A stretch of 64,000 nucleotides of DNA from an uncultured Candidatus Saccharibacteria bacterium (GTDB lineage: Bacteria > Patescibacteriota > Dojkabacteria > SC72), in NCBI GenBank assembly GCA_964514595.1, contig CAZEQZ010000002.1, positions 185,663-249,662 of the forward strand, written 5' to 3'. Position numbers and translations under genes: made by a program. Positions 1 through 64,000 of this stretch are shown in pieces (the stretch's first letter is position 1; each line of letters opens with the position of its first letter). A model generated the notes under the pieces. It made no database searches, was not told the DNA's origin, and saw nothing but the letters and a program-made list of their open reading frames with translations.

Positions 1-1790
1 TCCAATTCATGTCCATGAATTGCCATCTCCACATCCTCGACTATGTTTACTCTTTCTGGATTCAATTCTATTTTGTCTCCCTCTAGTTTGGCACTACTTA
101 ATAAGGTATTTATCAATTTAATCTCGTTATCTACAGCTGTCTTTATCCTCTTTAGATACAATTCAAATTTATCCCTATTATTAAGAAGATCCTCTGTGAA
201 ATTCTCTAGAAGCTCTGCATTTAACTTAACAACAGTAGCAGGTGTTCTTAATTCATGACCCATTATGTCTATCATGTCAGACTCTTTTCTGCGAGCTTCT
301 TCTAATTGCTCAATCTTTTCTTGGAGCTCCTTGGTTTGCTCAGATACTTTCTGTTGAAGAGAAAGATTCAGATCCTGAACTTGACTATATAATATAGATC
401 TACTGAATGCGACAGAAAAACTTACTATGAGCTCCTCTAGATAGTCTATATCTTCGACTGTAAACGGATTCTTATTATTCTTCCTACCAAGTACTATCAC
501 TCCATTTAAATGGACCTTCCGATTAAGCGGAAGAATTATTTCTATATCATCTTTCTCCATAAATGAAAGGATCCTTTGAAGATACGGATTATCTATTTTT
601 GAGGACAGTAGTTCCTCTTTAGCTATAACCGTACTATGACCTATTTCATCCCAATAGTAGATAACTTGCAGAAGATTTCTGTTATCCAAAGGTCTATCTT
701 GGAATTCTCTCAACTTTTTATATAATATCGTTGCGTTATCACTGTCAAATATTATTACTCCAGATTTATCCAAATCAAATATAACATCTATAGCCTTTAA
801 TACCACTATCCCTAGTTTCTCGATATTTAATTCTGTACTAATACTTCTTAAAAATTTCTCCCTTATCTCCTCAGCTCGTTCACTTTTAAATCCAACCACT
901 GGATTCAATTTTCTGTTTAAAAAGTCCCCTAGAATAGAGTATAAGAGGACAAATAATATAGATGTTCCTATACCGATAACATATGTCAAAAACACATCTT
1001 TTGTTAGTTCAAATGTGGGGAGTAGATTGAGAAGTAATACAAAAAACAGGAATGGTATTACGGTAAGGGAAGCGTAGTACGTTAACTTTCCTAAAAGGAA
1101 TTTAACACTGAACAAGCGATGGCTAGTAACAGTGTATGTTGTGATTACACTAAATATACTAACTGCTACTGGTCCCCAAAATGCTGAAGCAGAGCTTTTT
1201 GTTATTATTGGCAGTATTACATTTGTAAAGATTGCAAATATAGATGCCAGGACCATTCCTATTGTTATATATGACATTTGCAAGTATTCTAAGCCTCTCG
1301 AGATCTTTCTTAATTTGAATATAGAGTAGATCAGGTAACCTATACCTATGACAACAAAAAATACATATATTAATGCTAATATTCCAAATTCCACAGCTGG
1401 ATAATTTGAGCCCTCTACCGCAATCATTTCCCTCACCAAAAAAGGAGTGAAGGCAAAAAGAGCCATTAAAAACCCAAGTATATTTATAACTTTTTGTAAT
1501 ATTGACTTTTCTTCATCGGCATATGATGAAAAGAATGAGGTATAACTAGCTACTGCTATTGCTGTCGTGGAGAAGGTCAATCTTGCAAACCAAATTGCTA
1601 TTTCTAAATTAGTTGTTCTAGTTATTGAGAATATAGAGAGAACCCAAAGTACGATACTAACATTGAATAGAAAGAGACTCTTTAAACCTTTCTCTCTTTT
1701 CCTTAAAAGTACCCAAACCAAGTACACATGTAGAAGAATTTGCAAGCCAAATAGTGTATATTCAAACACATTAGAAAAGTTACTATTTTA
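1..1790 (-). CDS. Sensor histidine kinase, partial (C-terminal HATPase part lies beyond window start); N-terminal multi-TM region, GAF-like domain, HisKA
   Basis: Minus-strand translation is open from about 1787 to position 1 with no stop. It contains the H-box MIDIMGHELRTPATV (plus coordinates about 250-285), a preceding coiled-coil linker, a GAF-like segment and at least six hydrophobic helices near the N-terminus. The start codon is uncertain (no ATG near the 5' end; possibly GTG/TTG). Confidence 0.6.
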
Positions 1791-1810
1791 ACTTTCTTAA
1801 TATACTATAT

Positions 1811-3451
1811 TTACCTTCTAACTTCCATCTTCTCTTGGGGAACTTGAACATAGTACAGGGACACATTCATTGGAAATTTCCCTGTATCATTTATATTTTC
1901 ATAAATATAATTCATCTTTAGATCTTTCTCATTTGGCCAAAGCTCACTTACTGCAATATCCAAAGAAACATCCTTGTTCTCAATCATATACTCCCTTATC
2001 CTATTTAGGATTTCATCCCTCTTAACATTATCAAATCCGTCTTCTGTGAAAAAATATTTTGCTCCTGTAAGTATAGTTCTTATGTTGTCAGGGTCCTCCC
2101 TATTTAATTCCACTCCTTCGACCTTCTCAAATTCCTTAACTCCTAAATTTTTCAATATCCTATTAAAAAGCATTACTCTATCGGGGGTAGCAGTAAAGAA
2201 AAGGATCCCCAAATTCTGGTCATACACTTCTTTATAAATTCTTTCTATAACTCTCTTGATAGATTCCAAACCTATTCTATTGTATTCCTCACCGTATGCA
2301 CTTATAGTCCCCAATCTCCTTATTTCTCCTGTCTTTCTGTTTTGAGGAATAAGTTTGTCAAAATCTTTTGGTAAAACAAACAAATCTCCAAACTCCCAAG
2401 AATCTAAATTGTAATCTTCCTCTATATCGAAAGTAGCTATAGCACCTGGGACATTCATCCCTATGATCGATGCTAAAACTGTAAGGCTTTTCTTGTGTTT
2501 TTTATCCTGTTCATCCACTCCTGTTACTATTGGATTTATCTTCTCAGAATAATTTCTCTCTCTAAACCTTTCCAATAACTCTCTTGCTGAAGATGCGAGG
2601 ATGTCCAAAGCAAAGGTTCCATTAACTTTGGGTTCTACTTCATTTATTTTTCTTAGTTGTAAAGTAAGGTTGTGTCCTAGATAATCACCTCTTTTTAAAT
2701 ATTCTACTTCAAACAAACCTGTTTGCTTTATAAAATCTAACATCTCTTGCTCTCCAAAAAGCTGACTGGTAGGAAGTATTTCTTCCTTATTTCTTCTTAT
2801 GGCATTTTTAGTTTCAGGATTCTTTATATTTTTTATAGATTCAGAGATCTCTCCTCTCTTTGATGCAGAAGAAACTTCTTTCATTAGTCCCTTCATAGTG
2901 TTCATTAAACCAACATTTTGCGTAGAAGATAGGGGATCCGTAATTATCAAAGTTCCATTCTCCTTTAATAATCTCCAAGCATTCAGTAATACTGTCCATC
3001 GTCTATATAATGCTTCCTCTTTATCAAGGTGACCTATCCCTGTTGTGACTGCATACCAGGAATTTTCTAATATTACTGTGTCTAACAACTCTCCACCCCC
3101 TCCTAGATACCTTTCTACCAGAAACGGATCCGATATATTCGTATTAAAGAAAGAGAAATTCTTATCCTCCGGTAGATTACGAGACATTTCAAAACTATTG
3201 TCAAAACCTACTAATCTATACATATCCTTGCCCCAAGCCTTATTAAACTTGATCAAGACCTCGGATATAGGTGCAGGACCACATCCAAACTCTGCGATTA
3301 ATGAAGGAGTACTTGGATTATTATATGCATGTTCTTGGGTTATTAATTCGACAATACTTAAATCCAATTCTTTTTTGGCACTTGCGGTTGTAACTTCATT
3401 GTATTCTGTTTTTCCATACTGTCCCCAGATTTCTTTTGCTTCAGTTTCCAT
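1811..3451 (-). CDS. Class I SAM-dependent methyltransferase domain (N-terminal about 200 aa, motif I AEFGCGPAP) fused to a C-terminal domain of about 340 aa with unknown function
   Basis: The 546-aa ORF has a Rossmann-type MTase glycine-rich motif (EFGCGPAP) followed by an acidic residue at the end of beta-2 and a post-I motif (TLIITDP). The C-terminal half has no recognisable motif. Confidence 0.5.
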   Translation of the reverse strand: METEAKEIWGQYGKTEYNEVTTASAKKELDLSIVELITQEHAYNNPSTPSLIAEFGCGPAPISEVLIKFNKAWGKDMYRLVGFDNSFEMSRNLPEDKNFSFFNTNISDPFLVERYLGGGGELLDTVILENSWYAVTTGIGHLDKEEALYRRWTVLLNAWRLLKENGTLIITDPLSSTQNVGLMNTMKGLMKEVSSASKRGEISESIKNIKNPETKNAIRRNKEEILPTSQLFGEQEMLDFIKQTGLFEVEYLKRGDYLGHNLTLQLRKINEVEPKVNGTFALDILASSARELLERFRERNYSEKINPIVTGVDEQDKKHKKSLTVLASIIGMNVPGAIATFDIEEDYNLDSWEFGDLFVLPKDFDKLIPQNRKTGEIRRLGTISAYGEEYNRIGLESIKRVIERIYKEVYDQNLGILFFTATPDRVMLFNRILKNLGVKEFEKVEGVELNREDPDNIRTILTGAKYFFTEDGFDNVKRDEILNRIREYMIENKDVSLDIAVSELWPNEKDLKMNYIYENINDTGKFPMNVSLYYVQVPQEKMEVRR

Positions 3452-3525
3452 TCAGATTATAACCAATTTAACCTATAGTATTATATCCCAAATGATGTAT
3501 TTTTGTCCACTAAATACAATAAGAC

Positions 3526-4176
3526 TTAGATACTTATTATGAAAGCCTCTATCTTTCCATCCTTGCCTATAGATTCTATCTTCAAATCACTAAATTTTAC
3601 TAAATTAACAGAATAATCCTTTTCGTGGATAATCCAAAAACCAGTAGATATATGGTTTTCATTATAGAAATATTTAATCAATTTTCTAAACTCATGCAGT
3701 GAATCACCATCTATCCAATCATCACCTATCTTCCCCAGACCTAAATCCATTATATAGCCCACTCTTCCATACTTATTGCCTAAAGAATTTCTTAAAATAT
3801 TACTTAATATCTCGACGTGCTGCCTCTTACTATTCAAATCAATCGAATCAAATCCGTAGAGATTTATATCTAAGGCTTTTCTATAATCGTTCTCAAATTG
3901 ATTAATCATCTCCTCGGTTTCTCCACTACGTGCTAAAAGAAAACCAGCAGGATTTAATTCTTCGTCATCGTAAATAATACCACTGAAAACTGAAGTATCT
4001 CTTAAAATCTCTTCTAATTCTTCTTTAATAGCACCCCCATTCTCTTCCTTACCAAATGGAGGATTAGAGTATCTATCTACATAGTATTTAACAAATACTG
4101 AACTTGGGTCTACTTCTGAATTGTCACCTGTTGTAATTTCTTCTATTTCTCTATCCATACTTCCCTCCCATAGCAT
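3526..4176 (-). CDS. Hypothetical protein (about 216 aa); the ORF-track N-terminus (to 4305) overlaps rnpB and is rejected
   Basis: The ORF is open to 4305, but the first 43 codons lie inside the RNase P RNA gene. The first Met downstream of the RNA 3' end is at 4176 (alternatively 4158). It contains an NPPFG motif of unclear meaning. Confidence 0.4.
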   Translation of the reverse strand: MLWEGSMDREIEEITTGDNSEVDPSSVFVKYYVDRYSNPPFGKEENGGAIKEELEEILRDTSVFSGIIYDDEELNPAGFLLARSGETEEMINQFENDYRKALDINLYGFDSIDLNSKRQHVEILSNILRNSLGNKYGRVGYIMDLGLGKIGDDWIDGDSLHEFRKLIKYFYNENHISTGFWIIHEKDYSVNLVKFSDLKIESIGKDGKIEAFIISI

Positions 4177-4214
4177 AATAATATCAGTACTAAAGAAAGA
4201 TCTCAATATACCAA

Positions 4215-4512
4215 GAAAATACGCAAGTACACAATAAGCCGGATTCTGTATAACGATGATTATCTGTCTATGCGGTTTAACCTTGCTCCGGGTGGGGGTT
4301 ACCACGCAATACTGTATTACTACAGTACCCGGTAGTCTCTTACACTACCATTTCACCCTTACCTAATAAATTAGGCGGTATATCTTTCTGTTGCCCTTTT
4401 CTCCGAAAGATCACTCCCTCCCAACTCTCGTTGGCACCCTTTCGTGGAGTCCGGACTTTCCTCACTTACTTTAAAAAAGCAAGCGTAATCATCTAGTAGT
4501 ACTTGCGTGTTG
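4215..4512 (-). ncRNA. rnpB: RNase P RNA, bacterial type A (M1 RNA homologue), about 295 nt
   Basis: The minus-strand sequence contains GAGGAAAGTCCGGACTCCACGAAAGGGTGCCAAC (P4 strand), GGGCAACAGAAAGATATACCGCC, GGTAAGGGTGAAATGGTAGTGTAAGAGACTACC, CCCACCCGGAGCAAGG and ACAGAATCCGGCTTAT. These follow E. coli M1 RNA block by block. The P1 stem is formed by ACGCAAGTAC (4499-4508) pairing with GTACTTGCGT (4221-4230). Confidence 0.85.
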
Positions 4513-4520
4513 ATATTATA

Positions 4521-5426
4521 CTATTTTTTACGCTTTTTTTGAATCAATATGACCGGAACTACTATCAAGGCTATTACTGGAATGAATACAATCAACCATA
4601 TAATTCCACTCCCAACAAACTTTGCGAAACCAACTAAAGCCCTTATAGCATCCCTCAAGACACCCTCTGGTCTCCATTCATCCTCTACTAGATCTGCACC
4701 TACACTACTTTGAGATATATGCATATATATATACGAATATTTTGTTTGATTTCCTATGTTCTTTAATTCTGCTTCTACCCTCTCAATATTGTACCTAACC
4801 TCATTTAATTCTTTATAAATAGCTAATGTCTCTTCTACAGTTGTAGAATTTCCTAAAAGGGTTACAAACTGAGTTTCTACACTTTTATAATTACTTAATC
4901 TAGCTTCTAAATCTACTACCGTATCTGTCACATCACTCTCACTAATTGAAGAACTTAGAAATTCACCATCCAAATCTTTAAGTCTATTATATAACTCTTC
5001 AAATTTACTCTCTTCCACCTTTATTGTTAAACCAACACCCCTATCTTTCCCTTTTCCATAGTCATTTAGATTGATCACAGAGGCGTTAAATTCAGCCCTG
5101 ACAGCTGTTATCTCATCTAATGATTCATCTATATCATCTACAGCTATATTTATACTACCTGTTCTAATTATGCTTCTTGTTTCATCGGAATATTCATAAG
5201 AATAGCTTTCTTCCTTCATCATGACATCAGGCTCTATATATGCGCTATCCTCATACATCCCTGGGCCCCCATACCCCATTCCATAGCCTCCATAGTAGTC
5301 GTTTGTCGTATTCATATATCCATCTTTTACTTTGTATATCCAAAATCCAGCTAGAAAAACGAGAGGGATAAAGAAAATAATTGCCAAAGATATTAAAACA
5401 ATCTTTAGAGTTTTGTTATTTTTCAT
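4521..5426 (-). CDS. DUF4349-like membrane protein (N-terminal TM, coiled coil, C-terminal TM)
   Basis: The 301-aa protein has an N-terminal hydrophobic helix, a Gly/Tyr-rich low-complexity stretch, the DVTDTVVDLEARL...ELNEVRYNIERVEAEL coiled coil typical of DUF4349, and a C-terminal TM plus KKRKK tail. Confidence 0.5.
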   Translation of the reverse strand: MKNNKTLKIVLISLAIIFFIPLVFLAGFWIYKVKDGYMNTTNDYYGGYGMGYGGPGMYEDSAYIEPDVMMKEESYSYEYSDETRSIIRTGSINIAVDDIDESLDEITAVRAEFNASVINLNDYGKGKDRGVGLTIKVEESKFEELYNRLKDLDGEFLSSSISESDVTDTVVDLEARLSNYKSVETQFVTLLGNSTTVEETLAIYKELNEVRYNIERVEAELKNIGNQTKYSYIYMHISQSSVGADLVEDEWRPEGVLRDAIRALVGFAKFVGSGIIWLIVFIPVIALIVVPVILIQKKRKK

Positions 5427-5487
5427 ATGTGGAGATGATTAAATTATCCTAAATGATAGGGGATACTTATAAACATTACAATAGAAA

Positions 5488-5880
5488 CTACCTCTTTGAG
5501 AATTGAGGCTTCTTCCTAGCTTTAACATGATGATACTTCTTCCTTTCAACTGCCCTAGGATCTCTAGATACTAGCTTTTCTTTTCTCAATGTTGTTTTAA
5601 GCTCAGGATCCATTCCATACAATGCTCTAGCCAAGCCCAATCTTACAGCTTCCAACTGACCATTTATACCACCTCCAGATACCTTTGCCGTAAAGTAGTA
5701 CTTCCCTTCAAGACCTAACACTATTAAGGGTCTGTTTACAATTTTCTCCGCATCATTTTTAGCTGAAAAATATTCGCTAACTGCATTACCATTAACAGAA
5801 GACGCTTTATCTCCCTTGTATAGCCTCACTCTAGCTGTAGATGTTTTTCTTCTTCCTATTCCTTCTGTATACTTCTCCAC
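5488..5880 (-). CDS. rpsI: 30S ribosomal protein S9
   Basis: GRRKTSTARVRLY core and C-terminal RKKPQFSKR. Confidence 0.92.
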   Translation of the reverse strand: MEKYTEGIGRRKTSTARVRLYKGDKASSVNGNAVSEYFSAKNDAEKIVNRPLIVLGLEGKYYFTAKVSGGGINGQLEAVRLGLARALYGMDPELKTTLRKEKLVSRDPRAVERKKYHHVKARKKPQFSKR

Positions 5881-5891
5881 TATTTAAAATT

Positions 5892-6326
5892 TTATAATTT
5901 AATTTCAACTGGTTTTTGAGCAGAATTCTTATGTTCCAAATTCTTATAGACGATTAATCTGGTCATCCTCCTGTCTCTATGTTTATTCTGCGGTAACATG
6001 TTCTTTACTGAATCCTCTATAACCTTTCTCGAATCTTTAACCATCTGTTCATCAAATCTGGTCTCTTTATAACCACCAGGATACCCTGAGTGTCTATAAT
6101 ACATTTTCTTTTTCTCTTTGCCCCTTGTTAACTTAACAAAGTCACTATTTACTACTATTACATAATCTCCACAATCTACATTAGGAACTATCTCAGGTTT
6201 CTCTTTACCTATTAATAAGGATGCTATTTGGGTGGAGGCCCTGCCTAATATCTGATCCTTAACATCAATCAAGTACCACTTCCTTTCAACATCTTCTTTA
6301 TTTGTCCAACTAGTTTTATATTTCAT
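5892..6326 (-). CDS. rplM: 50S ribosomal protein L13
   Basis: KWYLIDVKDQILGRAST... signature; located directly upstream of rpsI. Confidence 0.9.
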   Translation of the reverse strand: MKYKTSWTNKEDVERKWYLIDVKDQILGRASTQIASLLIGKEKPEIVPNVDCGDYVIVVNSDFVKLTRGKEKKKMYYRHSGYPGGYKETRFDEQMVKDSRKVIEDSVKNMLPQNKHRDRRMTRLIVYKNLEHKNSAQKPVEIKL

Positions 6327-6342
6327 AATTTGTTAACCTCAA

Positions 6343-6855
6343 TTAAATACCTGCTCTACTTCTAGCTCTTTCTGTTTTTTTAATAACTGCAGTTTTATCA
6401 ACTCTCTTATCTACATCTAATTCAATTTTTCTATGTTCATCATGCTCATGATGCTTAGCTTCTTTCTCTTCTTTTTCTTCCTTCTTAACTACTTTCTTTC
6501 CTTTTTTCTCCAAACCTAGGAGAAACACCCTAGATTTCTCTGCATTATCACCATCTCTAAAACCAACTCTAACAAATCCAACTCCAGCACTATCCTTTTT
6601 AATATATTCAAAATACTTTTTAACCAAATCCTCTTTACCTAAAATGTTCTGAAGCTCCCTTCTGAAAGATAGTTCATCTTTTGTACCTTTACCTTTCTGT
6701 ATTATGGACATAGCTTCTTTTTTCAGAGCCTTCGCTTTAGGAGTAGTTGTTACTACATAGTTATTATCAAAGAGAGATCTTAGAAGATTACTTACTAAAG
6801 CATCTCTATGTGACTTCTTTCTTCCTAATTTTGCTCTCTTTACTCTTTTGTACAT
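6343..6855 (-). CDS. rplQ: 50S ribosomal protein L17 with K/E-rich C-terminal extension
   Basis: N-terminal KLGRKKSHRDALVSNLL... matches L17. It is 170 aa long with a charged tail and follows rpoA. Confidence 0.9.
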   Translation of the reverse strand: MYKRVKRAKLGRKKSHRDALVSNLLRSLFDNNYVVTTTPKAKALKKEAMSIIQKGKGTKDELSFRRELQNILGKEDLVKKYFEYIKKDSAGVGFVRVGFRDGDNAEKSRVFLLGLEKKGKKVVKKEEKEEKEAKHHEHDEHRKIELDVDKRVDKTAVIKKTERARSRAGI

Positions 6856-6860
6856 TCCCC

Positions 6861-7826
6861 CTATGCTCCTTTAATATTAATTCCATACTCAGTTAAAAGC
6901 TCCAAGACTTCATTCAATGACTTGTTACCGAACCCTGGCAAATTCAATAGTTCTGTGGCTGTAGTATTTCTAAGATCACCAACTGTTTTGAATCCACCAG
7001 AAAGAAGTCCTGTCTTAGATCTCTTTGATATTGGTAATTCTTCTATCTTCCATCCCCCTATCTCATCATCTTCCTGTCCAACTATCTCTTCAGAAGCTTC
7101 AACTTGATTGGCCTCTTCGGCTAATTCTATAACTTCCCTTTCTGACATACCCATAGCAATCATTACTTTACCTGCAAATTCTTGCAAAATTCTAGATGAC
7201 TGGACTAACGCATCTTTAGGAGAAATGCTTCCATCGGAAGTCACTCCTATCAACACTGCATCCAAATCGGTCTCCTGTCCTTTTCTAGCCTGCTCCACAC
7301 TTAAGCTAACTCTTTCTATTGGAGTAAAATCACAATCTAGAGGTATAAGACCTATCTCTTTCCTTTCCCCTGTATCAACTCCTCTATACCCTACTCCTGA
7401 TTCTACGGTAATATTCATTACCAGTTCAGAGGATGTATCTGTTAGTTCTGCCAAGACCAAATCCTTATTCACTACCTCCAAATCTCCGGTAATCTCAATA
7501 TCACCAGCTGTTACAACTTTCTTTCCTTTGGCTTCCAATTTACAGGAAAACACCTCATCCATCTCCGTTTTGAATTTAACCTGCTTAAGGTTCAAAATTA
7601 TATCCACAACTGTCTCTTTAACTCCGTCTAAAGTCGAATATTCATGATCAACCCCTTTTATCTGCACAGCTGTAATACCTGTACCCTTCAAACTAGAGTA
7701 AAGGATTCTCCTTAGGGCATTCCCAAGAGTATGACCATATCCTCTTGGAAGAGGAGATATTTCAAACAATCCGTAATTATCTTTCTCCTCCTTTATTGTT
7801 ACCTTTATATCTTTAAAAGCTTCCAT
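6861..7826 (-). CDS. rpoA: DNA-directed RNA polymerase subunit alpha
   Basis: N-terminal domain (GYGHTLGNALRRILLSS) and C-terminal domain (helix-hairpin-helix region LLNLPGFGNKSLNEV). Confidence 0.92.
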   Translation of the reverse strand: MEAFKDIKVTIKEEKDNYGLFEISPLPRGYGHTLGNALRRILYSSLKGTGITAVQIKGVDHEYSTLDGVKETVVDIILNLKQVKFKTEMDEVFSCKLEAKGKKVVTAGDIEITGDLEVVNKDLVLAELTDTSSELVMNITVESGVGYRGVDTGERKEIGLIPLDCDFTPIERVSLSVEQARKGQETDLDAVLIGVTSDGSISPKDALVQSSRILQEFAGKVMIAMGMSEREVIELAEEANQVEASEEIVGQEDDEIGGWKIEELPISKRSKTGLLSGGFKTVGDLRNTTATELLNLPGFGNKSLNEVLELLTEYGINIKGA

Positions 7827-7843
7827 TTAAAAAATATTTAAAA

Positions 7844-8455
7844 TTATCTAGAGTAGAACTCAATTATTAAGTTCTCCTTAATTCCTTCATCCATATCATC
7901 TCTTATCGGTAATCTTACAATCTTACATTTTGTATCCTTGCTCTCTATCCAATCAGGTGTCTTAAAAAACTTCTCTGTGGGAGCCAACTTTGCCTTTACC
8001 AACTCTACAGAATCTCCCTCCTTAAGCTCTAGAGAAGGAATACTTATTTTCTCCCCATTGACCTTCACATGACCATGAGTTACAAACTGCCTAGCAGAAG
8101 CTCTAGAAGGAGCCAAACCGGCAAGATATATCACATTGTCTAACCTAAGTTCTAAAAGTCTTAAAAACTCCAATCCTTTATCTGAGTTGAAAAATTTAGA
8201 CCTTCTGTCCGCTTCCTTAAAACTTAACTTCATCTTTTTTTCTCTAAGACCATACATTCTCTTCACCTTCTGCTTCTCTCTTAACTGAAAACCATAGTTA
8301 GACAACCTTGCCCTTCTCTGATTTCCATGCTGACCCGGAGGAAATGGCTTCCTTGCAAGGCCACTTTTCTCAGAAAATGATCTAGCACCCTTGAGATGCA
8401 GATTTACTCCCTCTCTCCTACTTAATTTTTCTTTTGGTCCTGTATATCTACCCAT
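7844..8455 (-). CDS. rpsD: 30S ribosomal protein S4
   Basis: MGRYTGPKEKLSRREG..., contains an S4 RNA-binding domain; conserved operon position. Confidence 0.92.
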   Translation of the reverse strand: MGRYTGPKEKLSRREGVNLHLKGARSFSEKSGLARKPFPPGQHGNQRRARLSNYGFQLREKQKVKRMYGLREKKMKLSFKEADRRSKFFNSDKGLEFLRLLELRLDNVIYLAGLAPSRASARQFVTHGHVKVNGEKISIPSLELKEGDSVELVKAKLAPTEKFFKTPDWIESKDTKCKIVRLPIRDDMDEGIKENLIIEFYSR

Positions 8456-8476
8456 TTATAACAAAAAATATATTAA

Positions 8477-8857
8477 TTACTTTCTAGGAGCTTTTCTCGG
8501 CCTACATCCATTATGTGGAATAGGGGTCCTATCAACCAACATAGTAATTCTTAAACCTGCTGAATCCAATCCTTTAACTGCTGCATTTCTTCCCGCTCCT
8601 GGCCCCTTTATGAAAACCTTTACCTCTTTAAGTCCATATTTCTTTATAACTCTTTCTGCCACCTCCATAGCAGCCTTAGTAGCTGCAAATGCTGTACTCC
8701 TTTTTGCTCCTTTAAATCCAACCCTCGCAGGACTTCCCTGTCCTAAAAGCTCACCTTCATTATCTGTCAAACTTATTATTGTATTGTTAAAAGTTGATTG
8801 AATAGACGCAATTCCACTCTGTACGCTCTTTTTTGTTTTACTTTTAACTTTAGCCAT
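8477..8857 (-). CDS. rpsK: 30S ribosomal protein S11
   Basis: C-terminal GLRITMLVDRTPIPHNGCRPRKAPR signature. Confidence 0.92.
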   Translation of the reverse strand: MAKVKSKTKKSVQSGIASIQSTFNNTIISLTDNEGELLGQGSPARVGFKGAKRSTAFAATKAAMEVAERVIKKYGLKEVKVFIKGPGAGRNAAVKGLDSAGLRITMLVDRTPIPHNGCRPRKAPRK

Positions 8858-8860
8858 ATT

Positions 8861-9244
8861 TTATGTTTTTTCTAATTTACGCTTTAATCCACCAACAGGT
8901 TTACTTCTACCTTTCCTTGTTCTTGCATTATGCCTAGTTCTCTGTCCCCTAACCGGCAAACCTAATTTATGCCTTATACCTCTATAACTTCTGGTATCCT
9001 TCAGTCTCTTTACATCCCTAAATATTCCCTGTCTTAATTCTCCCTCTACTTTGTAATTTTCTTCTATGTATTTTCTTATTACATCCAACTCTGCTTCACT
9101 CATATCTTTAACAAACTTATTTGCATCCAACCTTGTTTTCTCACATAACTCCTTGGCCTTACTCTCTCCTATCCCATAGACGCTTAAAAGAGAGACCCAG
9201 AGTCTCTTCTCGTTTGGTATTTCTATTCCAGCTACCCTTGCCAT
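8861..9244 (-). CDS. rpsM: 30S ribosomal protein S13
   Basis: MARVAGIEIP... and RGIRHKLGLPVRGQRTRHNARTRKG. Confidence 0.92.
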   Translation of the reverse strand: MARVAGIEIPNEKRLWVSLLSVYGIGESKAKELCEKTRLDANKFVKDMSEAELDVIRKYIEENYKVEGELRQGIFRDVKRLKDTRSYRGIRHKLGLPVRGQRTRHNARTRKGRSKPVGGLKRKLEKT

Positions 9245-9269
9245 TTAATAATCGTATAACTTAATTAAA

Positions 9270-9386
9270 TTATCCCTGCCTTTGCTTATGTTTAGGATTC
9301 TTCTTACAATATACATAAACTCTTCTTTTCCTCTTAACAACGTAACAATCCGGACATCTTTTTTTTGCTGACGCTTGAACTTTCAT
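9270..9386 (-). CDS. rpmJ: 50S ribosomal protein L36 (38 aa, zinc ribbon), absent from the ORF track
   Basis: Minus-strand translation gives [38 protein letters not shown], lying between rpsM and infA in the canonical position. Confidence 0.85.
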
Positions 9387-9393
9387 AACTACA

Positions 9394-9627
9394 TTAATTC
9401 ATATATCTATATGTTATTCGCCCCTTCTCTTTGTCATATGGAGTCATCTCAATCCTAACCTTATCCCCCTCTAAGATACGGATATAATGCATTCTCATCT
9501 TTCCGGAGAGATATCCAACTACCTCATGCTTCTTCCCTTCTACATCAATCTCCACAACGAATTGAGTGTTAGGCAAACATTCCTTCACTATACCATCGAA
9601 TTCAAATACTTTTTTGCTTTCTTTCAT
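9394..9627 (-). CDS. infA: Translation initiation factor IF-1
   Basis: A 77-aa protein with an S1-like fold and an infA-like core ([45 protein letters not shown]). Confidence 0.9.
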
Positions 9628-9773
9628 AAGTATCCCTTTTTCTCTTTGTAAATAGAGTCCTCAGAATTATATCAAAGGAATACCTTTAATTCAACAAAAA
9701 TAGTTGAACCATGGTTGTTTTCACTAACAAAGGAACAGAGAAAGCATAACAAAAAAAAAGAATATTTACAAGA

Positions 9774-10418
9774 TCATAGTCCGAGAACTTTAACAACATT
9801 ATCATGTATCTCCTCTATCCCAGGATTAGCGTCTATTTCTATCAATATCCCTCTATTTCTATACTCCTCCAAGATGGGAGTTATCGTCCTGCCGTATTCC
9901 AAAAGCCTTTTCACTATCTTCTCGGGCTTGTCATCCTCCCTTTGAGAAAGAATCGTACCACATTTATCACAGTATCCATCCACTTTTTCCTTCTTATATT
10001 TAGTGTGGTATGTCGCATCACAATTAGTACACACCCTTCTTAAAGACATCCTTTCTATTGCAGCATCCTCTCCGAGGTTGAAATGTACAAAATAATCTAA
10101 TTTTTTACCACTTTGCTTGAGAAGATTATCAAACATAGGGATTTGCCCCTCTTCTCTTACAACGGAAACGAATACCCAATCTTTAGAATCATCATACTCG
10201 TTCAACCACCTGGACAACATTCTGTACACAAGTTCATTGGGAACAAACAATCCCTTTGACCAATATTGATGAGCCCTAATACCATCCATATCACCATTCG
10301 CATACATCTTCCGAAACATTTCACCTGTCCCAATACTTTGAAAATCATACTTGGATACAAGCAATTCAGCTTGAGTATCCTTACCTGAGCCAGACGGACC
10401 ATGAAAAAGAATAGTCAT
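9774..10418 (-). CDS. adk: Adenylate kinase with zinc-binding LID
   Basis: P-loop GPSGSGKDTQ; LID with CTNCDATYH...CDKCG. Confidence 0.92.
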   Translation of the reverse strand: MTILFHGPSGSGKDTQAELLVSKYDFQSIGTGEMFRKMYANGDMDGIRAHQYWSKGLFVPNELVYRMLSRWLNEYDDSKDWVFVSVVREEGQIPMFDNLLKQSGKKLDYFVHFNLGEDAAIERMSLRRVCTNCDATYHTKYKKEKVDGYCDKCGTILSQREDDKPEKIVKRLLEYGRTITPILEEYRNRGILIEIDANPGIEEIHDNVVKVLGL

Positions 10419-10528
10419 AGTTATACTACGTCGAGTTTATTTGAGAATATTGTATCACAAATAACTATCGAGTTAATGTCAACAAGAATTAATATGCTAT
10501 GGGCATTTAATATAAATTTAATTTTTAT

Positions 10529-11002
10529 ATGATAAAACTAAACATGAAGAGAATAAAAAATAAAAAGAATATGATTCTGCACGTTTACAACAGAGGGAAC
10601 CGGAAGGAAGAAATTTGCCTCGATAGAAAAGACTACATCTTTCTATACAATTTATTTTCTTACCACTTTCAACAAAATAATTTTGATTTATTGAGCTTTT
10701 GTATCTTACCAAACCATTACCATTTACTTGCTGTACAAAAAGGTAATGTCGACATTGCCGTCCCTATGCAGGGGATTGCAGCCAGATACACTAAATACTT
10801 CAACAAAAAATACGGCTATTGTGGACACTTATTTCAAGGTCCTTATCAATGTAAAACAATTCATAACATTTACCAGCTTCAAATAGCGTCCAATTACTTG
10901 AACAGCAATCTGCCCAAAACAAAGAGATCTTATCCATATTTATATTTTAATCAAACCATCACACATTTTTACATCTTGAATTTTCACCTAGCCTCTTTGT
11001 GA
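10529..11002 (+). mobile_element. IS200/IS605-family Y1 (HUH) tyrosine transposase, RAYT-like (REP-associated tyrosine transposase)
   Basis: LHVYNRGNRKEEIC motif; HUH motif LPNHYHLL; GHLFQGPYQCKTI; C-terminal helix with Tyr (ASNYLNSNLP). It lies on the strand opposite to the flanking secY and adk. Confidence 0.6.
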
Positions 11003-11081
11003 GCCCTCAAAGACCGATAGAATATTAAATTTCGACACTAAAATCTGTATAGTCCCCTACAAACCAACAAAACTCGCAAAG

Positions 11082-12347
11082 CTAGAGGTATTTATCGTAA
11101 CTCCTTACAGTCATCATAGACTCTATCTGTCTTTTGACATCCAATACTACCCCAACAACTATCAAGAGTCCTGTTCCAGAAAAAACCGCTGCGGAGATAA
11201 GCCCAGTTCTTACAAATACGTCGGGAAGAATAGATAATGTCGCTAAAAATATGGCACCTACCGCAGTTAGTCTGAAACTCACCCTCCTCAAATAGTTTGC
11301 CGTATTTTCTCCCGGTCTTATTCCTTGTATGAAAGCACCCTGTTTTTGAAGATTTTCAGCCAATTCCTCTGTTTTAAATACAACGGTTAGATAGAAGAAG
11401 GAGAATGCAACTATCAATAGAAACGACAGAGTATTAAAAAAATACGGATTTTCTAAAAGATTCATTACCGTATTTGTGAAATTTGTAATATTTGGATTAA
11501 TATCCTTACTTATTATGAATTTTCCTATCAGTTGAGGGAAAGATAGAAATGACATAGCAAATATGACCGGCATCACTCCTGATTGTGTTAGCTTGATGGG
11601 TATGTAGCTTTCCAAAGCTCCTCCCGCTCTTACTCTTCGGGAGTATTGTATTTTTATTTGCCTTTCTGCTTGGGTAATAATTATTACTGCTACAACAAGA
11701 ATTATAGAGAAAACAATGAAGACTGTTTTTTGAAAGGAATCCATAGTTAGGAAATTAGACCTCAAGGTTCCAGGGATACCCGAAAGTATACCAAGCATAA
11801 TAAGGTATGAAGATCCGCCTCCGAGACCATCTTCGGAGACTATCTCTCCAAACCACATCATCATTATAGATCCAGCTGTTAAAGTGGCTGACATTGTTAT
11901 CAATTCAAGAGTACCTAGAGTTTCTATTAGTCCAAATCCTCTTAGGGTGGAGTAAATTACAAAAGATTGGAGTATTGCTAATGGAACGGTCACTAATCTT
12001 GTGTACATAGATATTTTTCTTCTCCCCTCTGCTCCCTCTTTATTCAATTCTTCTAGCTGAGGAATAACTGTACCTAGTAATTGGAAAATGATGGAAGCAT
12101 TGATATATGGAGTTAACCCAATTGCCACTATTGATGCGGTTTCTAAGACTCCCCCAGAGACTGTGGATAGTATATCTCCAAATCCGGTGCCTTCAAATAA
12201 CTGTACAATTGCTTCAGCTGGGATTCCAGATACTGGAACAGCTGAGAGTATTCTATAAACAATAAGAATTAAAAGGGAGAAGATTATTTTTTCCCTTATT
12301 TCCTTAGTCCTAAATATGGCTTTAAATCTTTCCGTTATTTTGTTCAT
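11082..12347 (-). CDS. secY: Protein translocase subunit SecY
   Basis: A 421-aa protein with 10 TM helices and SecY family blocks; positioned after rplO. Confidence 0.92.
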   Translation of the reverse strand: MNKITERFKAIFRTKEIREKIIFSLLILIVYRILSAVPVSGIPAEAIVQLFEGTGFGDILSTVSGGVLETASIVAIGLTPYINASIIFQLLGTVIPQLEELNKEGAEGRRKISMYTRLVTVPLAILQSFVIYSTLRGFGLIETLGTLELITMSATLTAGSIMMMWFGEIVSEDGLGGGSSYLIMLGILSGIPGTLRSNFLTMDSFQKTVFIVFSIILVVAVIIITQAERQIKIQYSRRVRAGGALESYIPIKLTQSGVMPVIFAMSFLSFPQLIGKFIISKDINPNITNFTNTVMNLLENPYFFNTLSFLLIVAFSFFYLTVVFKTEELAENLQKQGAFIQGIRPGENTANYLRRVSFRLTAVGAIFLATLSILPDVFVRTGLISAAVFSGTGLLIVVGVVLDVKRQIESMMTVRSYDKYL

Positions 12348-12358
12348 TAGCTTTAAGA

Positions 12359-12802
12359 CTATTTAACACTACCTCCGGCCTTTACTATTTTCTCTTCCGC
12401 AACAGGAGACATCAAGATTCCCTCTATGGAAACTTTCTTTGAAATTTCTCCTCTTCCTAATATTTTTATTTCAGTACTATTTTTCTTAACCAAACCCTTT
12501 TCCTTCAAAATCTCGGGAGTTACTTTATCACCAGATTTAAAGTTTTCTGCCACTGTATCTATATTTATAACTTGGGTTTTTATATTAGATTTGCTTTTAA
12601 AGCCATTATATTTAGGCATTCTTCTATAAAAAGGGACATTCCCTCCTTCAAATGCAACTAAGGATTTGTGACCAGACCTTGATTTCTGTCCTTTGGTACC
12701 TCTGCCCACTGTATGTCCACCTACACCAGATCCGTATCCTCTTCCCAATCTTTTGGCCTTCTTTATTCTGTTTTTTCTTTTTGGAATGTTTTCTAGGTAC
12801 AT
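12359..12802 (-). CDS. rplO: 50S ribosomal protein L15
   Basis: GRGYGSGVGGHTVGRGTKGQKSRSG signature. Confidence 0.9.
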   Translation of the reverse strand: MYLENIPKRKNRIKKAKRLGRGYGSGVGGHTVGRGTKGQKSRSGHKSLVAFEGGNVPFYRRMPKYNGFKSKSNIKTQVINIDTVAENFKSGDKVTPEILKEKGLVKKNSTEIKILGRGEISKKVSIEGILMSPVAEEKIVKAGGSVK

Positions 12803-13443
12803 TATTTTCTATTTCTAACTTTAGTATTTCTGTCTTTACTTCTACCTTTGCTCTTCTTTTCTGACATTCTTTTGTTTCTTTCCTGTTTTCTCTTTTTTTC
12901 ATCTTTGATTTGCTTCTCCTTATCCATTTCTTCTTTCAGCACTATTCTCTCTCTCATTCTTTTCATTTTCTTAAGAACCCTATCTTTCTTTAGTTCTTGT
13001 AAAGCTTTGAATGTACAATATGCGTTTGCATTAGGTTCTGGGCTTCCAAGTATTTTGCCATATACATTATCTACTCCTGCCAATTCCAATACTGTTCTAA
13101 CAGAAGATCCTGCTATTATTCCTGTACCTGGTCTAGCTGGCCTTAGTAGAACTTGAGCTGCTCCATACTTATATAAAATCTCGTGTGGAATCGTATCTCC
13201 TATTAACTCTATTTTCTTAATAGCTTTGGTTGCCAATCGCTCTCCTTGCTCTATAGCACTTCTTACATCAGCTCCCCTTCCTAGTGCTACTCCTACTGAT
13301 CCCTTTCTATCACCTACTACTACTACTGTACTAAATCTCAATCTCTTCCCCCCTTTAGTTACCTTAGCGACTCTCCTCACTGGGAGGGCCCTTTTATCAA
13401 ATTCCTTATTTTCTTTATTTCTGTTTCTGAAATCTCTTTCCAT
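12802..13443 (-). CDS. rpsE: 30S ribosomal protein S5 with lysine-rich C-terminal extension of about 50 aa; there is no rpmD (L30) downstream
   Basis: S5 dsRBD and C-terminal domain (GKRLRFSTVVVVGDRKGSVGVALGRG...) then a KEEMDKEKQIKDEKKRKQERNKR... tail. Its stop overlaps the rplO start. Confidence 0.9.
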   Translation of the reverse strand: MERDFRNRNKENKEFDKRALPVRRVAKVTKGGKRLRFSTVVVVGDRKGSVGVALGRGADVRSAIEQGERLATKAIKKIELIGDTIPHEILYKYGAAQVLLRPARPGTGIIAGSSVRTVLELAGVDNVYGKILGSPEPNANAYCTFKALQELKKDRVLKKMKRMRERIVLKEEMDKEKQIKDEKKRKQERNKRMSEKKSKGRSKDRNTKVRNRK

Positions 13444-13453
13444 TTATACTTTT

Positions 13454-13780
13454 CTAAATATTAACTTTTTGTTTTCTTAATTCTTCGGCGAATGTTTTAA
13501 CTAAGCCGTGATATCTATACCCACTTCTATCAAATACTAAGCTCTCGCTTTTTATTGCTTCTTTAGCAAACTTTTTAGCCATAGCAATTATATCATCACT
13601 GTTCTTTTTACACATGTATGATTTGATTACTACACTTTTTACATCGTCCGCTAATCCTGCATAGAAATATTTATTACTTTTAAAAACAAATATCCTAGGC
13701 TTAGAAGATGTCCCTCGCACATTTTTCCTGATGTGTGTTTTTCTTCTTTCTCTTTTTTGTTGTCTAGATTTTCTTACCAT
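13454..13780 (-). CDS. rplR: 50S ribosomal protein L18
   Basis: PRIFVFKSNKYFYAGLADD...FDRSGYRYHG. Confidence 0.9.
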   Translation of the reverse strand: MVRKSRQQKRERRKTHIRKNVRGTSSKPRIFVFKSNKYFYAGLADDVKSVVIKSYMCKKNSDDIIAMAKKFAKEAIKSESLVFDRSGYRYHGLVKTFAEELRKQKVNI

Positions 13781-13797
13781 ATTTATTATTACTTACT

Positions 13798-14343
13798 TTA
13801 GTCCGACCCTAAATTAGATTTTGAGCTCTTTCTTCTGATATATTCGTTTTCATATCTAATACCTTTTCCTTTGTATGGTTCTGGTTTCTTTAATTCCCTT
13901 ATCTTGGCAGCAAACTCCCCTACTTTCTGTTTGTTAAATCCTTTAATTATTATTTTCGTTTCTTCAGGTACTTCTATTTGTATACCTTCCTCGGGTTCCA
14001 TCTCTACTGGATGATTTAATCCAAGACTCATGACCAACTTATTTCCCTCCATCCTAGCCCTATATCCCACTCCTACTAATTCCAATGTTTTTGTAAAACC
14101 ATCCTTCACACCTTCTACTGCATTACTCAACAACATTCTGTAGGTACCGTAGTTTGATCTATCCTGTTTAGTTTCCCCTTTCAAAACAATTGTAGCTGAG
14201 TTTTCTTTCACTTCCACATCTATTCCCTCTGGTATGGTTATATTTATCTCTCCCAAAGGACCTCTGACTGAGATTATACTTCCTTCCTTACTTACGGTCA
14301 CCCCTTCTTTAATTGTTACTTCTTGTTCTCCTATTCTAGACAT
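13798..14343 (-). CDS. rplF: 50S ribosomal protein L6
   Basis: Two L6 alpha/beta repeats, VRGPLGE motif. Confidence 0.9.
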   Translation of the reverse strand: MSRIGEQEVTIKEGVTVSKEGSIISVRGPLGEINITIPEGIDVEVKENSATIVLKGETKQDRSNYGTYRMLLSNAVEGVKDGFTKTLELVGVGYRARMEGNKLVMSLGLNHPVEMEPEEGIQIEVPEETKIIIKGFNKQKVGEFAAKIRELKKPEPYKGKGIRYENEYIRRKSSKSNLGSD

Positions 14344-14346
14344 TTA

Positions 14347-14730
14347 TTACCAAATTTGACATATTAATTCTCCACCTAGTTTCTTACTCTTAGCCATAGC
14401 TCCAGACATAATTCCACTTGACGTACTAATTATCGATATTCCTCTACCATTCATAACTGGTTTAATCTCATTATGAGTTACATATATTCTTTGCCCTGGT
14501 TTACTAACCTTTTTAAGAGATGCTATGACTGATTCGTTTTCATCATATTTAAGAACCACTTCTACATATCTTTCTCCCTCATTAACTAAAAAGTCACTTA
14601 TCATCTCTTCCTGTTTTAGTACTTTCAAAATTTCGATATTCATCTTCGTGTTAGGAACATTTACCTCTTCTTTTTTCCTCATTATTGCATTTTGTATTCT
14701 TGCTAACATATCTGCTATTGTATCGTTCAT
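14347..14730 (-). CDS. rpsH: 30S ribosomal protein S8
   Basis: MNDTIADMLARIQNA... N-terminus and GGELICQIW C-terminus. Confidence 0.9.
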   Translation of the reverse strand: MNDTIADMLARIQNAIMRKKEEVNVPNTKMNIEILKVLKQEEMISDFLVNEGERYVEVVLKYDENESVIASLKKVSKPGQRIYVTHNEIKPVMNGRGISIISTSSGIMSGAMAKSKKLGGELICQIW

Positions 14731-14750
14731 TCTTTTTTACCTTAAATTAA

Positions 14751-14945
14751 TTACCAAATAGATTTCTTAACTCCTGGGATTTTACCCTCACTAGCTAATT
14801 TCCTAAAACATATCCTACAAAGACCATAATGCCTCATATATCCCCTAGCCCTGCCACATAATTCACATCTGTTGTGAACTCTTGTGCTAAACTTTGAGCT
14901 TTTCTTTAATTTTCTTGCTTTGTATTCTTTAGCTTCTGTTGACAT
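14751..14945 (-). CDS. rpsN: 30S ribosomal protein S14 type Z (zinc-binding, about 64 aa); start moved to the internal Met to avoid overlap with rplE
   Basis: [38 protein letters not shown] matches the Zn-ribbon of type-Z S14. Confidence 0.85.
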
Positions 14946-15483
14946 CTTTTCTAAAAGGGAATCCAAATTTATCTAAAAGAACTCTTGCGTCTTCATCATT
15001 CTTTGATGTCGTAACGATTGTAACCTGCAAACTTCTCACTTTTGTTACATTATTAGGATCTATTTCTATAAATACTGTATGATCTTCAATACCAATTGTG
15101 TAGTTACCTGCACCATCAAAAGAGTTAGGACTTAATCCTCTGAAGTCTTTTGTTCTGGGTAATACTATATTTACCAGTTTATCAAAAAACTCCCACATCC
15201 TTTTACCTCTTAATGTTACAGATACACCTACCTCCATTCCCTGCCTTACTTTGAATGCAGATATAGCTTTCTTAGCTTTGTTTACAACAGGTTTCTGTCC
15301 AGTTATCAACGTTAACATTTCTATTATTTCTTCTAAAGCAGCACCATTTGATACTGCCTCTCCTGCACCCACATTTACTATTATTTTCTCTAGTGTGGGT
15401 ACTCGCATAGGATTATCCCATCCTTTATCTTTCATTATCTCCTTTTTTATTTTTTTATTGTATTCTTCTATTAACCTTGGCAT
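14929..15483 (-). CDS. rplE: 50S ribosomal protein L5
   Basis: [13 protein letters not shown]... and [13 protein letters not shown]. Confidence 0.9.
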
Positions 15484-15899
15484 TACTCTTTCTTACTTTT
15501 TGATTTAGATTTACTTTTCTTAGTTGTCGATTTCTTCGCTACAGCTTTCTTCTCAACTTTTTTAATTTCTTTCTTCTCCTCGACTGCTGTTTTCTCCATA
15601 CTCTTACCACATTTTTTACATATTCTCTCTATTTCTTTTCCATTTTTGTTTATTCCAACTTTTGTGGGCTTATCACAAGATGGACAAACCAACATAACCT
15701 TAGACAGAGGAAATGGTTTTTCCACCGTTACTATCTCCGATGTCCTTGTCTTACCATCTCCTTTGAGATGCCTTTTGTAAAGGTTCAAGCCTTCTACTAC
15801 AACTCTGTCTCTCTTCATATCAACAGCAACCACAGGACCTCTCTTCCCTCTTTCCTTCCCGTATAGTATTTTTACTGTGTCTCCTTTTTTAATCTTCAT
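15483..15899 (-). CDS. rplX: 50S ribosomal protein L24 (KOW domain) with C-terminal CxxC...CxxC zinc-ribbon and K/S-rich tail
   Basis: KIKKGDTVKILYGKERGKRGPVVAV KOW core, then CPSCDKPTKVGINKNGKEIERICKKCGKSM and KSKSKSKSKKE. Confidence 0.88.
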   Translation of the reverse strand: MKIKKGDTVKILYGKERGKRGPVVAVDMKRDRVVVEGLNLYKRHLKGDGKTRTSEIVTVEKPFPLSKVMLVCPSCDKPTKVGINKNGKEIERICKKCGKSMEKTAVEEKKEIKKVEKKAVAKKSTTKKSKSKSKSKKE

Positions 15900-15913
15900 A
15901 TTATTAATTCTAA

Positions 15914-16285
15914 TTAAAGTACCTCCGGTGCAAGAGAAACTATTTTATCAAAACCTTTCTCTTTTAATTCCCTTGCGACTGGTCCAAATATTCTTGTTCC
16001 TTTCGGTGCTTTATTCTTAGGATCTATTATCACCAAAGCATTATCATCAAATCTAACATATGTGCCATCTTTTCTTTTCATTTCCTTGTGTGTCCTTACT
16101 ATCACAGCCTTTTGTACTTCGTGCCTTTTTATACCAGTATTAGGCAGGGCTTTTTGTACCGCTACAGCAACAATATCTCCTACTTTCGCATACCTTCTTT
16201 TTGAAGCTCCAGGTATACCTATTATCTTGGCTATCTTGGCTCCGCTATTATCTGCTACTTTTAGATTTGATTCTCTCTGTATCAT
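15914..16285 (-). CDS. rplN: 50S ribosomal protein L14
   Basis: [17 protein letters not shown]... signature. Confidence 0.92.
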
Positions 16286-16287
16286 AT

Positions 16288-16545
16288 TTATTCCTCCTTA
16301 CTTATTACTAACCATCTTACTTTCTTAGAGTATGGCCTACTTTCTCTTATTGTCACAACATCATTCACATTTAGTTCCATATCCGTATGAGCAAAGTATA
16401 CTTTCTTCCTTTTTACAACTTTTTTGTATACAGGATGAGCTTCTACAGTATCAACCCTAACCTTAACGGTTTTCTGCATTTTGTTGCCTATCACTACTCC
16501 CTTTATTTCTCTTTTTTTACCTATCTTTTTTATTTCTTTCTCCAT
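16288..16545 (-). CDS. rpsQ: 30S ribosomal protein S17
   Basis: An 85-aa OB-fold protein ([16 protein letters not shown]...[15 protein letters not shown]). Confidence 0.9.
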
Positions 16546-16602
16546 ATCTTTTTTATTTAAATAACGGCTTGTATTCTATCAATTATTGTTATTATACTCA
16601 AG

Positions 16603-17016
16603 CTATATCTCAGTCCTTTCAACAAACTTAGTCTTTACTGACAACTTATGTCCAGCTAATTTCAATGCATCTCTGGCTGATTTTTCATCTATTCCTCCTA
16701 TTTCTACTAAAATCGTTCCAGGATTTACAACTGCAACATAGCCCTCTACAGCTCCTTTTCCTCCCAACATCTTACTGTTTGCAGACTTTTGAGTATATGG
16801 CTTGTGAGGAAATACCTTTATCCAAACTCTTCCCTTTCTTTTCGTAAAGCCAGTCATCGCTCTCCTAGCAGCTTCTAACTCTCTTGCATTTATCCAACCG
16901 TTTTCCATAGATTTGAGTCCGTACTCTCCGAAATGAACTCTATTATTGGCAGATGCTACACCTCCCATCTTCCCCCTCATTTCTTTTCTGTATTTTCTTT
17001 TTTTAGGCTGTAACAT
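16603..17016 (-). CDS. rplP: 50S ribosomal protein L16
   Basis: MLQPKKRKYRKEMRG... N-terminus; standard 137-aa length. Confidence 0.9.
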   Translation of the reverse strand: MLQPKKRKYRKEMRGKMGGVASANNRVHFGEYGLKSMENGWINARELEAARRAMTGFTKRKGRVWIKVFPHKPYTQKSANSKMLGGKGAVEGYVAVVNPGTILVEIGGIDEKSARDALKLAGHKLSVKTKFVERTEI

Positions 17017-17033
17017 AGCTTTATATTAATATA

Positions 17034-17681
17034 TTATTCTTCTCTATCTATATCTTTTTTATCCCCTCTATATATCCATACCTTTACTCCCATCAATCCG
17101 GCATCAGCTGTGTTGGCAATTTCATTAGCATAATCCACGTCTGCACGAAGTGTTTGAGCTGGAACAGAGCCGGCAGAAGCTTTTACTGTTCTTGCTTGAC
17201 TAGCGTTATTTATTCTTCCAGCTACCCATATCCTCAAACCTTTAGCTCCGGATTGCATTATTTTCTCCTTAGCTGCGGCAACCAGTAACTTGGAAGGTTG
17301 TCTTCTTTCTATACCATCTGCTATTGATCTAGCAACTATTCTAGCTGACAGATCTGCTTTCTTAACCTCCCTCACTTTAAGTTCTACGTCTGATTGAGTA
17401 ATTCTTCTTAATTCCTTCTGTAGCATATCAATGCCCTCTCCACCTCTTCCTATGGCAACACCAGGTCTAGCAACATATGCTATTACTTCAATCTTATTTA
17501 AAGATTTGTGTACCTTAATACTATCCAATCCTGCGTCCTTCATAGCATCTCTAACCTTTTCCTTAATCAATATATCCTGTGCCAAGGACTTAGGATACTC
17601 CTTTTTATTAGAGTACCAAACAGAATCCCATGTTCTGTTAATTCCCATTCTTATAGCTTTTGGATTTACTTTTCTTCCCAT
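17034..17681 (-). CDS. rpsC: 30S ribosomal protein S3
   Basis: MGRKVNPKAIRMGINRTWDSVWYS and a KH domain. Confidence 0.92.
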   Translation of the reverse strand: MGRKVNPKAIRMGINRTWDSVWYSNKKEYPKSLAQDILIKEKVRDAMKDAGLDSIKVHKSLNKIEVIAYVARPGVAIGRGGEGIDMLQKELRRITQSDVELKVREVKKADLSARIVARSIADGIERRQPSKLLVAAAKEKIMQSGAKGLRIWVAGRINNASQARTVKASAGSVPAQTLRADVDYANEIANTADAGLMGVKVWIYRGDKKDIDREE

Positions 17682-17683
17682 AA

Positions 17684-18025
17684 TTATTTAACTTTTAATT
17701 CTAAATACAAATTAGATCTTCTTTTATTTATAACTGACACCCTACCTCTAGAAGCAAATCTTGTTCTTTTTAATGTTCTTGCCTCTCCAACCTCTATATT
17801 ACTTATGTCCAAATTTTCCTTATCTACACCATGTACCTCCCTTGCATTAGCTACACCTGAAAGAATTGCCTTAATTACGGTATCTTTACCCTTTCTCTGT
17901 ATTAGGCTCAATATATCTAGCGCTTCTTCAACACTCTTCCCCCTTACAGTATCAGCTACTAGCCTTAATTTGAGTGCTGATTGTGCTATATTCTTTACTT
18001 TTACTTTTACTATTTTTTCGTCCAT
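17684..18025 (-). CDS. rplV: 50S ribosomal protein L22
   Basis: L22 fold signature (AQSALKLRLVADTVRGKSVEEALDIL). Confidence 0.9.
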   Translation of the reverse strand: MDEKIVKVKVKNIAQSALKLRLVADTVRGKSVEEALDILSLIQRKGKDTVIKAILSGVANAREVHGVDKENLDISNIEVGEARTLKRTRFASRGRVSVINKRRSNLYLELKVK

Positions 18026-18041
18026 ATTTTTATTTATTTAA

Positions 18042-18347
18042 TTACTCTTCAAATCTACCTGTACTACCGTATACTTTAGACAGTTTTCCTTTCTTAGCAT
18101 GTCCTCTAAATTTTCTTGTTTGAGAAAACTCTCCTAATCTATGTCCTATCATTGATTCTATAATTAATACTTCTTCATGTTTTTTACCATTGTGTACCAA
18201 GAATTTCATCCCTACCATTTCTGGTGTTATGGTAGATGCTCTGGCCCAAGTTTTAATAGGGGACATATTACCCTCAGCTTTGGCTTTGATAATCTTTTTC
18301 ATCAATTTTTCGTCTGTATATGGTCCTTTCTTTAATGATCTAGACAT
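18042..18347 (-). CDS. rpsS: 30S ribosomal protein S19
   Basis: [15 protein letters not shown]...[11 protein letters not shown]...[11 protein letters not shown]. Confidence 0.92.
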
Positions 18348-18364
18348 AATTAAAAATCAATAAT

Positions 18365-19216
18365 TTATTTTTTAGCAAATGGTCTATTTTTAGTTCTTCT
18401 CCTTTTAACAATGAACTTTTCTGTTCTCTTATTCTTTCTTGTCCTTGTACCTATTCTATTTCCCCAAATATCTTTAGCCTGGCCTCCAACCTGTCCTTTA
18501 CCTTCTCCACCTCCATGTGGATGCTCTACTGCATGCATCGCCATACCCCTAACCTCTGGCCTCCATCCCAAGTTCCTTTTCCTACCTGCCTTCCCTAACT
18601 TAACATTCAACTTATCCTCATTACTTACCTGTCCAACAGTTGCCATACATTCTGCATATATCAATCTTATCTCCCCAGATGGCATCTTCACTTGCATATA
18701 CTTCCCCGACGTGTCTGGACCTTGTACTACAATTGCTTCTCCCGCCGACCTTCCATATTTTGCACCTCTTCCAGGATAGTCTTCTACACAGTGTACTGTG
18801 GTACCTGATGGTATATTTTTGATCATCATGGCATTCCCAGGCAATACATCTGCTTTCTCTGCAGACAGAATCTTATCCCCTATTTTAATCCCACGAGGAG
18901 CAATTATATACCTTTTTTCTCCATCAGCATACTGCAGAAGGGCCAAATGTGCTGTTCTGTTAGGATCAAAATAGAAACCTAACACTTTTGCAGGAATATT
19001 ATGTTTATCCCTCTTAAAATCAACAATCCTTACTCTCCTCTTGAAGCCACCACCTCTATGCCTAATGGTTATCTTACCTTGATTATTCCTTCCAGATCTC
19101 TGTTTTTTGGATACAGATAGCTTTCTAGGACCAGAGATCTTACTTAACTTTGATCTATCTTCTAGTTTTGTTTTTCTTCTCGTCGAAGTTGTGGGTTTAA
19201 ATGCTCTAACTGCCAT
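18365..19216 (-). CDS. rplB: 50S ribosomal protein L2
   Basis: A 283-aa protein with the conserved GRNNQGKITIRHRGGGFKRR and MHAVEHPHGGGEGK blocks. Confidence 0.92.
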   Translation of the reverse strand: MAVRAFKPTTSTRRKTKLEDRSKLSKISGPRKLSVSKKQRSGRNNQGKITIRHRGGGFKRRVRIVDFKRDKHNIPAKVLGFYFDPNRTAHLALLQYADGEKRYIIAPRGIKIGDKILSAEKADVLPGNAMMIKNIPSGTTVHCVEDYPGRGAKYGRSAGEAIVVQGPDTSGKYMQVKMPSGEIRLIYAECMATVGQVSNEDKLNVKLGKAGRKRNLGWRPEVRGMAMHAVEHPHGGGEGKGQVGGQAKDIWGNRIGTRTRKNKRTEKFIVKRRRTKNRPFAKK

Positions 19217-19217
19217 A

Positions 19218-19511
19218 TTATCCTTTCAAAAATTCATCTATTTTATCTCCCTTTTTAAGAGTTACTATTATTTTCAAATTGTCAGCTTTTCTACTAAATT
19301 TATTACTTCTCAAATCTCTTTTCAATTTACCTGGTCTAACAATACTATTCATATTAACTACCTTAACCTTGTATTTCTCTTCAACTGCCTTTGCCAACTC
19401 TATTTTATTTACTCCCCTAGGGACTAAAAATGTATATTTATTTAAAGCATTTGCCATAGCATAGCTTTTTTCAGATATAACTGGTTGTATTGCTATTTCT
19501 TTATTTCTCAT
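19218..19511 (-). CDS. rplW: 50S ribosomal protein L23
   Basis: QPVISEKSY...KYTFLVPRGVNKIELAKAVEEKYKVKV. Confidence 0.88.
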   Translation of the reverse strand: MRNKEIAIQPVISEKSYAMANALNKYTFLVPRGVNKIELAKAVEEKYKVKVVNMNSIVRPGKLKRDLRSNKFSRKADNLKIIVTLKKGDKIDEFLKG

Positions 19512-20094
19512 TCGTTAATCTACTTTCCAAAATCTTAATATTCTCACTATCTACCAATACTTTCTTACTTGAAGCCAAATGTTTTGCATTTAACTTCGTC
19601 GGACTAACAGTATTTACTTTCTTGTTGTTTCTAAGCGTTAAGGCTACATCTTCTTTGTCTGTAATTACCAAGGTGTTCTTTTCATTAGCATCTCTTAATT
19701 TTTTAGCTTGTGCCTGTGTTAATTTCACAAAATCCAAATCTTTCTTTCTTAATCTGTCTGAAAGCATTACACATGTAGCTTTCTTGGCCATTTTCTTATT
19801 TATTTTTCTACTAAAATTCCTATCTACACTTGCGAATGTGACTCCACCACCAACCCACAATGGAGATCTAATTGATCCATGTCTGGCCCTTCCTGTACCC
19901 TTCTGTTTCCAAGGTTTCTTTCCTCCTCCAGATACTTCCCCTCTAGATTTCTGCTTTATGGTACCTTTCCTTTCATTGGAGAAGTAGACATAGAGGACCT
20001 GAGCAACTAAGTCCCCATTGTATGGTAACTCCCATACTGAGGGATTTAATACTAATTTTTCTTCTTTTTTAGTTGTTTTTTTTGTTTCTGCCAT
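19501..20094 (-). CDS. rplD: 50S ribosomal protein L4
   Basis: GGGKKPWKQKGTGRARHGSIRSPLWVGGGVTF block. Confidence 0.9.
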   Translation of the reverse strand: MAETKKTTKKEEKLVLNPSVWELPYNGDLVAQVLYVYFSNERKGTIKQKSRGEVSGGGKKPWKQKGTGRARHGSIRSPLWVGGGVTFASVDRNFSRKINKKMAKKATCVMLSDRLRKKDLDFVKLTQAQAKKLRDANEKNTLVITDKEDVALTLRNNKKVNTVSPTKLNAKHLASSKKVLVDSENIKILESRLTNEK

Positions 20095-20096
20095 TT

Positions 20097-20681
20097 CTAT
20101 TCTGAATATATTGCTACTACATCTCCTTTAGAACCTGGTATTGGTCCTAAAATCAATATTAGACTATCTTTAATATCAATTATCTCCCTACCTTTTAGGG
20201 TAATCCTGTCCTGCCCCATTCTCCCACCCATCTTCTTTCCTTTAAGTACTCTACCTGGATCTGTACCTGCTCCTATGGATCCTGGTGCTCTTTGTCTATC
20301 TGATTGACCATGTGTCCTTGGACCACCTTTAAATCCCCACCTTTTTACAACTCCCTGAAACCCTTTTCCTTTAGAAGTTCCACTAATTGTTACCTTATCT
20401 CCAGCCACAAATGTCTCAGCTTTTATTTCACTTCCAGGAGTTATTTCCTCCGAAAGTGATCCTTTAAAATATTCCCTGTTCATAGGTACCTTTCCTGTGG
20501 CTTTATATTTACCCTCCATTGACTTAATTGAGCTTTTCTTTTGGCCTAACCCCAATTCGAAACCTTCTGGTTCTAAATGAGAAAGGACACATCCCTCTGT
20601 GTCTATGACAGTAACGGGGACGACTTTGTCATCCTTAAAAACCCTTGTCATTCCTTTTTTTATTCCAATTAAAGCTTTCAT
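20097..20681 (-). CDS. rplC: 50S ribosomal protein L3
   Basis: MKALIGIKKGMTRVF... and KGKGFQGVVKRWGFKGGPRTHGQS. Confidence 0.92.
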   Translation of the reverse strand: MKALIGIKKGMTRVFKDDKVVPVTVIDTEGCVLSHLEPEGFELGLGQKKSSIKSMEGKYKATGKVPMNREYFKGSLSEEITPGSEIKAETFVAGDKVTISGTSKGKGFQGVVKRWGFKGGPRTHGQSDRQRAPGSIGAGTDPGRVLKGKKMGGRMGQDRITLKGREIIDIKDSLILILGPIPGSKGDVVAIYSE

Positions 20682-20697
20682 TAAGCTAATATATAAT

Positions 20698-21009
20698 TTA
20701 TTGTATTCCTATATCCACACCGGCAGGCATCTGAAGATGCTGTAGGGCATCTATTGTCTTAGGGGTAGGATCAATGATATCTATTATTCTTTTATGAGTG
20801 TTAATCTCAAAGTGTTCAATTGAGCTTTTGTAAATAAATGGCGAACGATTGACTGCTACTTTTCTTTTTCTTGTTGGTAGTGGTATAGGACCAGCCACCT
20901 TAGCACCCGTGCTTATAGCGGTCTCTATAATACTTCTTGCTGATTTATCTACTACAACAGAGTCATAACCCTTAAGTTTTACTCTAATTTTTGCAGTGTT
21001 ATTAGCCAT
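20698..21009 (-). CDS. rpsJ: 30S ribosomal protein S10
   Basis: [39 protein letters not shown]. Confidence 0.92.
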
Positions 21010-21043
21010 TCTATTTAAAAGAGCTAAATTAAATTATTATGCT

Positions 21044-21067
21044 CAGAGGGCAGATACCTGCCCTCTG
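21044..21067 (-). promoter_or_regulatory. Stable 10-bp stem-loop (CAGAGGGCAG-ATAC-CTGCCCTCTG) in the tuf-rpsJ spacer; possible attenuator, processing site or weak terminator
   Basis: Perfect inverted repeat, GC-rich for this genome. It sits 10 nt after the tuf stop, but the U-tract on the minus strand is poor. Confidence 0.35.
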
Positions 21068-21076
21068 ATACTTAAC

Positions 21077-22246
21077 CTACTTTATAATCTCAGTAACTAC
21101 TCCGTGACCTACTGTTTGACCACCTTCTCTAATTGCAAATGTAACACCCTTTTCTATTGCAACTTGAGATACTAACTTAACGGTAAATTCAGTATTATCA
21201 CCAGGAGCTACCATCTCAGTACCTTCCTCCAACACAACCTCACCTGTAACATCAGCTGTTCTTACATAGAACTGAGGCTTATACCCTGTTACGAAAGGAG
21301 TGTGTCTTCCACCTTCCTCTTTACTTAACACATATACCTCTGCCTTAAATTCTGTATGAGTTGTAACAGATCCTGGTATTGCCAATATCTGACCTCTTTC
21401 AATATCTTCCCTCTTAAGACCTCTTAATAGGATACCGACATTATCTCCTGCTTGACCTTCGTTCAATGTTTTATTAAACATCTCTACTCCAGTTACTGCT
21501 GTCTTCTGAGCTTTTCTTCCCATTCCAAGTATTTCTACATCCTGACCTACTTTTATTACTCCTCTCTCAATTCTTCCTGTTGCAACTGTTCCTCTTCCTT
21601 CGATAGAGAATACATCTTCTACAGGCATAAGGAATGGTTTGTCTATATCTCTTTCTGGCAAATCAATATATTCGTCAACTGCCTTCATCAATTCTCTTAC
21701 TGATTCCAATCCCTCTTCCTCACCCTTCTCTGCCTTTAATGCATCACCTACAACTATTGGTGCATTTCCATCATAGCCATACTTCTCTAAAAGATCTTGT
21801 ATGTCGGCCTTGATGAGCTCCAATATCTCCTCATCTGCTTCACCAAACTTGTTGATGTATACCACAACCTTAGGAACCCCTACCTGCTTAGCTAGCAAAA
21901 GGTGCTCTTTTGTTTGAGGCATAGCACCATCATTGGACGATATAACTAAAATTGCACCATCCATCTGTGCTGCACCTGTGATCATATTCTTAATATAGTC
22001 TTTATGACCAGGGCAATCTACAAGTGCGTAGTGCCTATTATCAGTCTCTAACTCAACGTGTGCTACTGATATTGTAATGGACTTAGCTCTAGACTCTGGA
22101 TCTTTATCTAGCTTGTCCTTAATGCTGTCTGCTGAATCTCCAGCGAAAGCGTTTAGAATACCACGAACCAAAGTAGTCTTACCGTGATCAATATGACCTA
22201 AGGTTCCGATATTCATGTGTGGCTTTGTTCTTTCAAAATCTGCCAT
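21077..22246 (-). CDS. tuf: Elongation factor Tu
   Basis: [18 protein letters not shown] and NKFG GTPase motifs, then EF-Tu domains 2 and 3. Confidence 0.95.
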
Positions 22247-22364
22247 GAATATATTGTTAAAAAATTAAATATATTTTCTTTTAATACACAAATTCTCTCA
22301 AATTGAGAACCTGCGATGAATATTATCAAAAAGTAGTGATAGTTGCAAGAGGATTATACTATAT

Positions 22365-23192
22365 TTACCAGTTTTTCGTATCCTTTCTGTGCAACTCTAT
22401 TCCCTTTGTCACAATACTGACTGTTAACATTAGAAACATAACTGTACTTAAAGCAAAAACCCCCAGATCATACTGTGTAGCTATATATCCATATATGTCA
22501 TAGTAGTTGATGGGCAAGAAAAACATTACTACAGCGACCATTATTCCGATTATCCTTATCTCAGTAGGTCCAAACCAACCAAATGAATTCTGACATTTAT
22601 TTTCTACATATACCAACAAATCAACGTTTAACATCATTGCAAGGTATACGCAGACTAGGAGGAGGGAGATCTCTATCTTAACAAAACCTGATAGTCCCAA
22701 ACCTAATCCAAACATTATTATGACGATCGCATCTACTATTTTATCTATATAATATCCATAGTGAGGTCTTGTTTTCTTCCTATACCTAGCAATGCTTCCG
22801 TCAAATGAGTCTCCAAACCAATTAACTATTAATCCGATAATTACGAGAACAAGGTAGTATCTGTTAAAAAATCCTAATACAAATCCCGCTGATACCATAG
22901 CAACTCCTAAAATCCCTATTGCTGTCAAATGATCAGGATTCATCCACAATGGGATTCTTGGGCATATTATCTCCTTCAATTTTTCTTCGACCTTTGCTGT
23001 GATTGCAGTATTAACTGTATCCTGAGTATCTCTCTTATACCTTACCTTAAGATTCTCTAAGTCAAACACTATTTCACCCATCCTAATATCCTCTATCCAA
23101 TGCCTTATCTCATCTACAACATTTTGAAATTTACCTTCCCTAAGGTATTCATTTATCTTGTTTATTCTATTTTTAGAGAATTTTTCTGACAT
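22365..23192 (-). CDS. CDP-alcohol phosphatidyltransferase family membrane protein with cytoplasmic N-terminal extension of about 80 aa
   Basis: DSFDGSIARYRKKTRPHYGYYIDKIVD matches D-G-x2-A-R-x8-G-x3-D-x3-D. The remainder has six or more TM helices. Confidence 0.7.
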   Translation of the reverse strand: MSEKFSKNRINKINEYLREGKFQNVVDEIRHWIEDIRMGEIVFDLENLKVRYKRDTQDTVNTAITAKVEEKLKEIICPRIPLWMNPDHLTAIGILGVAMVSAGFVLGFFNRYYLVLVIIGLIVNWFGDSFDGSIARYRKKTRPHYGYYIDKIVDAIVIIMFGLGLGLSGFVKIEISLLLVCVYLAMMLNVDLLVYVENKCQNSFGWFGPTEIRIIGIMVAVVMFFLPINYYDIYGYIATQYDLGVFALSTVMFLMLTVSIVTKGIELHRKDTKNW

Positions 23193-23194
23193 AT

Positions 23195-25297
23195 TTATGC
23201 ATTTTTACCAGAAATTTCTTCTGCTACATTTTTAGGAACCTCTGCATAGTGGGAAGGTTCAATATTTGGCGTACCTCTACCACTAGTTATAGATCTTAAC
23301 TCATTTGTATACCCAAACAACTCCGAGAGAGGAACCATTGCAGTAATTCTACTGATACTGTTCCCCAAGCTTTCGGTTCCTTGTATTTGGCCTCTCTTGC
23401 TACTCAATGATCCCGTGACATCACCCATGTGGGCATCAGGAGTTTCTACCTCTACTTTCATAATTGGCTCCAAAAGAATAGGATCTCCATTTCTACAACC
23501 ATCCTTAAATGCCATAGATCCAGCAACTTTAAATGCAGCTTCAGAGGAGTCCACCTCGTGGTATGAACCATCATATAGTGTGACCTTTATATCTACTACT
23601 GGATAGCCAGCAACTACACCTGTCTTCATTGCTTCCTCTACACCCTTCTGTATAGCTGGGATAAATTCTCTAGGTATTGCTCCACCTTTAATAGCATTAA
23701 CAAATTCGAAACCTTTTCCAGATTCATTAGGTTCAAGTTTCAACCAACAGTGACCATACTGTCCTTTACCACCAGACTGTTTTACATATCTACCCTCAGA
23801 TTGCTCAACTACTCTCTTAATAGTTTCTCTGTATGCTACCTGCGGTTTACCAACATTAGCAATTACACCAAATTCTCTCTTCATCCTATCTACAATTATC
23901 TCCAAATGAAGCTCTCCCATACCGTGTATTATTGTTTGACCCGTTTCTTGATTGCTTGAAACATGGAATGTCGGATCTTCCTTCACCAACCTTCCCAAAG
24001 CTTCTGACATCTTCTCTTCATCTGATTTAGTAGCTGGTTCAATTGCTTGTGATACAACTGGTTCAGCAAATGATATTTTTTCAAGTATTATTGGGTTACT
24101 TTCATCACAAAGAGTATCTCCTGTTACAGAATCTTTAAGACCTACAATTGCCCCGATATCTCCTACTCTTAACGAATCAACTTCCTCTCTCTCATCCGCA
24201 TGCATTAGTATCAATCTACTAACTCTCTCTCTTTGTCCTTTTGTAGAGTTTAAGACATATGAACCCGCATCTATCTTTCCAGAATATATTCTGAAATAGG
24301 ATAGGTTCCCAATATGAGGATCATTTACTATCTTAAACACCAAAGAGGAGAATGGTTCCGACTCTTCGGCTTTTCTTTCAATCTCTTCTTGTGTCTTTGG
24401 ATGTATTCCCTTAACTGGAGGGGTCTCTGTCGGAGATGGAAGACATATTGTTATGTAGTCTAGTAGTGTTTTGGCCATTGCTGTTCTTGAATCTCCACCT
24501 AATACAGGAAATATTTTCCCCTCTAATGTTCCTTTCCTCAAAGCAGAGTATAGCTCGTCAGTACTTAACTCCTCCCCAGAGAAATATTTCTCCATTAAAG
24601 CATCATCCTGCTCTGCCAATATCTCTACCAATTCCTCCCTCAATTTATTAACCGTATCTTTGATGTCATCAGGAATCTCTACCTCTATTAAGTCGGGGGT
24701 ATCTATCCCTTTATACTCATACGCTTGCATTTTAACTAAGTCAACATATCCATGTAGCTGTTGCTCTTTTCCTATAGGGAATGTTACTGCTATTGCTTTA
24801 TTACTTAACCTATCCTTTATGGTCTTAAAACTTGTTTCAAAGCTTCCACCTATAAGATTTATTTTATTCATAAAGCAGATACGAGGAACTTTGTATTTAT
24901 TGGCTTGTCTCCATACAGTCTCTGATTGTGGTTCAACTCCCTTTCTTCCGTCAAATACTACTACGGCACCATCCAATACTCTTAATGATCTTTCAACTTC
25001 TGCTGTAAAATCAACATGACCTGGGGTATCTATTATGTTTATTCTATATCGATCGCCCTTATAATCCCAGAAACATGTAACGGCTGCGGACATTATTGTA
25101 ATACCTCTTTCCTTTTCCTGTTCCATGAAATCTGTAGTAGCAGCTCCTTCATGCACCTCCCCTATTTTGTGTACCTGCCCTGTGAAGTATAGAAGTCTTT
25201 CTGTAGTTGTAGTTTTACCAGCATCAATATGTGCTATTATTCCAATATTTCTTACCTTGTCCAAGGGCATTTTGACATTATATGTACTCTTATCCAT
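23195..25297 (-). CDS. fusA: Elongation factor G
   Basis: AHIDAGKTTTTE, DTPGHVDF and NKID G-domain motifs; 700 aa. Confidence 0.95.
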   Translation of the reverse strand: MDKSTYNVKMPLDKVRNIGIIAHIDAGKTTTTERLLYFTGQVHKIGEVHEGAATTDFMEQEKERGITIMSAAVTCFWDYKGDRYRINIIDTPGHVDFTAEVERSLRVLDGAVVVFDGRKGVEPQSETVWRQANKYKVPRICFMNKINLIGGSFETSFKTIKDRLSNKAIAVTFPIGKEQQLHGYVDLVKMQAYEYKGIDTPDLIEVEIPDDIKDTVNKLREELVEILAEQDDALMEKYFSGEELSTDELYSALRKGTLEGKIFPVLGGDSRTAMAKTLLDYITICLPSPTETPPVKGIHPKTQEEIERKAEESEPFSSLVFKIVNDPHIGNLSYFRIYSGKIDAGSYVLNSTKGQRERVSRLILMHADEREEVDSLRVGDIGAIVGLKDSVTGDTLCDESNPIILEKISFAEPVVSQAIEPATKSDEEKMSEALGRLVKEDPTFHVSSNQETGQTIIHGMGELHLEIIVDRMKREFGVIANVGKPQVAYRETIKRVVEQSEGRYVKQSGGKGQYGHCWLKLEPNESGKGFEFVNAIKGGAIPREFIPAIQKGVEEAMKTGVVAGYPVVDIKVTLYDGSYHEVDSSEAAFKVAGSMAFKDGCRNGDPILLEPIMKVEVETPDAHMGDVTGSLSSKRGQIQGTESLGNSISRITAMVPLSELFGYTNELRSITSGRGTPNIEPSHYAEVPKNVAEEISGKNA

Positions 25298-25364
25298 TAT
25301 ATTTATCTAAAAATTAACAAAAGGAAGGGAAGTTAAGACCTTCGCAGTTGCGATTATAGCAAAA

Positions 25365-26810
25365 CTACCTTAAAGAAGACAACAGCTTTCTCGCTTCCTC
25401 CGTAACTTCATATTCTAAATCGTACTCTATGGCCTTTTCCAATGATTGGATGGCTAATTCTACTTCGTTATCCTTGATCTGTGTTTGAGCGAGGAAAAGG
25501 TTATAGTATGGATTAAACTTATCTATACTAACCAACTTAACCATATATTCATCCACATCACCATCTGATTCTAGGAGTACCATTATCTTCCATTGGAGAT
25601 ACTCTTTCTCATCACTTCCAGTTAATTCCAATCCCTCCAGTTTACTAAGATAAAAATCCACCTTAACACTTTCATTCAAATTATAATGTGTTTTAACGGA
25701 GAGGAGATTTAGATACGGTTCATCGGGAAGCAAGAGTAGCAGGTCCTTAACTAATTCATTTGCCTTCAACCCCTGTTTATTATCCAGCAGAATATCTATA
25801 TATTCCTTTACCAAATCTGAGTTAACTTCAGCCCCTGCATAACCAATTGCCCCATCATAGCTCTTAACCATATTATCTAAATCATTATCCATAAGGTACG
25901 CTCTAGCTTTTGTCCAAAGAATTTCAGTTTCCATTCCACCCAAGGTTAGGGCTCTGTCTAAAGTTTCTATTGCTTTTTCGTAGTCACCAAAGTCAAAATA
26001 CGCCCTACCCAAGAAATACATACCCTCCAGATATTCTGACATATTCTCCTTTAGTGGCCCAAGCACTAATATTGCCAAATATGGATATCCATTATTAATA
26101 TATATCCTGGCTAACTTAGATGCGTTAAATTTCTCATCATCATCCAATGAATCCAATACACCCTTAAATTCCTCATAATTCACCTGCATACTTCCAGATG
26201 GCTTCACAGAAGAGAGAGTTTTTTTTGCATTAGAGACATCCTCTACAGCATATATATATGCGAGGAGAAGATTGGCTTCCATCTTAACTTCCTCTTCATA
26301 TCCCTGTTTTTGGAACTGCTTTTTTGCTTGATTAATATCACCCAATTTTAGAAATATTTTTCCTAAAGATAGTTCTAATTGCATATTTTTTACCCCCAGA
26401 ACTAATCCTGCATCGTACATATCAAATGCTTCCCTATATTTTCCGACATCAGAATATGCATCACCTATCATATTGTATAGTATGGACCTATCGTTATTAC
26501 TAAGTGGTTTTGCAGATTTCTCTACGACCTGTTTTGCATCATCTATTCTGTTTTTTAATAACAGTACCGAAACAATACCCTCATATGCCTCAACCTTTTT
26601 GGGAACTATATCAACCGCTTCGTAATACTTCTCTATGGCCACAGAGTACTGCCTAGCTTCAGCGTGTGTTGCTGCTTCTTCCACTCTTTCGTTATAGAGT
26701 TCTAGTTGTTCTTGAGTTACTCTTCTACTTAGAACATACCAAAGGGATAGCGAAAGAATTACTAAAAGCAAAATTATCCAAGGAATATATTTCTTTAACT
26801 CTTTTTTCAT
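25365..26810 (-). CDS. Membrane-anchored tetratricopeptide-repeat (TPR) protein
   Basis: N-terminal TM (IPWIILLLVILSLSLWYVL) then multiple 34-aa TPR-like repeats (W/LG/Y-A-F-A-P pattern). Confidence 0.6.
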   Translation of the reverse strand: MKKELKKYIPWIILLLVILSLSLWYVLSRRVTQEQLELYNERVEEAATHAEARQYSVAIEKYYEAVDIVPKKVEAYEGIVSVLLLKNRIDDAKQVVEKSAKPLSNNDRSILYNMIGDAYSDVGKYREAFDMYDAGLVLGVKNMQLELSLGKIFLKLGDINQAKKQFQKQGYEEEVKMEANLLLAYIYAVEDVSNAKKTLSSVKPSGSMQVNYEEFKGVLDSLDDDEKFNASKLARIYINNGYPYLAILVLGPLKENMSEYLEGMYFLGRAYFDFGDYEKAIETLDRALTLGGMETEILWTKARAYLMDNDLDNMVKSYDGAIGYAGAEVNSDLVKEYIDILLDNKQGLKANELVKDLLLLLPDEPYLNLLSVKTHYNLNESVKVDFYLSKLEGLELTGSDEKEYLQWKIMVLLESDGDVDEYMVKLVSIDKFNPYYNLFLAQTQIKDNEVELAIQSLEKAIEYDLEYEVTEEARKLLSSLR

Positions 26811-26878
26811 TACTTTAATATATGTATGATAGAGGTAGTTGTCAATGACTTTAAATTATGTGATAGAATAGCATACTT

Positions 26879-27802
26879 ATGTACAAGAATAGTTTTGTGC
26901 ACGTACTGGTACTTTTATTCGGCATTTTTCTTCTCAATGGTGTATATTTGCTATATCCTAGGGAAACCAAATCAAAGGAATTACCGGGAAAGATCTATGA
27001 GATATATAGGGTGGATCCCGTAGAGGCAAGGCATGGAAGTCACATTAAGTTGATAACTGTAAACTATGACGGCACTATTACAAAGCATCTGTGTAGATCA
27101 TATTCGCCGGTAACTGCACTTATAGAGTTGGGATATCATATTAGTAATATGAATAAGATTACTGCCACCTCACCAATATCACAGCTTTATACTAACTCTT
27201 TTATTCTTGTTGAGACATATAGGACTACCATAGACGAAGTATTACTTGAGATACCCTTTCAAACCGTGATGAAGGGCAATGTACTATGCAAGAGTTTGTC
27301 CCAAGAGGTCAAAGAGCAAGAGGGAGTGTTGGGATTGATGACTCAGAAGGTAAAGAGGATATATCGTGGGAATACACTTATTGCAGAAGAGATTATTGAA
27401 GAACATATGGAGAGAGAAGCTAGACCTGAAATAATTATAATTCGAGGGCCAGAAGATCTGCCTACCTCTGTTCCTCAGAGAGGATACAACTGTGCATATT
27501 GGAGTGCATATATCGATGGTATTGATGCAACAATCCAAGAGAAAGAGTGGCTAAAGTTTGTAATGAGATGGGAATCAGGATGCAATGCGGAAAGTAACAA
27601 ATCTTTTCACAAAGGTCTATACCAATGGGATCCATGTTTATGGTACAAACAGTATCCTAATGAGAATATTTTTGATGGAGAGGCACAGATTAGGAGGACA
27701 CTGGAAAAGTTAAGAAACGGGGCCAATCCAAGCAGGATGTGGCCTGCAGTACATAAAAAATATTTAAGCAATTGTATCAACTGGGAAAACGGATGTTTGT
27801 AG
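26879..27802 (+). CDS. RpfB-like secreted protein with DUF348-like, G5-like and transglycosylase-like (Rpf) domains
   Basis: N-terminal signal anchor. KLITVNYDGTITKH...ALIELGY (DUF348 pattern). TIDEVLLEIPFQTV...IIIIRGPED (G5 pattern). The C-terminal FVMRWESGCNAESN...YQW resembles the W-x-CESGG-N core of Rpf/transglycosylase-like domains. Confidence 0.5.
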   Translation: MYKNSFVHVLVLLFGIFLLNGVYLLYPRETKSKELPGKIYEIYRVDPVEARHGSHIKLITVNYDGTITKHLCRSYSPVTALIELGYHISNMNKITATSPISQLYTNSFILVETYRTTIDEVLLEIPFQTVMKGNVLCKSLSQEVKEQEGVLGLMTQKVKRIYRGNTLIAEEIIEEHMEREARPEIIIIRGPEDLPTSVPQRGYNCAYWSAYIDGIDATIQEKEWLKFVMRWESGCNAESNKSFHKGLYQWDPCLWYKQYPNENIFDGEAQIRRTLEKLRNGANPSRMWPAVHKKYLSNCINWENGCL

Positions 27803-27811
27803 TATTTTAGA

Positions 27812-29824
27812 TCAGAAATTATTCCAACTGTAATAATCACATATTTCTTGAGGAATTTCTCCCAGAAATCTGGATGGTATTTGAGATGAGTATCCATCCC
27901 TTGTTTGCCTCCTCTCTGCGAATGTAAGGAATAGTTTCTGCTTTGCCCTAGTAATACCAACATAACAAAGTCTTCGCTCCTCTTCCATATCATCCTCTTC
28001 TAAAAATGACCTTGAGTGTGGTAGTAATCCCTCCTCCATACCAACTATAAATACATATTCAAATTCTAATCCCTTAGAAGAGTGAAGTGTCATGAGGTTA
28101 ATGTAGTTCCCACTACCATCTTGATTTTTATCCTGCTCCTGCTCTATCAAATTAATTTCATTTAGAAACATCTCTAAGCTCTTTCTTCCGTTCTTATCAG
28201 CATATGAGGAAGCAACATTCTTCAACTCAATAATATTTTCTTTTTTCATCTCGGCCTGCTCACTCCTGTCATCAAACCATTGCACATACTTAGTTTTCTC
28301 AAGTATAAAATCTATGATTTCTAAAACATCCTTTTCTTTAGAGAAGAAATATATATTTCCAAATGTATTTATTAAAGAGAAATATTTACCCCAAACATCT
28401 TTCTGAGAAGATATCTTCTCCAATGTTCCCTTACTCATTCTTATATCCTTTTCATATTCACTATTACCAACAACATACGCCCCAACTATATACTCTCCCA
28501 ATGTACAACCTGCTTCTTTAGATAGTTGGTGTAACTGAGCAACAGATTTTGGACCCATTTTCCTCGCAGGAACATTGATTATTCTATCTACACTTAATTC
28601 ATCTTTTAGATTGAAACAGAATCTAAGATAGCTAATGATATCCTTGATTTCCTTTCTTTCGTAGAATCTAAATCCGCCTACTAGTTTGTACGGAAGTCCT
28701 GACTTAAGTAGCGCTTCCTCCACTGCCCTCGATTGATAATTGGTCCTATATAATACTGCTATATCTTTCAGAGAAACCCCCATTCTTTGTAGGTATGTTA
28801 TTTGCTCTACGACATACTCTGCTTCATTTTCCTGATCACTTGCTTGATATACGGTAATGGTTTCCCCATCATTATTATCCGTCCATAGGACTTTCTCCAC
28901 CCTTGCATTGTTTTGCTCAATAACCTGAACCGCTGCTCTTATGACATTCTTCGTGGATCTGTAGTTCTGTTCTAATTTAATAACAGTTACATTCTTAAAG
29001 TCATTTGCAAATGATTGGATGTTTTTAATATTTGCTCCCCTCCATGCGTATATACCCTGATCATCATCTCCGACCACACATATATTTTGATGTTTCTCTG
29101 AGAGTAGCTTTGCAAATCTGTATTGTGCTAGGTTAGTATCCTGGTATTCATCTATTAATATATATTTATATTTCTCTTGATATCTCTTCCTAATATCTTC
29201 ATTCTCATCTAATATTTTTACTGTTAAATAGAGAAGGTCTCCGAAATCGACAGAGTTTTGCGCAAGTAGCTGTTTTTGGTACTCTGGATATATTTCTGCA
29301 GCTATATCTTCTATGTATCCTCCGTAGTGGAATTTAAATTTCTGAGGAGATATCATCTCATTTTTAGCAGCACTTATGAAGTGAGATATAGCAGCTGGTT
29401 TAATCTGTTTAATATCTATATCTCTTTCTAAGAGCAACTCCTTTATCATGTTGTCAGAATCATCGGAATCGTATATGGAGAAATTATTTGTAAGTCCCAA
29501 TTCTTTTGCATTCTGCCTTAATATCATCGCTCCTATGGAATGAAATGTGCCTATGGTGGGGATATCTTTAGATTTTACCTCCAAATCCTTAAGCAAGGAT
29601 GTTATTCTTTCTTGCATCTCTCCTGCAGCTTTTTTAGTGAATGTAACAGCTAATATGTTGTTAGGGTTAACATTCTTTTCTGTGATTAGGTATGCAATCC
29701 TATTAGTTATGACTCTGGTCTTTCCCGAACCTGCTCCTGCGAAAACTAAAAGGGGACCCTCTGTACACATAACTGCTTTCTTCTGCTCTGGATTTAATTT
29801 GTCCAGAATAGTATTGGAATCCAC
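27812..29824 (-). CDS. uvrD: ATP-dependent DNA helicase, UvrD/PcrA/Rep family (SF1)
   Basis: LNPEQKKAV, Walker A AGAGSGKT, DEYQDTN and a 670-aa SF1 architecture. Confidence 0.9.
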   Translation of the reverse strand: MDSNTILDKLNPEQKKAVMCTEGPLLVFAGAGSGKTRVITNRIAYLITEKNVNPNNILAVTFTKKAAGEMQERITSLLKDLEVKSKDIPTIGTFHSIGAMILRQNAKELGLTNNFSIYDSDDSDNMIKELLLERDIDIKQIKPAAISHFISAAKNEMISPQKFKFHYGGYIEDIAAEIYPEYQKQLLAQNSVDFGDLLYLTVKILDENEDIRKRYQEKYKYILIDEYQDTNLAQYRFAKLLSEKHQNICVVGDDDQGIYAWRGANIKNIQSFANDFKNVTVIKLEQNYRSTKNVIRAAVQVIEQNNARVEKVLWTDNNDGETITVYQASDQENEAEYVVEQITYLQRMGVSLKDIAVLYRTNYQSRAVEEALLKSGLPYKLVGGFRFYERKEIKDIISYLRFCFNLKDELSVDRIINVPARKMGPKSVAQLHQLSKEAGCTLGEYIVGAYVVGNSEYEKDIRMSKGTLEKISSQKDVWGKYFSLINTFGNIYFFSKEKDVLEIIDFILEKTKYVQWFDDRSEQAEMKKENIIELKNVASSYADKNGRKSLEMFLNEINLIEQEQDKNQDGSGNYINLMTLHSSKGLEFEYVFIVGMEEGLLPHSRSFLEEDDMEEERRLCYVGITRAKQKLFLTFAERRQTRDGYSSQIPSRFLGEIPQEICDYYSWNNF

Positions 29825-29859
29825 TATATATGAATAGTAAAAAGTAATTTAAAGGAATA

Positions 29860-31038
29860 CTATATTTTTACCAAGTATCTTGCACTTACCCACCCTACTA
29901 AATCAGCTCCATACTGTACCTGATACCAACCTTCCTCCTCCCCTAGTAAAATGAAGACAGTACCATCATCTGCACTGTCCAATATTTTACAACTTGACCA
30001 CCTACACTCTCTAATATTCACGAAATTATATGTCGGAGAAGATACTTCCACTAATTGCTTCTCTCCCCGAGAGATTTCAAATTTAACATCAAAAGAGGAT
30101 CCTTCAAATGGCTTTCCTTCAAACTTAAGCAATTCGAACGATTCAGTAGCTTCTCCTAATAAGACTCTTGCTTCCAATTCAAACTCCACCTCCACGGATT
30201 CTCCAGGTAGTATGTTCTTATCCGATACACTCACAGGCTTACTAAAACTTTCCCATTCCTGATTTATTGCAAAGCTACTCTCCTTCCCATCTTTTACAGA
30301 TATATATACTGGATCCCTGTCTGTGAACCAAATAAAGTCATTATTATTCTTAAATTTCACCTTCACCTTTAGCCTTTCTCCTATCTCCAATTGCTCTTCA
30401 TGCACCACCTCTTCTATTCTCGCTCGATATTCTAGGTTCTCCGCTTCATATCCTTCCCAGCCTGAAAGTACTTCCAATACTGAATTAGCAAACTCTCCAG
30501 ATATTTCCTCAGCTGTTATGGTAGATAGTTTTCCTTCTTCCTGGTTAATATTTAGCTTTACTACAGAAAGTTGAGATATTCCCCAATTAGAGGATATCTC
30601 CTCTACCATTTGATTTAAAGAATCGGTAGCCCTATTTGAAAGTATGGAGTTGTTTGACATATATCCTATTGTGACTGCACCTTCCACTTCTCTAAGCTCT
30701 GGATTAGCACCAACACCACCCTCTTTGCCTTGATATATTATCCCATTCTCATCAAGGAGGTATGTATATGGGAGGTCGGAGAAGTGTAGTCTGGTTATAC
30801 TGTAGTAGTAGAGAGTCTTAACCCATTTTGCAGGATCTCTAAGTAGTATGTCGGAATCTGTTGTTACTTGAGTTATGTATATCTTAACTGGATTACTGTA
30901 TATGGTATTAGACTTGTCTGATAGTGAAGTGTCAAATTTCTGACTTTGCGTTGAGTAGTATGAAAATGCCAAAGCAGATGTTGGCTTAAATAGTGCCAAA
31001 GTAAGAAGGAGTGTCAAAAAAAGAATTGTTTTCTTCAT
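29860..31038 (-). CDS. Secreted protein with a degenerate PGRP/amidase_2-like domain and C-terminal bacterial SH3 (SH3b) domain
   Basis: Signal peptide MKKTILFLTLLLTLALFKPTSALA. YTYLLDENGIIYQGKEGGVGAN...TIGYMSNN resembles the amidase_2 core, but the Zn-ligand His residues are replaced. The C-terminal GWYQVQYGADLVGWVSARYL is SH3b-like. Confidence 0.35.
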   Translation of the reverse strand: MKKTILFLTLLLTLALFKPTSALAFSYYSTQSQKFDTSLSDKSNTIYSNPVKIYITQVTTDSDILLRDPAKWVKTLYYYSITRLHFSDLPYTYLLDENGIIYQGKEGGVGANPELREVEGAVTIGYMSNNSILSNRATDSLNQMVEEISSNWGISQLSVVKLNINQEEGKLSTITAEEISGEFANSVLEVLSGWEGYEAENLEYRARIEEVVHEEQLEIGERLKVKVKFKNNNDFIWFTDRDPVYISVKDGKESSFAINQEWESFSKPVSVSDKNILPGESVEVEFELEARVLLGEATESFELLKFEGKPFEGSSFDVKFEISRGEKQLVEVSSPTYNFVNIRECRWSSCKILDSADDGTVFILLGEEEGWYQVQYGADLVGWVSARYLVKI

Positions 31039-31078
31039 TCTAGATATCTTATCAACTATTGTTGTAAATTTGAAGTGA

Positions 31079-32122
31079 TTATTCGGGTGCGGGATCTAGT
31101 AACTCTATCTCTTCTGTTTGCTTCTCTATTAAATATTCTGGATTTATACCACATAGATATACTTGTATTTCAGCAAGGTATGTACTTTTGGTAGAATCCA
31201 GCAGTTTTCCAGTTCCTGTTAATTTATACGCAGGGAAGACATATGAGTAATCATAGTTCATAAATACGTATAAATTATCTACGCCTTCAACTTCCAAAGA
31301 TGAGAGTCTAGCAGAAGAACGTACTAAAATATCTTGTTCCCAAAATCTTTCTTCCACAGAGTTTCTCATAAGGTGCATTGGATATTTTGTAAATTTGAGT
31401 ATCTCATCAACTGATATGGTAGGCATCTTCTGTATGGGAACCAATCCTCTCTCAACATCATGAAGAAGAATTGCAAGTGAATACATTCTATTATCCCCCT
31501 CAATACGAATTTCAAATGCATTTCCCTCTAGATATAAAGATCCATACTTAATACCATCCTTTACAAAGAATCCTTTATATAAGTATGAATTCTCGGACTG
31601 CTTCTTTGTCTCTAAAAGCTCTATCTTCTCAATATTAAAATATGTCTTTAAAAATATATCCAAGTCTTTTGCAGAATTAATTTTCATATCTAAGTTAAGT
31701 CCTGTTTGAGATGTAACATAAAATACTCCTGTGTCTTCATCGTATAAGAATGTGTCTGTTTCAAAGGTCTCGTATAATTGATTCTCGTTTGCAATATAAC
31801 GATCGTCCAAATCGTAGAAGTTCTTTATAAAGTTTCTTGCCACAGAGAGATCTGGCTTGTGTAGCTTATATACCATCTGATACTTATCGAATTCTGAGCT
31901 TTCTCCCTGGAGGTTTAATGTAAAATTATCGCTTAATTCCGCAAATGGACTCTCTATGGAGATTATCTCTCCTGCGGGGATATCTTCTTCAACCTTCTTT
32001 GATTTTAGAAAGATTATTGCAATAACAGATAAACCCAGAACAATTCCTATTATTATATACACACCGTAATTTTTTATTATTTTTTTTATTCTATCCATCT
32101 TATCTAGCAAATCCTTTAACAT
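31079..32122 (-). CDS. Bitopic membrane protein (N-terminal TM anchor, extracytoplasmic domain of about 300 aa), unknown function
   Basis: The single hydrophobic helix VYIIIGIVLGLSVIAIIFL follows a basic N-terminus. No catalytic motif was recognised. Confidence 0.4.
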   Translation of the reverse strand: MLKDLLDKMDRIKKIIKNYGVYIIIGIVLGLSVIAIIFLKSKKVEEDIPAGEIISIESPFAELSDNFTLNLQGESSEFDKYQMVYKLHKPDLSVARNFIKNFYDLDDRYIANENQLYETFETDTFLYDEDTGVFYVTSQTGLNLDMKINSAKDLDIFLKTYFNIEKIELLETKKQSENSYLYKGFFVKDGIKYGSLYLEGNAFEIRIEGDNRMYSLAILLHDVERGLVPIQKMPTISVDEILKFTKYPMHLMRNSVEERFWEQDILVRSSARLSSLEVEGVDNLYVFMNYDYSYVFPAYKLTGTGKLLDSTKSTYLAEIQVYLCGINPEYLIEKQTEEIELLDPAPE

Positions 32123-34649
32123 AACTCTTTATCTCAGAATCTAGTTTAGCTGTGCCCGAACTAGAAATACCTTTAGACCAATCTTCCAAGGTCTGTTGAT
32201 CATATCCTCTAGATAACATTGCATCCCTAATCTGTGTTCCAGATTTCACACCATCTATCGTATGAAATTTATATCCTCCATAATTTCCAGAGATTATCTC
32301 AGCTCCCACTTCCATTCCTAGAGGATTTCCATTTAACCCTCCGCTTCTATACTGTACTAGGTGCGTAACCTCATGGACCATGAGACCTTGGAAGTATGAT
32401 AATCCCGCAGAACCCGCCTTTGAAGAATTACATATTATTCCATTATACCTAGCTACACACCAAGCCCATTCACTATACGTACTAGAGAATGTTCCATCAT
32501 CCACAAAGGTCAAAGAAACTCCACTGAGTCCAAATCTTTCTAGGATACTATCGAAGATTTCTTGATAATCGCCTCCCAATAGTTGCCCTATCATATCCTC
32601 CTTCCCTACGGGAGTCCCCGTGGGATCTATTTCATCTATCATATCAGGAGCACCACATGATACTACTTCAAATGGAGCTACATGAGAATGTACCCCCAAA
32701 AGAGAGCTCCCGAATATGATGACAAATCCCGCAAGAGCAACTATTCCCGCTAGGAAATAAACCAAACCCTCCACACCTATCTTAATAGCGTGAGCACTCA
32801 TCTTCATTAAAGGTTGGGATAGTTTGTATACTAACTCAGAAGCAAGGAAACTAATTAATCCTGCGATAGGAGTTCCTACAACCCCAAGTGCAGACGAAAT
32901 TGCTGTAGTGATACCTTTAACTAAGGTTTGTACCCCTCCTTTCAACATCCAATCCTTTACTAAGGCAACTGCTACCGAATTTTTTATACCCAACAATAGT
33001 ACTTTTCCTACAGCATTTCTAACATGAGAAAGAACATGTTTATTTATTAATCCATCTATTTTATCCCTAATTCTTGATATTGTTCCAAATGTCTTATACA
33101 GGTTAGACAACCTCGCATCTTTTTTTAGAAATTTATCTATCATCTCCATTTGTTGAGTAGATACTCTTCCTGCCAAACTTCGTACATATGCATCATCTCC
33201 CTTCTCTAATTCTGCAAGAAATCTAGTCCAATCGAAATTCGATATCTCTCCTAAAATTTGTTTCTTAAACTTTTCCTGCGATCTATACGCTAGATATCCA
33301 AAGCCCTCTCCATCTATCAATGTCTTAACCCAAGCAGCCGGAGAAAGGTAGTAGACAGAATTCATTTTATCGAAGTATGCCTGCTGGAATCGATTAGTTG
33401 CTTCTTTTGCTGCATGGATCTTCAAACTATGCCCCCTTCTTGTAAATGCTTGCTCTTTAGATGGTTGTAACCAATTAATTTGATTATATTTATCTGCAAA
33501 GAATTTCCCGTTAAGAATATTCCCCATAAGGTTTCCGTCTATAAACAAATCTTTTGCAGAATAATACATTCCTTCCCATTGACCTAATTGCCCTGCAAAA
33601 TCTTCGAATCTAGACATTCTGATATCACCCTGTATGCTTCTCATTGAATTTTTTAGTTCCCTTATCTTCACATGCTTGTCTGGGTCGTTACTTCTTTGTA
33701 GTTGAGATATTGCATTAGAGATACTATTTAAATCTCCCTCTAATTTGTTTCTAAATGCTCTTGCAGCTGTTTGATCATATACATTGGCTACAACATCACT
33801 GGCTCTTTGATATTTCTCTGCCTTATCCATATCCCCCGCCATTCTTGCATCTACTGATTTTTTAGAAAGGTTAGCCTTTTCTAAGACGGTATATAGTTCA
33901 CGATTAACAAGTAATTCGTCTCTTATTTTTTCAAAGTTATTATTACTCAAGTGGGTGGAGTAGCTTTGTCTCCATTTTCTATATTGGTTCCACTTCATAT
34001 CCGCCTGTGCATCCCCTAGAGTACCACCGAACATATTTCTAAACTCCTGTCTTGTGAATTCCCTACTATTAGGATCTAGGTATCTTTGTGCTAATTTCTC
34101 ATTTCTGTATGTCACACCAAAGGTGTCGTATTGAGTTCTCATACCTATTGGTTTTTTTGTAAACTCATCTACTTTACCCCCTCTTCCTGCTGCAACCATT
34201 GCTTCTTGAGTATCCTTATCCAATCCATATTTCTTTGCCCACATGTATCCAACTATACCTCTCATTTCCTCCCCTGCCCAAGCTATTCGTTGCTGTTTTC
34301 TAATACCCTCTATCTTCTTGTATTGAGCATCTATGTATGTGCTCGGATTTTCCATCAACTTTTTCAGCTCTCCAAGATTGAACTTGATATTATCTGGAAC
34401 TCTCTTTCCTACACTTACGGTACCCACATCCACATCGAAGGCGTTATTGAAGGCCTCCATTGTCGTCTTATTTACATATAGGAGGGGATTTTCTAGTACA
34501 GCAGTTAAAGCATCAACCATTTCAGAGGAACCATCTACACCAGTGACCTTAACTGGCTTAACTTTATTGGGAGGCTTTTGGGACTCTTCAAATATGAAAT
34601 CAAAAACCGATCCCAGGGCATCTTCGTATTGCTTCTTTTGCTGTGGCAT
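32100..34649 (-). CDS. Large (849 aa) protein: soluble N-terminal region of about 640 aa, cluster of TM helices, C-terminal HExxH zincin-like domain
   Basis: No signal peptide. Hydrophobic helices around residues 640-730 (GLISFLASELVY, LVYFLAGIVALAGFVIIFGSSLL). Motif GLMVHEVTHLVQY with a downstream Glu (GMEVGAE) near the C-terminus. Confidence 0.45.
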   Translation of the reverse strand: MPQQKKQYEDALGSVFDFIFEESQKPPNKVKPVKVTGVDGSSEMVDALTAVLENPLLYVNKTTMEAFNNAFDVDVGTVSVGKRVPDNIKFNLGELKKLMENPSTYIDAQYKKIEGIRKQQRIAWAGEEMRGIVGYMWAKKYGLDKDTQEAMVAAGRGGKVDEFTKKPIGMRTQYDTFGVTYRNEKLAQRYLDPNSREFTRQEFRNMFGGTLGDAQADMKWNQYRKWRQSYSTHLSNNNFEKIRDELLVNRELYTVLEKANLSKKSVDARMAGDMDKAEKYQRASDVVANVYDQTAARAFRNKLEGDLNSISNAISQLQRSNDPDKHVKIRELKNSMRSIQGDIRMSRFEDFAGQLGQWEGMYYSAKDLFIDGNLMGNILNGKFFADKYNQINWLQPSKEQAFTRRGHSLKIHAAKEATNRFQQAYFDKMNSVYYLSPAAWVKTLIDGEGFGYLAYRSQEKFKKQILGEISNFDWTRFLAELEKGDDAYVRSLAGRVSTQQMEMIDKFLKKDARLSNLYKTFGTISRIRDKIDGLINKHVLSHVRNAVGKVLLLGIKNSVAVALVKDWMLKGGVQTLVKGITTAISSALGVVGTPIAGLISFLASELVYKLSQPLMKMSAHAIKIGVEGLVYFLAGIVALAGFVIIFGSSLLGVHSHVAPFEVVSCGAPDMIDEIDPTGTPVGKEDMIGQLLGGDYQEIFDSILERFGLSGVSLTFVDDGTFSSTYSEWAWCVARYNGIICNSSKAGSAGLSYFQGLMVHEVTHLVQYRSGGLNGNPLGMEVGAEIISGNYGGYKFHTIDGVKSGTQIRDAMLSRGYDQQTLEDWSKGISSSGTAKLDSEIKSYVKGFAR

Positions 34650-34662
34650 AGATATTTAAAAA

Positions 34663-35970
34663 CTATTTAAACATACTTCCAACAAATGGAACTTTTCCAA
34701 ATCCTTCCTTAATTGCCGCAGCTGCATCTGCACCACTCTTGGATGCTGTGGGAGGAATTATTGCTTTTGCCAAGGCAGGAGCTTGAACTGCAGCATAGAT
34801 AGCTATTAATTTTGCTAAAGCGATTAGCATAGGGCCCATATCTCCTATGCTTGCCTGATCACCTGTAAGAGATTTAGGAAAATCTATTGATATGTTTTTT
34901 GTTTCTAGATAGAAGGGTATGTTAACTATGGCAAATGCTATTGGAAAGACTAGGGCATTACGAAATATTGATTTAAATATATTAACTATACTAGCATCAT
35001 TTCCTGGTAAGGAGCCTAACATTATTGATAATGGAGCAACTATCACATTCAACAGTATAGCTAAGTATGATTTAACTAATGTAATCCAAAGCTTTATTGC
35101 TCCAACTAAGGCCGCTCCAGCAATAATTATTCCCAATATAATGGGGATTAATCCGGCTACCGCATTCAGTGTTGCTAACCCCAAGACTATTCCAACTAGA
35201 GATATTGAGGAACCTGTCTGAGCTCCTCCACTCCAAGTTACTGCCCAAATATCATGTATTGGGACCCCACTTCCTAGAAGACTTTTTATTACTGTCATAA
35301 GGACACCGCATATGTCAATAATTACTCCCGCTATGGCAAAACTAAAGGTTACCAAGACTAATGATATTACAACCCTTGGAAGTGTATTACCTAATGTTAC
35401 CAAGGTCTGACCTCCCAGTTTACTTCTAAACATTATCATAAAGCCTACTGCAATCATCACTACAACAAAGGCAAGGTACGCTATATTTCTTGTAAAGGAC
35501 CATATTTCATCAACACCGGTACTCCTAATATCATCATAACCTGAAGCATATATAGATTGTGTCTCTTTATATCCTGGAACCCATTCCCTTGAGAGATGTG
35601 CTATGACATCAATCCTTGGTTGAGAATCAAACATGGCTGTAACTTGACGTTCAGCGGTACCTAATAAACCGTATTTCATCTGATCAGGATAATTTCCTGT
35701 TTGTATCCTAGGATTCGCTTCCGTACACTCTGGACAAAGTATAGCAAGTATGAATTCTCCTATTCCCGTAATGATTTTCCCTACAAACTGGGCTATACTT
35801 TCCCCTACAAAGCCAGTCAGATCTCCAACAAAGGAAACTATATGTTCCCATGTGGTCTTTGTGTCTATGGGTTCACCTAGCGTATCTTGGGCCAGTATAG
35901 GGGAACTTAAGCTTGTGATGAATACAAATAGTGTGGTCATCAATACAACAATTATCCTAAGAGCTTTCAT
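34663..35970 (-). CDS. Polytopic membrane protein, TrbL/VirB6-like topology (signal peptide, extracytoplasmic loop with a Cys pair, about 6 TM helices, Ala-rich C-terminus)
   Basis: Hydropathy pattern. CPECTEANP loop. TM-rich Gly/Ala/Ile core. The family assignment is by architecture only. Confidence 0.35.
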   Translation of the reverse strand: MKALRIIVVLMTTLFVFITSLSSPILAQDTLGEPIDTKTTWEHIVSFVGDLTGFVGESIAQFVGKIITGIGEFILAILCPECTEANPRIQTGNYPDQMKYGLLGTAERQVTAMFDSQPRIDVIAHLSREWVPGYKETQSIYASGYDDIRSTGVDEIWSFTRNIAYLAFVVVMIAVGFMIMFRSKLGGQTLVTLGNTLPRVVISLVLVTFSFAIAGVIIDICGVLMTVIKSLLGSGVPIHDIWAVTWSGGAQTGSSISLVGIVLGLATLNAVAGLIPIILGIIIAGAALVGAIKLWITLVKSYLAILLNVIVAPLSIMLGSLPGNDASIVNIFKSIFRNALVFPIAFAIVNIPFYLETKNISIDFPKSLTGDQASIGDMGPMLIALAKLIAIYAAVQAPALAKAIIPPTASKSGADAAAAIKEGFGKVPFVGSMFK

Positions 35971-35997
35971 ATTTTTATATAATTAAATTTAAAGATA

Positions 35998-37440
35998 TTA
36001 TATTAACAAATAATGCTTTGCTGATTCTCTGTTTAATTCCAAAACTTCATTCCAATACTCTATAAACGTTGGAATAAAGTCTTCTTGACCAGGAGCCTTG
36101 TCTTTAGCCTGCATTCTATAATTCATTAGGAAAGGTGTCGCATCCCATAGACACCACACATCAAATTCTCCTGTTGCTCCATTATCATAAGTTGCTATAC
36201 CACTACATTGTGTAGCTACATAGAACATTAAACTATCTTCAATATTATTAGAGACCTCCTTCTTAGAGGCTGTTTGAAAAGGAGCCTGTGTAGCAAGGTA
36301 TGTGTATGTCATAAAAGCATTAGAACATATACCATTATTACAATCATATGTGTTCCCAAATATTGGTGTCATTTCTACCATGAGACCCCTAGATCTAGGA
36401 CATTTCTCACGCTTAATAGATTTATTCCCCTCTTCATCTATAATTTCAACACCATCTTCATCACAGTAGTCCCATTGATTGGAGCTAAACGTTTGTCTAA
36501 AAAGACCCTTGAAGCGTGTATATATTGATCTTTGGTCACACGCCTTCCATACCCCATCATTAGTACCTAAAAAAGTAACACTAACACTACTCAAACACTC
36601 CGCTTCTCGTTGATAATCATAATTATCTCCTCCTGGGATTTGCTGTCTCGTAAAGCCACCCCCGCTATCTCCCCTCAGATTACTAGCCCCAACGTTGAAA
36701 TCGCTTGTACTAACCTCACGAGGACAGTTACACGCGGGATCATTTTCCGCATTATCTATGTTATATCTTCCATCTCTCTTTTCCTGCTCCTGATTAGCAG
36801 AGACAGTTAATTGACCAGTAACTTCAAATGCCTGTCTTTCAGTAGCTGGCAACTCTTTCACGAAGGCATCGGACTGATATGGAGCCATAGTCTTTTCCAC
36901 TATCGCACCTTCCCACTCTCCACTAGAAGAATACGACGGATCATCCACTCTAATCTGTCTGTTACTATCCTTCATAGTATATGGACCTAACCAGAGAGCG
37001 AGAGGATATGTGACCATAGTAAGTTCAAAATCAACTATATTTTCCACCTCAACTTCATCTCCGGAGAATCCCACAGGATCACCTCCATAATTAGGAACTT
37101 CATAGTGAATCTGTGCACCACCAGATGAGCAAAGCCTTCTCTCCAAATCTACAATATTAGCAGGTTGTCTACACAAAGATGATATCTCTCCCTTAACCTC
37201 TCCTCCCTCTGCATACTCGGTAGCGTTACTATCTTCCAAAAATACATACTCTACATTCTCTGTTACTATATTTTCTTCCCTACTAGGAGAGCATGTTGAG
37301 CACTGTTGCGCATCTTTATTCAACCACCTCCCATCGAACGAAACCTTTATACTTTTAGCTAGGTATACTGAGAAAAGAGCAAAGAATAGCATGCCTAAAA
37401 GAAACAAGATCCCATTTTTCCTACTATTTTTTATACTCAT
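35998..37440 (-). CDS. Secreted cysteine-rich protein (480 aa, about 17 Cys)
   Basis: N-terminal signal anchor (ILFLLGMLFFALFSVYLA). Cys clusters (CSTCSP, PACNCPRE, DYCDEDG, YDCNNGICSN). No known catalytic motif. Confidence 0.4.
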   Translation of the reverse strand: MSIKNSRKNGILFLLGMLFFALFSVYLAKSIKVSFDGRWLNKDAQQCSTCSPSREENIVTENVEYVFLEDSNATEYAEGGEVKGEISSLCRQPANIVDLERRLCSSGGAQIHYEVPNYGGDPVGFSGDEVEVENIVDFELTMVTYPLALWLGPYTMKDSNRQIRVDDPSYSSSGEWEGAIVEKTMAPYQSDAFVKELPATERQAFEVTGQLTVSANQEQEKRDGRYNIDNAENDPACNCPREVSTSDFNVGASNLRGDSGGGFTRQQIPGGDNYDYQREAECLSSVSVTFLGTNDGVWKACDQRSIYTRFKGLFRQTFSSNQWDYCDEDGVEIIDEEGNKSIKREKCPRSRGLMVEMTPIFGNTYDCNNGICSNAFMTYTYLATQAPFQTASKKEVSNNIEDSLMFYVATQCSGIATYDNGATGEFDVWCLWDATPFLMNYRMQAKDKAPGQEDFIPTFIEYWNEVLELNRESAKHYLLI

Positions 37441-39293
37441 AATGCTCTAATCATTTTACCCCCTTTCCTTTGTCTTGTCACACTTCCTTTATATGTGACT
37501 ACCCCTATAGAGATAAGGGCAAAGGAAAGCAATATTAAGTATACTACATTATCCAATATTCCTGTTTTTGGAGTTTCTATCCCCGAATCTACTTCATACT
37601 CTGAATCGTCTGGAGTAACTACTAAATCAGGATTTACACCCGTACTATGTCCTAAGATTCCGTAGTTCTGAAGTAGCTCTACCCTTGTATACCCCACTCC
37701 TGAGCTAGAATTCCCCTCTACGGATATTTCAACATCCCTATCACTTATGCCTTGCATTTTCTCTGTATGTGTACTTGCTGAGAATGTTGTTACCAAATTT
37801 ACATTAAGCGAATCTTCAGACGTATACTCAAAGTATGAGGTACCGTCCTGAACTCTACTTTCGGCTATTGATAGTATCCATTTACCATTCTCATCAACTA
37901 GGGTAGAGAGTTTTAGACTTTCTCCCTTACTTCCTGCACCATCTTCATCCTTAATATGTACCGTAACTACTACTTCCTTATGCTCTGGCATACCATCTAT
38001 CACTCCAGTCACAGATTCGAATGGTGGAGGAGATGTAAGTGTAGAGAAAGTTTTCACTACATATTTATTCCCCCCATTATCGTATTTATTATCCCCTGAT
38101 TCTATCTCAAAGAAATACTCAGTATCTGGTTGTAGTCTACTTAGAACTACAGAGTGGATATAGTAGTTACTTTTTGTTGTAAGGCCATCTCTTTCATCAG
38201 TAGCTTGACTAGACAAAGAATCACGGGAAGTTCCATAGTTAATATGACCTTTCTCTTTATTCTCTGATATCCAAAGAACCGTAAAGCCTGTGTCTGTTAG
38301 GTTTGTTGTTTGCACACTTGCAGCACCAGACACACCCGAGACTGCTGATCCATCTCCCGTGACCATATCTATCCATTGCAAATTATGTACTATCCTAAAT
38401 ACTCTTCCTGTGTTTCCAGTTGGAGTATCATCTGTCTCCTGGGCTGGAGGGGTTGTCGGAGTTGTTGGCGTTGTCGGTTGTGTGGGCTCTTCTGGTTCTG
38501 CTACAAATGCCTCCAACATAGATACAGGAGGAAAGTCGTTGTATAGAGAGGAATTATCGCCAATTGTTAAGGCATACACATCCTTCAATTTACCACTGCT
38601 ATCAAATAGTTCGGAGTATGTACCTTCCTGTACTGCACCTTTATTAGGACCGGAGATAGCAACAAGAACTATGTTAGTAGAATTGGTAACTACAATAGGG
38701 GTCTTATTGGCAATACTTCTAAATGCAGAGAGGTCTATAACCCAATTACCTCCTGTGGGAATGGTGGTTGATACAGGATACGCAGATTTATCTTTAAGAA
38801 GGGCATATATTATTACATCGTCTCCCACTACCCCCTTAATTCCTCCATGTATGGGATTGGGAGTTGCAGACGTCTCTGTTATTGGAGCAGTTTTGAATGC
38901 AAAGTTTTTGTTTCCTTCACTACGATACTTCTCTCTATCCGATACTATTACAAATTCGTATTGAGTATTTGGATCTAAGTCTTCAATATCGATATGGTGC
39001 GTGTATCTTCTTCTATTACCTCTTTTTGTATCAACAATGGGACTTTTTTCTATTCCATTTTGGATAGGTATTACAGAACCAAATGACTGTACATCTGTGA
39101 CCCAGCTTACGGTAACGGCACTTGTAGTTAATTTACTAATAACAACATTACGAGGTTGTGCCTCTGCTGACGCTCTCGTTATGAGTTGGTATGCTTGGTA
39201 TGATGCAAAAACTACCAAAGGTATTCCTATTAACAGTATCCCTATTATCGTGAGATCTCTTCTTCTTTTACTAGGTACAGTAGCTATTCTCAT
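37437..39293 (-). CDS. Cell-surface protein: N-terminal TM, two purple-acid-phosphatase-N-type fibronectin-III-like domains, Pro/Thr linker, C-terminal TM anchor with basic tail
   Basis: VVISKLTTSAVTVSWVTD...YTHHIDIEDLDPNTQYEFVI and FTVLWISENKEKGHINYG...YYIHSVVLSRLQPDTEYFFEI. PTQPTTPTTPTTPP linker. The C-terminal ETPKTG + LILLSFALISIGVV + RQRKGGK. Confidence 0.5.
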   Translation of the reverse strand: MRIATVPSKRRRDLTIIGILLIGIPLVVFASYQAYQLITRASAEAQPRNVVISKLTTSAVTVSWVTDVQSFGSVIPIQNGIEKSPIVDTKRGNRRRYTHHIDIEDLDPNTQYEFVIVSDREKYRSEGNKNFAFKTAPITETSATPNPIHGGIKGVVGDDVIIYALLKDKSAYPVSTTIPTGGNWVIDLSAFRSIANKTPIVVTNSTNIVLVAISGPNKGAVQEGTYSELFDSSGKLKDVYALTIGDNSSLYNDFPPVSMLEAFVAEPEEPTQPTTPTTPTTPPAQETDDTPTGNTGRVFRIVHNLQWIDMVTGDGSAVSGVSGAASVQTTNLTDTGFTVLWISENKEKGHINYGTSRDSLSSQATDERDGLTTKSNYYIHSVVLSRLQPDTEYFFEIESGDNKYDNGGNKYVVKTFSTLTSPPPFESVTGVIDGMPEHKEVVVTVHIKDEDGAGSKGESLKLSTLVDENGKWILSIAESRVQDGTSYFEYTSEDSLNVNLVTTFSASTHTEKMQGISDRDVEISVEGNSSSGVGYTRVELLQNYGILGHSTGVNPDLVVTPDDSEYEVDSGIETPKTGILDNVVYLILLSFALISIGVVTYKGSVTRQRKGGKMIRAL

Positions 39294-39341
39294 TAATGAT
39301 TATGATACCTGTAATAAGGCTAGAAAACAATCTATGTATTA

Positions 39342-42300
39342 TTATCTTACACTAGGATGCCAGTTACCTACACCCTTTATAACCCTTACGAAGTATGATC
39401 TTTGTTTTTCTATAGGAAAATCAAAGCCGTAGGTTTGAGCACTACCCTCTACAGAAGTATCTCTTTGAAAACCTTCATACGACCCCTTACTCTCTTGCCA
39501 CCTAGTAACATTATCTGCATCAAAATCTATACCTTTGTAGTTAGCTATGTCTTCTAATAATGATTTAGCTGTGTATGATTTAGCCTTAGAACCGTATACC
39601 CCTACTAAGTTCCATCCAGGAATTAGTAGTATGGGTGCAGAATCTCCTATTTGTTCATATTTTATTTCTTTACCAAAGAGAGAAACTCTTATATCCTTTT
39701 TAACATTTAACAGATATCCCTCACCTGGGAGTATCCTAAAGTCATTCTGATCATAGTTACCTGCATTAGCTCCAACTGAGATCCATTTACCATTTTCTAA
39801 TTTTGATATAGAGGAAACAGAATTACCAATGACACTGTTTAGATATTTAATAAGACCGGAAGCTTTATTTAATTCAGATCTTTCATTTATAAAAGGAAAG
39901 GATATCAAATTGAAACCTTTTTTAAGGTCATACCTGTATTCTCTTTGTATTGTAATAACCTCTAAGGTTTCAAAATCTTTACTTAGATTAGTATCTCCTG
40001 AGTCTATTATTCCGTTACCATTAGAGTCCAAGTATACATCAGCACCTTTTGAGTCTGTATCATTTATTATAGCTAAGTAATAATCACCATTTACATTGAA
40101 TATATGCACCCCTCTTCCTACCCTCTCCAAGATGTCTTCTTTTGTATTTATAATATATGACTCGAACTCCTCTGTCTCTTCAGCAAAAACTTTCCCTAAG
40201 ATACTAAATCCTTTGCTCTCAAAGCTTAAGCTTTTATCTTCATTTGTATTCTGAATACTACACCTAGTGTATCTCCCTGAGCCCGAGCCACATACTCCAA
40301 AGTCTTCTATATACGTTTTTATAGCAAAATTTCTATCTTGTGTTGCTTTCATACTCTCGTATTTTTCCTGAGTAATAGGGACCCACTCTTCCTCTGCTGT
40401 AAATTCGTTAATTAATATAGTGGCTACTACAACTCCCCCTACCACAAGAGCTGCTGTTCCCAATCCGACACCCGTTGTTGCCGCTGCTGCTTCTGTAGTT
40501 ATATATATTGTTGGCGCCTGACTAACCGCAAGAGCTGAAGTAGAAGTAGATGCGGCTGTGGTAGCTAGCGATGAGCCTGTGTATACTGTAAGTGCTTTGG
40601 TCCCTACGTAGGGGACAATAGGATACAAACTAGCAGAGGCATATGGCATATCATCAAGTATCTTCTGTATTTCAGGATCTGGTTCTTTTGCATTATTTTC
40701 TTTAAACTTTGCCCATAGTCGATCTACTGCACCTATACTATCACAGTGATAATACATACCTGTATCCGCATTATGATATAGAGTACCCGCTTGCCCATCA
40801 CATTCCTTTCCTGACAAATTGTCAGCCGGAGGGACTTGTAGAAAAGGCATTGCCTGAGCACCAGCTTCTGCATCTATACCAACCCCTTCATCTGGACTCA
40901 TAGAAATACCGTACTCATGTCCTTCGATCCCCCAACGTTTCGTTTCTCCATTACATTTAAGACTACCATCTATGGTAACATAGCCATCACTAAACCAACA
41001 TTTATATGTATAACTATAACAATCCCGTGTAGTACCTGTATTAAATCCTCCACATAGACCTCTACTGTCGGCTTCATCCGCCATTCTATCCCTTAATTCA
41101 TCTGTATATTTATCTTCCGTATCTGGATGTACTTTCACTCTTCCATCTGGGGTACATAAGCACATTTGTGCTGGACCGATGGGTTTTTGTTCATTTGCAC
41201 ACGCACAATCACACTCTTGACTATTACTATATCCACACATCCCCATGTGTCCACAAATATCACCTACACATGTACCTTGTACTCTATTAAAATTAATCTC
41301 ACAATCAGAAGTAAAAACGTCAAAGGTCCCAAGACCAGAAACATTAATTCTTTTACACATTGGAATATCTACCCCATCTATTTTTTTTGTACATGCGTCG
41401 TTAAAACAACTTCCCAGTTCACAACTAACTGAACCTTGCCCCCCACTTGTATCTCTTCCATTAGAACCTGCAAATATCTGTTCATTTATATCCGCATCTA
41501 TAGGGTCCGTACAAGAACCATCAAGCGGATCTAAACAATACCCACCATCATTACTAGGTTCAAATTTAGGAGTACAATCGGGATCCCCCCACCCCAATCT
41601 AGAATCACTACAAACTTCACATTGATTATTATCTCCTCCATCTGTATCCTCCGCACTCACTCCGAAAACAAAAGCTCTTAAATCTATACCATTGAAATCC
41701 TTATTTGTATTAACTACCTCCTTATTCTCTTTCCCAAAAGAATTACCCTCATATATGACACTCTCATCTAACTCATCATCCATTCTCATATCTATAGCCT
41801 TTGCAGGTGCCTTATTATATACATCTATCTCAGTACTCCATCTCCCTTTCCACGTATTCTCTATCGTTAACTTAAGTTTTATATATGTACCTTCATAATC
41901 CTTTACACTATCCCAAAAAGTTGTACCATCCTCCATATATGCATTCATAATATCTAAATACCATCCACCTTCTTCATTTGTAATAGATGAAATCATCTCA
42001 GATTCCACTTGATATATCTCTTCATATACCGTCGCATACACTATTGCATCAGAAGGCCTCTCATAGCCAACCACATCATCTACGTAGTACCTAACAACTC
42101 CATATGCTGGTTCAGGAGTCCTAATTTCCTCAATCTCTTTTCCTGTCTTAAAAGAGTATTCCCCAGTATTCTCAGAAGAAACCCTCTTAAACACATTCCC
42201 ATCCCCAATCATGAAATAGTACTCTTTATTAGATTCCAAACCTCGTATGGTAGCATGATGGACATAATATTCACCCATATCTGTAACTACTATATCGGTA

Positions 42301-42731
42301 AATATCTCCCCTGCATCCACACTACTACTTCCTTCCTCTGATACTTTCTCAGAATTCCTCTGTGCCTCATCTAATTCAGCCTTAGTATAGTCTCTATCAT
42401 CATATGCTAACAAAGAGTTTCCAATCTTGGGCATAAAGGGAAGAATAAAATTTCTCTCCTGATACATAACCATCCCAGGAGTTGGCTCTTCTGTAATCCA
42501 AGATACTGTTGCTGATCCTGCAGTCACATTACTAACCATTACCCTATATGGCACAAAAGAGGATGCCTTATACCATCCCCATATACCTATTCCTATAACG
42601 GCTACTAAACAAACAACTAATACAGGAATAATTACTTTAAGGAAATTAAACTTACCCTTTTCTTTAACCTCAACTTGCTGAACCTGCGGTTCTACGACTG
42701 AAGGAGGAGTCTCTTGATTACCTTCGTACAT
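39342..42731 (-). CDS. Giant (1129 aa) surface protein: N-terminal TM, PAP-N-type Fn3-like domain, long Cys-rich extracellular module, internal hydrophobic segment, C-terminal domain
   Basis: MVSNVTAGSATVSWITEEPTPGMVMYQE...YYVHHATIRGLESNKEYYFMIGDG is paralogous to the neighbouring 618-aa protein. More than 40 Cys lie between residues about 365-660. A TM-like GVGLGTAALVVGGVVVATIL segment follows. Confidence 0.5.
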   Translation of the reverse strand: MYEGNQETPPSVVEPQVQQVEVKEKGKFNFLKVIIPVLVVCLVAVIGIGIWGWYKASSFVPYRVMVSNVTAGSATVSWITEEPTPGMVMYQERNFILPFMPKIGNSLLAYDDRDYTKAELDEAQRNSEKVSEEGSSSVDAGEIFTDIVVTDMGEYYVHHATIRGLESNKEYYFMIGDGNVFKRVSSENTGEYSFKTGKEIEEIRTPEPAYGVVRYYVDDVVGYERPSDAIVYATVYEEIYQVESEMISSITNEEGGWYLDIMNAYMEDGTTFWDSVKDYEGTYIKLKLTIENTWKGRWSTEIDVYNKAPAKAIDMRMDDELDESVIYEGNSFGKENKEVVNTNKDFNGIDLRAFVFGVSAEDTDGGDNNQCEVCSDSRLGWGDPDCTPKFEPSNDGGYCLDPLDGSCTDPIDADINEQIFAGSNGRDTSGGQGSVSCELGSCFNDACTKKIDGVDIPMCKRINVSGLGTFDVFTSDCEINFNRVQGTCVGDICGHMGMCGYSNSQECDCACANEQKPIGPAQMCLCTPDGRVKVHPDTEDKYTDELRDRMADEADSRGLCGGFNTGTTRDCYSYTYKCWFSDGYVTIDGSLKCNGETKRWGIEGHEYGISMSPDEGVGIDAEAGAQAMPFLQVPPADNLSGKECDGQAGTLYHNADTGMYYHCDSIGAVDRLWAKFKENNAKEPDPEIQKILDDMPYASASLYPIVPYVGTKALTVYTGSSLATTAASTSTSALAVSQAPTIYITTEAAAATTGVGLGTAALVVGGVVVATILINEFTAEEEWVPITQEKYESMKATQDRNFAIKTYIEDFGVCGSGSGRYTRCSIQNTNEDKSLSFESKGFSILGKVFAEETEEFESYIINTKEDILERVGRGVHIFNVNGDYYLAIINDTDSKGADVYLDSNGNGIIDSGDTNLSKDFETLEVITIQREYRYDLKKGFNLISFPFINERSELNKASGLIKYLNSVIGNSVSSISKLENGKWISVGANAGNYDQNDFRILPGEGYLLNVKKDIRVSLFGKEIKYEQIGDSAPILLIPGWNLVGVYGSKAKSYTAKSLLEDIANYKGIDFDADNVTRWQESKGSYEGFQRDTSVEGSAQTYGFDFPIEKQRSYFVRVIKGVGNWHPSVR

Positions 42732-42802
42732 AGAAAATTTCTATCAAATTATTACTTAAAATTAACACAACAGACCTAAGAATACAAGCATTCTCTATAG
42801 CT

Positions 42803-43126
42803 CTACTTCTTCAAACCTGAGAAAAAATCTCCTACTATTGATATTGTACTACCTATCTTCTTAATGGGTATTAGTATAGCTTCATTTATCTTCCCAACAG
42901 TACCTTTTACTGTGGACACCATATCCTGCACATCATCTACTATGAGAGTAGCCTGTTCCATTATCTTGTTAGCATTCTTTATTATCTCTCTGGAATCTTT
43001 AACAGCATCCTTCGATTCCCTTATGAGCATAGCCAAATAGTATAGAACCAAGGAGAACATAATCGTAATGGCCGATACAATAATCATCCAAAATATCGCC
43101 GGTATTTCTGACATAGTAATAATCAT
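42803..43126 (-). CDS. Small membrane protein, DUF948-like (N-terminal TM plus coiled coil)
   Basis: A 107-aa protein. An N-terminal hydrophobic helix is followed by a charged helical segment (KDAVKDSREIIKNANKIMEQATLIVDDVQDMVSTVKG). Confidence 0.4.
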   Translation of the reverse strand: MIITMSEIPAIFWMIIVSAITIMFSLVLYYLAMLIRESKDAVKDSREIIKNANKIMEQATLIVDDVQDMVSTVKGTVGKINEAILIPIKKIGSTISIVGDFFSGLKK

Positions 43127-43196
43127 AAAAGTTTAATTTATACCTATATATAATAGAAAAATGATTAATATGTCAAATATAATGATATAATCACTA

Positions 43197-43934
43197 ATGC
43201 AAAAATTCTTTATTAGACACAAATTAAAGGTTGGAGATATAACTAACCTCTCTGATTCAGACAGTGAGATAGTTATTAAGGGAGGAAAACTCAACATAGA
43301 GGATATTGTGGAGATAGAGACATATGAAAAAATATTCTATGCACAAATAACTGACATTACGAAATCAAGTGTTGAGGTAGAGATTATAGAAGAGATCGGA
43401 GAAAGAAATAGTGAATATGTTCCTAGTATCACAATAATACAGTCACTGAGTCATGACAGTAAGTTTAACTATTTTATAGAAAAGAGTGTGGAAATTGGTA
43501 TAGAAAAAATAATACCTATACAATCTAAATACTCTCTAAAGACAAAAGCTAAAGCTATTAAAGATGTTGGATTTTGGAACAAGTTAGTAAAAGATGCAGT
43601 AGAACAATCCAGGAATATATTCCCCACTATAATTGAAAGACCCATTAGAATAGATGAACTCAAAGAATATACATTTCCAACGGATAGTATAAAGATATGT
43701 CTTAGTACAGAAACTGTGGACTCTAAATACCTTAATCAGATAGTTAAAAACATAGATCTGTCTAAACCAATATATATAGCCATAGGTCCTGAGAAAGGAT
43801 GGAGTTCATCTGACTTAAATGTATTTAAGGAATTAGACTTTAAATTTGTTAAATTAAGGGGAAATATCCTCAGAACAGAGACAACTGGTTTAGTTATTGG
43901 TAGTATACTTAAATATTTGAAAGGAGAGATATAG
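43197..43934 (+). CDS. rsmE: 16S rRNA (uracil1498-N3)-methyltransferase, RsmE family (SPOUT)
   Basis: C-terminal IYIAIGPEKGWSSSDL...LRGNILRTETTGLVIGSIL matches the RsmE knot region; N-terminal PUA-like domain. Confidence 0.8.
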   Translation: MQKFFIRHKLKVGDITNLSDSDSEIVIKGGKLNIEDIVEIETYEKIFYAQITDITKSSVEVEIIEEIGERNSEYVPSITIIQSLSHDSKFNYFIEKSVEIGIEKIIPIQSKYSLKTKAKAIKDVGFWNKLVKDAVEQSRNIFPTIIERPIRIDELKEYTFPTDSIKICLSTETVDSKYLNQIVKNIDLSKPIYIAIGPEKGWSSSDLNVFKELDFKFVKLRGNILRTETTGLVIGSILKYLKGEI

Positions 43935-44932
43935 TGAAAAAAAGAAGATCAAATTATAAACAATCTAGAAAGAAGGATTATAGTAAGCCAGACAGATTCT
44001 ATACTAAAGAAGATATATTCATATCTAGAATGGCCAGTATACTGATGCTTCCCAAATCTAAGATAGTGCCTCTATTCTCTCAGAGGTCCATAACAACCAT
44101 TAGATTAAATCCATTAAAAGGAGATGTTATTAGAATGAAAAATTCGTTAATCAAGAAGGGATACAATCTGGAAGAGATAAATGGTGTTGCTAATGCATAC
44201 TTTGTTTTAAATAAGGATAAGAGTGAGATATCACAAACTGATGAATATTTTAGTGGGAAATTCTACATACAAAATCTCTCTAGTATACTTCCTTCCATAC
44301 TACTAGATCCTAAGGAAGATGAAGTTATTTTGGATATGTGCGCTGCACCTGGTAGTAAAACTACTCACCTAGCTGCATTAATGAATAATAAAGGTGAGAT
44401 TATTGCAAATGATTCGGAAATGTCTAGGGTATCATCTTTAAAAAATGTACTTGAGCAATTTGGTGTAAAGAATACAAAGGTTGTAATGAGTGATGCTAGA
44501 GATTTTGGGAAGCAGTATCCTGCTACCTTTGATAAAGTATTATTGGATGCACCATGTAGTGGGGAGGGATTAATATATTTTAGAGGATCCAAACCATTGA
44601 GATTTTGGGGTATAGATAGAATAAAAAGATATACATTCCTACAAAGAGAGTTACTGGAGAGTGCATTTTTAGCATTAAAGCATGGGAAACATATGATCTA
44701 CTCCACATGTACATTAGAGCCAGAAGAGAATGAAGGAGTAGTTACATACCTATTAAACAAATATCCCAATGCCAGATTAGAGGAAATCAAAATGGACAAG
44801 GATATACAGTATGTAGGTGGCATAAGAAAATGGAGTGGTAATATATATGATCCTTCTATAAAGAAGAGTATACGTATACTACCAACAAGCAAGACTATGG
44901 CATTTTACATTGCTAAAATATTTAAGGAGTAG
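43934..44932 (+). CDS. rRNA cytosine-C5 methyltransferase, RsmB/NOL1/NOP2/Sun family
   Basis: DMCAAPGSKT (motif I), DAPCSGEG (motif IV with catalytic Cys), TCT (motif VI Cys). Confidence 0.85.
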   Translation: MKKRRSNYKQSRKKDYSKPDRFYTKEDIFISRMASILMLPKSKIVPLFSQRSITTIRLNPLKGDVIRMKNSLIKKGYNLEEINGVANAYFVLNKDKSEISQTDEYFSGKFYIQNLSSILPSILLDPKEDEVILDMCAAPGSKTTHLAALMNNKGEIIANDSEMSRVSSLKNVLEQFGVKNTKVVMSDARDFGKQYPATFDKVLLDAPCSGEGLIYFRGSKPLRFWGIDRIKRYTFLQRELLESAFLALKHGKHMIYSTCTLEPEENEGVVTYLLNKYPNARLEEIKMDKDIQYVGGIRKWSGNIYDPSIKKSIRILPTSKTMAFYIAKIFKE

Positions 44933-44940
44933 AAAAATTT

Positions 44941-45903
44941 TTATTCTTGAAAGCAATCCTCAATAATCTCAAGAAGATAACTCTTATCAATAGCTTCATC
45001 TTCTAAATACTCCTTCAGTTTTGTTATCTCTGATAGAGAAATATCTTTATCATCCAAATCATTACATGTCCTAATATTTGTAATAGAATCTCCATCCCAT
45101 ACTTCCCAAATTAATGGTTCAATATCTCCATTTAACTTACTTTTACTAAAATAAAATATGTTTCTTTCTGTGGATTGGTGATTAAAAGTAGTAAGTACTC
45201 TAATTTCACTTTCGTTTTCAAAAATATTAAATAATAAGATGTTGTTATCATCATCTACATCTATATAATGTGTTCTTTTAATAGATTCGGTTGGAAAAGA
45301 TTCAAATATTTTTGAATGTTCTTTCTCTATTTCTTCAATGGTTTCTGTTGTTCCAAGATAACCAAAATGGATATAATACTCTTCTGGAGAATCAGTATAA
45401 TAAGCCTTAATAATAAAATACATATCTGAGCCATTTTCCCAAACCTCCGAAACCTCATAGAATACCCCTCCACTATAAGGACTTAATATCTGACGTTTAG
45501 AATCTCTTTCAAAATCATTTTCTATTAAGATACTAGAGAGATTGTTGTATAAAGAATTTGACTTGCTATTATTTAATCCTTCTGAACTTCTTAACCATAA
45601 CATTTCTGAATATCTAACAATGAATCTAAAGCCATAGCTCTCATTGGCCCAATCAATTTTTTTATGACTTATTCCTTCATCTGAGTTTTTCCAGTTTGTT
45701 AGTTCGTAGACATCATCCATTAAATCCTCAGACGAATACTCTTTATTTAGTTCAGAGGAAAAGAAACTTTTGTAACAGAATATAGCAAGAAGAGAAAAGC
45801 CAACGAAGAACAGAACAAAGAATAACGTTTTCAGATATAATTTATTCTGAAAAACTGGTATCTTACTACCAATTTCTTCAGCCCATCTTCTTATAGTTTC
45901 CAT
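44941..45903 (-). CDS. Hypothetical membrane-anchored protein
   Basis: A 320-aa protein with one N-terminal TM (LFFVLFFVGFSLLAIFCY) and an acidic C-terminal half. Confidence 0.35.
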   Translation of the reverse strand: METIRRWAEEIGSKIPVFQNKLYLKTLFFVLFFVGFSLLAIFCYKSFFSSELNKEYSSEDLMDDVYELTNWKNSDEGISHKKIDWANESYGFRFIVRYSEMLWLRSSEGLNNSKSNSLYNNLSSILIENDFERDSKRQILSPYSGGVFYEVSEVWENGSDMYFIIKAYYTDSPEEYYIHFGYLGTTETIEEIEKEHSKIFESFPTESIKRTHYIDVDDDNNILLFNIFENESEIRVLTTFNHQSTERNIFYFSKSKLNGDIEPLIWEVWDGDSITNIRTCNDLDDKDISLSEITKLKEYLEDEAIDKSYLLEIIEDCFQE

Positions 45904-45919
45904 TGAGAGCGAGTATTAA

Positions 45920-45961
45920 ACTTAAGTAGCTTAAGTCCATAATACTACTTAAGTTTTTTTG
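45920..45961 (-). terminator. Inverted repeat ACTTAAGTAG-N15-CTACTTAAGT flanked by an A7/T7 tract; bidirectional-type terminator downstream of pnp
   Basis: Perfect 10-bp stem seen directly. A T7 run follows the stem on the plus strand, and the minus strand has TTTAAT after the stem. Confidence 0.4.
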
Positions 45962-45989
45962 ATACAACAAAGAAGAGATTACTCCACTA

Positions 45990-48071
45990 TTACTTCTCCA
46001 ATCCCTTTATACTAAGCTTTATCTTTCCCTGACTATCTACACCTACTACCTTTACTTTTATGATGTCTCCTTCATTGACATACTTTCTTACGTCCTTGAT
46101 AAATTCGTCCGCTATCTCGGATACATGAAGTAATCCTGCTACACCTGGTGCTAGATCTACAAATGCACCGTAGTTCATTATAGATGCAACCTTACCCTCA
46201 TATATCTCTCCGACCTCAGGTTTAAAATCGTATCCTGCTACTAACTTCTTAGCCATCTCTATAGATTCCTCCGATGAACTATATATATTTACAGTACCAT
46301 CCTCCTCTATCTCTAATTCTGCTCCTGTTCTCTCTGATATCTCACGGATATTTTTACCTCCTGGTCCAATTATTTCTCCTATCTTATCCTTTGGTACTTT
46401 AATCTGTACTACCCTGGGAGCATACTTAGACATATTTGTTCTGGGCTCTGCTATAGCCTCTGCCATTTTTTCTAATACCTTCAACCTTGCCTCTTTCGAT
46501 TGTTTAAATGTTTGTTCAACAATCTCCATACTCAAACCCTTCAATTTGGTATCCATCTGTACTGCTGTAACTCCATCTGTAGTACCTATGATTTTGAAAT
46601 CCATATCCCCGTAGAAATCCTCCACACCTTGCATATCAGTTAGAACCTTAAAGTTTCCTTTTTCATCCGTTACCAAACCACAAGCTATACCTCCTACTGC
46701 CTTCTTTATAGGGACTCCTGCTCCCATCAATGCCATTGTAGATCCACAGGCTGAAGCCATGGAACTTGATCCATTCTCTCCCTGTATTTCACTCATTACT
46801 AGCATTGTATATGGAAATTCTTCTTCTGATGGTATCACAGGCCAAAGACCTTTTTCTGCTAACATACCATGCCCTATGGCTCTTCTACTTGGCATTAATT
46901 TGACCCTATCTGCATCACCGTATGCAAATGGAAGATCATTATAGAAGTGCATATACCTTTGCTCTCTTTCCCCTTCCATATCATCTACTAATCTAACATC
47001 CCTAAGACTACCTAATGTAGCTATTGTCAATGTCTGTGTTACACCTCTGGTAAATAAAGCGGACCCGTGTACCCTAGGCAGAAGATCCATTTCTACTTCC
47101 ATCTCCCTAATCTCCTCCATTTTTCTTCCATCAGATCTAACATCTTCATTCATAACCAGTTTCCTTAATGCTTTCTTAAGTAATAAATCATACGCCTCAT
47201 TCATGTTAGTTTTAGAATATTTACCTTCAAACTTTTCATACAACTCCTTCTTAGCAATATCGTGAATAGTAGAGTCTGATGCTTGAAGATTTTCGGTAAT
47301 TCTTTTTTCAGTCAAAAATTCTTTTACCTTCTCTATCAACTCCTCTGGAGTAGTGATAGATTCGTATGACTTGTCCTTACTCTCTAATTTCTTTAAAAAA
47401 CTGCCCTGAGCATCCAACCACACCTTCATATATTTCAAAGACTCCTTCATACCCTCTATCATTTTCCCTTCTTCAACTTCATATGCCCCTGCGTCTATCA
47501 TGGTGAATGTTTGACCATCACCTGCTACTACATAATTCATTTTCTCCTCCTGTGATGTCAAATCCATAGATTTAAGGATATTTGTTGGAGAGTCATTTTC
47601 TAAACCAACCCTTACACCTGCTATTGGTCCCTCAAATGGAGACTTAGAATTCATCAAAGCAACAGATACTGCATTAATAGCCAATATCAAAGGATCATTC
47701 TCCACGTCATATGACATTACTGTAACTATTACACTTACCTCATTCTTATAATCATGGGGGAATCTTGGCCTAATAGCCCTATCTATCATCCTCGCTTTAA
47801 GTACTGCATCATCCGTAGGGAATCTCTCTCTTTTTACAAATCTAGACCCACTAATCTTTCCTGAAGCATAGAATTTTTCTATGTATTCTACTGAAAGAGG
47901 AAAATAATCAAACTCACCAGACGATGGTTTACTGTTTACATTAACTGTAATTACTGTATCACCCATTCTTGCTAATATGGATGACTCTGATCTGAGAGCT
48001 AATTTTCCTGTTTCAAAGGAACACTTTCTACCCTCTATTTCAAACTCATGTTTTATTTCTTTAAACAACAT
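45990..48071 (-). CDS. pnp: Polyribonucleotide nucleotidyltransferase (PNPase)
   Basis: Two RNase PH-like domains, then KH (GPGGKNIREI) and S1 domains at the C-terminus. Follows rpsO. Confidence 0.92.
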   Translation of the reverse strand: MLFKEIKHEFEIEGRKCSFETGKLALRSESSILARMGDTVITVNVNSKPSSGEFDYFPLSVEYIEKFYASGKISGSRFVKRERFPTDDAVLKARMIDRAIRPRFPHDYKNEVSVIVTVMSYDVENDPLILAINAVSVALMNSKSPFEGPIAGVRVGLENDSPTNILKSMDLTSQEEKMNYVVAGDGQTFTMIDAGAYEVEEGKMIEGMKESLKYMKVWLDAQGSFLKKLESKDKSYESITTPEELIEKVKEFLTEKRITENLQASDSTIHDIAKKELYEKFEGKYSKTNMNEAYDLLLKKALRKLVMNEDVRSDGRKMEEIREMEVEMDLLPRVHGSALFTRGVTQTLTIATLGSLRDVRLVDDMEGEREQRYMHFYNDLPFAYGDADRVKLMPSRRAIGHGMLAEKGLWPVIPSEEEFPYTMLVMSEIQGENGSSSMASACGSTMALMGAGVPIKKAVGGIACGLVTDEKGNFKVLTDMQGVEDFYGDMDFKIIGTTDGVTAVQMDTKLKGLSMEIVEQTFKQSKEARLKVLEKMAEAIAEPRTNMSKYAPRVVQIKVPKDKIGEIIGPGGKNIREISERTGAELEIEEDGTVNIYSSSEESIEMAKKLVAGYDFKPEVGEIYEGKVASIMNYGAFVDLAPGVAGLLHVSEIADEFIKDVRKYVNEGDIIKVKVVGVDSQGKIKLSIKGLEK

Positions 48072-48166
48072 TTAAATATATATTTATTAATTTAATTTTA
48101 AGATCAAAAAACTGATCTATTTATTTTAATTGGAAAGTTTTTACAAAGAAAGAGGGGAAGAGGATA

Positions 48167-48448
48167 TTATATCTTCAACTTTTTTGAAAAGGTCTCGTAT
48201 CTTTCTGGTTCGCTACTCTTTAAATACTGTATTAACCTTCTTCTTTTACCAACCATATTTAAAAGACCTCTTCTAGAGTGGTTATCTTTCTTGTGAGTTT
48301 TAAGATGTTCACTTAGATCATTTATCTGTTGGGAGAGTAGTGCAATTTGTACTTCTGGGGAACCTGTATCACCCTCGTGGAGGGCGAACTTATCTACAAT
48401 CTCAGACTTTGCTTCCTTGGTTAATGACATATTAGTATAGGTTAGCAT
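48167..48448 (-). CDS. rpsO: 30S ribosomal protein S15
   Basis: [38 protein letters not shown]. Confidence 0.92.
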
Positions 48449-48536
48449 TATATAATTACATAATCAAGAGAGAATCCAACAAAATGGAAACGATAGCTAT
48501 TGTATACTTTTATAGGACATCTGTCAAGCATAATGG

Positions 48537-50096
48537 CTATTTAATAACCTTATAACAATGTATTTCGTCACCCTCTTTGACATCTATCTGATCTATTAAT
48601 TGAATTCCACAATCAAATCCAGTTTTCACCTCATTAACAGTATCTTTATTTATCCTCAAAGTCTTTATTTTTGATTCCCCAATTATCTCATCATCTCTTA
48701 CTATATCAACCTTACAATCCTTCTTAAGGTAGCCCTTGCTTACTCTACAACCCACTATCGTAGTACCATCGGACAGAGTAAATAGTGCCTTCACCTTTGC
48801 ACTTCCTATCTCCTCTTCCTTGCTTGTTGGCAATGACATCAATGATACGGCTTCCTGAACTTCTTCTATCAACTTATATATGATTTCATATGTTTTAACC
48901 AATATTCTTTTCTTTTTAGAATAGTCCATAACACCAGATTCTATTCCCACCTCAAATCCTAAAAGTATTGCTTTAGAAAGTTCTGCTAACTCCGCATCAC
49001 CCAAACTAATATTACCTACACCTGCGTTAACTATCTTAACCTTATATCCATCTTCCTCTATTTTACTCAGTGAATTAACTATAGCTTCTAAAGAACCTTC
49101 AGAAGAGCTTTTCACTACAACATTTAGGAAATCTCCTAAGTCTTCTTCACTCAAGGTGAAAAACTCTTCTAAAGTTACATCCTCTTCCTCGTCTTCTTTT
49201 TTTTCTTCTTTGTACATAGATCTTAATTTTGCTTCGTCCTTTTTTTCTAGAATATATATCTGGGTACCAAGCTCTAAGAGATTTGACACTCCAATAATCT
49301 TCCCTCCACAACCGCAATCAAGCATGCATAGATTTTCTCCTTCCTCTGTTATTATCCCCTTTACCTTCTCTAGAACAAATTCGCCATCTAATTTGTATCC
49401 TAACCAATTTCCTTGACACACCTCTCCCTGGATTAATGCTATTGAGGACATATTGCCTTTAAATTTATCCTTTACCGATTCCAACACGAATGCCTTCCCT
49501 AATATCCCAGAAGGAAGTTCATCAGACTCTCTTACTCCCTCTACTTCTGCAACGAGAAGTATTAAATCCAAAAGTTCTGGAATACCTTTTCCTGTTTTAC
49601 CAGAAACCTCGATCACAGGTACGCTTCCTCCATACCCTTCTAACTGAAGACCGTTATTAACTATATCTCTTTTTACCTTATCTAAAGATATATCTGGAAG
49701 ATCTGTTTTATTTATCACAGCAATTGGTTTGGCATCAGAATTGTTAATTATCTCTATTGATTCTTTTGTTTGAGGTTTAACACCATCATCAGCAGCTACT
49801 ACTAAAAGTACAATATCCGCAATACTACCTCCTCTAGATCTCATTAAATCAAATGCTTCATGGCCAGGAGTATCAACAAAAGTTACTCTCTCTCCATTAG
49901 GAATCTGTACTGTGAATACTGATACTTTCTGCGTTATACCACCTGCTTCACAACCCTGAACGTTGCTTTCTCTAATTTTATCTAGTATGGTGGTCTTTCC
50001 GTGATCTACATGTCCTAAGATAGTTACAATAGGGGGTCTAGCACAACCTTGTGTGCTTTTAGAGTCCTTGTTTGTAACCTTCTTTGCCTTAGGCAT
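48537..50096 (-). CDS. infB: Translation initiation factor IF-2, short form (519 aa, no long N-terminal region)
   Basis: G-domain GHVDHGKTTILD, DTPGHEAF and NKTD motifs, then beta-barrel domains. Confidence 0.9.
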   Translation of the reverse strand: MPKAKKVTNKDSKSTQGCARPPIVTILGHVDHGKTTILDKIRESNVQGCEAGGITQKVSVFTVQIPNGERVTFVDTPGHEAFDLMRSRGGSIADIVLLVVAADDGVKPQTKESIEIINNSDAKPIAVINKTDLPDISLDKVKRDIVNNGLQLEGYGGSVPVIEVSGKTGKGIPELLDLILLVAEVEGVRESDELPSGILGKAFVLESVKDKFKGNMSSIALIQGEVCQGNWLGYKLDGEFVLEKVKGIITEEGENLCMLDCGCGGKIIGVSNLLELGTQIYILEKKDEAKLRSMYKEEKKEDEEEDVTLEEFFTLSEEDLGDFLNVVVKSSSEGSLEAIVNSLSKIEEDGYKVKIVNAGVGNISLGDAELAELSKAILLGFEVGIESGVMDYSKKKRILVKTYEIIYKLIEEVQEAVSLMSLPTSKEEEIGSAKVKALFTLSDGTTIVGCRVSKGYLKKDCKVDIVRDDEIIGESKIKTLRINKDTVNEVKTGFDCGIQLIDQIDVKEGDEIHCYKVIK

Positions 50097-50117
50097 TGTA
50101 GTATATTAATTATTAAA

Positions 50118-51305
50118 TTATTCCTCTTTCTCATCACTTTCTTCTGATGGTTCTTCTGTTTTAATATTTTCCTCCTCTATACTCTTTTCAGCAACATCTT
50201 CTTTCTCCTCAGTTTGCTTTTCAGTTGCTTTTTCCTCCATATCTTCTTTCGTAACGACCTCACCTCCCGATCCAACTATGTCTATCTTAAAACCTGTCAA
50301 TTTCCAAGCTAATCTAACATTCTGTCCGTCTCTTCCTATTGCCAAAGATAGTTGGTCATCTGCCACAGTTACTGTTGCAGTGTCATCTTCTATTTTAACC
50401 TCATCTATTTTAGCTGGGCTTAGTGCATTGGCAACAAATTGCTCTGGCTCCTCGTCCCACTCTATTATATCAATCTTTTCTTCTCCTAGCTCGTTCATTA
50501 CATTTGCGATACGAATACCTCTCTGTCCGACACACGAACCTATTGGATCAACACCATCTTGCGTGGAGTTCACCGCCATTTTACTTCTAGATCCTGCCTC
50601 CCTTGCAATTGCTTTGACTTCTAAAACTCCAGATTCTATTTCAGGAACTTCCAACTTAAAGAGCTCTATTAAGAAATTAGGATCTGCTCTAGATACCATC
50701 ATCTGAGAATCTACTATATCTTTCAAAAGTACTTTGTACCTATCCCCCAATCTGTAGAATTCGTTTGGTATCTGCTCCTCTACAGGCATATATGCAGTAG
50801 CTTTTCCTATTTCAAATATAACCTGTCCTTTCTGCATCCTTTGCATAAGAGCTGTAAAGACCTCCCCAACCTTGTCACTATACTCACTTATTACTGCATC
50901 TTTTTCAGATTCTCTTATTTTCTGAAGAATTACCTGCTTTGCCGTTTGTGCTGCTATTCTACCGAAATCCTCTGTGGGCATCTCTATCTGAATTGAATCT
51001 CCAACCTCAACGCTTGGGGATATTAGCTCAGCTTCTGATACAGATATTTCCATATCATGATCTTTTACTTTTTTTACAACTTCTTTTGTAGCTATTAGTT
51101 TGTAATCTCCTGTTTCTCTATCCATTTCTACTGAAAGGTTGCTACCCTGCTCATCTTCCTCATCTCTATCTATATTTGTATATTTTTCCTTCTTATATGC
51201 CACTAATATAGCCGACTCAAGAGCTTGGAATATTTCCTCCTTCTCTATACCTCTTTCTGCAGCTATTTGATTAATAGCGGCAACAAATTCTGATATCATT
51301 GCCAT
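50118..51305 (-). CDS. nusA: Transcription termination/antitermination factor NusA with acidic C-terminal tail
   Basis: N-terminal domain, S1 domain and two KH domains (GSCVGQRGIRI, GRDGQNVRLA). Confidence 0.9.
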   Translation of the reverse strand: MAMISEFVAAINQIAAERGIEKEEIFQALESAILVAYKKEKYTNIDRDEEDEQGSNLSVEMDRETGDYKLIATKEVVKKVKDHDMEISVSEAELISPSVEVGDSIQIEMPTEDFGRIAAQTAKQVILQKIRESEKDAVISEYSDKVGEVFTALMQRMQKGQVIFEIGKATAYMPVEEQIPNEFYRLGDRYKVLLKDIVDSQMMVSRADPNFLIELFKLEVPEIESGVLEVKAIAREAGSRSKMAVNSTQDGVDPIGSCVGQRGIRIANVMNELGEEKIDIIEWDEEPEQFVANALSPAKIDEVKIEDDTATVTVADDQLSLAIGRDGQNVRLAWKLTGFKIDIVGSGGEVVTKEDMEEKATEKQTEEKEDVAEKSIEEENIKTEEPSEESDEKEE

Positions 51306-51337
51306 TTTAGTTTGTTAATCAATTTAAATTTATACCT

Positions 51338-51368
51338 AAAAAAAAAGGTGAGAATATTTATCCTCACC
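51338..51368 (-). terminator. Rho-independent terminator (GGTGAG-N10-CTCACC followed by T9 on the minus strand) downstream of the dockerin-like gene, upstream of nusA
   Basis: A 6-bp GC-rich stem plus a 9-nt U tract seen directly in the sequence. Confidence 0.65.
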
Positions 51369-51440
51369 CTCCTCTTTGTATAACTTTCAATTAAGAGTAT
51401 AGCATAACGAAAAAGGAAAGCCAACAAATTTGAAATTATT

Positions 51441-52424
51441 TCAATTCAAATTAATAATTGTTGTCCTTTGAATCAAACGTGTACTCTCAGGATCAAATTC
51501 TCGGTGTATTCCCAAAATTATATTCGAAGAACCACTACTAGCTATTGCTTTAAAATAATAAGTTACAGTAGTTGTATTTCCACCGACCAAACCATTTCCT
51601 ACACTAGAGACATCTCTACCTATTAATTCCATCAGATTTGGATTGTATTGCGGATCAAAATCTGTGTAACCTGTTGTTACATTATACTCAACCGTGAATT
51701 TAACTATTTCTCCTTCCTTCATAGAAATACTCTTATTATCGCTTTCGTCACCATTTATTATCTCAGACTCCGATCTTTGTACATAAAAAATAAAATCGTA
51801 ATTTTTCCCTACATTTACTACCCCCTCTTTCTCAAAATCTTTAATCACTTGGGCACAAACAGTATCTGCAGAGGGAGAAGTAATCAATAATGTAACATTA
51901 ATAATTTTACTCTCCAAATCCTTCTTCGTTGATACCGTTGCCCCGTAACAAGGATTGGGTAAGGTTCCAGTTACAACGTATTTCCATCTACTATCTCCTT
52001 TGTATGTAGCAATTAATTTGAATCCCTCAACAGACCTATTTAGTCCAATATTCTCGGAAATCTCTTCCTTCGTAGGGATATTCCCCGCCTTGTACTCTCT
52101 CCACAACCTTAACCAAAGAGAAAAATCCATCAGTGTTATATTATTATCCGAATCTAAATCTCCTACCAAATTAATTTGGTTTTGTTTATTTTTAAATTTT
52201 CTAAAATTATCCAACCATATGCTAAAGTCTTTTAATGAAATAGAGTTATCATCATCTAAATCTGCTTGTTTAAATTTTTCTCCTAACTCAGCAATCTGTC
52301 CAGCACTACTTCTAGTGTCGAAAACCCCAGATCCCTCTAGAACATAGAATATTGTTAATGGAGTAATTAAGAAAAATCCTATTAGATAAAACAGTACTCT
52401 AACATTATTGTTTAACTTAAACAT
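51441..52424 (-). CDS. Membrane-anchored protein with two dockerin-type (EF-hand-like) repeats and C-terminal beta-rich domain
   Basis: N-terminal TM. The paired repeats DLDDDNSISLKDFSIWL and GDLDSDNNITLMDFSLWL match the D-x-D-x-D-x-x-I-x-x-x-D 12-residue calcium-loop pattern of dockerin repeats. Confidence 0.45.
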   Translation of the reverse strand: MFKLNNNVRVLFYLIGFFLITPLTIFYVLEGSGVFDTRSSAGQIAELGEKFKQADLDDDNSISLKDFSIWLDNFRKFKNKQNQINLVGDLDSDNNITLMDFSLWLRLWREYKAGNIPTKEEISENIGLNRSVEGFKLIATYKGDSRWKYVVTGTLPNPCYGATVSTKKDLESKIINVTLLITSPSADTVCAQVIKDFEKEGVVNVGKNYDFIFYVQRSESEIINGDESDNKSISMKEGEIVKFTVEYNVTTGYTDFDPQYNPNLMELIGRDVSSVGNGLVGGNTTTVTYYFKAIASSGSSNIILGIHREFDPESTRLIQRTTIINLN

Positions 52425-52486
52425 AATTTTATTTCCCCAATATATATTATATTAGTCTATGAAATCCTTTTAGAAAAAACAATATG

Positions 52487-53584
52487 TCAATATTCTTTTG
52501 AAAGCTTGTCCCATAATTCCTTTTCTCTCCTGTTTAACCTTGTTGGTATATCGACATTTATCCTAACATACTGATCTCCCCTTTCTCCCTCTCTATTAAA
52601 TACAGGACATCCCTTGTTTTTAAGTTTAAATATTGTCCCAGACTGTGTACCTTTAGGAATTTTTAATTTAACATCCCCTGTTATTGTTTCCACAGATATC
52701 GTTCCTCCTAAAACTGCAACGGGTACCGGGATATTTTCTTCTGAATAAATATCATTACCCCTCCTATCAAACTTCTCTGATGCTTCAACTTCTATTTCAA
52801 TATATAGATCTCCCACTGTACCTTGATTCCTTCCTGTATTCCCCCCACCTCTAAACCTAAGAACCATACCATCGTATGCACCTGCAGGGATTTTAATGGT
52901 TAATGTTTCTTCCTTACTTTTTACTCCTGTACCTTTACACTCCTTACACGGATTTTCTATAACCTTGCCTGTACCTTGACAATTGGAACATGTTGACATC
53001 ACTGCCATCTGCCCAAGAATTGTATTTCTAACCTGTCTCTGTTGACCTGTTCCATTACAGACAGGACATTCCTTTGTCTTACCATCATCACTACCAGTAC
53101 CTTCACATTTTTCACACCTATCTTCTCTCTTAATCTTTATCTTATACTCTCCCCCCTTCATTGCTTCATCAAAACTAACCCTAACCTTATACCTTATATC
53201 TGAGCCAACATCTTCCCTAGGACCTCTACCCTGTGTACCAAAATCAAAACCAAATCCACTGCCAAAATTACCTCCTCCAAAGAAGGTATTGAAGATATCA
53301 CCCATATCAAACGGAGTACCTTGAAAATCGTATCCATTTCCCGCAGTTCCGGGATTAAATCCTGCTGTACCAGCATGACCGTACTGATCGTATGCCTTTC
53401 TCTTTCCTTCATCCGAGAGAGTTTCGTATGCCTCCTGTATTTCTTTAAATTTCTCTTCTGCATCCGATTCCTTATTTACATCAGGATGATATTTTTTAAC
53501 AAGCTTTCTGTATGCTTTTTTAAGCTGATCACCGCTTGCATCTTTTTTAACACCTAATACTTCATAGTAGTCTCGTTTTTCCAT
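52487..53584 (-). CDS. dnaJ: Chaperone DnaJ (J domain, Gly/Phe region, four CxxCxGxG zinc-finger repeats, C-terminal domains)
   Basis: DYYEVLGV...HPD J-domain; [32 protein letters not shown]. Confidence 0.92.
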
Positions 53585-53663
53585 AACAGAATGATTTTAG
53601 CAAAGTATGTATATATTTGCTACCCATTTTATCTACAATCTTAAATCTGCTAATATCTATACT

Positions 53664-54458
53664 ATGGAAAATAGTTGGAACGTACAAACACATAGTGAAA
53701 ACAAAGTACGAAGAATACGCATATGGATATCTGCTGTATTGGCACTGTCTGGTTTAGTTATAGTTTCCAGCCAGGTTATACCTTTGACAAAATCATACGT
53801 GGAGGGAGTGGTGGAACAAAGGAGAGTTGACATAAAGGTGGATCCTGTACCAGAGTCGTATAAAAAATATATAGAAGAAGAGTTCGCATATTATGATCCT
53901 GGGAAGAGCTACTTTGCAAATCTTTCCCAGCAGTTGGGGAATTTAGACATTACAGGACAATACTCATATAACCCAGATACCAAGACACAAAGAGAAGTTC
54001 TAATAGACAGAGAGTACAAGACGGATATGTCCGTCACTATTGAGAGTGTAGGGATTAAAAATATTAAAATATCATCGAACGTGGAGAGTTCTAATGAATC
54101 TGTATACAATCAATATCTTAAAAATGGTGTTGCCCACTTTAAAGGTACACCTCTTCCGGGAGATGGAGGAAATTCGTTCATATATGGGCATAGCGCTGTT
54201 GAATCATTTTTTAGTAGACATAGGGATTTGCCTGAAACAATATTTTCTAGACTGAATGATATAGATATTGGACAAAAGGTTGTTGTAAATAGAGAGGATA
54301 AAGTATTAGAATATATCGTAAGGAACAAGAAGATTGTAGATCCTGATGATTTTACAATCCTACAACCTTTACACAACAAAGAAACAGTAACATTAATGAC
54401 TTGTTGGCCTTTGGGTATAGGAACTAAGAGATTAATAGTAGTTGCTGAAAGGAGATAA
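53664..54458 (+). CDS. Sortase (cysteine transpeptidase); the ORF is open from 53607, but the second Met at 53664 is the more plausible start
   Basis: N-terminal TM anchor. Catalytic His in NSFIYGHSAV. TLxTC motif VTLMTCWP. Conserved Arg nine residues later (TKRLIVVAE). Confidence 0.7.
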   Translation: MENSWNVQTHSENKVRRIRIWISAVLALSGLVIVSSQVIPLTKSYVEGVVEQRRVDIKVDPVPESYKKYIEEEFAYYDPGKSYFANLSQQLGNLDITGQYSYNPDTKTQREVLIDREYKTDMSVTIESVGIKNIKISSNVESSNESVYNQYLKNGVAHFKGTPLPGDGGNSFIYGHSAVESFFSRHRDLPETIFSRLNDIDIGQKVVVNREDKVLEYIVRNKKIVDPDDFTILQPLHNKETVTLMTCWPLGIGTKRLIVVAERR

Positions 54459-54475
54459 CTTTTTAAAACTAGAAC

Positions 54476-55816
54476 ATGGACGATAAACAGAGGAAGACAT
54501 TGATAATTGTGGGAGTTGTTCTATTAATTCTAATGATATCGACTGCAATATTACTTCTGGTAAATAGGAATAAAGGAGGTAATGACCAAGAGCAAATATT
54601 TTCGGGCGAAACGATTGAGTTAACATATTGGGGATTATGGGAACCCTCTTCTGTTATGCAACCAATCATAGATGAGTTTGAAGATAAATATCCAAATATT
54701 AAAATATTGTACTCTCAACAAACTTTCACTAACTATGAATCCAGATTGTATACAAGATTGGAGCAAGCTACAGGATCAGCAGAACCTGCGCCTGACATAT
54801 TTAGAATTCATAATACATGGACACCGAAATACTATTCCTATCTTTCTCCGCTACCATCTTCAGTTATGAATCCACAGGAATATGGTGAGCTATTCTATCC
54901 CACAGCCATAGAAGATTTTTCGGCTAAAGATGGGAATATATATGCCATACCGTGGGAGATAGACGGGTTAATGGTTTACTACAATAAACAGCTTCTATCA
55001 GAGATAGGTACAGACAAACCACCTGAGGATTGGGATTCGTTCTTTGAGTTAGCCCAAAGATTGACCAAAAAGGATGCTAGCGGAAGAATTACTCAATCAG
55101 GTTTGGCAATAGGAACATCGAGAAATATTAGACACTCTGCTGAAATCCTTTCCTTCTTGCTTCTACAAGAGGAGGTCAATGTGATTGACCAAACACGAAC
55201 CAGAGTTACACTGGACACTCCTAAAGTTCAGAAGGTATTTGAAACATATACGAATTTCGCGAGAGGAGATACTGCTATATGGTCCTCCACCTTAAGAACT
55301 GATCTGGAGATGTTCTTTAGTGGTGATCTGGCCATGATGATTGGGCCTAGCTGGAGAGCTTTTGACATTATTGAAGCAGCTCCAACTATTGAGTTTGATA
55401 CTGCCCCACTACCACAGTTGGAAGCTAATCAAGAAAAAATATTCTTTGCCACATACTGGGGAGATGCGGTGAGCAGAACTGCATCTAATCCTGAAGCTGC
55501 GTGGATGTTTATAAAATTCTTGGCAGAAAAAGAGCAACAAATGAAACTGTACTCAAACGCTTCAAAAATCAGAGCATTTGGGGAACCATACTCCTTAGTT
55601 GGACTAAATGAGCAGATGTTAGGAAAACCATACGTCTCAGCAATCGCAGAAATGGCACCGTATATGAGATCGTGGCAAAAGGGTGATGAAATGAGTGTAA
55701 ACACAGCTATTGATGAGGCTATAACAGATATCATTGAAAATGGACAAGATATTAGTACTGCTCTCAAGAAAGCTCAAGAAGCAATTAATGCTAAAATAGA
55801 GGTGACAAATAAATAA
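54476..55816 (+). CDS. Extracellular solute-binding protein, ABC-transporter SBP family 1 (sugar/oligosaccharide type), N-terminally membrane-anchored
   Basis: N-terminal TM. The pattern LTYWGLWEP...PDIF..HNTW...NIYAIPWEIDGLMVYYNKQLL is typical of family-1 SBPs. Confidence 0.7.
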   Translation: MDDKQRKTLIIVGVVLLILMISTAILLLVNRNKGGNDQEQIFSGETIELTYWGLWEPSSVMQPIIDEFEDKYPNIKILYSQQTFTNYESRLYTRLEQATGSAEPAPDIFRIHNTWTPKYYSYLSPLPSSVMNPQEYGELFYPTAIEDFSAKDGNIYAIPWEIDGLMVYYNKQLLSEIGTDKPPEDWDSFFELAQRLTKKDASGRITQSGLAIGTSRNIRHSAEILSFLLLQEEVNVIDQTRTRVTLDTPKVQKVFETYTNFARGDTAIWSSTLRTDLEMFFSGDLAMMIGPSWRAFDIIEAAPTIEFDTAPLPQLEANQEKIFFATYWGDAVSRTASNPEAAWMFIKFLAEKEQQMKLYSNASKIRAFGEPYSLVGLNEQMLGKPYVSAIAEMAPYMRSWQKGDEMSVNTAIDEAITDIIENGQDISTALKKAQEAINAKIEVTNK

Positions 55817-55832
55817 TTAATTAATATAGTAA

Positions 55833-57860
55833 ATGCCCAGAAGAAGTGCCCCAAAACAATACGCCCAAAGATCAGTTATATATCTGACATTTTTTCTCTT
55901 GCTATCTATTCCTGTAGTACTATATGGATTGGCACAAGAGAATCTGGATACCAGAAGACGAGCTTTTGAAGATCTGGAGCTCAGTGAAGAACACCCATGT
56001 TTAATATCACTTCCCAATGTTAACCCATACTCTTTGCAAGTTGGGAGAACAGTTACTATACAGGTAGATGCACTACTCAAGGATGACTACATAGATGAAT
56101 TAGAAATATCTGACTCATCTGGCGACATAATCTATCAAGAAACATTCGAAGGTGCTCCTCTAGAAATAGCTACTAGTTTTCCATTTACACCAAAAGAGTC
56201 GGGAGAGGTAGATATGCTAGGTATTATAAAAAAGGGACAGGGAGGTCGCGTAGAATGTGAAATAAGTAGCCCATACGACATAAAGGGCCTTAGAGCAATA
56301 ACTAATAACAGCTCTCCTGAGTTCACATCCAATCCATCACAATCAGAACCTTCTCAAAATATTGTAACGGGGGATCAGTATGAATATACTGTAACTGCTA
56401 CAGATGCAGATGGTGATAGAATAAACTACAGCTACTCTTTCACGCCCAGGGCTGATTGGTTAAAACCTGTGATCATAGAAGATGGTTCTAATGGGAAATT
56501 AACTATAAAGTTCAGAGGATCTTCGAATAAAGCTGCTAGCTACCTAGCTAACATTTTCATACATGATGGATATAGCAAACATCTAAGATCTCAATCTTGG
56601 GTAATCAGTGTAAGTCCAAAAGAGAATGATATCCCTATTGTCAGAATCATAGACCCCATACAAAGTATTAGAATAGATAGAGGAACTTCGTTTAAAACAT
56701 CTTGGGAAGCTACAGATCTTAATCATATTATTAGATATGAACTATATATTACCAACAACCCCGCAAACGAGGAGTCCTGGAAAGCAATAGATACAGACAT
56801 TGATTATAATACAACTTCATATACTGTAGAGACCCAAGATATTACCCCAGGGACGTATAAAATAATAACCAAGGCAATAGATAATCAAAATCCTGCAGGT
56901 GTAGGTATGGGTGTTTCCTCTGAAATAGTGATAAGTGGAAGTACAGAACAAGAGGAGAAAGATGACGTTGTTACCTTGGAACAGCCTCAGGTCGTAAATA
57001 TGTCCCCTATCAGTACAGAAGAAATTACAAATAAAAGGGTCACTGTGAGAGCTACCATTATTGCCAGTAAAGACTCCACCGTTGATGAGAACAGTATTAA
57101 ATTCACCTTGGATGGAAATGATATAACAGACTCTATCAAGATAAATAGAATCACAAGTAGTGAGCTAACTCTAATATATCAACCGGAGGAAGATCTAGAG
57201 GAGGGAGTACATAAAGCAGAGGTTAGATTTTTGGATAGTAAAGGACTGAGTGTGTCAAAATCTTGGAACTTCACTATACAGGGAGACAGTAGTACTAAAG
57301 AAGATACGTATACAATATTTGGATATGAAATTGCTCAAAACATTGTACTCATAGTGGGAATAGGTGTAATAACAGTCATCCTAGCCTTAGTGGCACCATT
57401 TGTAATATTCACAATTTGGAAGGAGGATAAAGGAGAGAGCGATTTCTATGGACAGCCAAATAGCAAACTTCCTCCATCTACTCCTGTTGATAATACACCG
57501 TATATACTATCCGATGAGAACAACCGAATCAAAGAAAAGGTTGATACTAAGCCAACATCAGAGAAGAAAGAGGAAGATGTTTGGGATATGTATTCCGCTG
57601 CTAAACCAGTGGTAACAGAAGAACAAAAGAGTAAAGATTTGGAGGACCTACAACAGAAAGATTCCATGGAACCATCACCCACCCCACAAAACCAACCTGC
57701 GCTAGAACCAACCGTTAAAGCAGAGCAAGAAATTCCTGTTTCAGAACCTGTAATCCCTGAGCCGGAGATTCCTGACGCTCAGGATTTAGAAAAGATATTT
57801 CAACAAATACAACAGGCTAAGCAAGAAGAGAAACAACAACCTCCTGTAGTTAATGAATAG
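55833..57860 (+). CDS. Cell-surface protein with Ig/cadherin-like beta-sandwich repeats, C-terminal TM and P/E/Q-rich cytoplasmic tail of about 130 aa
   Basis: N-terminal TM. YEYTVTATDADGDRINYSYSF (cadherin-like/Big motif). TM IVLIVGIGVITVILALVAPFVIF. Tail rich in P, E, Q. Confidence 0.45.
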   Translation: MPRRSAPKQYAQRSVIYLTFFLLLSIPVVLYGLAQENLDTRRRAFEDLELSEEHPCLISLPNVNPYSLQVGRTVTIQVDALLKDDYIDELEISDSSGDIIYQETFEGAPLEIATSFPFTPKESGEVDMLGIIKKGQGGRVECEISSPYDIKGLRAITNNSSPEFTSNPSQSEPSQNIVTGDQYEYTVTATDADGDRINYSYSFTPRADWLKPVIIEDGSNGKLTIKFRGSSNKAASYLANIFIHDGYSKHLRSQSWVISVSPKENDIPIVRIIDPIQSIRIDRGTSFKTSWEATDLNHIIRYELYITNNPANEESWKAIDTDIDYNTTSYTVETQDITPGTYKIITKAIDNQNPAGVGMGVSSEIVISGSTEQEEKDDVVTLEQPQVVNMSPISTEEITNKRVTVRATIIASKDSTVDENSIKFTLDGNDITDSIKINRITSSELTLIYQPEEDLEEGVHKAEVRFLDSKGLSVSKSWNFTIQGDSSTKEDTYTIFGYEIAQNIVLIVGIGVITVILALVAPFVIFTIWKEDKGESDFYGQPNSKLPPSTPVDNTPYILSDENNRIKEKVDTKPTSEKKEEDVWDMYSAAKPVVTEEQKSKDLEDLQQKDSMEPSPTPQNQPALEPTVKAEQEIPVSEPVIPEPEIPDAQDLEKIFQQIQQAKQEEKQQPPVVNE

Positions 57861-59685
57861 AGAAGTTGGTATAATCAACGCTATGAACAAAACTCATACG
57901 TACAAAGAAATAAGAGATAAATATATTGAATTTTTCAAAGAGAAAGGTCATGCTGTAATCCCAAGTGCATCCTTAGTACCTGAAGATGACCCTTCTGTAC
58001 TTTTTGTAAATGCTGGGATGTTTCCTCTTGTCCCATTTCTAAAGGGAGAAAAACACCCCAAGGGGAATAGATTAACAAATTCACAGAGATGTATAAGAAC
58101 TGGAGATATAGAAGAGGTAGGAAACAAATATCACTGTACTGCATTTGAGATGTTGGGGAACTGGTCACTAAACGATTATTTTAAAAGAGAAGCTATATCA
58201 TACTCTGTGGAATTTTTTGTTAAAGAGCTTGGATTAGATATTAATCATATCTACGCATCTGTCTTTGGAGGAGAGGACGGGATACCAGAAGATGAAGTTT
58301 CCATATCCGTATGGAAAGAAATATTTAAAGAGTACGGTATAGATGCCAAAGTTGGTCCAAATGAAAGAATTCAGAAATTTGGCAAAAAAGAAAATTGGTG
58401 GGGACTAGAATCTGGAGGACCTTGTGGACCTGATTCAGAGATTTTCTTTGATACTGAAAAAGAGAAATGTTCTGATGAGTGTAATGTGTCTTGTAATTGT
58501 GGTAAATATGTAGAGATTGGAAATAATGTCTTTATGGAGTATCTCAAACAGGGAGATGAACTTAAACCATTAGGTAGACATAATGTGGATTTTGGTGGTG
58601 GTTTGGAAAGAATCACTGCGCTAATTCAAAATGTGAACAGTGTATACGATATTGACATATACAAGCCCATACTAGAGAAAGTAAGAGGTATTTCTAAAAC
58701 AGATGATATTAGATCCCAGAGGATAATAGTAGATCATATGAAGGCTTCGTGTTTAATAGTAATGGATGGAATTGTTCCTGGAAGAAATCAACAGGGATAT
58801 ATCTTAAGAAGATTGATAAGAAGAGCAGTCAGACACGGCAAAAAACTTGGCATAGAGAAACCCTTTACAAAGGAAATAGCATTAGCTGTTATAGAACAAT
58901 TTTCTAAAATATATGATGATTTGGAAATTAAGAAAGAGCAAATAATAAAAATCATAGAGGATGAGGAAGTTAAATTTAACAGAACAATAGAAAGTGGTCT
59001 TCGAGAACTAGATAGACTACTTGAAAAAGAAAGTGGTGTTGACGGAGCAGTAGCTTTTCAATTATACGAGACATACGGACTACCCCTAGAGGTCACTGAG
59101 GAGATACTCCAAGAAAAAAACTTAAATCTTAATAATCGAGACACCTTTTTTGAATCTGAGAGAGAACATCAAGAAAAATCTAGAACATCTTCTAAAGGCA
59201 TGTTCAAAGGAGGATTATCTGACACCTCAGATATGTCTACCAAATACCACACTGCAACTCACCTACTTCTTGCATCGCTAAGGAAAGTATTAGGGGATCA
59301 CATCTATCAAATGGGAAGCAATATCACACCAGAGAGATTAAGATTAGATTTCCCAAATGAAACTAAACTAACACCAGAAGAAATAACGAAAGTAGAGAAC
59401 TTGGTAAATGAGACTGTCGATAAGGGCTTAGATATTACATATGAAGAGAAAAGTAAGGATGAAGCTTTAGAAATTATTCAGAAATACTCCTCCACAGCAT
59501 CATTTACTGAAAGATATGGAGATATTCTAAAAGTCTACTATGTTGGACCTAAGGAAGATCCATTTTCGGTAGAGATATGTAATGGCCCTCATGTTGAAAA
59601 TACCAAAGAGCTTGGGAAATTAAAAATCACTAAGCAAGAGAACGTAGGGGCAGGAATTAAGAGAATAAAAGCTGTGTTAGAATAA
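57853..59685 (+). CDS. alaS: Alanine--tRNA ligase, short form (610 aa; catalytic, tRNA-recognition and editing HxxxH region, no C-Ala domain)
   Basis: FEMLGNWSLNDYFK class-II AlaRS signature. Editing-domain TATHLLLASLRKVLGDH. It terminates about 260 aa earlier than canonical AlaRS. Confidence 0.85.
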   Translation: MNREVGIINAMNKTHTYKEIRDKYIEFFKEKGHAVIPSASLVPEDDPSVLFVNAGMFPLVPFLKGEKHPKGNRLTNSQRCIRTGDIEEVGNKYHCTAFEMLGNWSLNDYFKREAISYSVEFFVKELGLDINHIYASVFGGEDGIPEDEVSISVWKEIFKEYGIDAKVGPNERIQKFGKKENWWGLESGGPCGPDSEIFFDTEKEKCSDECNVSCNCGKYVEIGNNVFMEYLKQGDELKPLGRHNVDFGGGLERITALIQNVNSVYDIDIYKPILEKVRGISKTDDIRSQRIIVDHMKASCLIVMDGIVPGRNQQGYILRRLIRRAVRHGKKLGIEKPFTKEIALAVIEQFSKIYDDLEIKKEQIIKIIEDEEVKFNRTIESGLRELDRLLEKESGVDGAVAFQLYETYGLPLEVTEEILQEKNLNLNNRDTFFESEREHQEKSRTSSKGMFKGGLSDTSDMSTKYHTATHLLLASLRKVLGDHIYQMGSNITPERLRLDFPNETKLTPEEITKVENLVNETVDKGLDITYEEKSKDEALEIIQKYSSTASFTERYGDILKVYYVGPKEDPFSVEICNGPHVENTKELGKLKITKQENVGAGIKRIKAVLE

Positions 59686-59688
59686 AAT

Positions 59689-60129
59689 ATGGAAGAGTAC
59701 CCAATCCTAGCTATAGATTATGGAGAGAAGAATTTTGGTCTTGCAATATCAGACTCTAAAGGAATTATGGCCACACCACTAGATACAGTCTCCATAACGA
59801 AGAAAAGAGATATTAATTTTGTGATACAAGACATATTAAGACTCTGCGAAGAGTACAATGTGAAAGGAATACTGGTAGGAAAGCCTCAAGTATTTAGTGA
59901 AAATCAAGAAAAAACTGAGAAAAAAATTTCTAAATTTATATCACTGCTCAAAAACAGTACCAATATACCACTTAATACATACGATGAAAGCTTTTCTACA
60001 ACTGAAGCTCAAAATGTGTTAACATCTTCTGGACAGAATTACAAAAGCTACAAGAACAAGATTGACAGTGTAGCTGCTACAGTATTTTTACAAGAATTTC
60101 TAAATTCAAAAAACAAAAAAAATGAATGA
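59689..60129 (+). CDS. ruvX: Holliday-junction resolvase-like YqgF/RuvX
   Basis: ILAIDYGEKNFGLAISD... RNase H-like N-terminus; 146 aa. Confidence 0.8.
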   Translation: MEEYPILAIDYGEKNFGLAISDSKGIMATPLDTVSITKKRDINFVIQDILRLCEEYNVKGILVGKPQVFSENQEKTEKKISKFISLLKNSTNIPLNTYDESFSTTEAQNVLTSSGQNYKSYKNKIDSVAATVFLQEFLNSKNKKNE

Positions 60130-61132
60130 GAGGAAAGGTTCTTCATCCAAAATTTTAATTTTTTTAGTATTACTAACCTTCGTACTAATTGGAGTACTCA
60201 AATTGGACTATGATAGGTCTCTTAAAAAATCTAGTAGTGAAAGCTCGGAAAAAGTTGTAATAGAGGTAACAGAAGGTGAGAGTGTAGATAATATACTCAA
60301 ATCCCTAATAGATAACGAACTAATACAAAAAAAATACCTCTACTACACCAAGCTTTATCTCAAAATCAATAACTTGGGAAGTAAGCTTCAGGCTGGGACA
60401 TATGAACTCCCAAAAAATTTAAGTATTATAGAGCTCATTGACACCTTGCAATTTGGGAGAAGTCAAGATGTTTGGGTCTCCATACCCGAGGGATTAAGGA
60501 AAGATGAGATAGCAGATATAGTTGCTACAGAATTAGGAAGATACAATACATCCTCTTTTTATCAAAGTGATTTCCTCTCTTTGACTACAGACTCTTCATT
60601 CATTAGTACACTTGACCTGCCTATACAAATTACTGATTTAGAAGGTTTTCTTTTTCCAGACAAGTATGCACTTCCAAAGGATGCAAATACTGAGTTTGTT
60701 CTAAGAATGTTGGTAGACAATTTTAAGAGGAAGGTAGGGGAAAACTATACCTATCAAGATATTATCTTGGCAAGTATTGTTGAGAGAGAGGGCTTTAATG
60801 GAAATGACAGACCAATAATAGCTGGAATCATTATTAAGAGATTTAATGAAGGTTGGCTACTTCAAACGGATGCAACGCTTCTCTATCCTGTTAAAGATTG
60901 GAAGCATGCCATTACCGTTGTAGACAAAGAAGATGATAATCCATACAACACATACAAACGAATTGGATTGCCTCCGACACCAATATGTAACCCAGGATTG
61001 CAATCTATAGAGGCGGTATGGAATCCTACGGAAACAAACTACTATTACTACATACACGACAAAGACAGAAATCCCCACTACGGTGCAACATTAAGTGAAC
61101 ACAATGCTAACGTAAATAAATATCTTAGATAG
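60122..61132 (+). CDS. mltG: Endolytic murein transglycosylase MltG (YceG family)
   Basis: N-terminal TM. LQAGTYELPKNLS, YNTYKRIGLPPTPICNPG. Confidence 0.85.
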   Translation: MNERKGSSSKILIFLVLLTFVLIGVLKLDYDRSLKKSSSESSEKVVIEVTEGESVDNILKSLIDNELIQKKYLYYTKLYLKINNLGSKLQAGTYELPKNLSIIELIDTLQFGRSQDVWVSIPEGLRKDEIADIVATELGRYNTSSFYQSDFLSLTTDSSFISTLDLPIQITDLEGFLFPDKYALPKDANTEFVLRMLVDNFKRKVGENYTYQDIILASIVEREGFNGNDRPIIAGIIIKRFNEGWLLQTDATLLYPVKDWKHAITVVDKEDDNPYNTYKRIGLPPTPICNPGLQSIEAVWNPTETNYYYYIHDKDRNPHYGATLSEHNANVNKYLR

Positions 61133-61145
61133 ATATTAAAAGAAA

Positions 61146-62591
61146 ATGACTATAGATATTGATCTAAAAGATAGTAAATTGGATGATAAAATAAAGATTC
61201 CAAAGAGCTCAAGGAAGAAAAATATCACTCCCCTTTCTACCGAAGAAAAAATCAAAAGAAGAAAAAAAAGAGTTACTCTATTTCTTTTTTCACTCTCTTT
61301 TTTCATCATTCTAGGAATAGGCTTTCTTGTATATAAGGGATATATATTTTCAAAGGGGATAGGTTTTAAATTTGACCCAACCTCTTTGATTTCTGCACAA
61401 AACAAGGAACTGAAGAAAGATTCATCCGGCCAATATACTAATATGCTACTTGTTGGTATAGATACTAGAGAAAGTGGAGGATTACTCAATACTGATACTA
61501 TAATACTTGCTTCATATGACCATACTAATCACGACATCACTATGCTATCAATACCACGAGACTTCCATGTCGAAGTTTCAAAAGATACTGCTTGGTATGT
61601 GAGAATCAATAGTATATATGCCAGCGCAGAAGGGAAAGAGAAAGACTCTGGAATGGATGCCTTGGTTGGTAGTGTAGAGAGATTAACTGGACAAGATATT
61701 CAGTACTACGCTATGGTAGATTTTAGAGCATTTGTAGAGATAATAGATGCCGTAGGAGGGATAGACGTAAATGTGGAAAACAGCTTTACGGACTATATGT
61801 ACCCCAAAGGACTAGGATATATGACTGTGACATTCAAGGCTGGTCCACAAACTATGGATGGTGAGACAGCACTCATATACTCAAGATCTAGACATGCACA
61901 ACAAAACAATGAAGGAACCGATTTCGCAAGAGCACGAAGACAACAGAAGGTCATCATAGCACTTAAGGAAAAGATTTCCACAAATGCTTCTTTTTCAGAC
62001 CCTAAAACATTGATGAGTATAGTATCCTCTATTGCTGGGAATATCAAAGTATCCGAATTTACAATAAAGGACATAGAGGCAGCATTTGAGTTATCAAAAA
62101 AATATGACGAAGCCGAAGGTAGTGTGTTTTCTTTTGTACTAGATCCAAGTAGTGGAGGTGGCCTAATAGTAGATAGAAAGAACATGGAAAGTGGAGCCTA
62201 TGCAATTGGACCTAAGCTTGGATTTGGGAAGTACGATGATATACAAGAATTCATTTCCCTAATTAGAAAAAATCCAAAACTGTATTCAGAGGATCCCAAA
62301 ATTGTTGTGTATGACACAGGATTAGGTTTCCAAAAAGCCAAGGAACAAGTAGAGGAACTTAAGGATGAATTCCCATATCTAAACATTACATTCGCAGGAA
62401 CACTATTCAGAGATAAAGAGGGAATAGTAATATACCCAAAGGAGGAGGAAGAGAAATTAGAAAGTATCAAAATGTTAAGTGAATTCTTCAATACAAAACT
62501 TAATGAAAAACCTGAATACATCACTTCAAATCTGAATGGTCAAGATGTTACAATCTTATTAGGTAAAAGTATTCAATTAAACGAAGAATAA
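61146..62591 (+). CDS. LytR-CpsA-Psr (LCP) family cell-wall polymer transferase with C-terminal accessory domain
   Basis: TM. LLVGIDTRESGGLLNTDTIILASYDHTNHDITMLSIPRDFHVEV, then RSRHA...GTDFARARRQQKV. Confidence 0.85.
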   Translation: MTIDIDLKDSKLDDKIKIPKSSRKKNITPLSTEEKIKRRKKRVTLFLFSLSFFIILGIGFLVYKGYIFSKGIGFKFDPTSLISAQNKELKKDSSGQYTNMLLVGIDTRESGGLLNTDTIILASYDHTNHDITMLSIPRDFHVEVSKDTAWYVRINSIYASAEGKEKDSGMDALVGSVERLTGQDIQYYAMVDFRAFVEIIDAVGGIDVNVENSFTDYMYPKGLGYMTVTFKAGPQTMDGETALIYSRSRHAQQNNEGTDFARARRQQKVIIALKEKISTNASFSDPKTLMSIVSSIAGNIKVSEFTIKDIEAAFELSKKYDEAEGSVFSFVLDPSSGGGLIVDRKNMESGAYAIGPKLGFGKYDDIQEFISLIRKNPKLYSEDPKIVVYDTGLGFQKAKEQVEELKDEFPYLNITFAGTLFRDKEGIVIYPKEEEEKLESIKMLSEFFNTKLNEKPEYITSNLNGQDVTILLGKSIQLNEE

Positions 62592-62592
62592 A

Positions 62593-63534
62593 GTGAAATA
62601 TAAACTGTATCATGGTACATCTCCATATCTGTCCCTCAGGGCAGTACACACATATATAGATGGCATAGCAAAAAAATCTCCCTCTGCTGTCCTCACCCTA
62701 CTCGAAGCAGATACACTCAAACCAAAAGATATTGTCGATTCAATATCTTCCCCTTCGCTCTTCTCATCAAAAAGAATTATCTTTCTAAAAAGAGTCTACA
62801 AAAATAAAGAAAAAAGTATTCTCATTGAGAAGATATTAGAGCTTTTAGGAAATGGAAATTCTGAAGATGTTTTGATTATTTGGGAGGATCAAAAAATTAA
62901 ATCTAATACAAAGTACTATAAATTTTTTAAAGAAAGGAGAGCACTGGAGGAAATAGAAGATCTGAATAAAAGAACTTTCCTTACATGGTTAAGACAGGAA
63001 TTAGAATTAAATGAATTGAAGATAGACCCTGTTGCTGTTAAAGAATTTGCTGAAAGAACAAATTACGACCCTGAGAGATGTGCAAGCGAAATAAAAAAGT
63101 TCAAACTAAATCATGAATCAAAAATCATACGAAAGGAAGACATAGAGGAATTAATTGCGGACACACTAGAAAGAGACATTTGGGATCTAACAGATGCAAT
63201 AAACGAAGGAAATAAGGTTGAGAGCATGCAAATATTAGAGAAATTAAACCAACAATTTGTGGATGTTAATTACATAATATCTATGCTAGCAAGAAATCTT
63301 AGATTAATAACATTGACCAAATCTCTTAACGAAGATGGAACAGATTATAGAAAAATATCTTCTATTCTCAAAATTCCCCCATTTACTACTCCATCATTAG
63401 TGAAATCTTCTAAGAAATACACTGAGGAAAGAATCAGTAGATTGTACTCCAAATTATCCAATTTAGATTATCAAATTAAAACCGGTAAAATAGATGGAAA
63501 TCTTGGGCTCACACTTATTTGCCCCTACCTCTAA
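62593..63534 (+). CDS. holA: DNA polymerase III delta subunit (probable)
   Basis: A 313-aa protein. N-terminal clamp-loader-like fold (SLFSSKRIIFLKRV), a central DIWDLTDAINEGN helix typical of delta, and a C-terminal helical domain. Confidence 0.55.
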   Translation: MKYKLYHGTSPYLSLRAVHTYIDGIAKKSPSAVLTLLEADTLKPKDIVDSISSPSLFSSKRIIFLKRVYKNKEKSILIEKILELLGNGNSEDVLIIWEDQKIKSNTKYYKFFKERRALEEIEDLNKRTFLTWLRQELELNELKIDPVAVKEFAERTNYDPERCASEIKKFKLNHESKIIRKEDIEELIADTLERDIWDLTDAINEGNKVESMQILEKLNQQFVDVNYIISMLARNLRLITLTKSLNEDGTDYRKISSILKIPPFTTPSLVKSSKKYTEERISRLYSKLSNLDYQIKTGKIDGNLGLTLICPYL

Positions 63535-63567
63535 ACTGGTAAAGAGCAAATTCGTAAAAACTTCGTA

Positions 63568-63596
63568 TTGACACTAGATTACTATTAAACTAAACT
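63568..63596 (+). promoter_or_regulatory. Sigma-70-like promoter: TTGACA -N17- TAAACT upstream of the last gene
   Basis: Exact -35 consensus at 63568-63573, a 17-nt spacer, and a -10-like TAAACT at 63591-63596. It lies about 30 nt upstream of the ATG at 63627. Confidence 0.45.
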
Positions 63597-63626
63597 TTAT
63601 TAATGCAATAAGTTTTGACTGCCCTT

Positions 63627-64000
63627 AATGGAAGAGGTTAGAAGAGTTACTACTACACGAAAACCAAAGAGAAGAACCGTAATATTATTAACCTTAGTTG
63701 GGATATTGGGGCTTGGATTAATAGGGGCTGCAATATATTTCTATGCAATTGGTGATACTTCTGACAGTACAACCACCTCCGAAACCACCTGTGCCTGTTA
63801 CTACATAGACCCCTCTGTCATATCCGAATGTGGAGATCCAAGAAGAGGCTTTATGTTTGAAACAGCTACAGTCACTGGAGATCAGGTTTGTAGAGCTTCT
63901 TGTGCTACTAACAAACTCTCTGTAAATCTACTTAACAGTAATACTAAACAAGATCTATACCAAATATGTCAAATACAGAGTGTACAAGATAAAAGATGTT
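63627..64000 (+). CDS. Membrane-anchored hypothetical protein, partial (runs off window end)
   Basis: The ORF is open from ATG 63627 to the window end. A basic N-terminus is followed by the TM VILLTLVGILGLGLIGAAIYFYAI and then a Cys-rich segment. Confidence 0.4.

Follow-up and report, generated by a model that had tools for sequence, protein, structure and literature searches.

A predicted sortase and a candidate [T/I]PxTG sorting signal on an Fn3 surface protein of Dojkabacteria

Introduction

The surface proteins of CPR/Patescibacteria are of prime interest, since these bacteria are believed to live on other cells. The 64-kb stretch of chromosomal DNA analysed here (the window), from an uncultivated, ultra-small member of the Dojkabacteria, carries a gene for a predicted sortase, and the locus raises the question of which protein this enzyme would act on. 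A sequence-only reading of the window had proposed a 618-aa Fn3 protein, on the strength of a C-terminal motif, hydrophobic helix and basic tail, and had suggested that the departure of the motif from LPXTG could reflect a lineage-specific sortase specificity. Sortases are common in CPR (PMC6744442), and we found no description of CPR sortase substrates or their motifs in the searchable literature.

Results

The sortase ORF matches PF04203 (E=7.6e-24; score 84.3 bits, cut-off 26.6) and the generic model TIGR01076 (72.5 bits, cut-off 39.35), and its 459 homologs are nearly all 264-265 aa long, named sortase and assigned to Candidatus Dojkabacteria. The earlier observation that the catalytic His, Cys and Arg are intact is borne out by the Pfam match and by the invariance of all three residues among the homologs aligned (Table 1); judged by this triad, the ORF at 53664-54458 can be taken as a genuine, catalytically intact sortase. 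Its start, in contrast, has to be moved. The longest ORF spans 53607-54458(+) and encodes 283 aa, the extent adopted in the sequence-only reading, but nearly all homologs, together with the gene call on an identical contig (264 aa), have 264-265 aa and begin with MENSWNV, so that 53664 is the probable start. No other sortase-like ORF occurs within the window.

Table 1. Coordinates of the sortase gene, the 618-aa Fn3 gene and their parts within the window
Feature	Position	Strand	Basis
Sortase gene, probable true CDS, 264 aa	53664..54458	+	Homolog lengths and gene call
N-terminal membrane anchor of the sortase, IRIWISAVLALSGLVIVSSQVIPL	53715..53786	+	Read from sequence
YYDPG loop between two N-terminal helices, possibly lid-like	53889..53903	+	Homolog alignment, model
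Catalytic His (IYGHS), H176	54189..54191	+	Invariant, n=26 homologs; aligns with class C His
Catalytic Cys (TLMTCWP), C247	54402..54404	+	Invariant, n=26 homologs; TLxTC aligns with class C TLVTCTP
Catalytic Arg (GTKRLIVV), R256	54429..54431	+	Invariant, n=26 homologs; aligns with class C Arg (INTHRILL)
618-aa surface protein, candidate sortase substrate	37437..39293	-	Pfam, AF2, Foldseek
N-terminal hydrophobic helix (signal peptide or signal anchor), then ASA/EAQ	39204..39248	-	Sequence; predicted
Variable stalk, predicted disordered, residues 528-573, candidate wall-spanning	37575..37712	-	pLDDT, conservation
TPKTG pentapeptide, residues 574-578; predicted cleavage T577/G578	37560..37574	-	Ortholog alignment
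Hydrophobic helix of the signal, 23 residues, ILDNVVYLILLSFALISIGVVTY, opening with conserved [I/L/V][F/L][D/E]	37491..37559	-	Alignment; model helix 583-605
Basic cytoplasmic tail, 17 residues, 6 K/R, KGSVTRQRKGGKMIRAL	37440..37490	-	Sequence

An AF2 model of the sortase (mean pLDDT 64.6, a low to moderate confidence) places a long N-terminal helix at residues 12-56, and a Foldseek search of this model against the PDB returned only sortases among the 50 top matches listed, with E down to 7.5e-12 and a probability of 1.00, in line with the eight-stranded beta-barrel of the sortase fold. A C-terminal transmembrane helix is absent from the sortase, which ends in RLIVVAERR (GTKRLIVVAERR) straight after the strand bearing the catalytic Arg. 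The YYDPG loop is placed between helices 64-75 and 83-91, where pLDDT is low; across 26 homologs Y77, D78 and P79 are invariant, G80 is conserved in at least 90% and the first Tyr is either Y or F (264-aa numbering).

Among the NCBIfam class models, the class C model NF033745 scores best, at 86.8 bits against a cut-off of 160. SrtD (66.8/140), class D (64.1/165), class E (45.2/160), class GN (32.7/158) and class F (28.6/166) likewise score below their cut-offs, and no class A or class B match was obtained at E<=0.01. By sequence, the solved structures closest to it are those of class C sortases (8t28, E=5e-13 to 1.8e-15). On profile and sequence matches the enzyme thus lies nearest the class C enzymes, yet it falls below every class-level cut-off. 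The structure-based classification that had been proposed was informative in part: class C structures lead the Foldseek ranking, but class A and class D structures match the sortase barrel as well and the model is of moderate quality, for which reasons we dropped a class assignment based on fold.

The candidate substrate gives Pfam matches to fn3 and Pur_ac_phosph_N. Its AF2 model (mean pLDDT 76) contains four beta-sandwich domains and two disordered segments, at residues 261-316 and 528-578, with pLDDT <50 over the latter, and its top Foldseek matches are tandem FnIII arrays. From the N-terminus, the protein is laid out as a helix, two beta-sandwich domains, a Pro/Thr-rich linker, two further beta-sandwich domains, a disordered stalk and the candidate sorting signal, for which peptides of the type SGIETPKTGILDN can stand. 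The C-terminus reads SGIETPKTG, then ILDNVVYLILLSFALISIGVVTY, then KGSVTRQRKGGKMIRAL, and the architecture of a tripartite anchor is present in full: TPKTG, a 23-residue helix, a 17-residue K/R tail and an N-terminal hydrophobic helix.

A six-frame scan of the window for xPxT[GASN], xAxTG or NPxT[NGS], at a distance of 20-60 aa from the next stop and with a hydrophobic stretch behind the motif, returned the 618-aa protein alone and, in agreement with the sequence-only reading, no canonical LPXTG. The further statement that no other protein in the window ends in this manner applies to the motif but not to the rest of the tail, as a DUF4349 protein at 4521-5426(-) also ends in a helix and a basic tail (...IIWLIVFIPVIALIVVPVILIQKKRKK); we considered this protein as a second substrate and rejected it, because PxTG is missing from it and the helix lies within the DUF4349 domain. 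No further signals were found in about 10 kb on either side of the window, nor in sortase-centred and Fn3-centred loci of other Dojkabacteria.

Searches at E<=0.001 recovered 141 homologs of the 618-aa protein, and among the best 120 of these every named source is Candidatus Dojkabacteria, while about 50 are short forms without the signal. All 69 long-form orthologs carry a pentapeptide of the [T/I]P[K/Q/E/N]TG type (one of them as TPQAG) adjoining the helix, with the basic tail after it. The pentapeptide is TPKTG in 37, IPKTG in 15, TPQTG in nine, TPETG in six, and IPNTG and TPQAG in one each; position 1 is accordingly Thr in 53, Ile in 16 and Leu in none. Pro, Thr and Gly, the conserved remainder of the LPXTG consensus, are invariant in a 26-sequence subset and invariant or nearly so in all 69. 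In the same subset a Met five residues from the C-terminal end is invariant and the tail has a conserved basic pattern. The N-terminal region is also highly conserved in the alignment. Column conservation is 0.33-0.48 in the stalk as opposed to about 0.7 in the domains, and no part of the protein is less conserved than the linker just ahead of the motif. Because the stalk around it is disordered and poorly conserved, the pentapeptide itself must be under selection. The [T/I]PxTG motif is not a chance occurrence, and on this alignment the tail behaves as a sorting signal under selection would, and not as a mere membrane anchor, in keeping with its earlier description as a candidate sorting signal.

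A similar signal is present in a second, unrelated family. A Cys-rich Dojkabacteria protein (L201), with no relationship to the Fn3 family, ends in IPQTGIFD followed by a helix and a basic tail, and its close relatives have T, V, I or A before PQTGIFD. The relatives were collected by a metagenome search using an alignment and the pattern [ITV]P[QK]TG[IL]FD[SN], which biases the counts of I, V and T among them against Leu; a metagenome search with the L201 protein alone gave no match. Members of this family have a conserved cytoplasmic FExK tail of 25-50 residues. A profile of the 51-residue signal, run against 1.84 billion representatives, gave 14 matches at E<=1e-3, mostly orthologs or fragments, and is too insensitive for unrelated substrates to be counted; it also returned STPQTGLFD (P0250) and EIPQTGIFD (P0253). 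When two sequences of the shared signal were aligned and used as a query for homologs, nine candidates shared words with the query and none scored.

The module also recurs in other CPR phyla. Many Saccharibacteria proteins, like the second Dojkabacteria family, bear xP[K/Q]TG-[I/L]FD followed by a helix, and across these proteins position 1 is I, V, T, A or S. A DNA-pattern scan of GTDB genomes, which is a sample and not a census (at least 120 matches in all), gave 13 credible signals among the 120 matches listed, 11 of them in CPR-type proteins. The pattern demanded K/Q at position 3 and x-F-D behind the Gly, so that conservation of 'FD' among these matches is there by design. YggT-like (TPQTGMFDFSP...) and peptidoglycan-binding-domain (LPQTGxFD) matches were discarded as false positives. 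On viral contigs, scanned as a control with a closely similar pattern (position 3 restricted to K, and TTY for Phe), 91 matches included no credible signal. Some of the CPR signals from the GTDB scan have Leu at position 1 (L119, L159 and L185), which weakens the proposal of a lineage-specific specificity. The description of the signal as non-canonical holds insofar as Leu never occupies position 1 in the 69 orthologs, but the departure is mild and has published precedents (PMC3493515, PMC4155245, PMC1949102).

These data bear on whether the C-terminus of the 618-aa protein is a mere uncleaved tail anchor, its TPKTG-like pentapeptide being structural or juxtamembrane and the sortase acting on other proteins. 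The invariant Met, the K/R pattern and the [IL][FL]D extension amount to more conservation than a disposable signal needs, and the FExK tail of the second family points the same way. Curated anchor HMMs also find nothing: TIGR01167 and PF00746 have no match to the full 618-aa protein at E<=0.01, nor to the isolated tail at E<=10. However, conservation of the tail may be partly at the nucleotide level, because an SD-like GGGGG and the overlapping start of the next gene, whose ATG overlaps the stop codon of the 618-aa gene, sit there. A tail anchor would, moreover, have to account for Pro, Thr and Gly being held almost invariant inside a hypervariable disordered linker, for the same pentapeptide at the same position in an unrelated family, and for a layout that is exactly that of a tripartite sortase signal with an intact sortase at hand. 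We regard this explanation as unlikely, and prefer a cleaved sorting signal.

The sortase and the 618-aa gene are 16 kb apart and do not form one operon. The neighbours of the sortase are dnaJ and genes for a solute-binding protein (SBP), a Big_7 membrane protein, alaS, ruvX, mltG/yceG and an LCP transferase, and the order dnaJ, then sortase-SBP-membrane protein-alaS-ruvX-yceG-LCP, is kept even where the sortase is only 66% identical. The gene thus lies within a conserved block of housekeeping and envelope genes and not in a pilus island. On one contig the sortase is intact and in the same synteny, while the Fn3 ortholog is without the entire signal; a tail anchor would fit this observation too. 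Because the sortase is kept there, it must have other substrates, and its link with the Fn3 protein is one-to-many at best.

A housekeeping location also argues against a true class C pilus polymerase that polymerises the Fn3 protein as a pilin-like subunit. Such an enzyme would be in line with class C sortases being the nearest relatives in both sequence and fold, with the resemblance of the invariant YYDPG loop between N-terminal helices to a lid, and with I or T at position 1, as in the pilin signals IPQTG, IPKTG and IPNTG (PMC3493515). Against it, the class C HMM score is little more than half of its cut-off, a YPK-type pilin motif is absent from the ten Fn3 orthologs checked, and the Fn3 protein has a tandem FnIII fold and not CnaA/CnaB pilin domains. 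The missing motif and the fold led us to reject the pilin interpretation of the Fn3 protein, and a pilus role as a whole seems very improbable.

It is also conceivable that the signal is real but is cut by a different sortase elsewhere in the genome, and that the window sortase handles another motif, possibly LPXTG. The DNA read from the source genome amounts to about 84 kb of roughly 760 kb (~11%), CPR signals with Leu at position 1 exist, and many Gram-positive bacteria possess several sortases that differ in motif (PMC3208642). Dojkabacteria genomes are, however, small (the longest contig bearing the identical sortase is about 760 kb), no second sortase was found in the Dojkabacteria loci read, and both the sortase family and the [T/I]PxTG proteins show strong conservation across Dojkabacteria. 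We therefore think cleavage by a second enzyme improbable, and infer that it is the window sortase that would cleave the signal. No sortase turned up in the 18 loci of 8 kb, CPR-labelled or CWSS-positive, that were checked from the GTDB pattern scan.

Discussion

We consider it probable that the window encodes the membrane-anchored, housekeeping sortase of a Dojkabacteria-wide clade nearest to class C, and that the 618-aa Fn3 protein is among its substrates and is anchored to the wall through [T/I]PxTG. The Fn3 protein would first be exported and then be retained in the membrane by its C-terminal helix and basic tail. The sortase Cys would attack the T-G bond of [T/I]PxTG, the presumed cleavage site, giving a thioacyl intermediate, from which the protein would be transferred to an amine of a peptidoglycan precursor as the putative wall acceptor. 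The result would be four beta-sandwich domains displayed on a disordered stalk of about 45 residues. At position 1 the lineage motif would have T or I, both beta-branched, in place of Leu, and it would be extended by [I/L/V][F/L][D/E].

A broader proposition, which we put forward only tentatively, is that Dojkabacteria, and perhaps CPR generally, possess a sortase clade outside classes A-F with an extended xP[K/Q/E]TG-[I/L/V][F/L][D/E] signal, in which T, I, V, A or S is preferred at position 1 and which current LPXTG models miss. If such an extended-signal clade exists, the covalently wall-anchored surface proteome of uncultivated episymbionts would become predictable from sequence. On a practical level, the motif data suggest that standard LPXTG models miss CPR sortase substrates. 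A simple rule, xP[KQE]TG-[ILV][FL][DE] with a helix and a basic tail behind it, could recover missed substrates, which would be a useful gain for annotation and would pose a testable question of specificity.

Comparison with known sorting systems

The top matches of the Dojkabacteria sortase in both sequence and fold are class C enzymes (Actinomyces oris SrtC2, 8t28; Clostridium perfringens SrtC, 6ixz/7d6t; GBS SrtC1/C2), with which it has in common a TLxTC-P-(L/Y)G-I-x-T-x-R-L motif and N-terminal helices ahead of the barrel. Several features set it apart. The catalytic His is followed by GHSA-type sequence where class C has GHRG, and, unlike class C enzymes, the Dojkabacteria sortase has no C-terminal membrane helix and is not encoded in a pilus gene cluster. 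Class C lids bear DP[F/W/Y] (PMC3493515), whereas the aromatic residue is replaced by Gly in YYDPG, in a region where pLDDT is too low to judge whether the loop docks as a lid over the active site. Matches to class A structures are weak (E 1e-6 to 1e-3) and confined to the C-terminal 70 residues. The features shared with housekeeping class A enzymes are the His-Cys-Arg chemistry and a single N-terminal membrane anchor.

Signals without Leu at position 1 are well documented. Pilin signals include IPKTG, IPQTG, IPNTG and FPKTG, with position 1 often I, V, Y or F and not L (PMC3493515), and the single sortase of Clostridioides difficile recognises (S/P)PXTG and does not cut LPETG (PMC4155245). 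The C. difficile enzyme, SrtB, is the closer parallel, being a general sortase with a small non-Leu residue at position 1 of its signals (SPKTG, PPKTG, SPQTG); SPKTG, cleaved between T and G, differs from TPKTG in Dojkabacteria solely by Ser for Thr. However, SrtB is a class B enzyme, while the Dojkabacteria sortase has no class B match and is nearest class C, and the Gly is followed by D/K in C. difficile as opposed to [IL][FL]D in Dojkabacteria. Streptococcus pyogenes has a protein annotated with a TPKTG wall anchor, the Cna-like surface protein MGAS2096_Spy1156, in which the identical pentapeptide precedes a membrane-spanning segment and a charged tail; the annotation reads this region as a domain for attachment to the cell wall (PMC1949102). 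There, only one protein is concerned, encoded on a mobile element of a Firmicute that otherwise has LPXTG substrates, whereas T/I is the rule across the Dojkabacteria ortholog family.

Compared with the class A system and its TIGR01167/PF00746 anchors, the Dojkabacteria system would likewise serve general wall anchoring, and its signal has the same tripartite layout; the difference is T/I in place of L at position 1, and HMMs for LPXTG anchors do not see the signal. T/I-PxTG is a mild and already precedented variation, with no new system or mechanism: its chemistry and architecture are established, and so is the use of residues other than Leu at position 1.

A class C-like sortase in an ordinary chromosomal setting

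The only sortase-like ORF in the window matches the Pfam Sortase family (E=7.6e-24) and TIGR01076, both above the curated cut-off. The intact His, Cys and Arg positions described in the sequence-only reading were confirmed, as all three residues are invariant across 26 homologs of 60-88% identity. The start at 53607 was not. Nearly all homologs are 264-265 aa long and begin MENSWNV, the 19 N-terminal residues of the long ORF show no conservation, and on an identical contig the gene was independently called as 264 aa; the start is therefore most likely at 53664.

Among the NCBIfam class models, class C scored best (86.8 bits, below its cut-off of 160), followed by classes D, E, GN and F, with no match to the class A and class B models. 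Of the PDB sequences, those of class C enzymes match best (A. oris SrtC2, 8t28, E=5e-13, or 1.8e-15 by profile), followed by one class D enzyme, with class A at 1e-6 or worse. Structure-based classification, as the sequence-only reading had proposed, also put class C first, and only sortase structures appear among the listed top matches of the AlphaFold model (mean pLDDT 64.6). The enzyme resembles class C in its motif TLMTCWPLGIGTKRLIV (compare TLVTCTPLGINTHRIL of class C), its N-terminal helices and, between these, an invariant YYDPG loop reminiscent of the DP[F/W/Y] lid (PMC3493515). It differs in having Gly in this loop where the class C lid has an aromatic residue, GHSA rather than GHRG, no C-terminal helix, and a gene that is not in a pilus island. 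We consider it highly unlikely that the enzyme is a true pilus polymerase. Its gene heads a block encoding, in turn, a solute-binding protein, a Big-domain membrane protein, alaS, ruvX, yceG/mltG and an LCP transferase, with dnaJ divergent from it, and the block is kept even in genomes where the sortase is only 66% identical. We read the protein as the putative general (housekeeping) sortase of the lineage, in an unclassified clade nearest class C.

All source-named homologs of the sortase and of the 618-aa Fn3 protein come from Candidatus Dojkabacteria (WS6, CPR/Patescibacteria lineage), and contigs of ~760 kb hold identical copies of both. Given its low G+C content (31-39%) and its many housekeeping genes (a ribosomal-protein block, EF-G, IF-2, NusA, PNPase, UvrD, AlaRS and DnaJ), the window is ordinary chromosome, not a mobile element. 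The dnaJ/sortase intergenic region separates large genes that are all on the minus strand (left) from large genes that are all on the plus strand (right). Both GC and AT skew reverse sign at ~54 kb; this could be a replication-related strand switch or merely an effect of coding-strand composition. Some 9 kb past the window's right end, PrgI-like (weak) and TraC-like genes in locus L223 point to a putative type IV secretion or conjugation-like module. In related Dojkabacteria genomes a RuBisCO large-subunit gene and groES/groEL adjoin infB; the equivalent stretch of the window showed none of these.

Coordinates of the features discussed (window positions unless a locus from another genome or metagenome is named)
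Feature	Position	Strand	Remark
Sortase, longest ORF	53607-54458	+	283 aa
Sortase, probable coding sequence	53664-54458	+	264 aa
Catalytic His	54189-54191	+	IYGHS
Catalytic Cys	54402-54404	+	TLMTCWP
Catalytic Arg	54429-54431	+	TKRLIVV
dnaJ/sortase intergenic region	~53585-53663		
Fn3 protein	37437-39293	-	618 aa
Fn3 basic tail, part with invariant Met and SD-like sequence	37437-37475	-	
Seven-gene cluster	29860-42731	-	
Seven-gene cluster, distant contig	L005 6492-19387		
DUF4349 protein	4521-5426	-	
Extra 100-109-aa ORF	L005 9661-9963		
Extra 100-109-aa ORF	L006 2882-3211		
Extra 100-109-aa ORF	L007 353-682		
PrgI-like and TraC-like genes	L223 19704-20942		
RuBisCO large-subunit gene, groES/groEL	L001/L002 4409-5833		

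The probable C-terminal sorting signal of the Fn3 protein

The Fn3 protein ends in SGIETPKTG / ILDNVVYLILLSFALISIGVVTY / KGSVTRQRKGGKMIRAL, that is, a motif, a hydrophobic helix and a basic tail. It was the sole match when all six frames of the window were scanned for motifs of the LPXTG, LAXTG or NPXTN type that lie 20-60 residues from a stop and precede a hydrophobic stretch; the same scan found no canonical LPXTG signal, in agreement with the earlier claim. The statement that no other protein in the window has such an ending holds for the motif but not for helix and basic tail, which the DUF4349 protein also carries (a strongly hydrophobic C-terminal helix, then QKKRKK). We rejected the latter as a tail-anchor look-alike, as it has no PxTG and its helix belongs to the DUF4349 domain.

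Long forms bearing the signal make up 69 of the best 120 of 141 Fn3 homologs, and in all 69 the pentapeptide abuts the helix (TPKTG 37, IPKTG 15, TPQTG 9, TPETG 6, IPNTG 1, TPQAG 1), with Thr at position 1 in 53, Ile in 16 and Leu in none. Within a 26-sequence subset the P, T and G are invariant while the preceding residues vary freely. Column conservation is 0.26-0.48 over the last 100 residues of the protein against ~0.7 in the domains. The Gly of the signal is followed by a conserved [I/L/V][F/L][D/E]. In the AlphaFold model (mean pLDDT 76) an N-terminal helix leads into two beta-sandwich domains; a disordered Pro/Thr linker separates these from a second such pair, and a disordered stalk (528-578) with the motif at its end precedes a helix (583-605). 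The fold matches of the model are tandem FnIII arrays. A plain tail anchor would account for the helix and basic tail, and curated LPXTG-anchor HMMs do not match this C-terminus, but we regard that explanation as unlikely, since the arrangement, a disordered stalk closed by a conserved pentapeptide and then helix and basic tail, is that of a sortase substrate. The tail is thus very probably a sortase signal with Thr or Ile at position 1.

The sequence encoding the basic tail includes an invariant Met five codons ahead of the stop, preceded by an SD-like AAAGGGGGT, and the stop codon shares bases with the start ATG of the 480-aa gene downstream (TTATGA), so that part of the tail's conservation may come from translational coupling rather than protein function. 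The gene lies in a cluster of seven that is conserved in the same order in a distant Dojkabacteria contig and encodes 1129-aa Fn3-like, 618-aa Fn3, 480-aa, 435-aa polytopic membrane, 849-aa, 347-aa and 392-aa SH3 proteins. Most are predicted to have a hydrophobic segment at the N-terminus, and family matches are few or absent; an ortholog of the 849-aa protein weakly matches Peptidase_M23.

Relationship between sortase and candidate substrate

By analogy with the established sortase mechanism and from these sequence features, the substrate would be exported and then held by its helix and basic tail, the catalytic Cys would attack the Thr-Gly bond of the signal, and the acyl-enzyme would be resolved by a wall-precursor amine.

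The sortase and Fn3 genes lie 16 kb from each other. Some 50 of the best 120 Fn3 orthologs are short forms (519-558 aa) that lack the whole signal, stopping at ...LSNYGVI, ~70 residues ahead of the long-form C-terminus, where long forms continue with a variable linker and the signal. One short form (P0204) shares a 46,326-bp contig of the same synteny with an intact sortase (P0056); the sortase is therefore maintained independently of the Fn3 substrate, and other substrates must exist. None was found in the window, in ~20 kb of flanks on identical contigs or in syntenic Dojkabacteria loci totalling ~100 kb, a coverage of only about one tenth of a genome. The proposal that the Fn3 protein is a substrate of this sortase is favoured by the layout and conservation of the signal, but the pairing is not exclusive. 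Processing of the signal by a second sortase elsewhere in the genome is a rival reading that we consider improbable. In genomes with a signal-less Fn3 protein, an additional ORF of 100-109 aa separates the 1040-aa gene from the Fn3 gene, and the window has no room for one. The copy that was translated, from L005, combines an N-terminal helix with a coiled region and a basic C-terminus.

Similar signals in other proteins

A signal profile searched against 1.84 billion representatives matched mostly Fn3 orthologs, plus P0250 (STPQTGLFD and helix) and P0253 (EIPQTGIFD and helix). Scanning GTDB genomes with a DNA pattern for [T/I/M/L/F/V/A/P/S]-P-[K/Q]-T-G-x-F-D gave at least 120 matches; among the 120 listed, 13 had a C-terminal helix after a long ORF, 11 of them in CPR-type proteins (seven Saccharibacteria, two Dojkabacteria, one Roizmanbacteria and one MAG of the same protein family). 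Viral contigs yielded 91 matches to a similar pattern and no credible signal. One Dojkabacteria match (L166) is an Fn3 ortholog with IPKTG, and the other (L201) is a Cys-rich protein of ~465 aa, unrelated to Fn3, ending in ITIPQTGIFDSTLG..., a helix and a basic tail. Metagenome relatives of L201, often in tandem pairs, have T, V, I or A at position 1, counts biased by a search pattern that excluded Leu. With the pattern open to Leu, the CPR matches listed from GTDB have I 4, L 3, V 2, A 1 and S 1; the first position in CPR signals is thus relaxed, with beta-branched or small residues enriched, and does not define a strict new motif. Because L201, L104, P0250, P0253 and the Saccharibacteria proteins all belong to one superfamily with a common conserved cytoplasmic FExK tail, modular use of the signal is independently supported by two to four protein families, not by many.

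A large CPR family with a DUF11-like C-terminal domain (P0250 and the Saccharibacteria-type loci L112, L148, L168, L257-L268 and L271-L273) ends in xPQTG[IL]FD, a helix and an unusually long conserved cytoplasmic tail of 40-50 aa (...NPKKYFEEKILRKK), which in the Dojkabacteria branch is shorter with the FExK core kept. Such conservation is surprising in a segment that a sortase would discard. A recurrent false positive of LPXTG-like scans was a group of small YggT-like membrane proteins of Chloroflexi (L118, L135, L137, L209, L217), which contain [T/L/M]P[K/Q]TGMFDFSP and then a helix.

Comparison with known sortase systems

Sortases occur in more than half of CPR genomes and are almost ubiquitous in Microgenomates (PMC6744442); we found no description in the literature of the substrates or motifs that sortases of Dojkabacteria or other CPR use. 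A sortase clade specific to CPR, with xPxTG-[ILV][FL][DE] as its extended recognition element, is a tentative possibility that we rate as rather doubtful. First positions other than Leu are already established, since GBS pilins carry IPNTG, FPKTG, IPKTG and IPQTG (PMC3493515), C. difficile has a single sortase, which cuts SPKTG, PPKTG and SPQTG between T and G while leaving LPETG uncleaved (PMC4155245), and a streptococcal Cna-like protein is annotated with a TPKTG anchor (PMC1949102). The sequence-only reading is thus confirmed in what it observed and upheld in part in its interpretation: the non-canonical motif is very probably a sortase signal, and the lineage-specific sortase specificity that it suggested is a hypothesis. 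What the sequences point to is an uncultivated lineage with a divergent housekeeping sortase of class-C-like type and a signal resembling LPXTG, a mild variation with precedent in these known systems.
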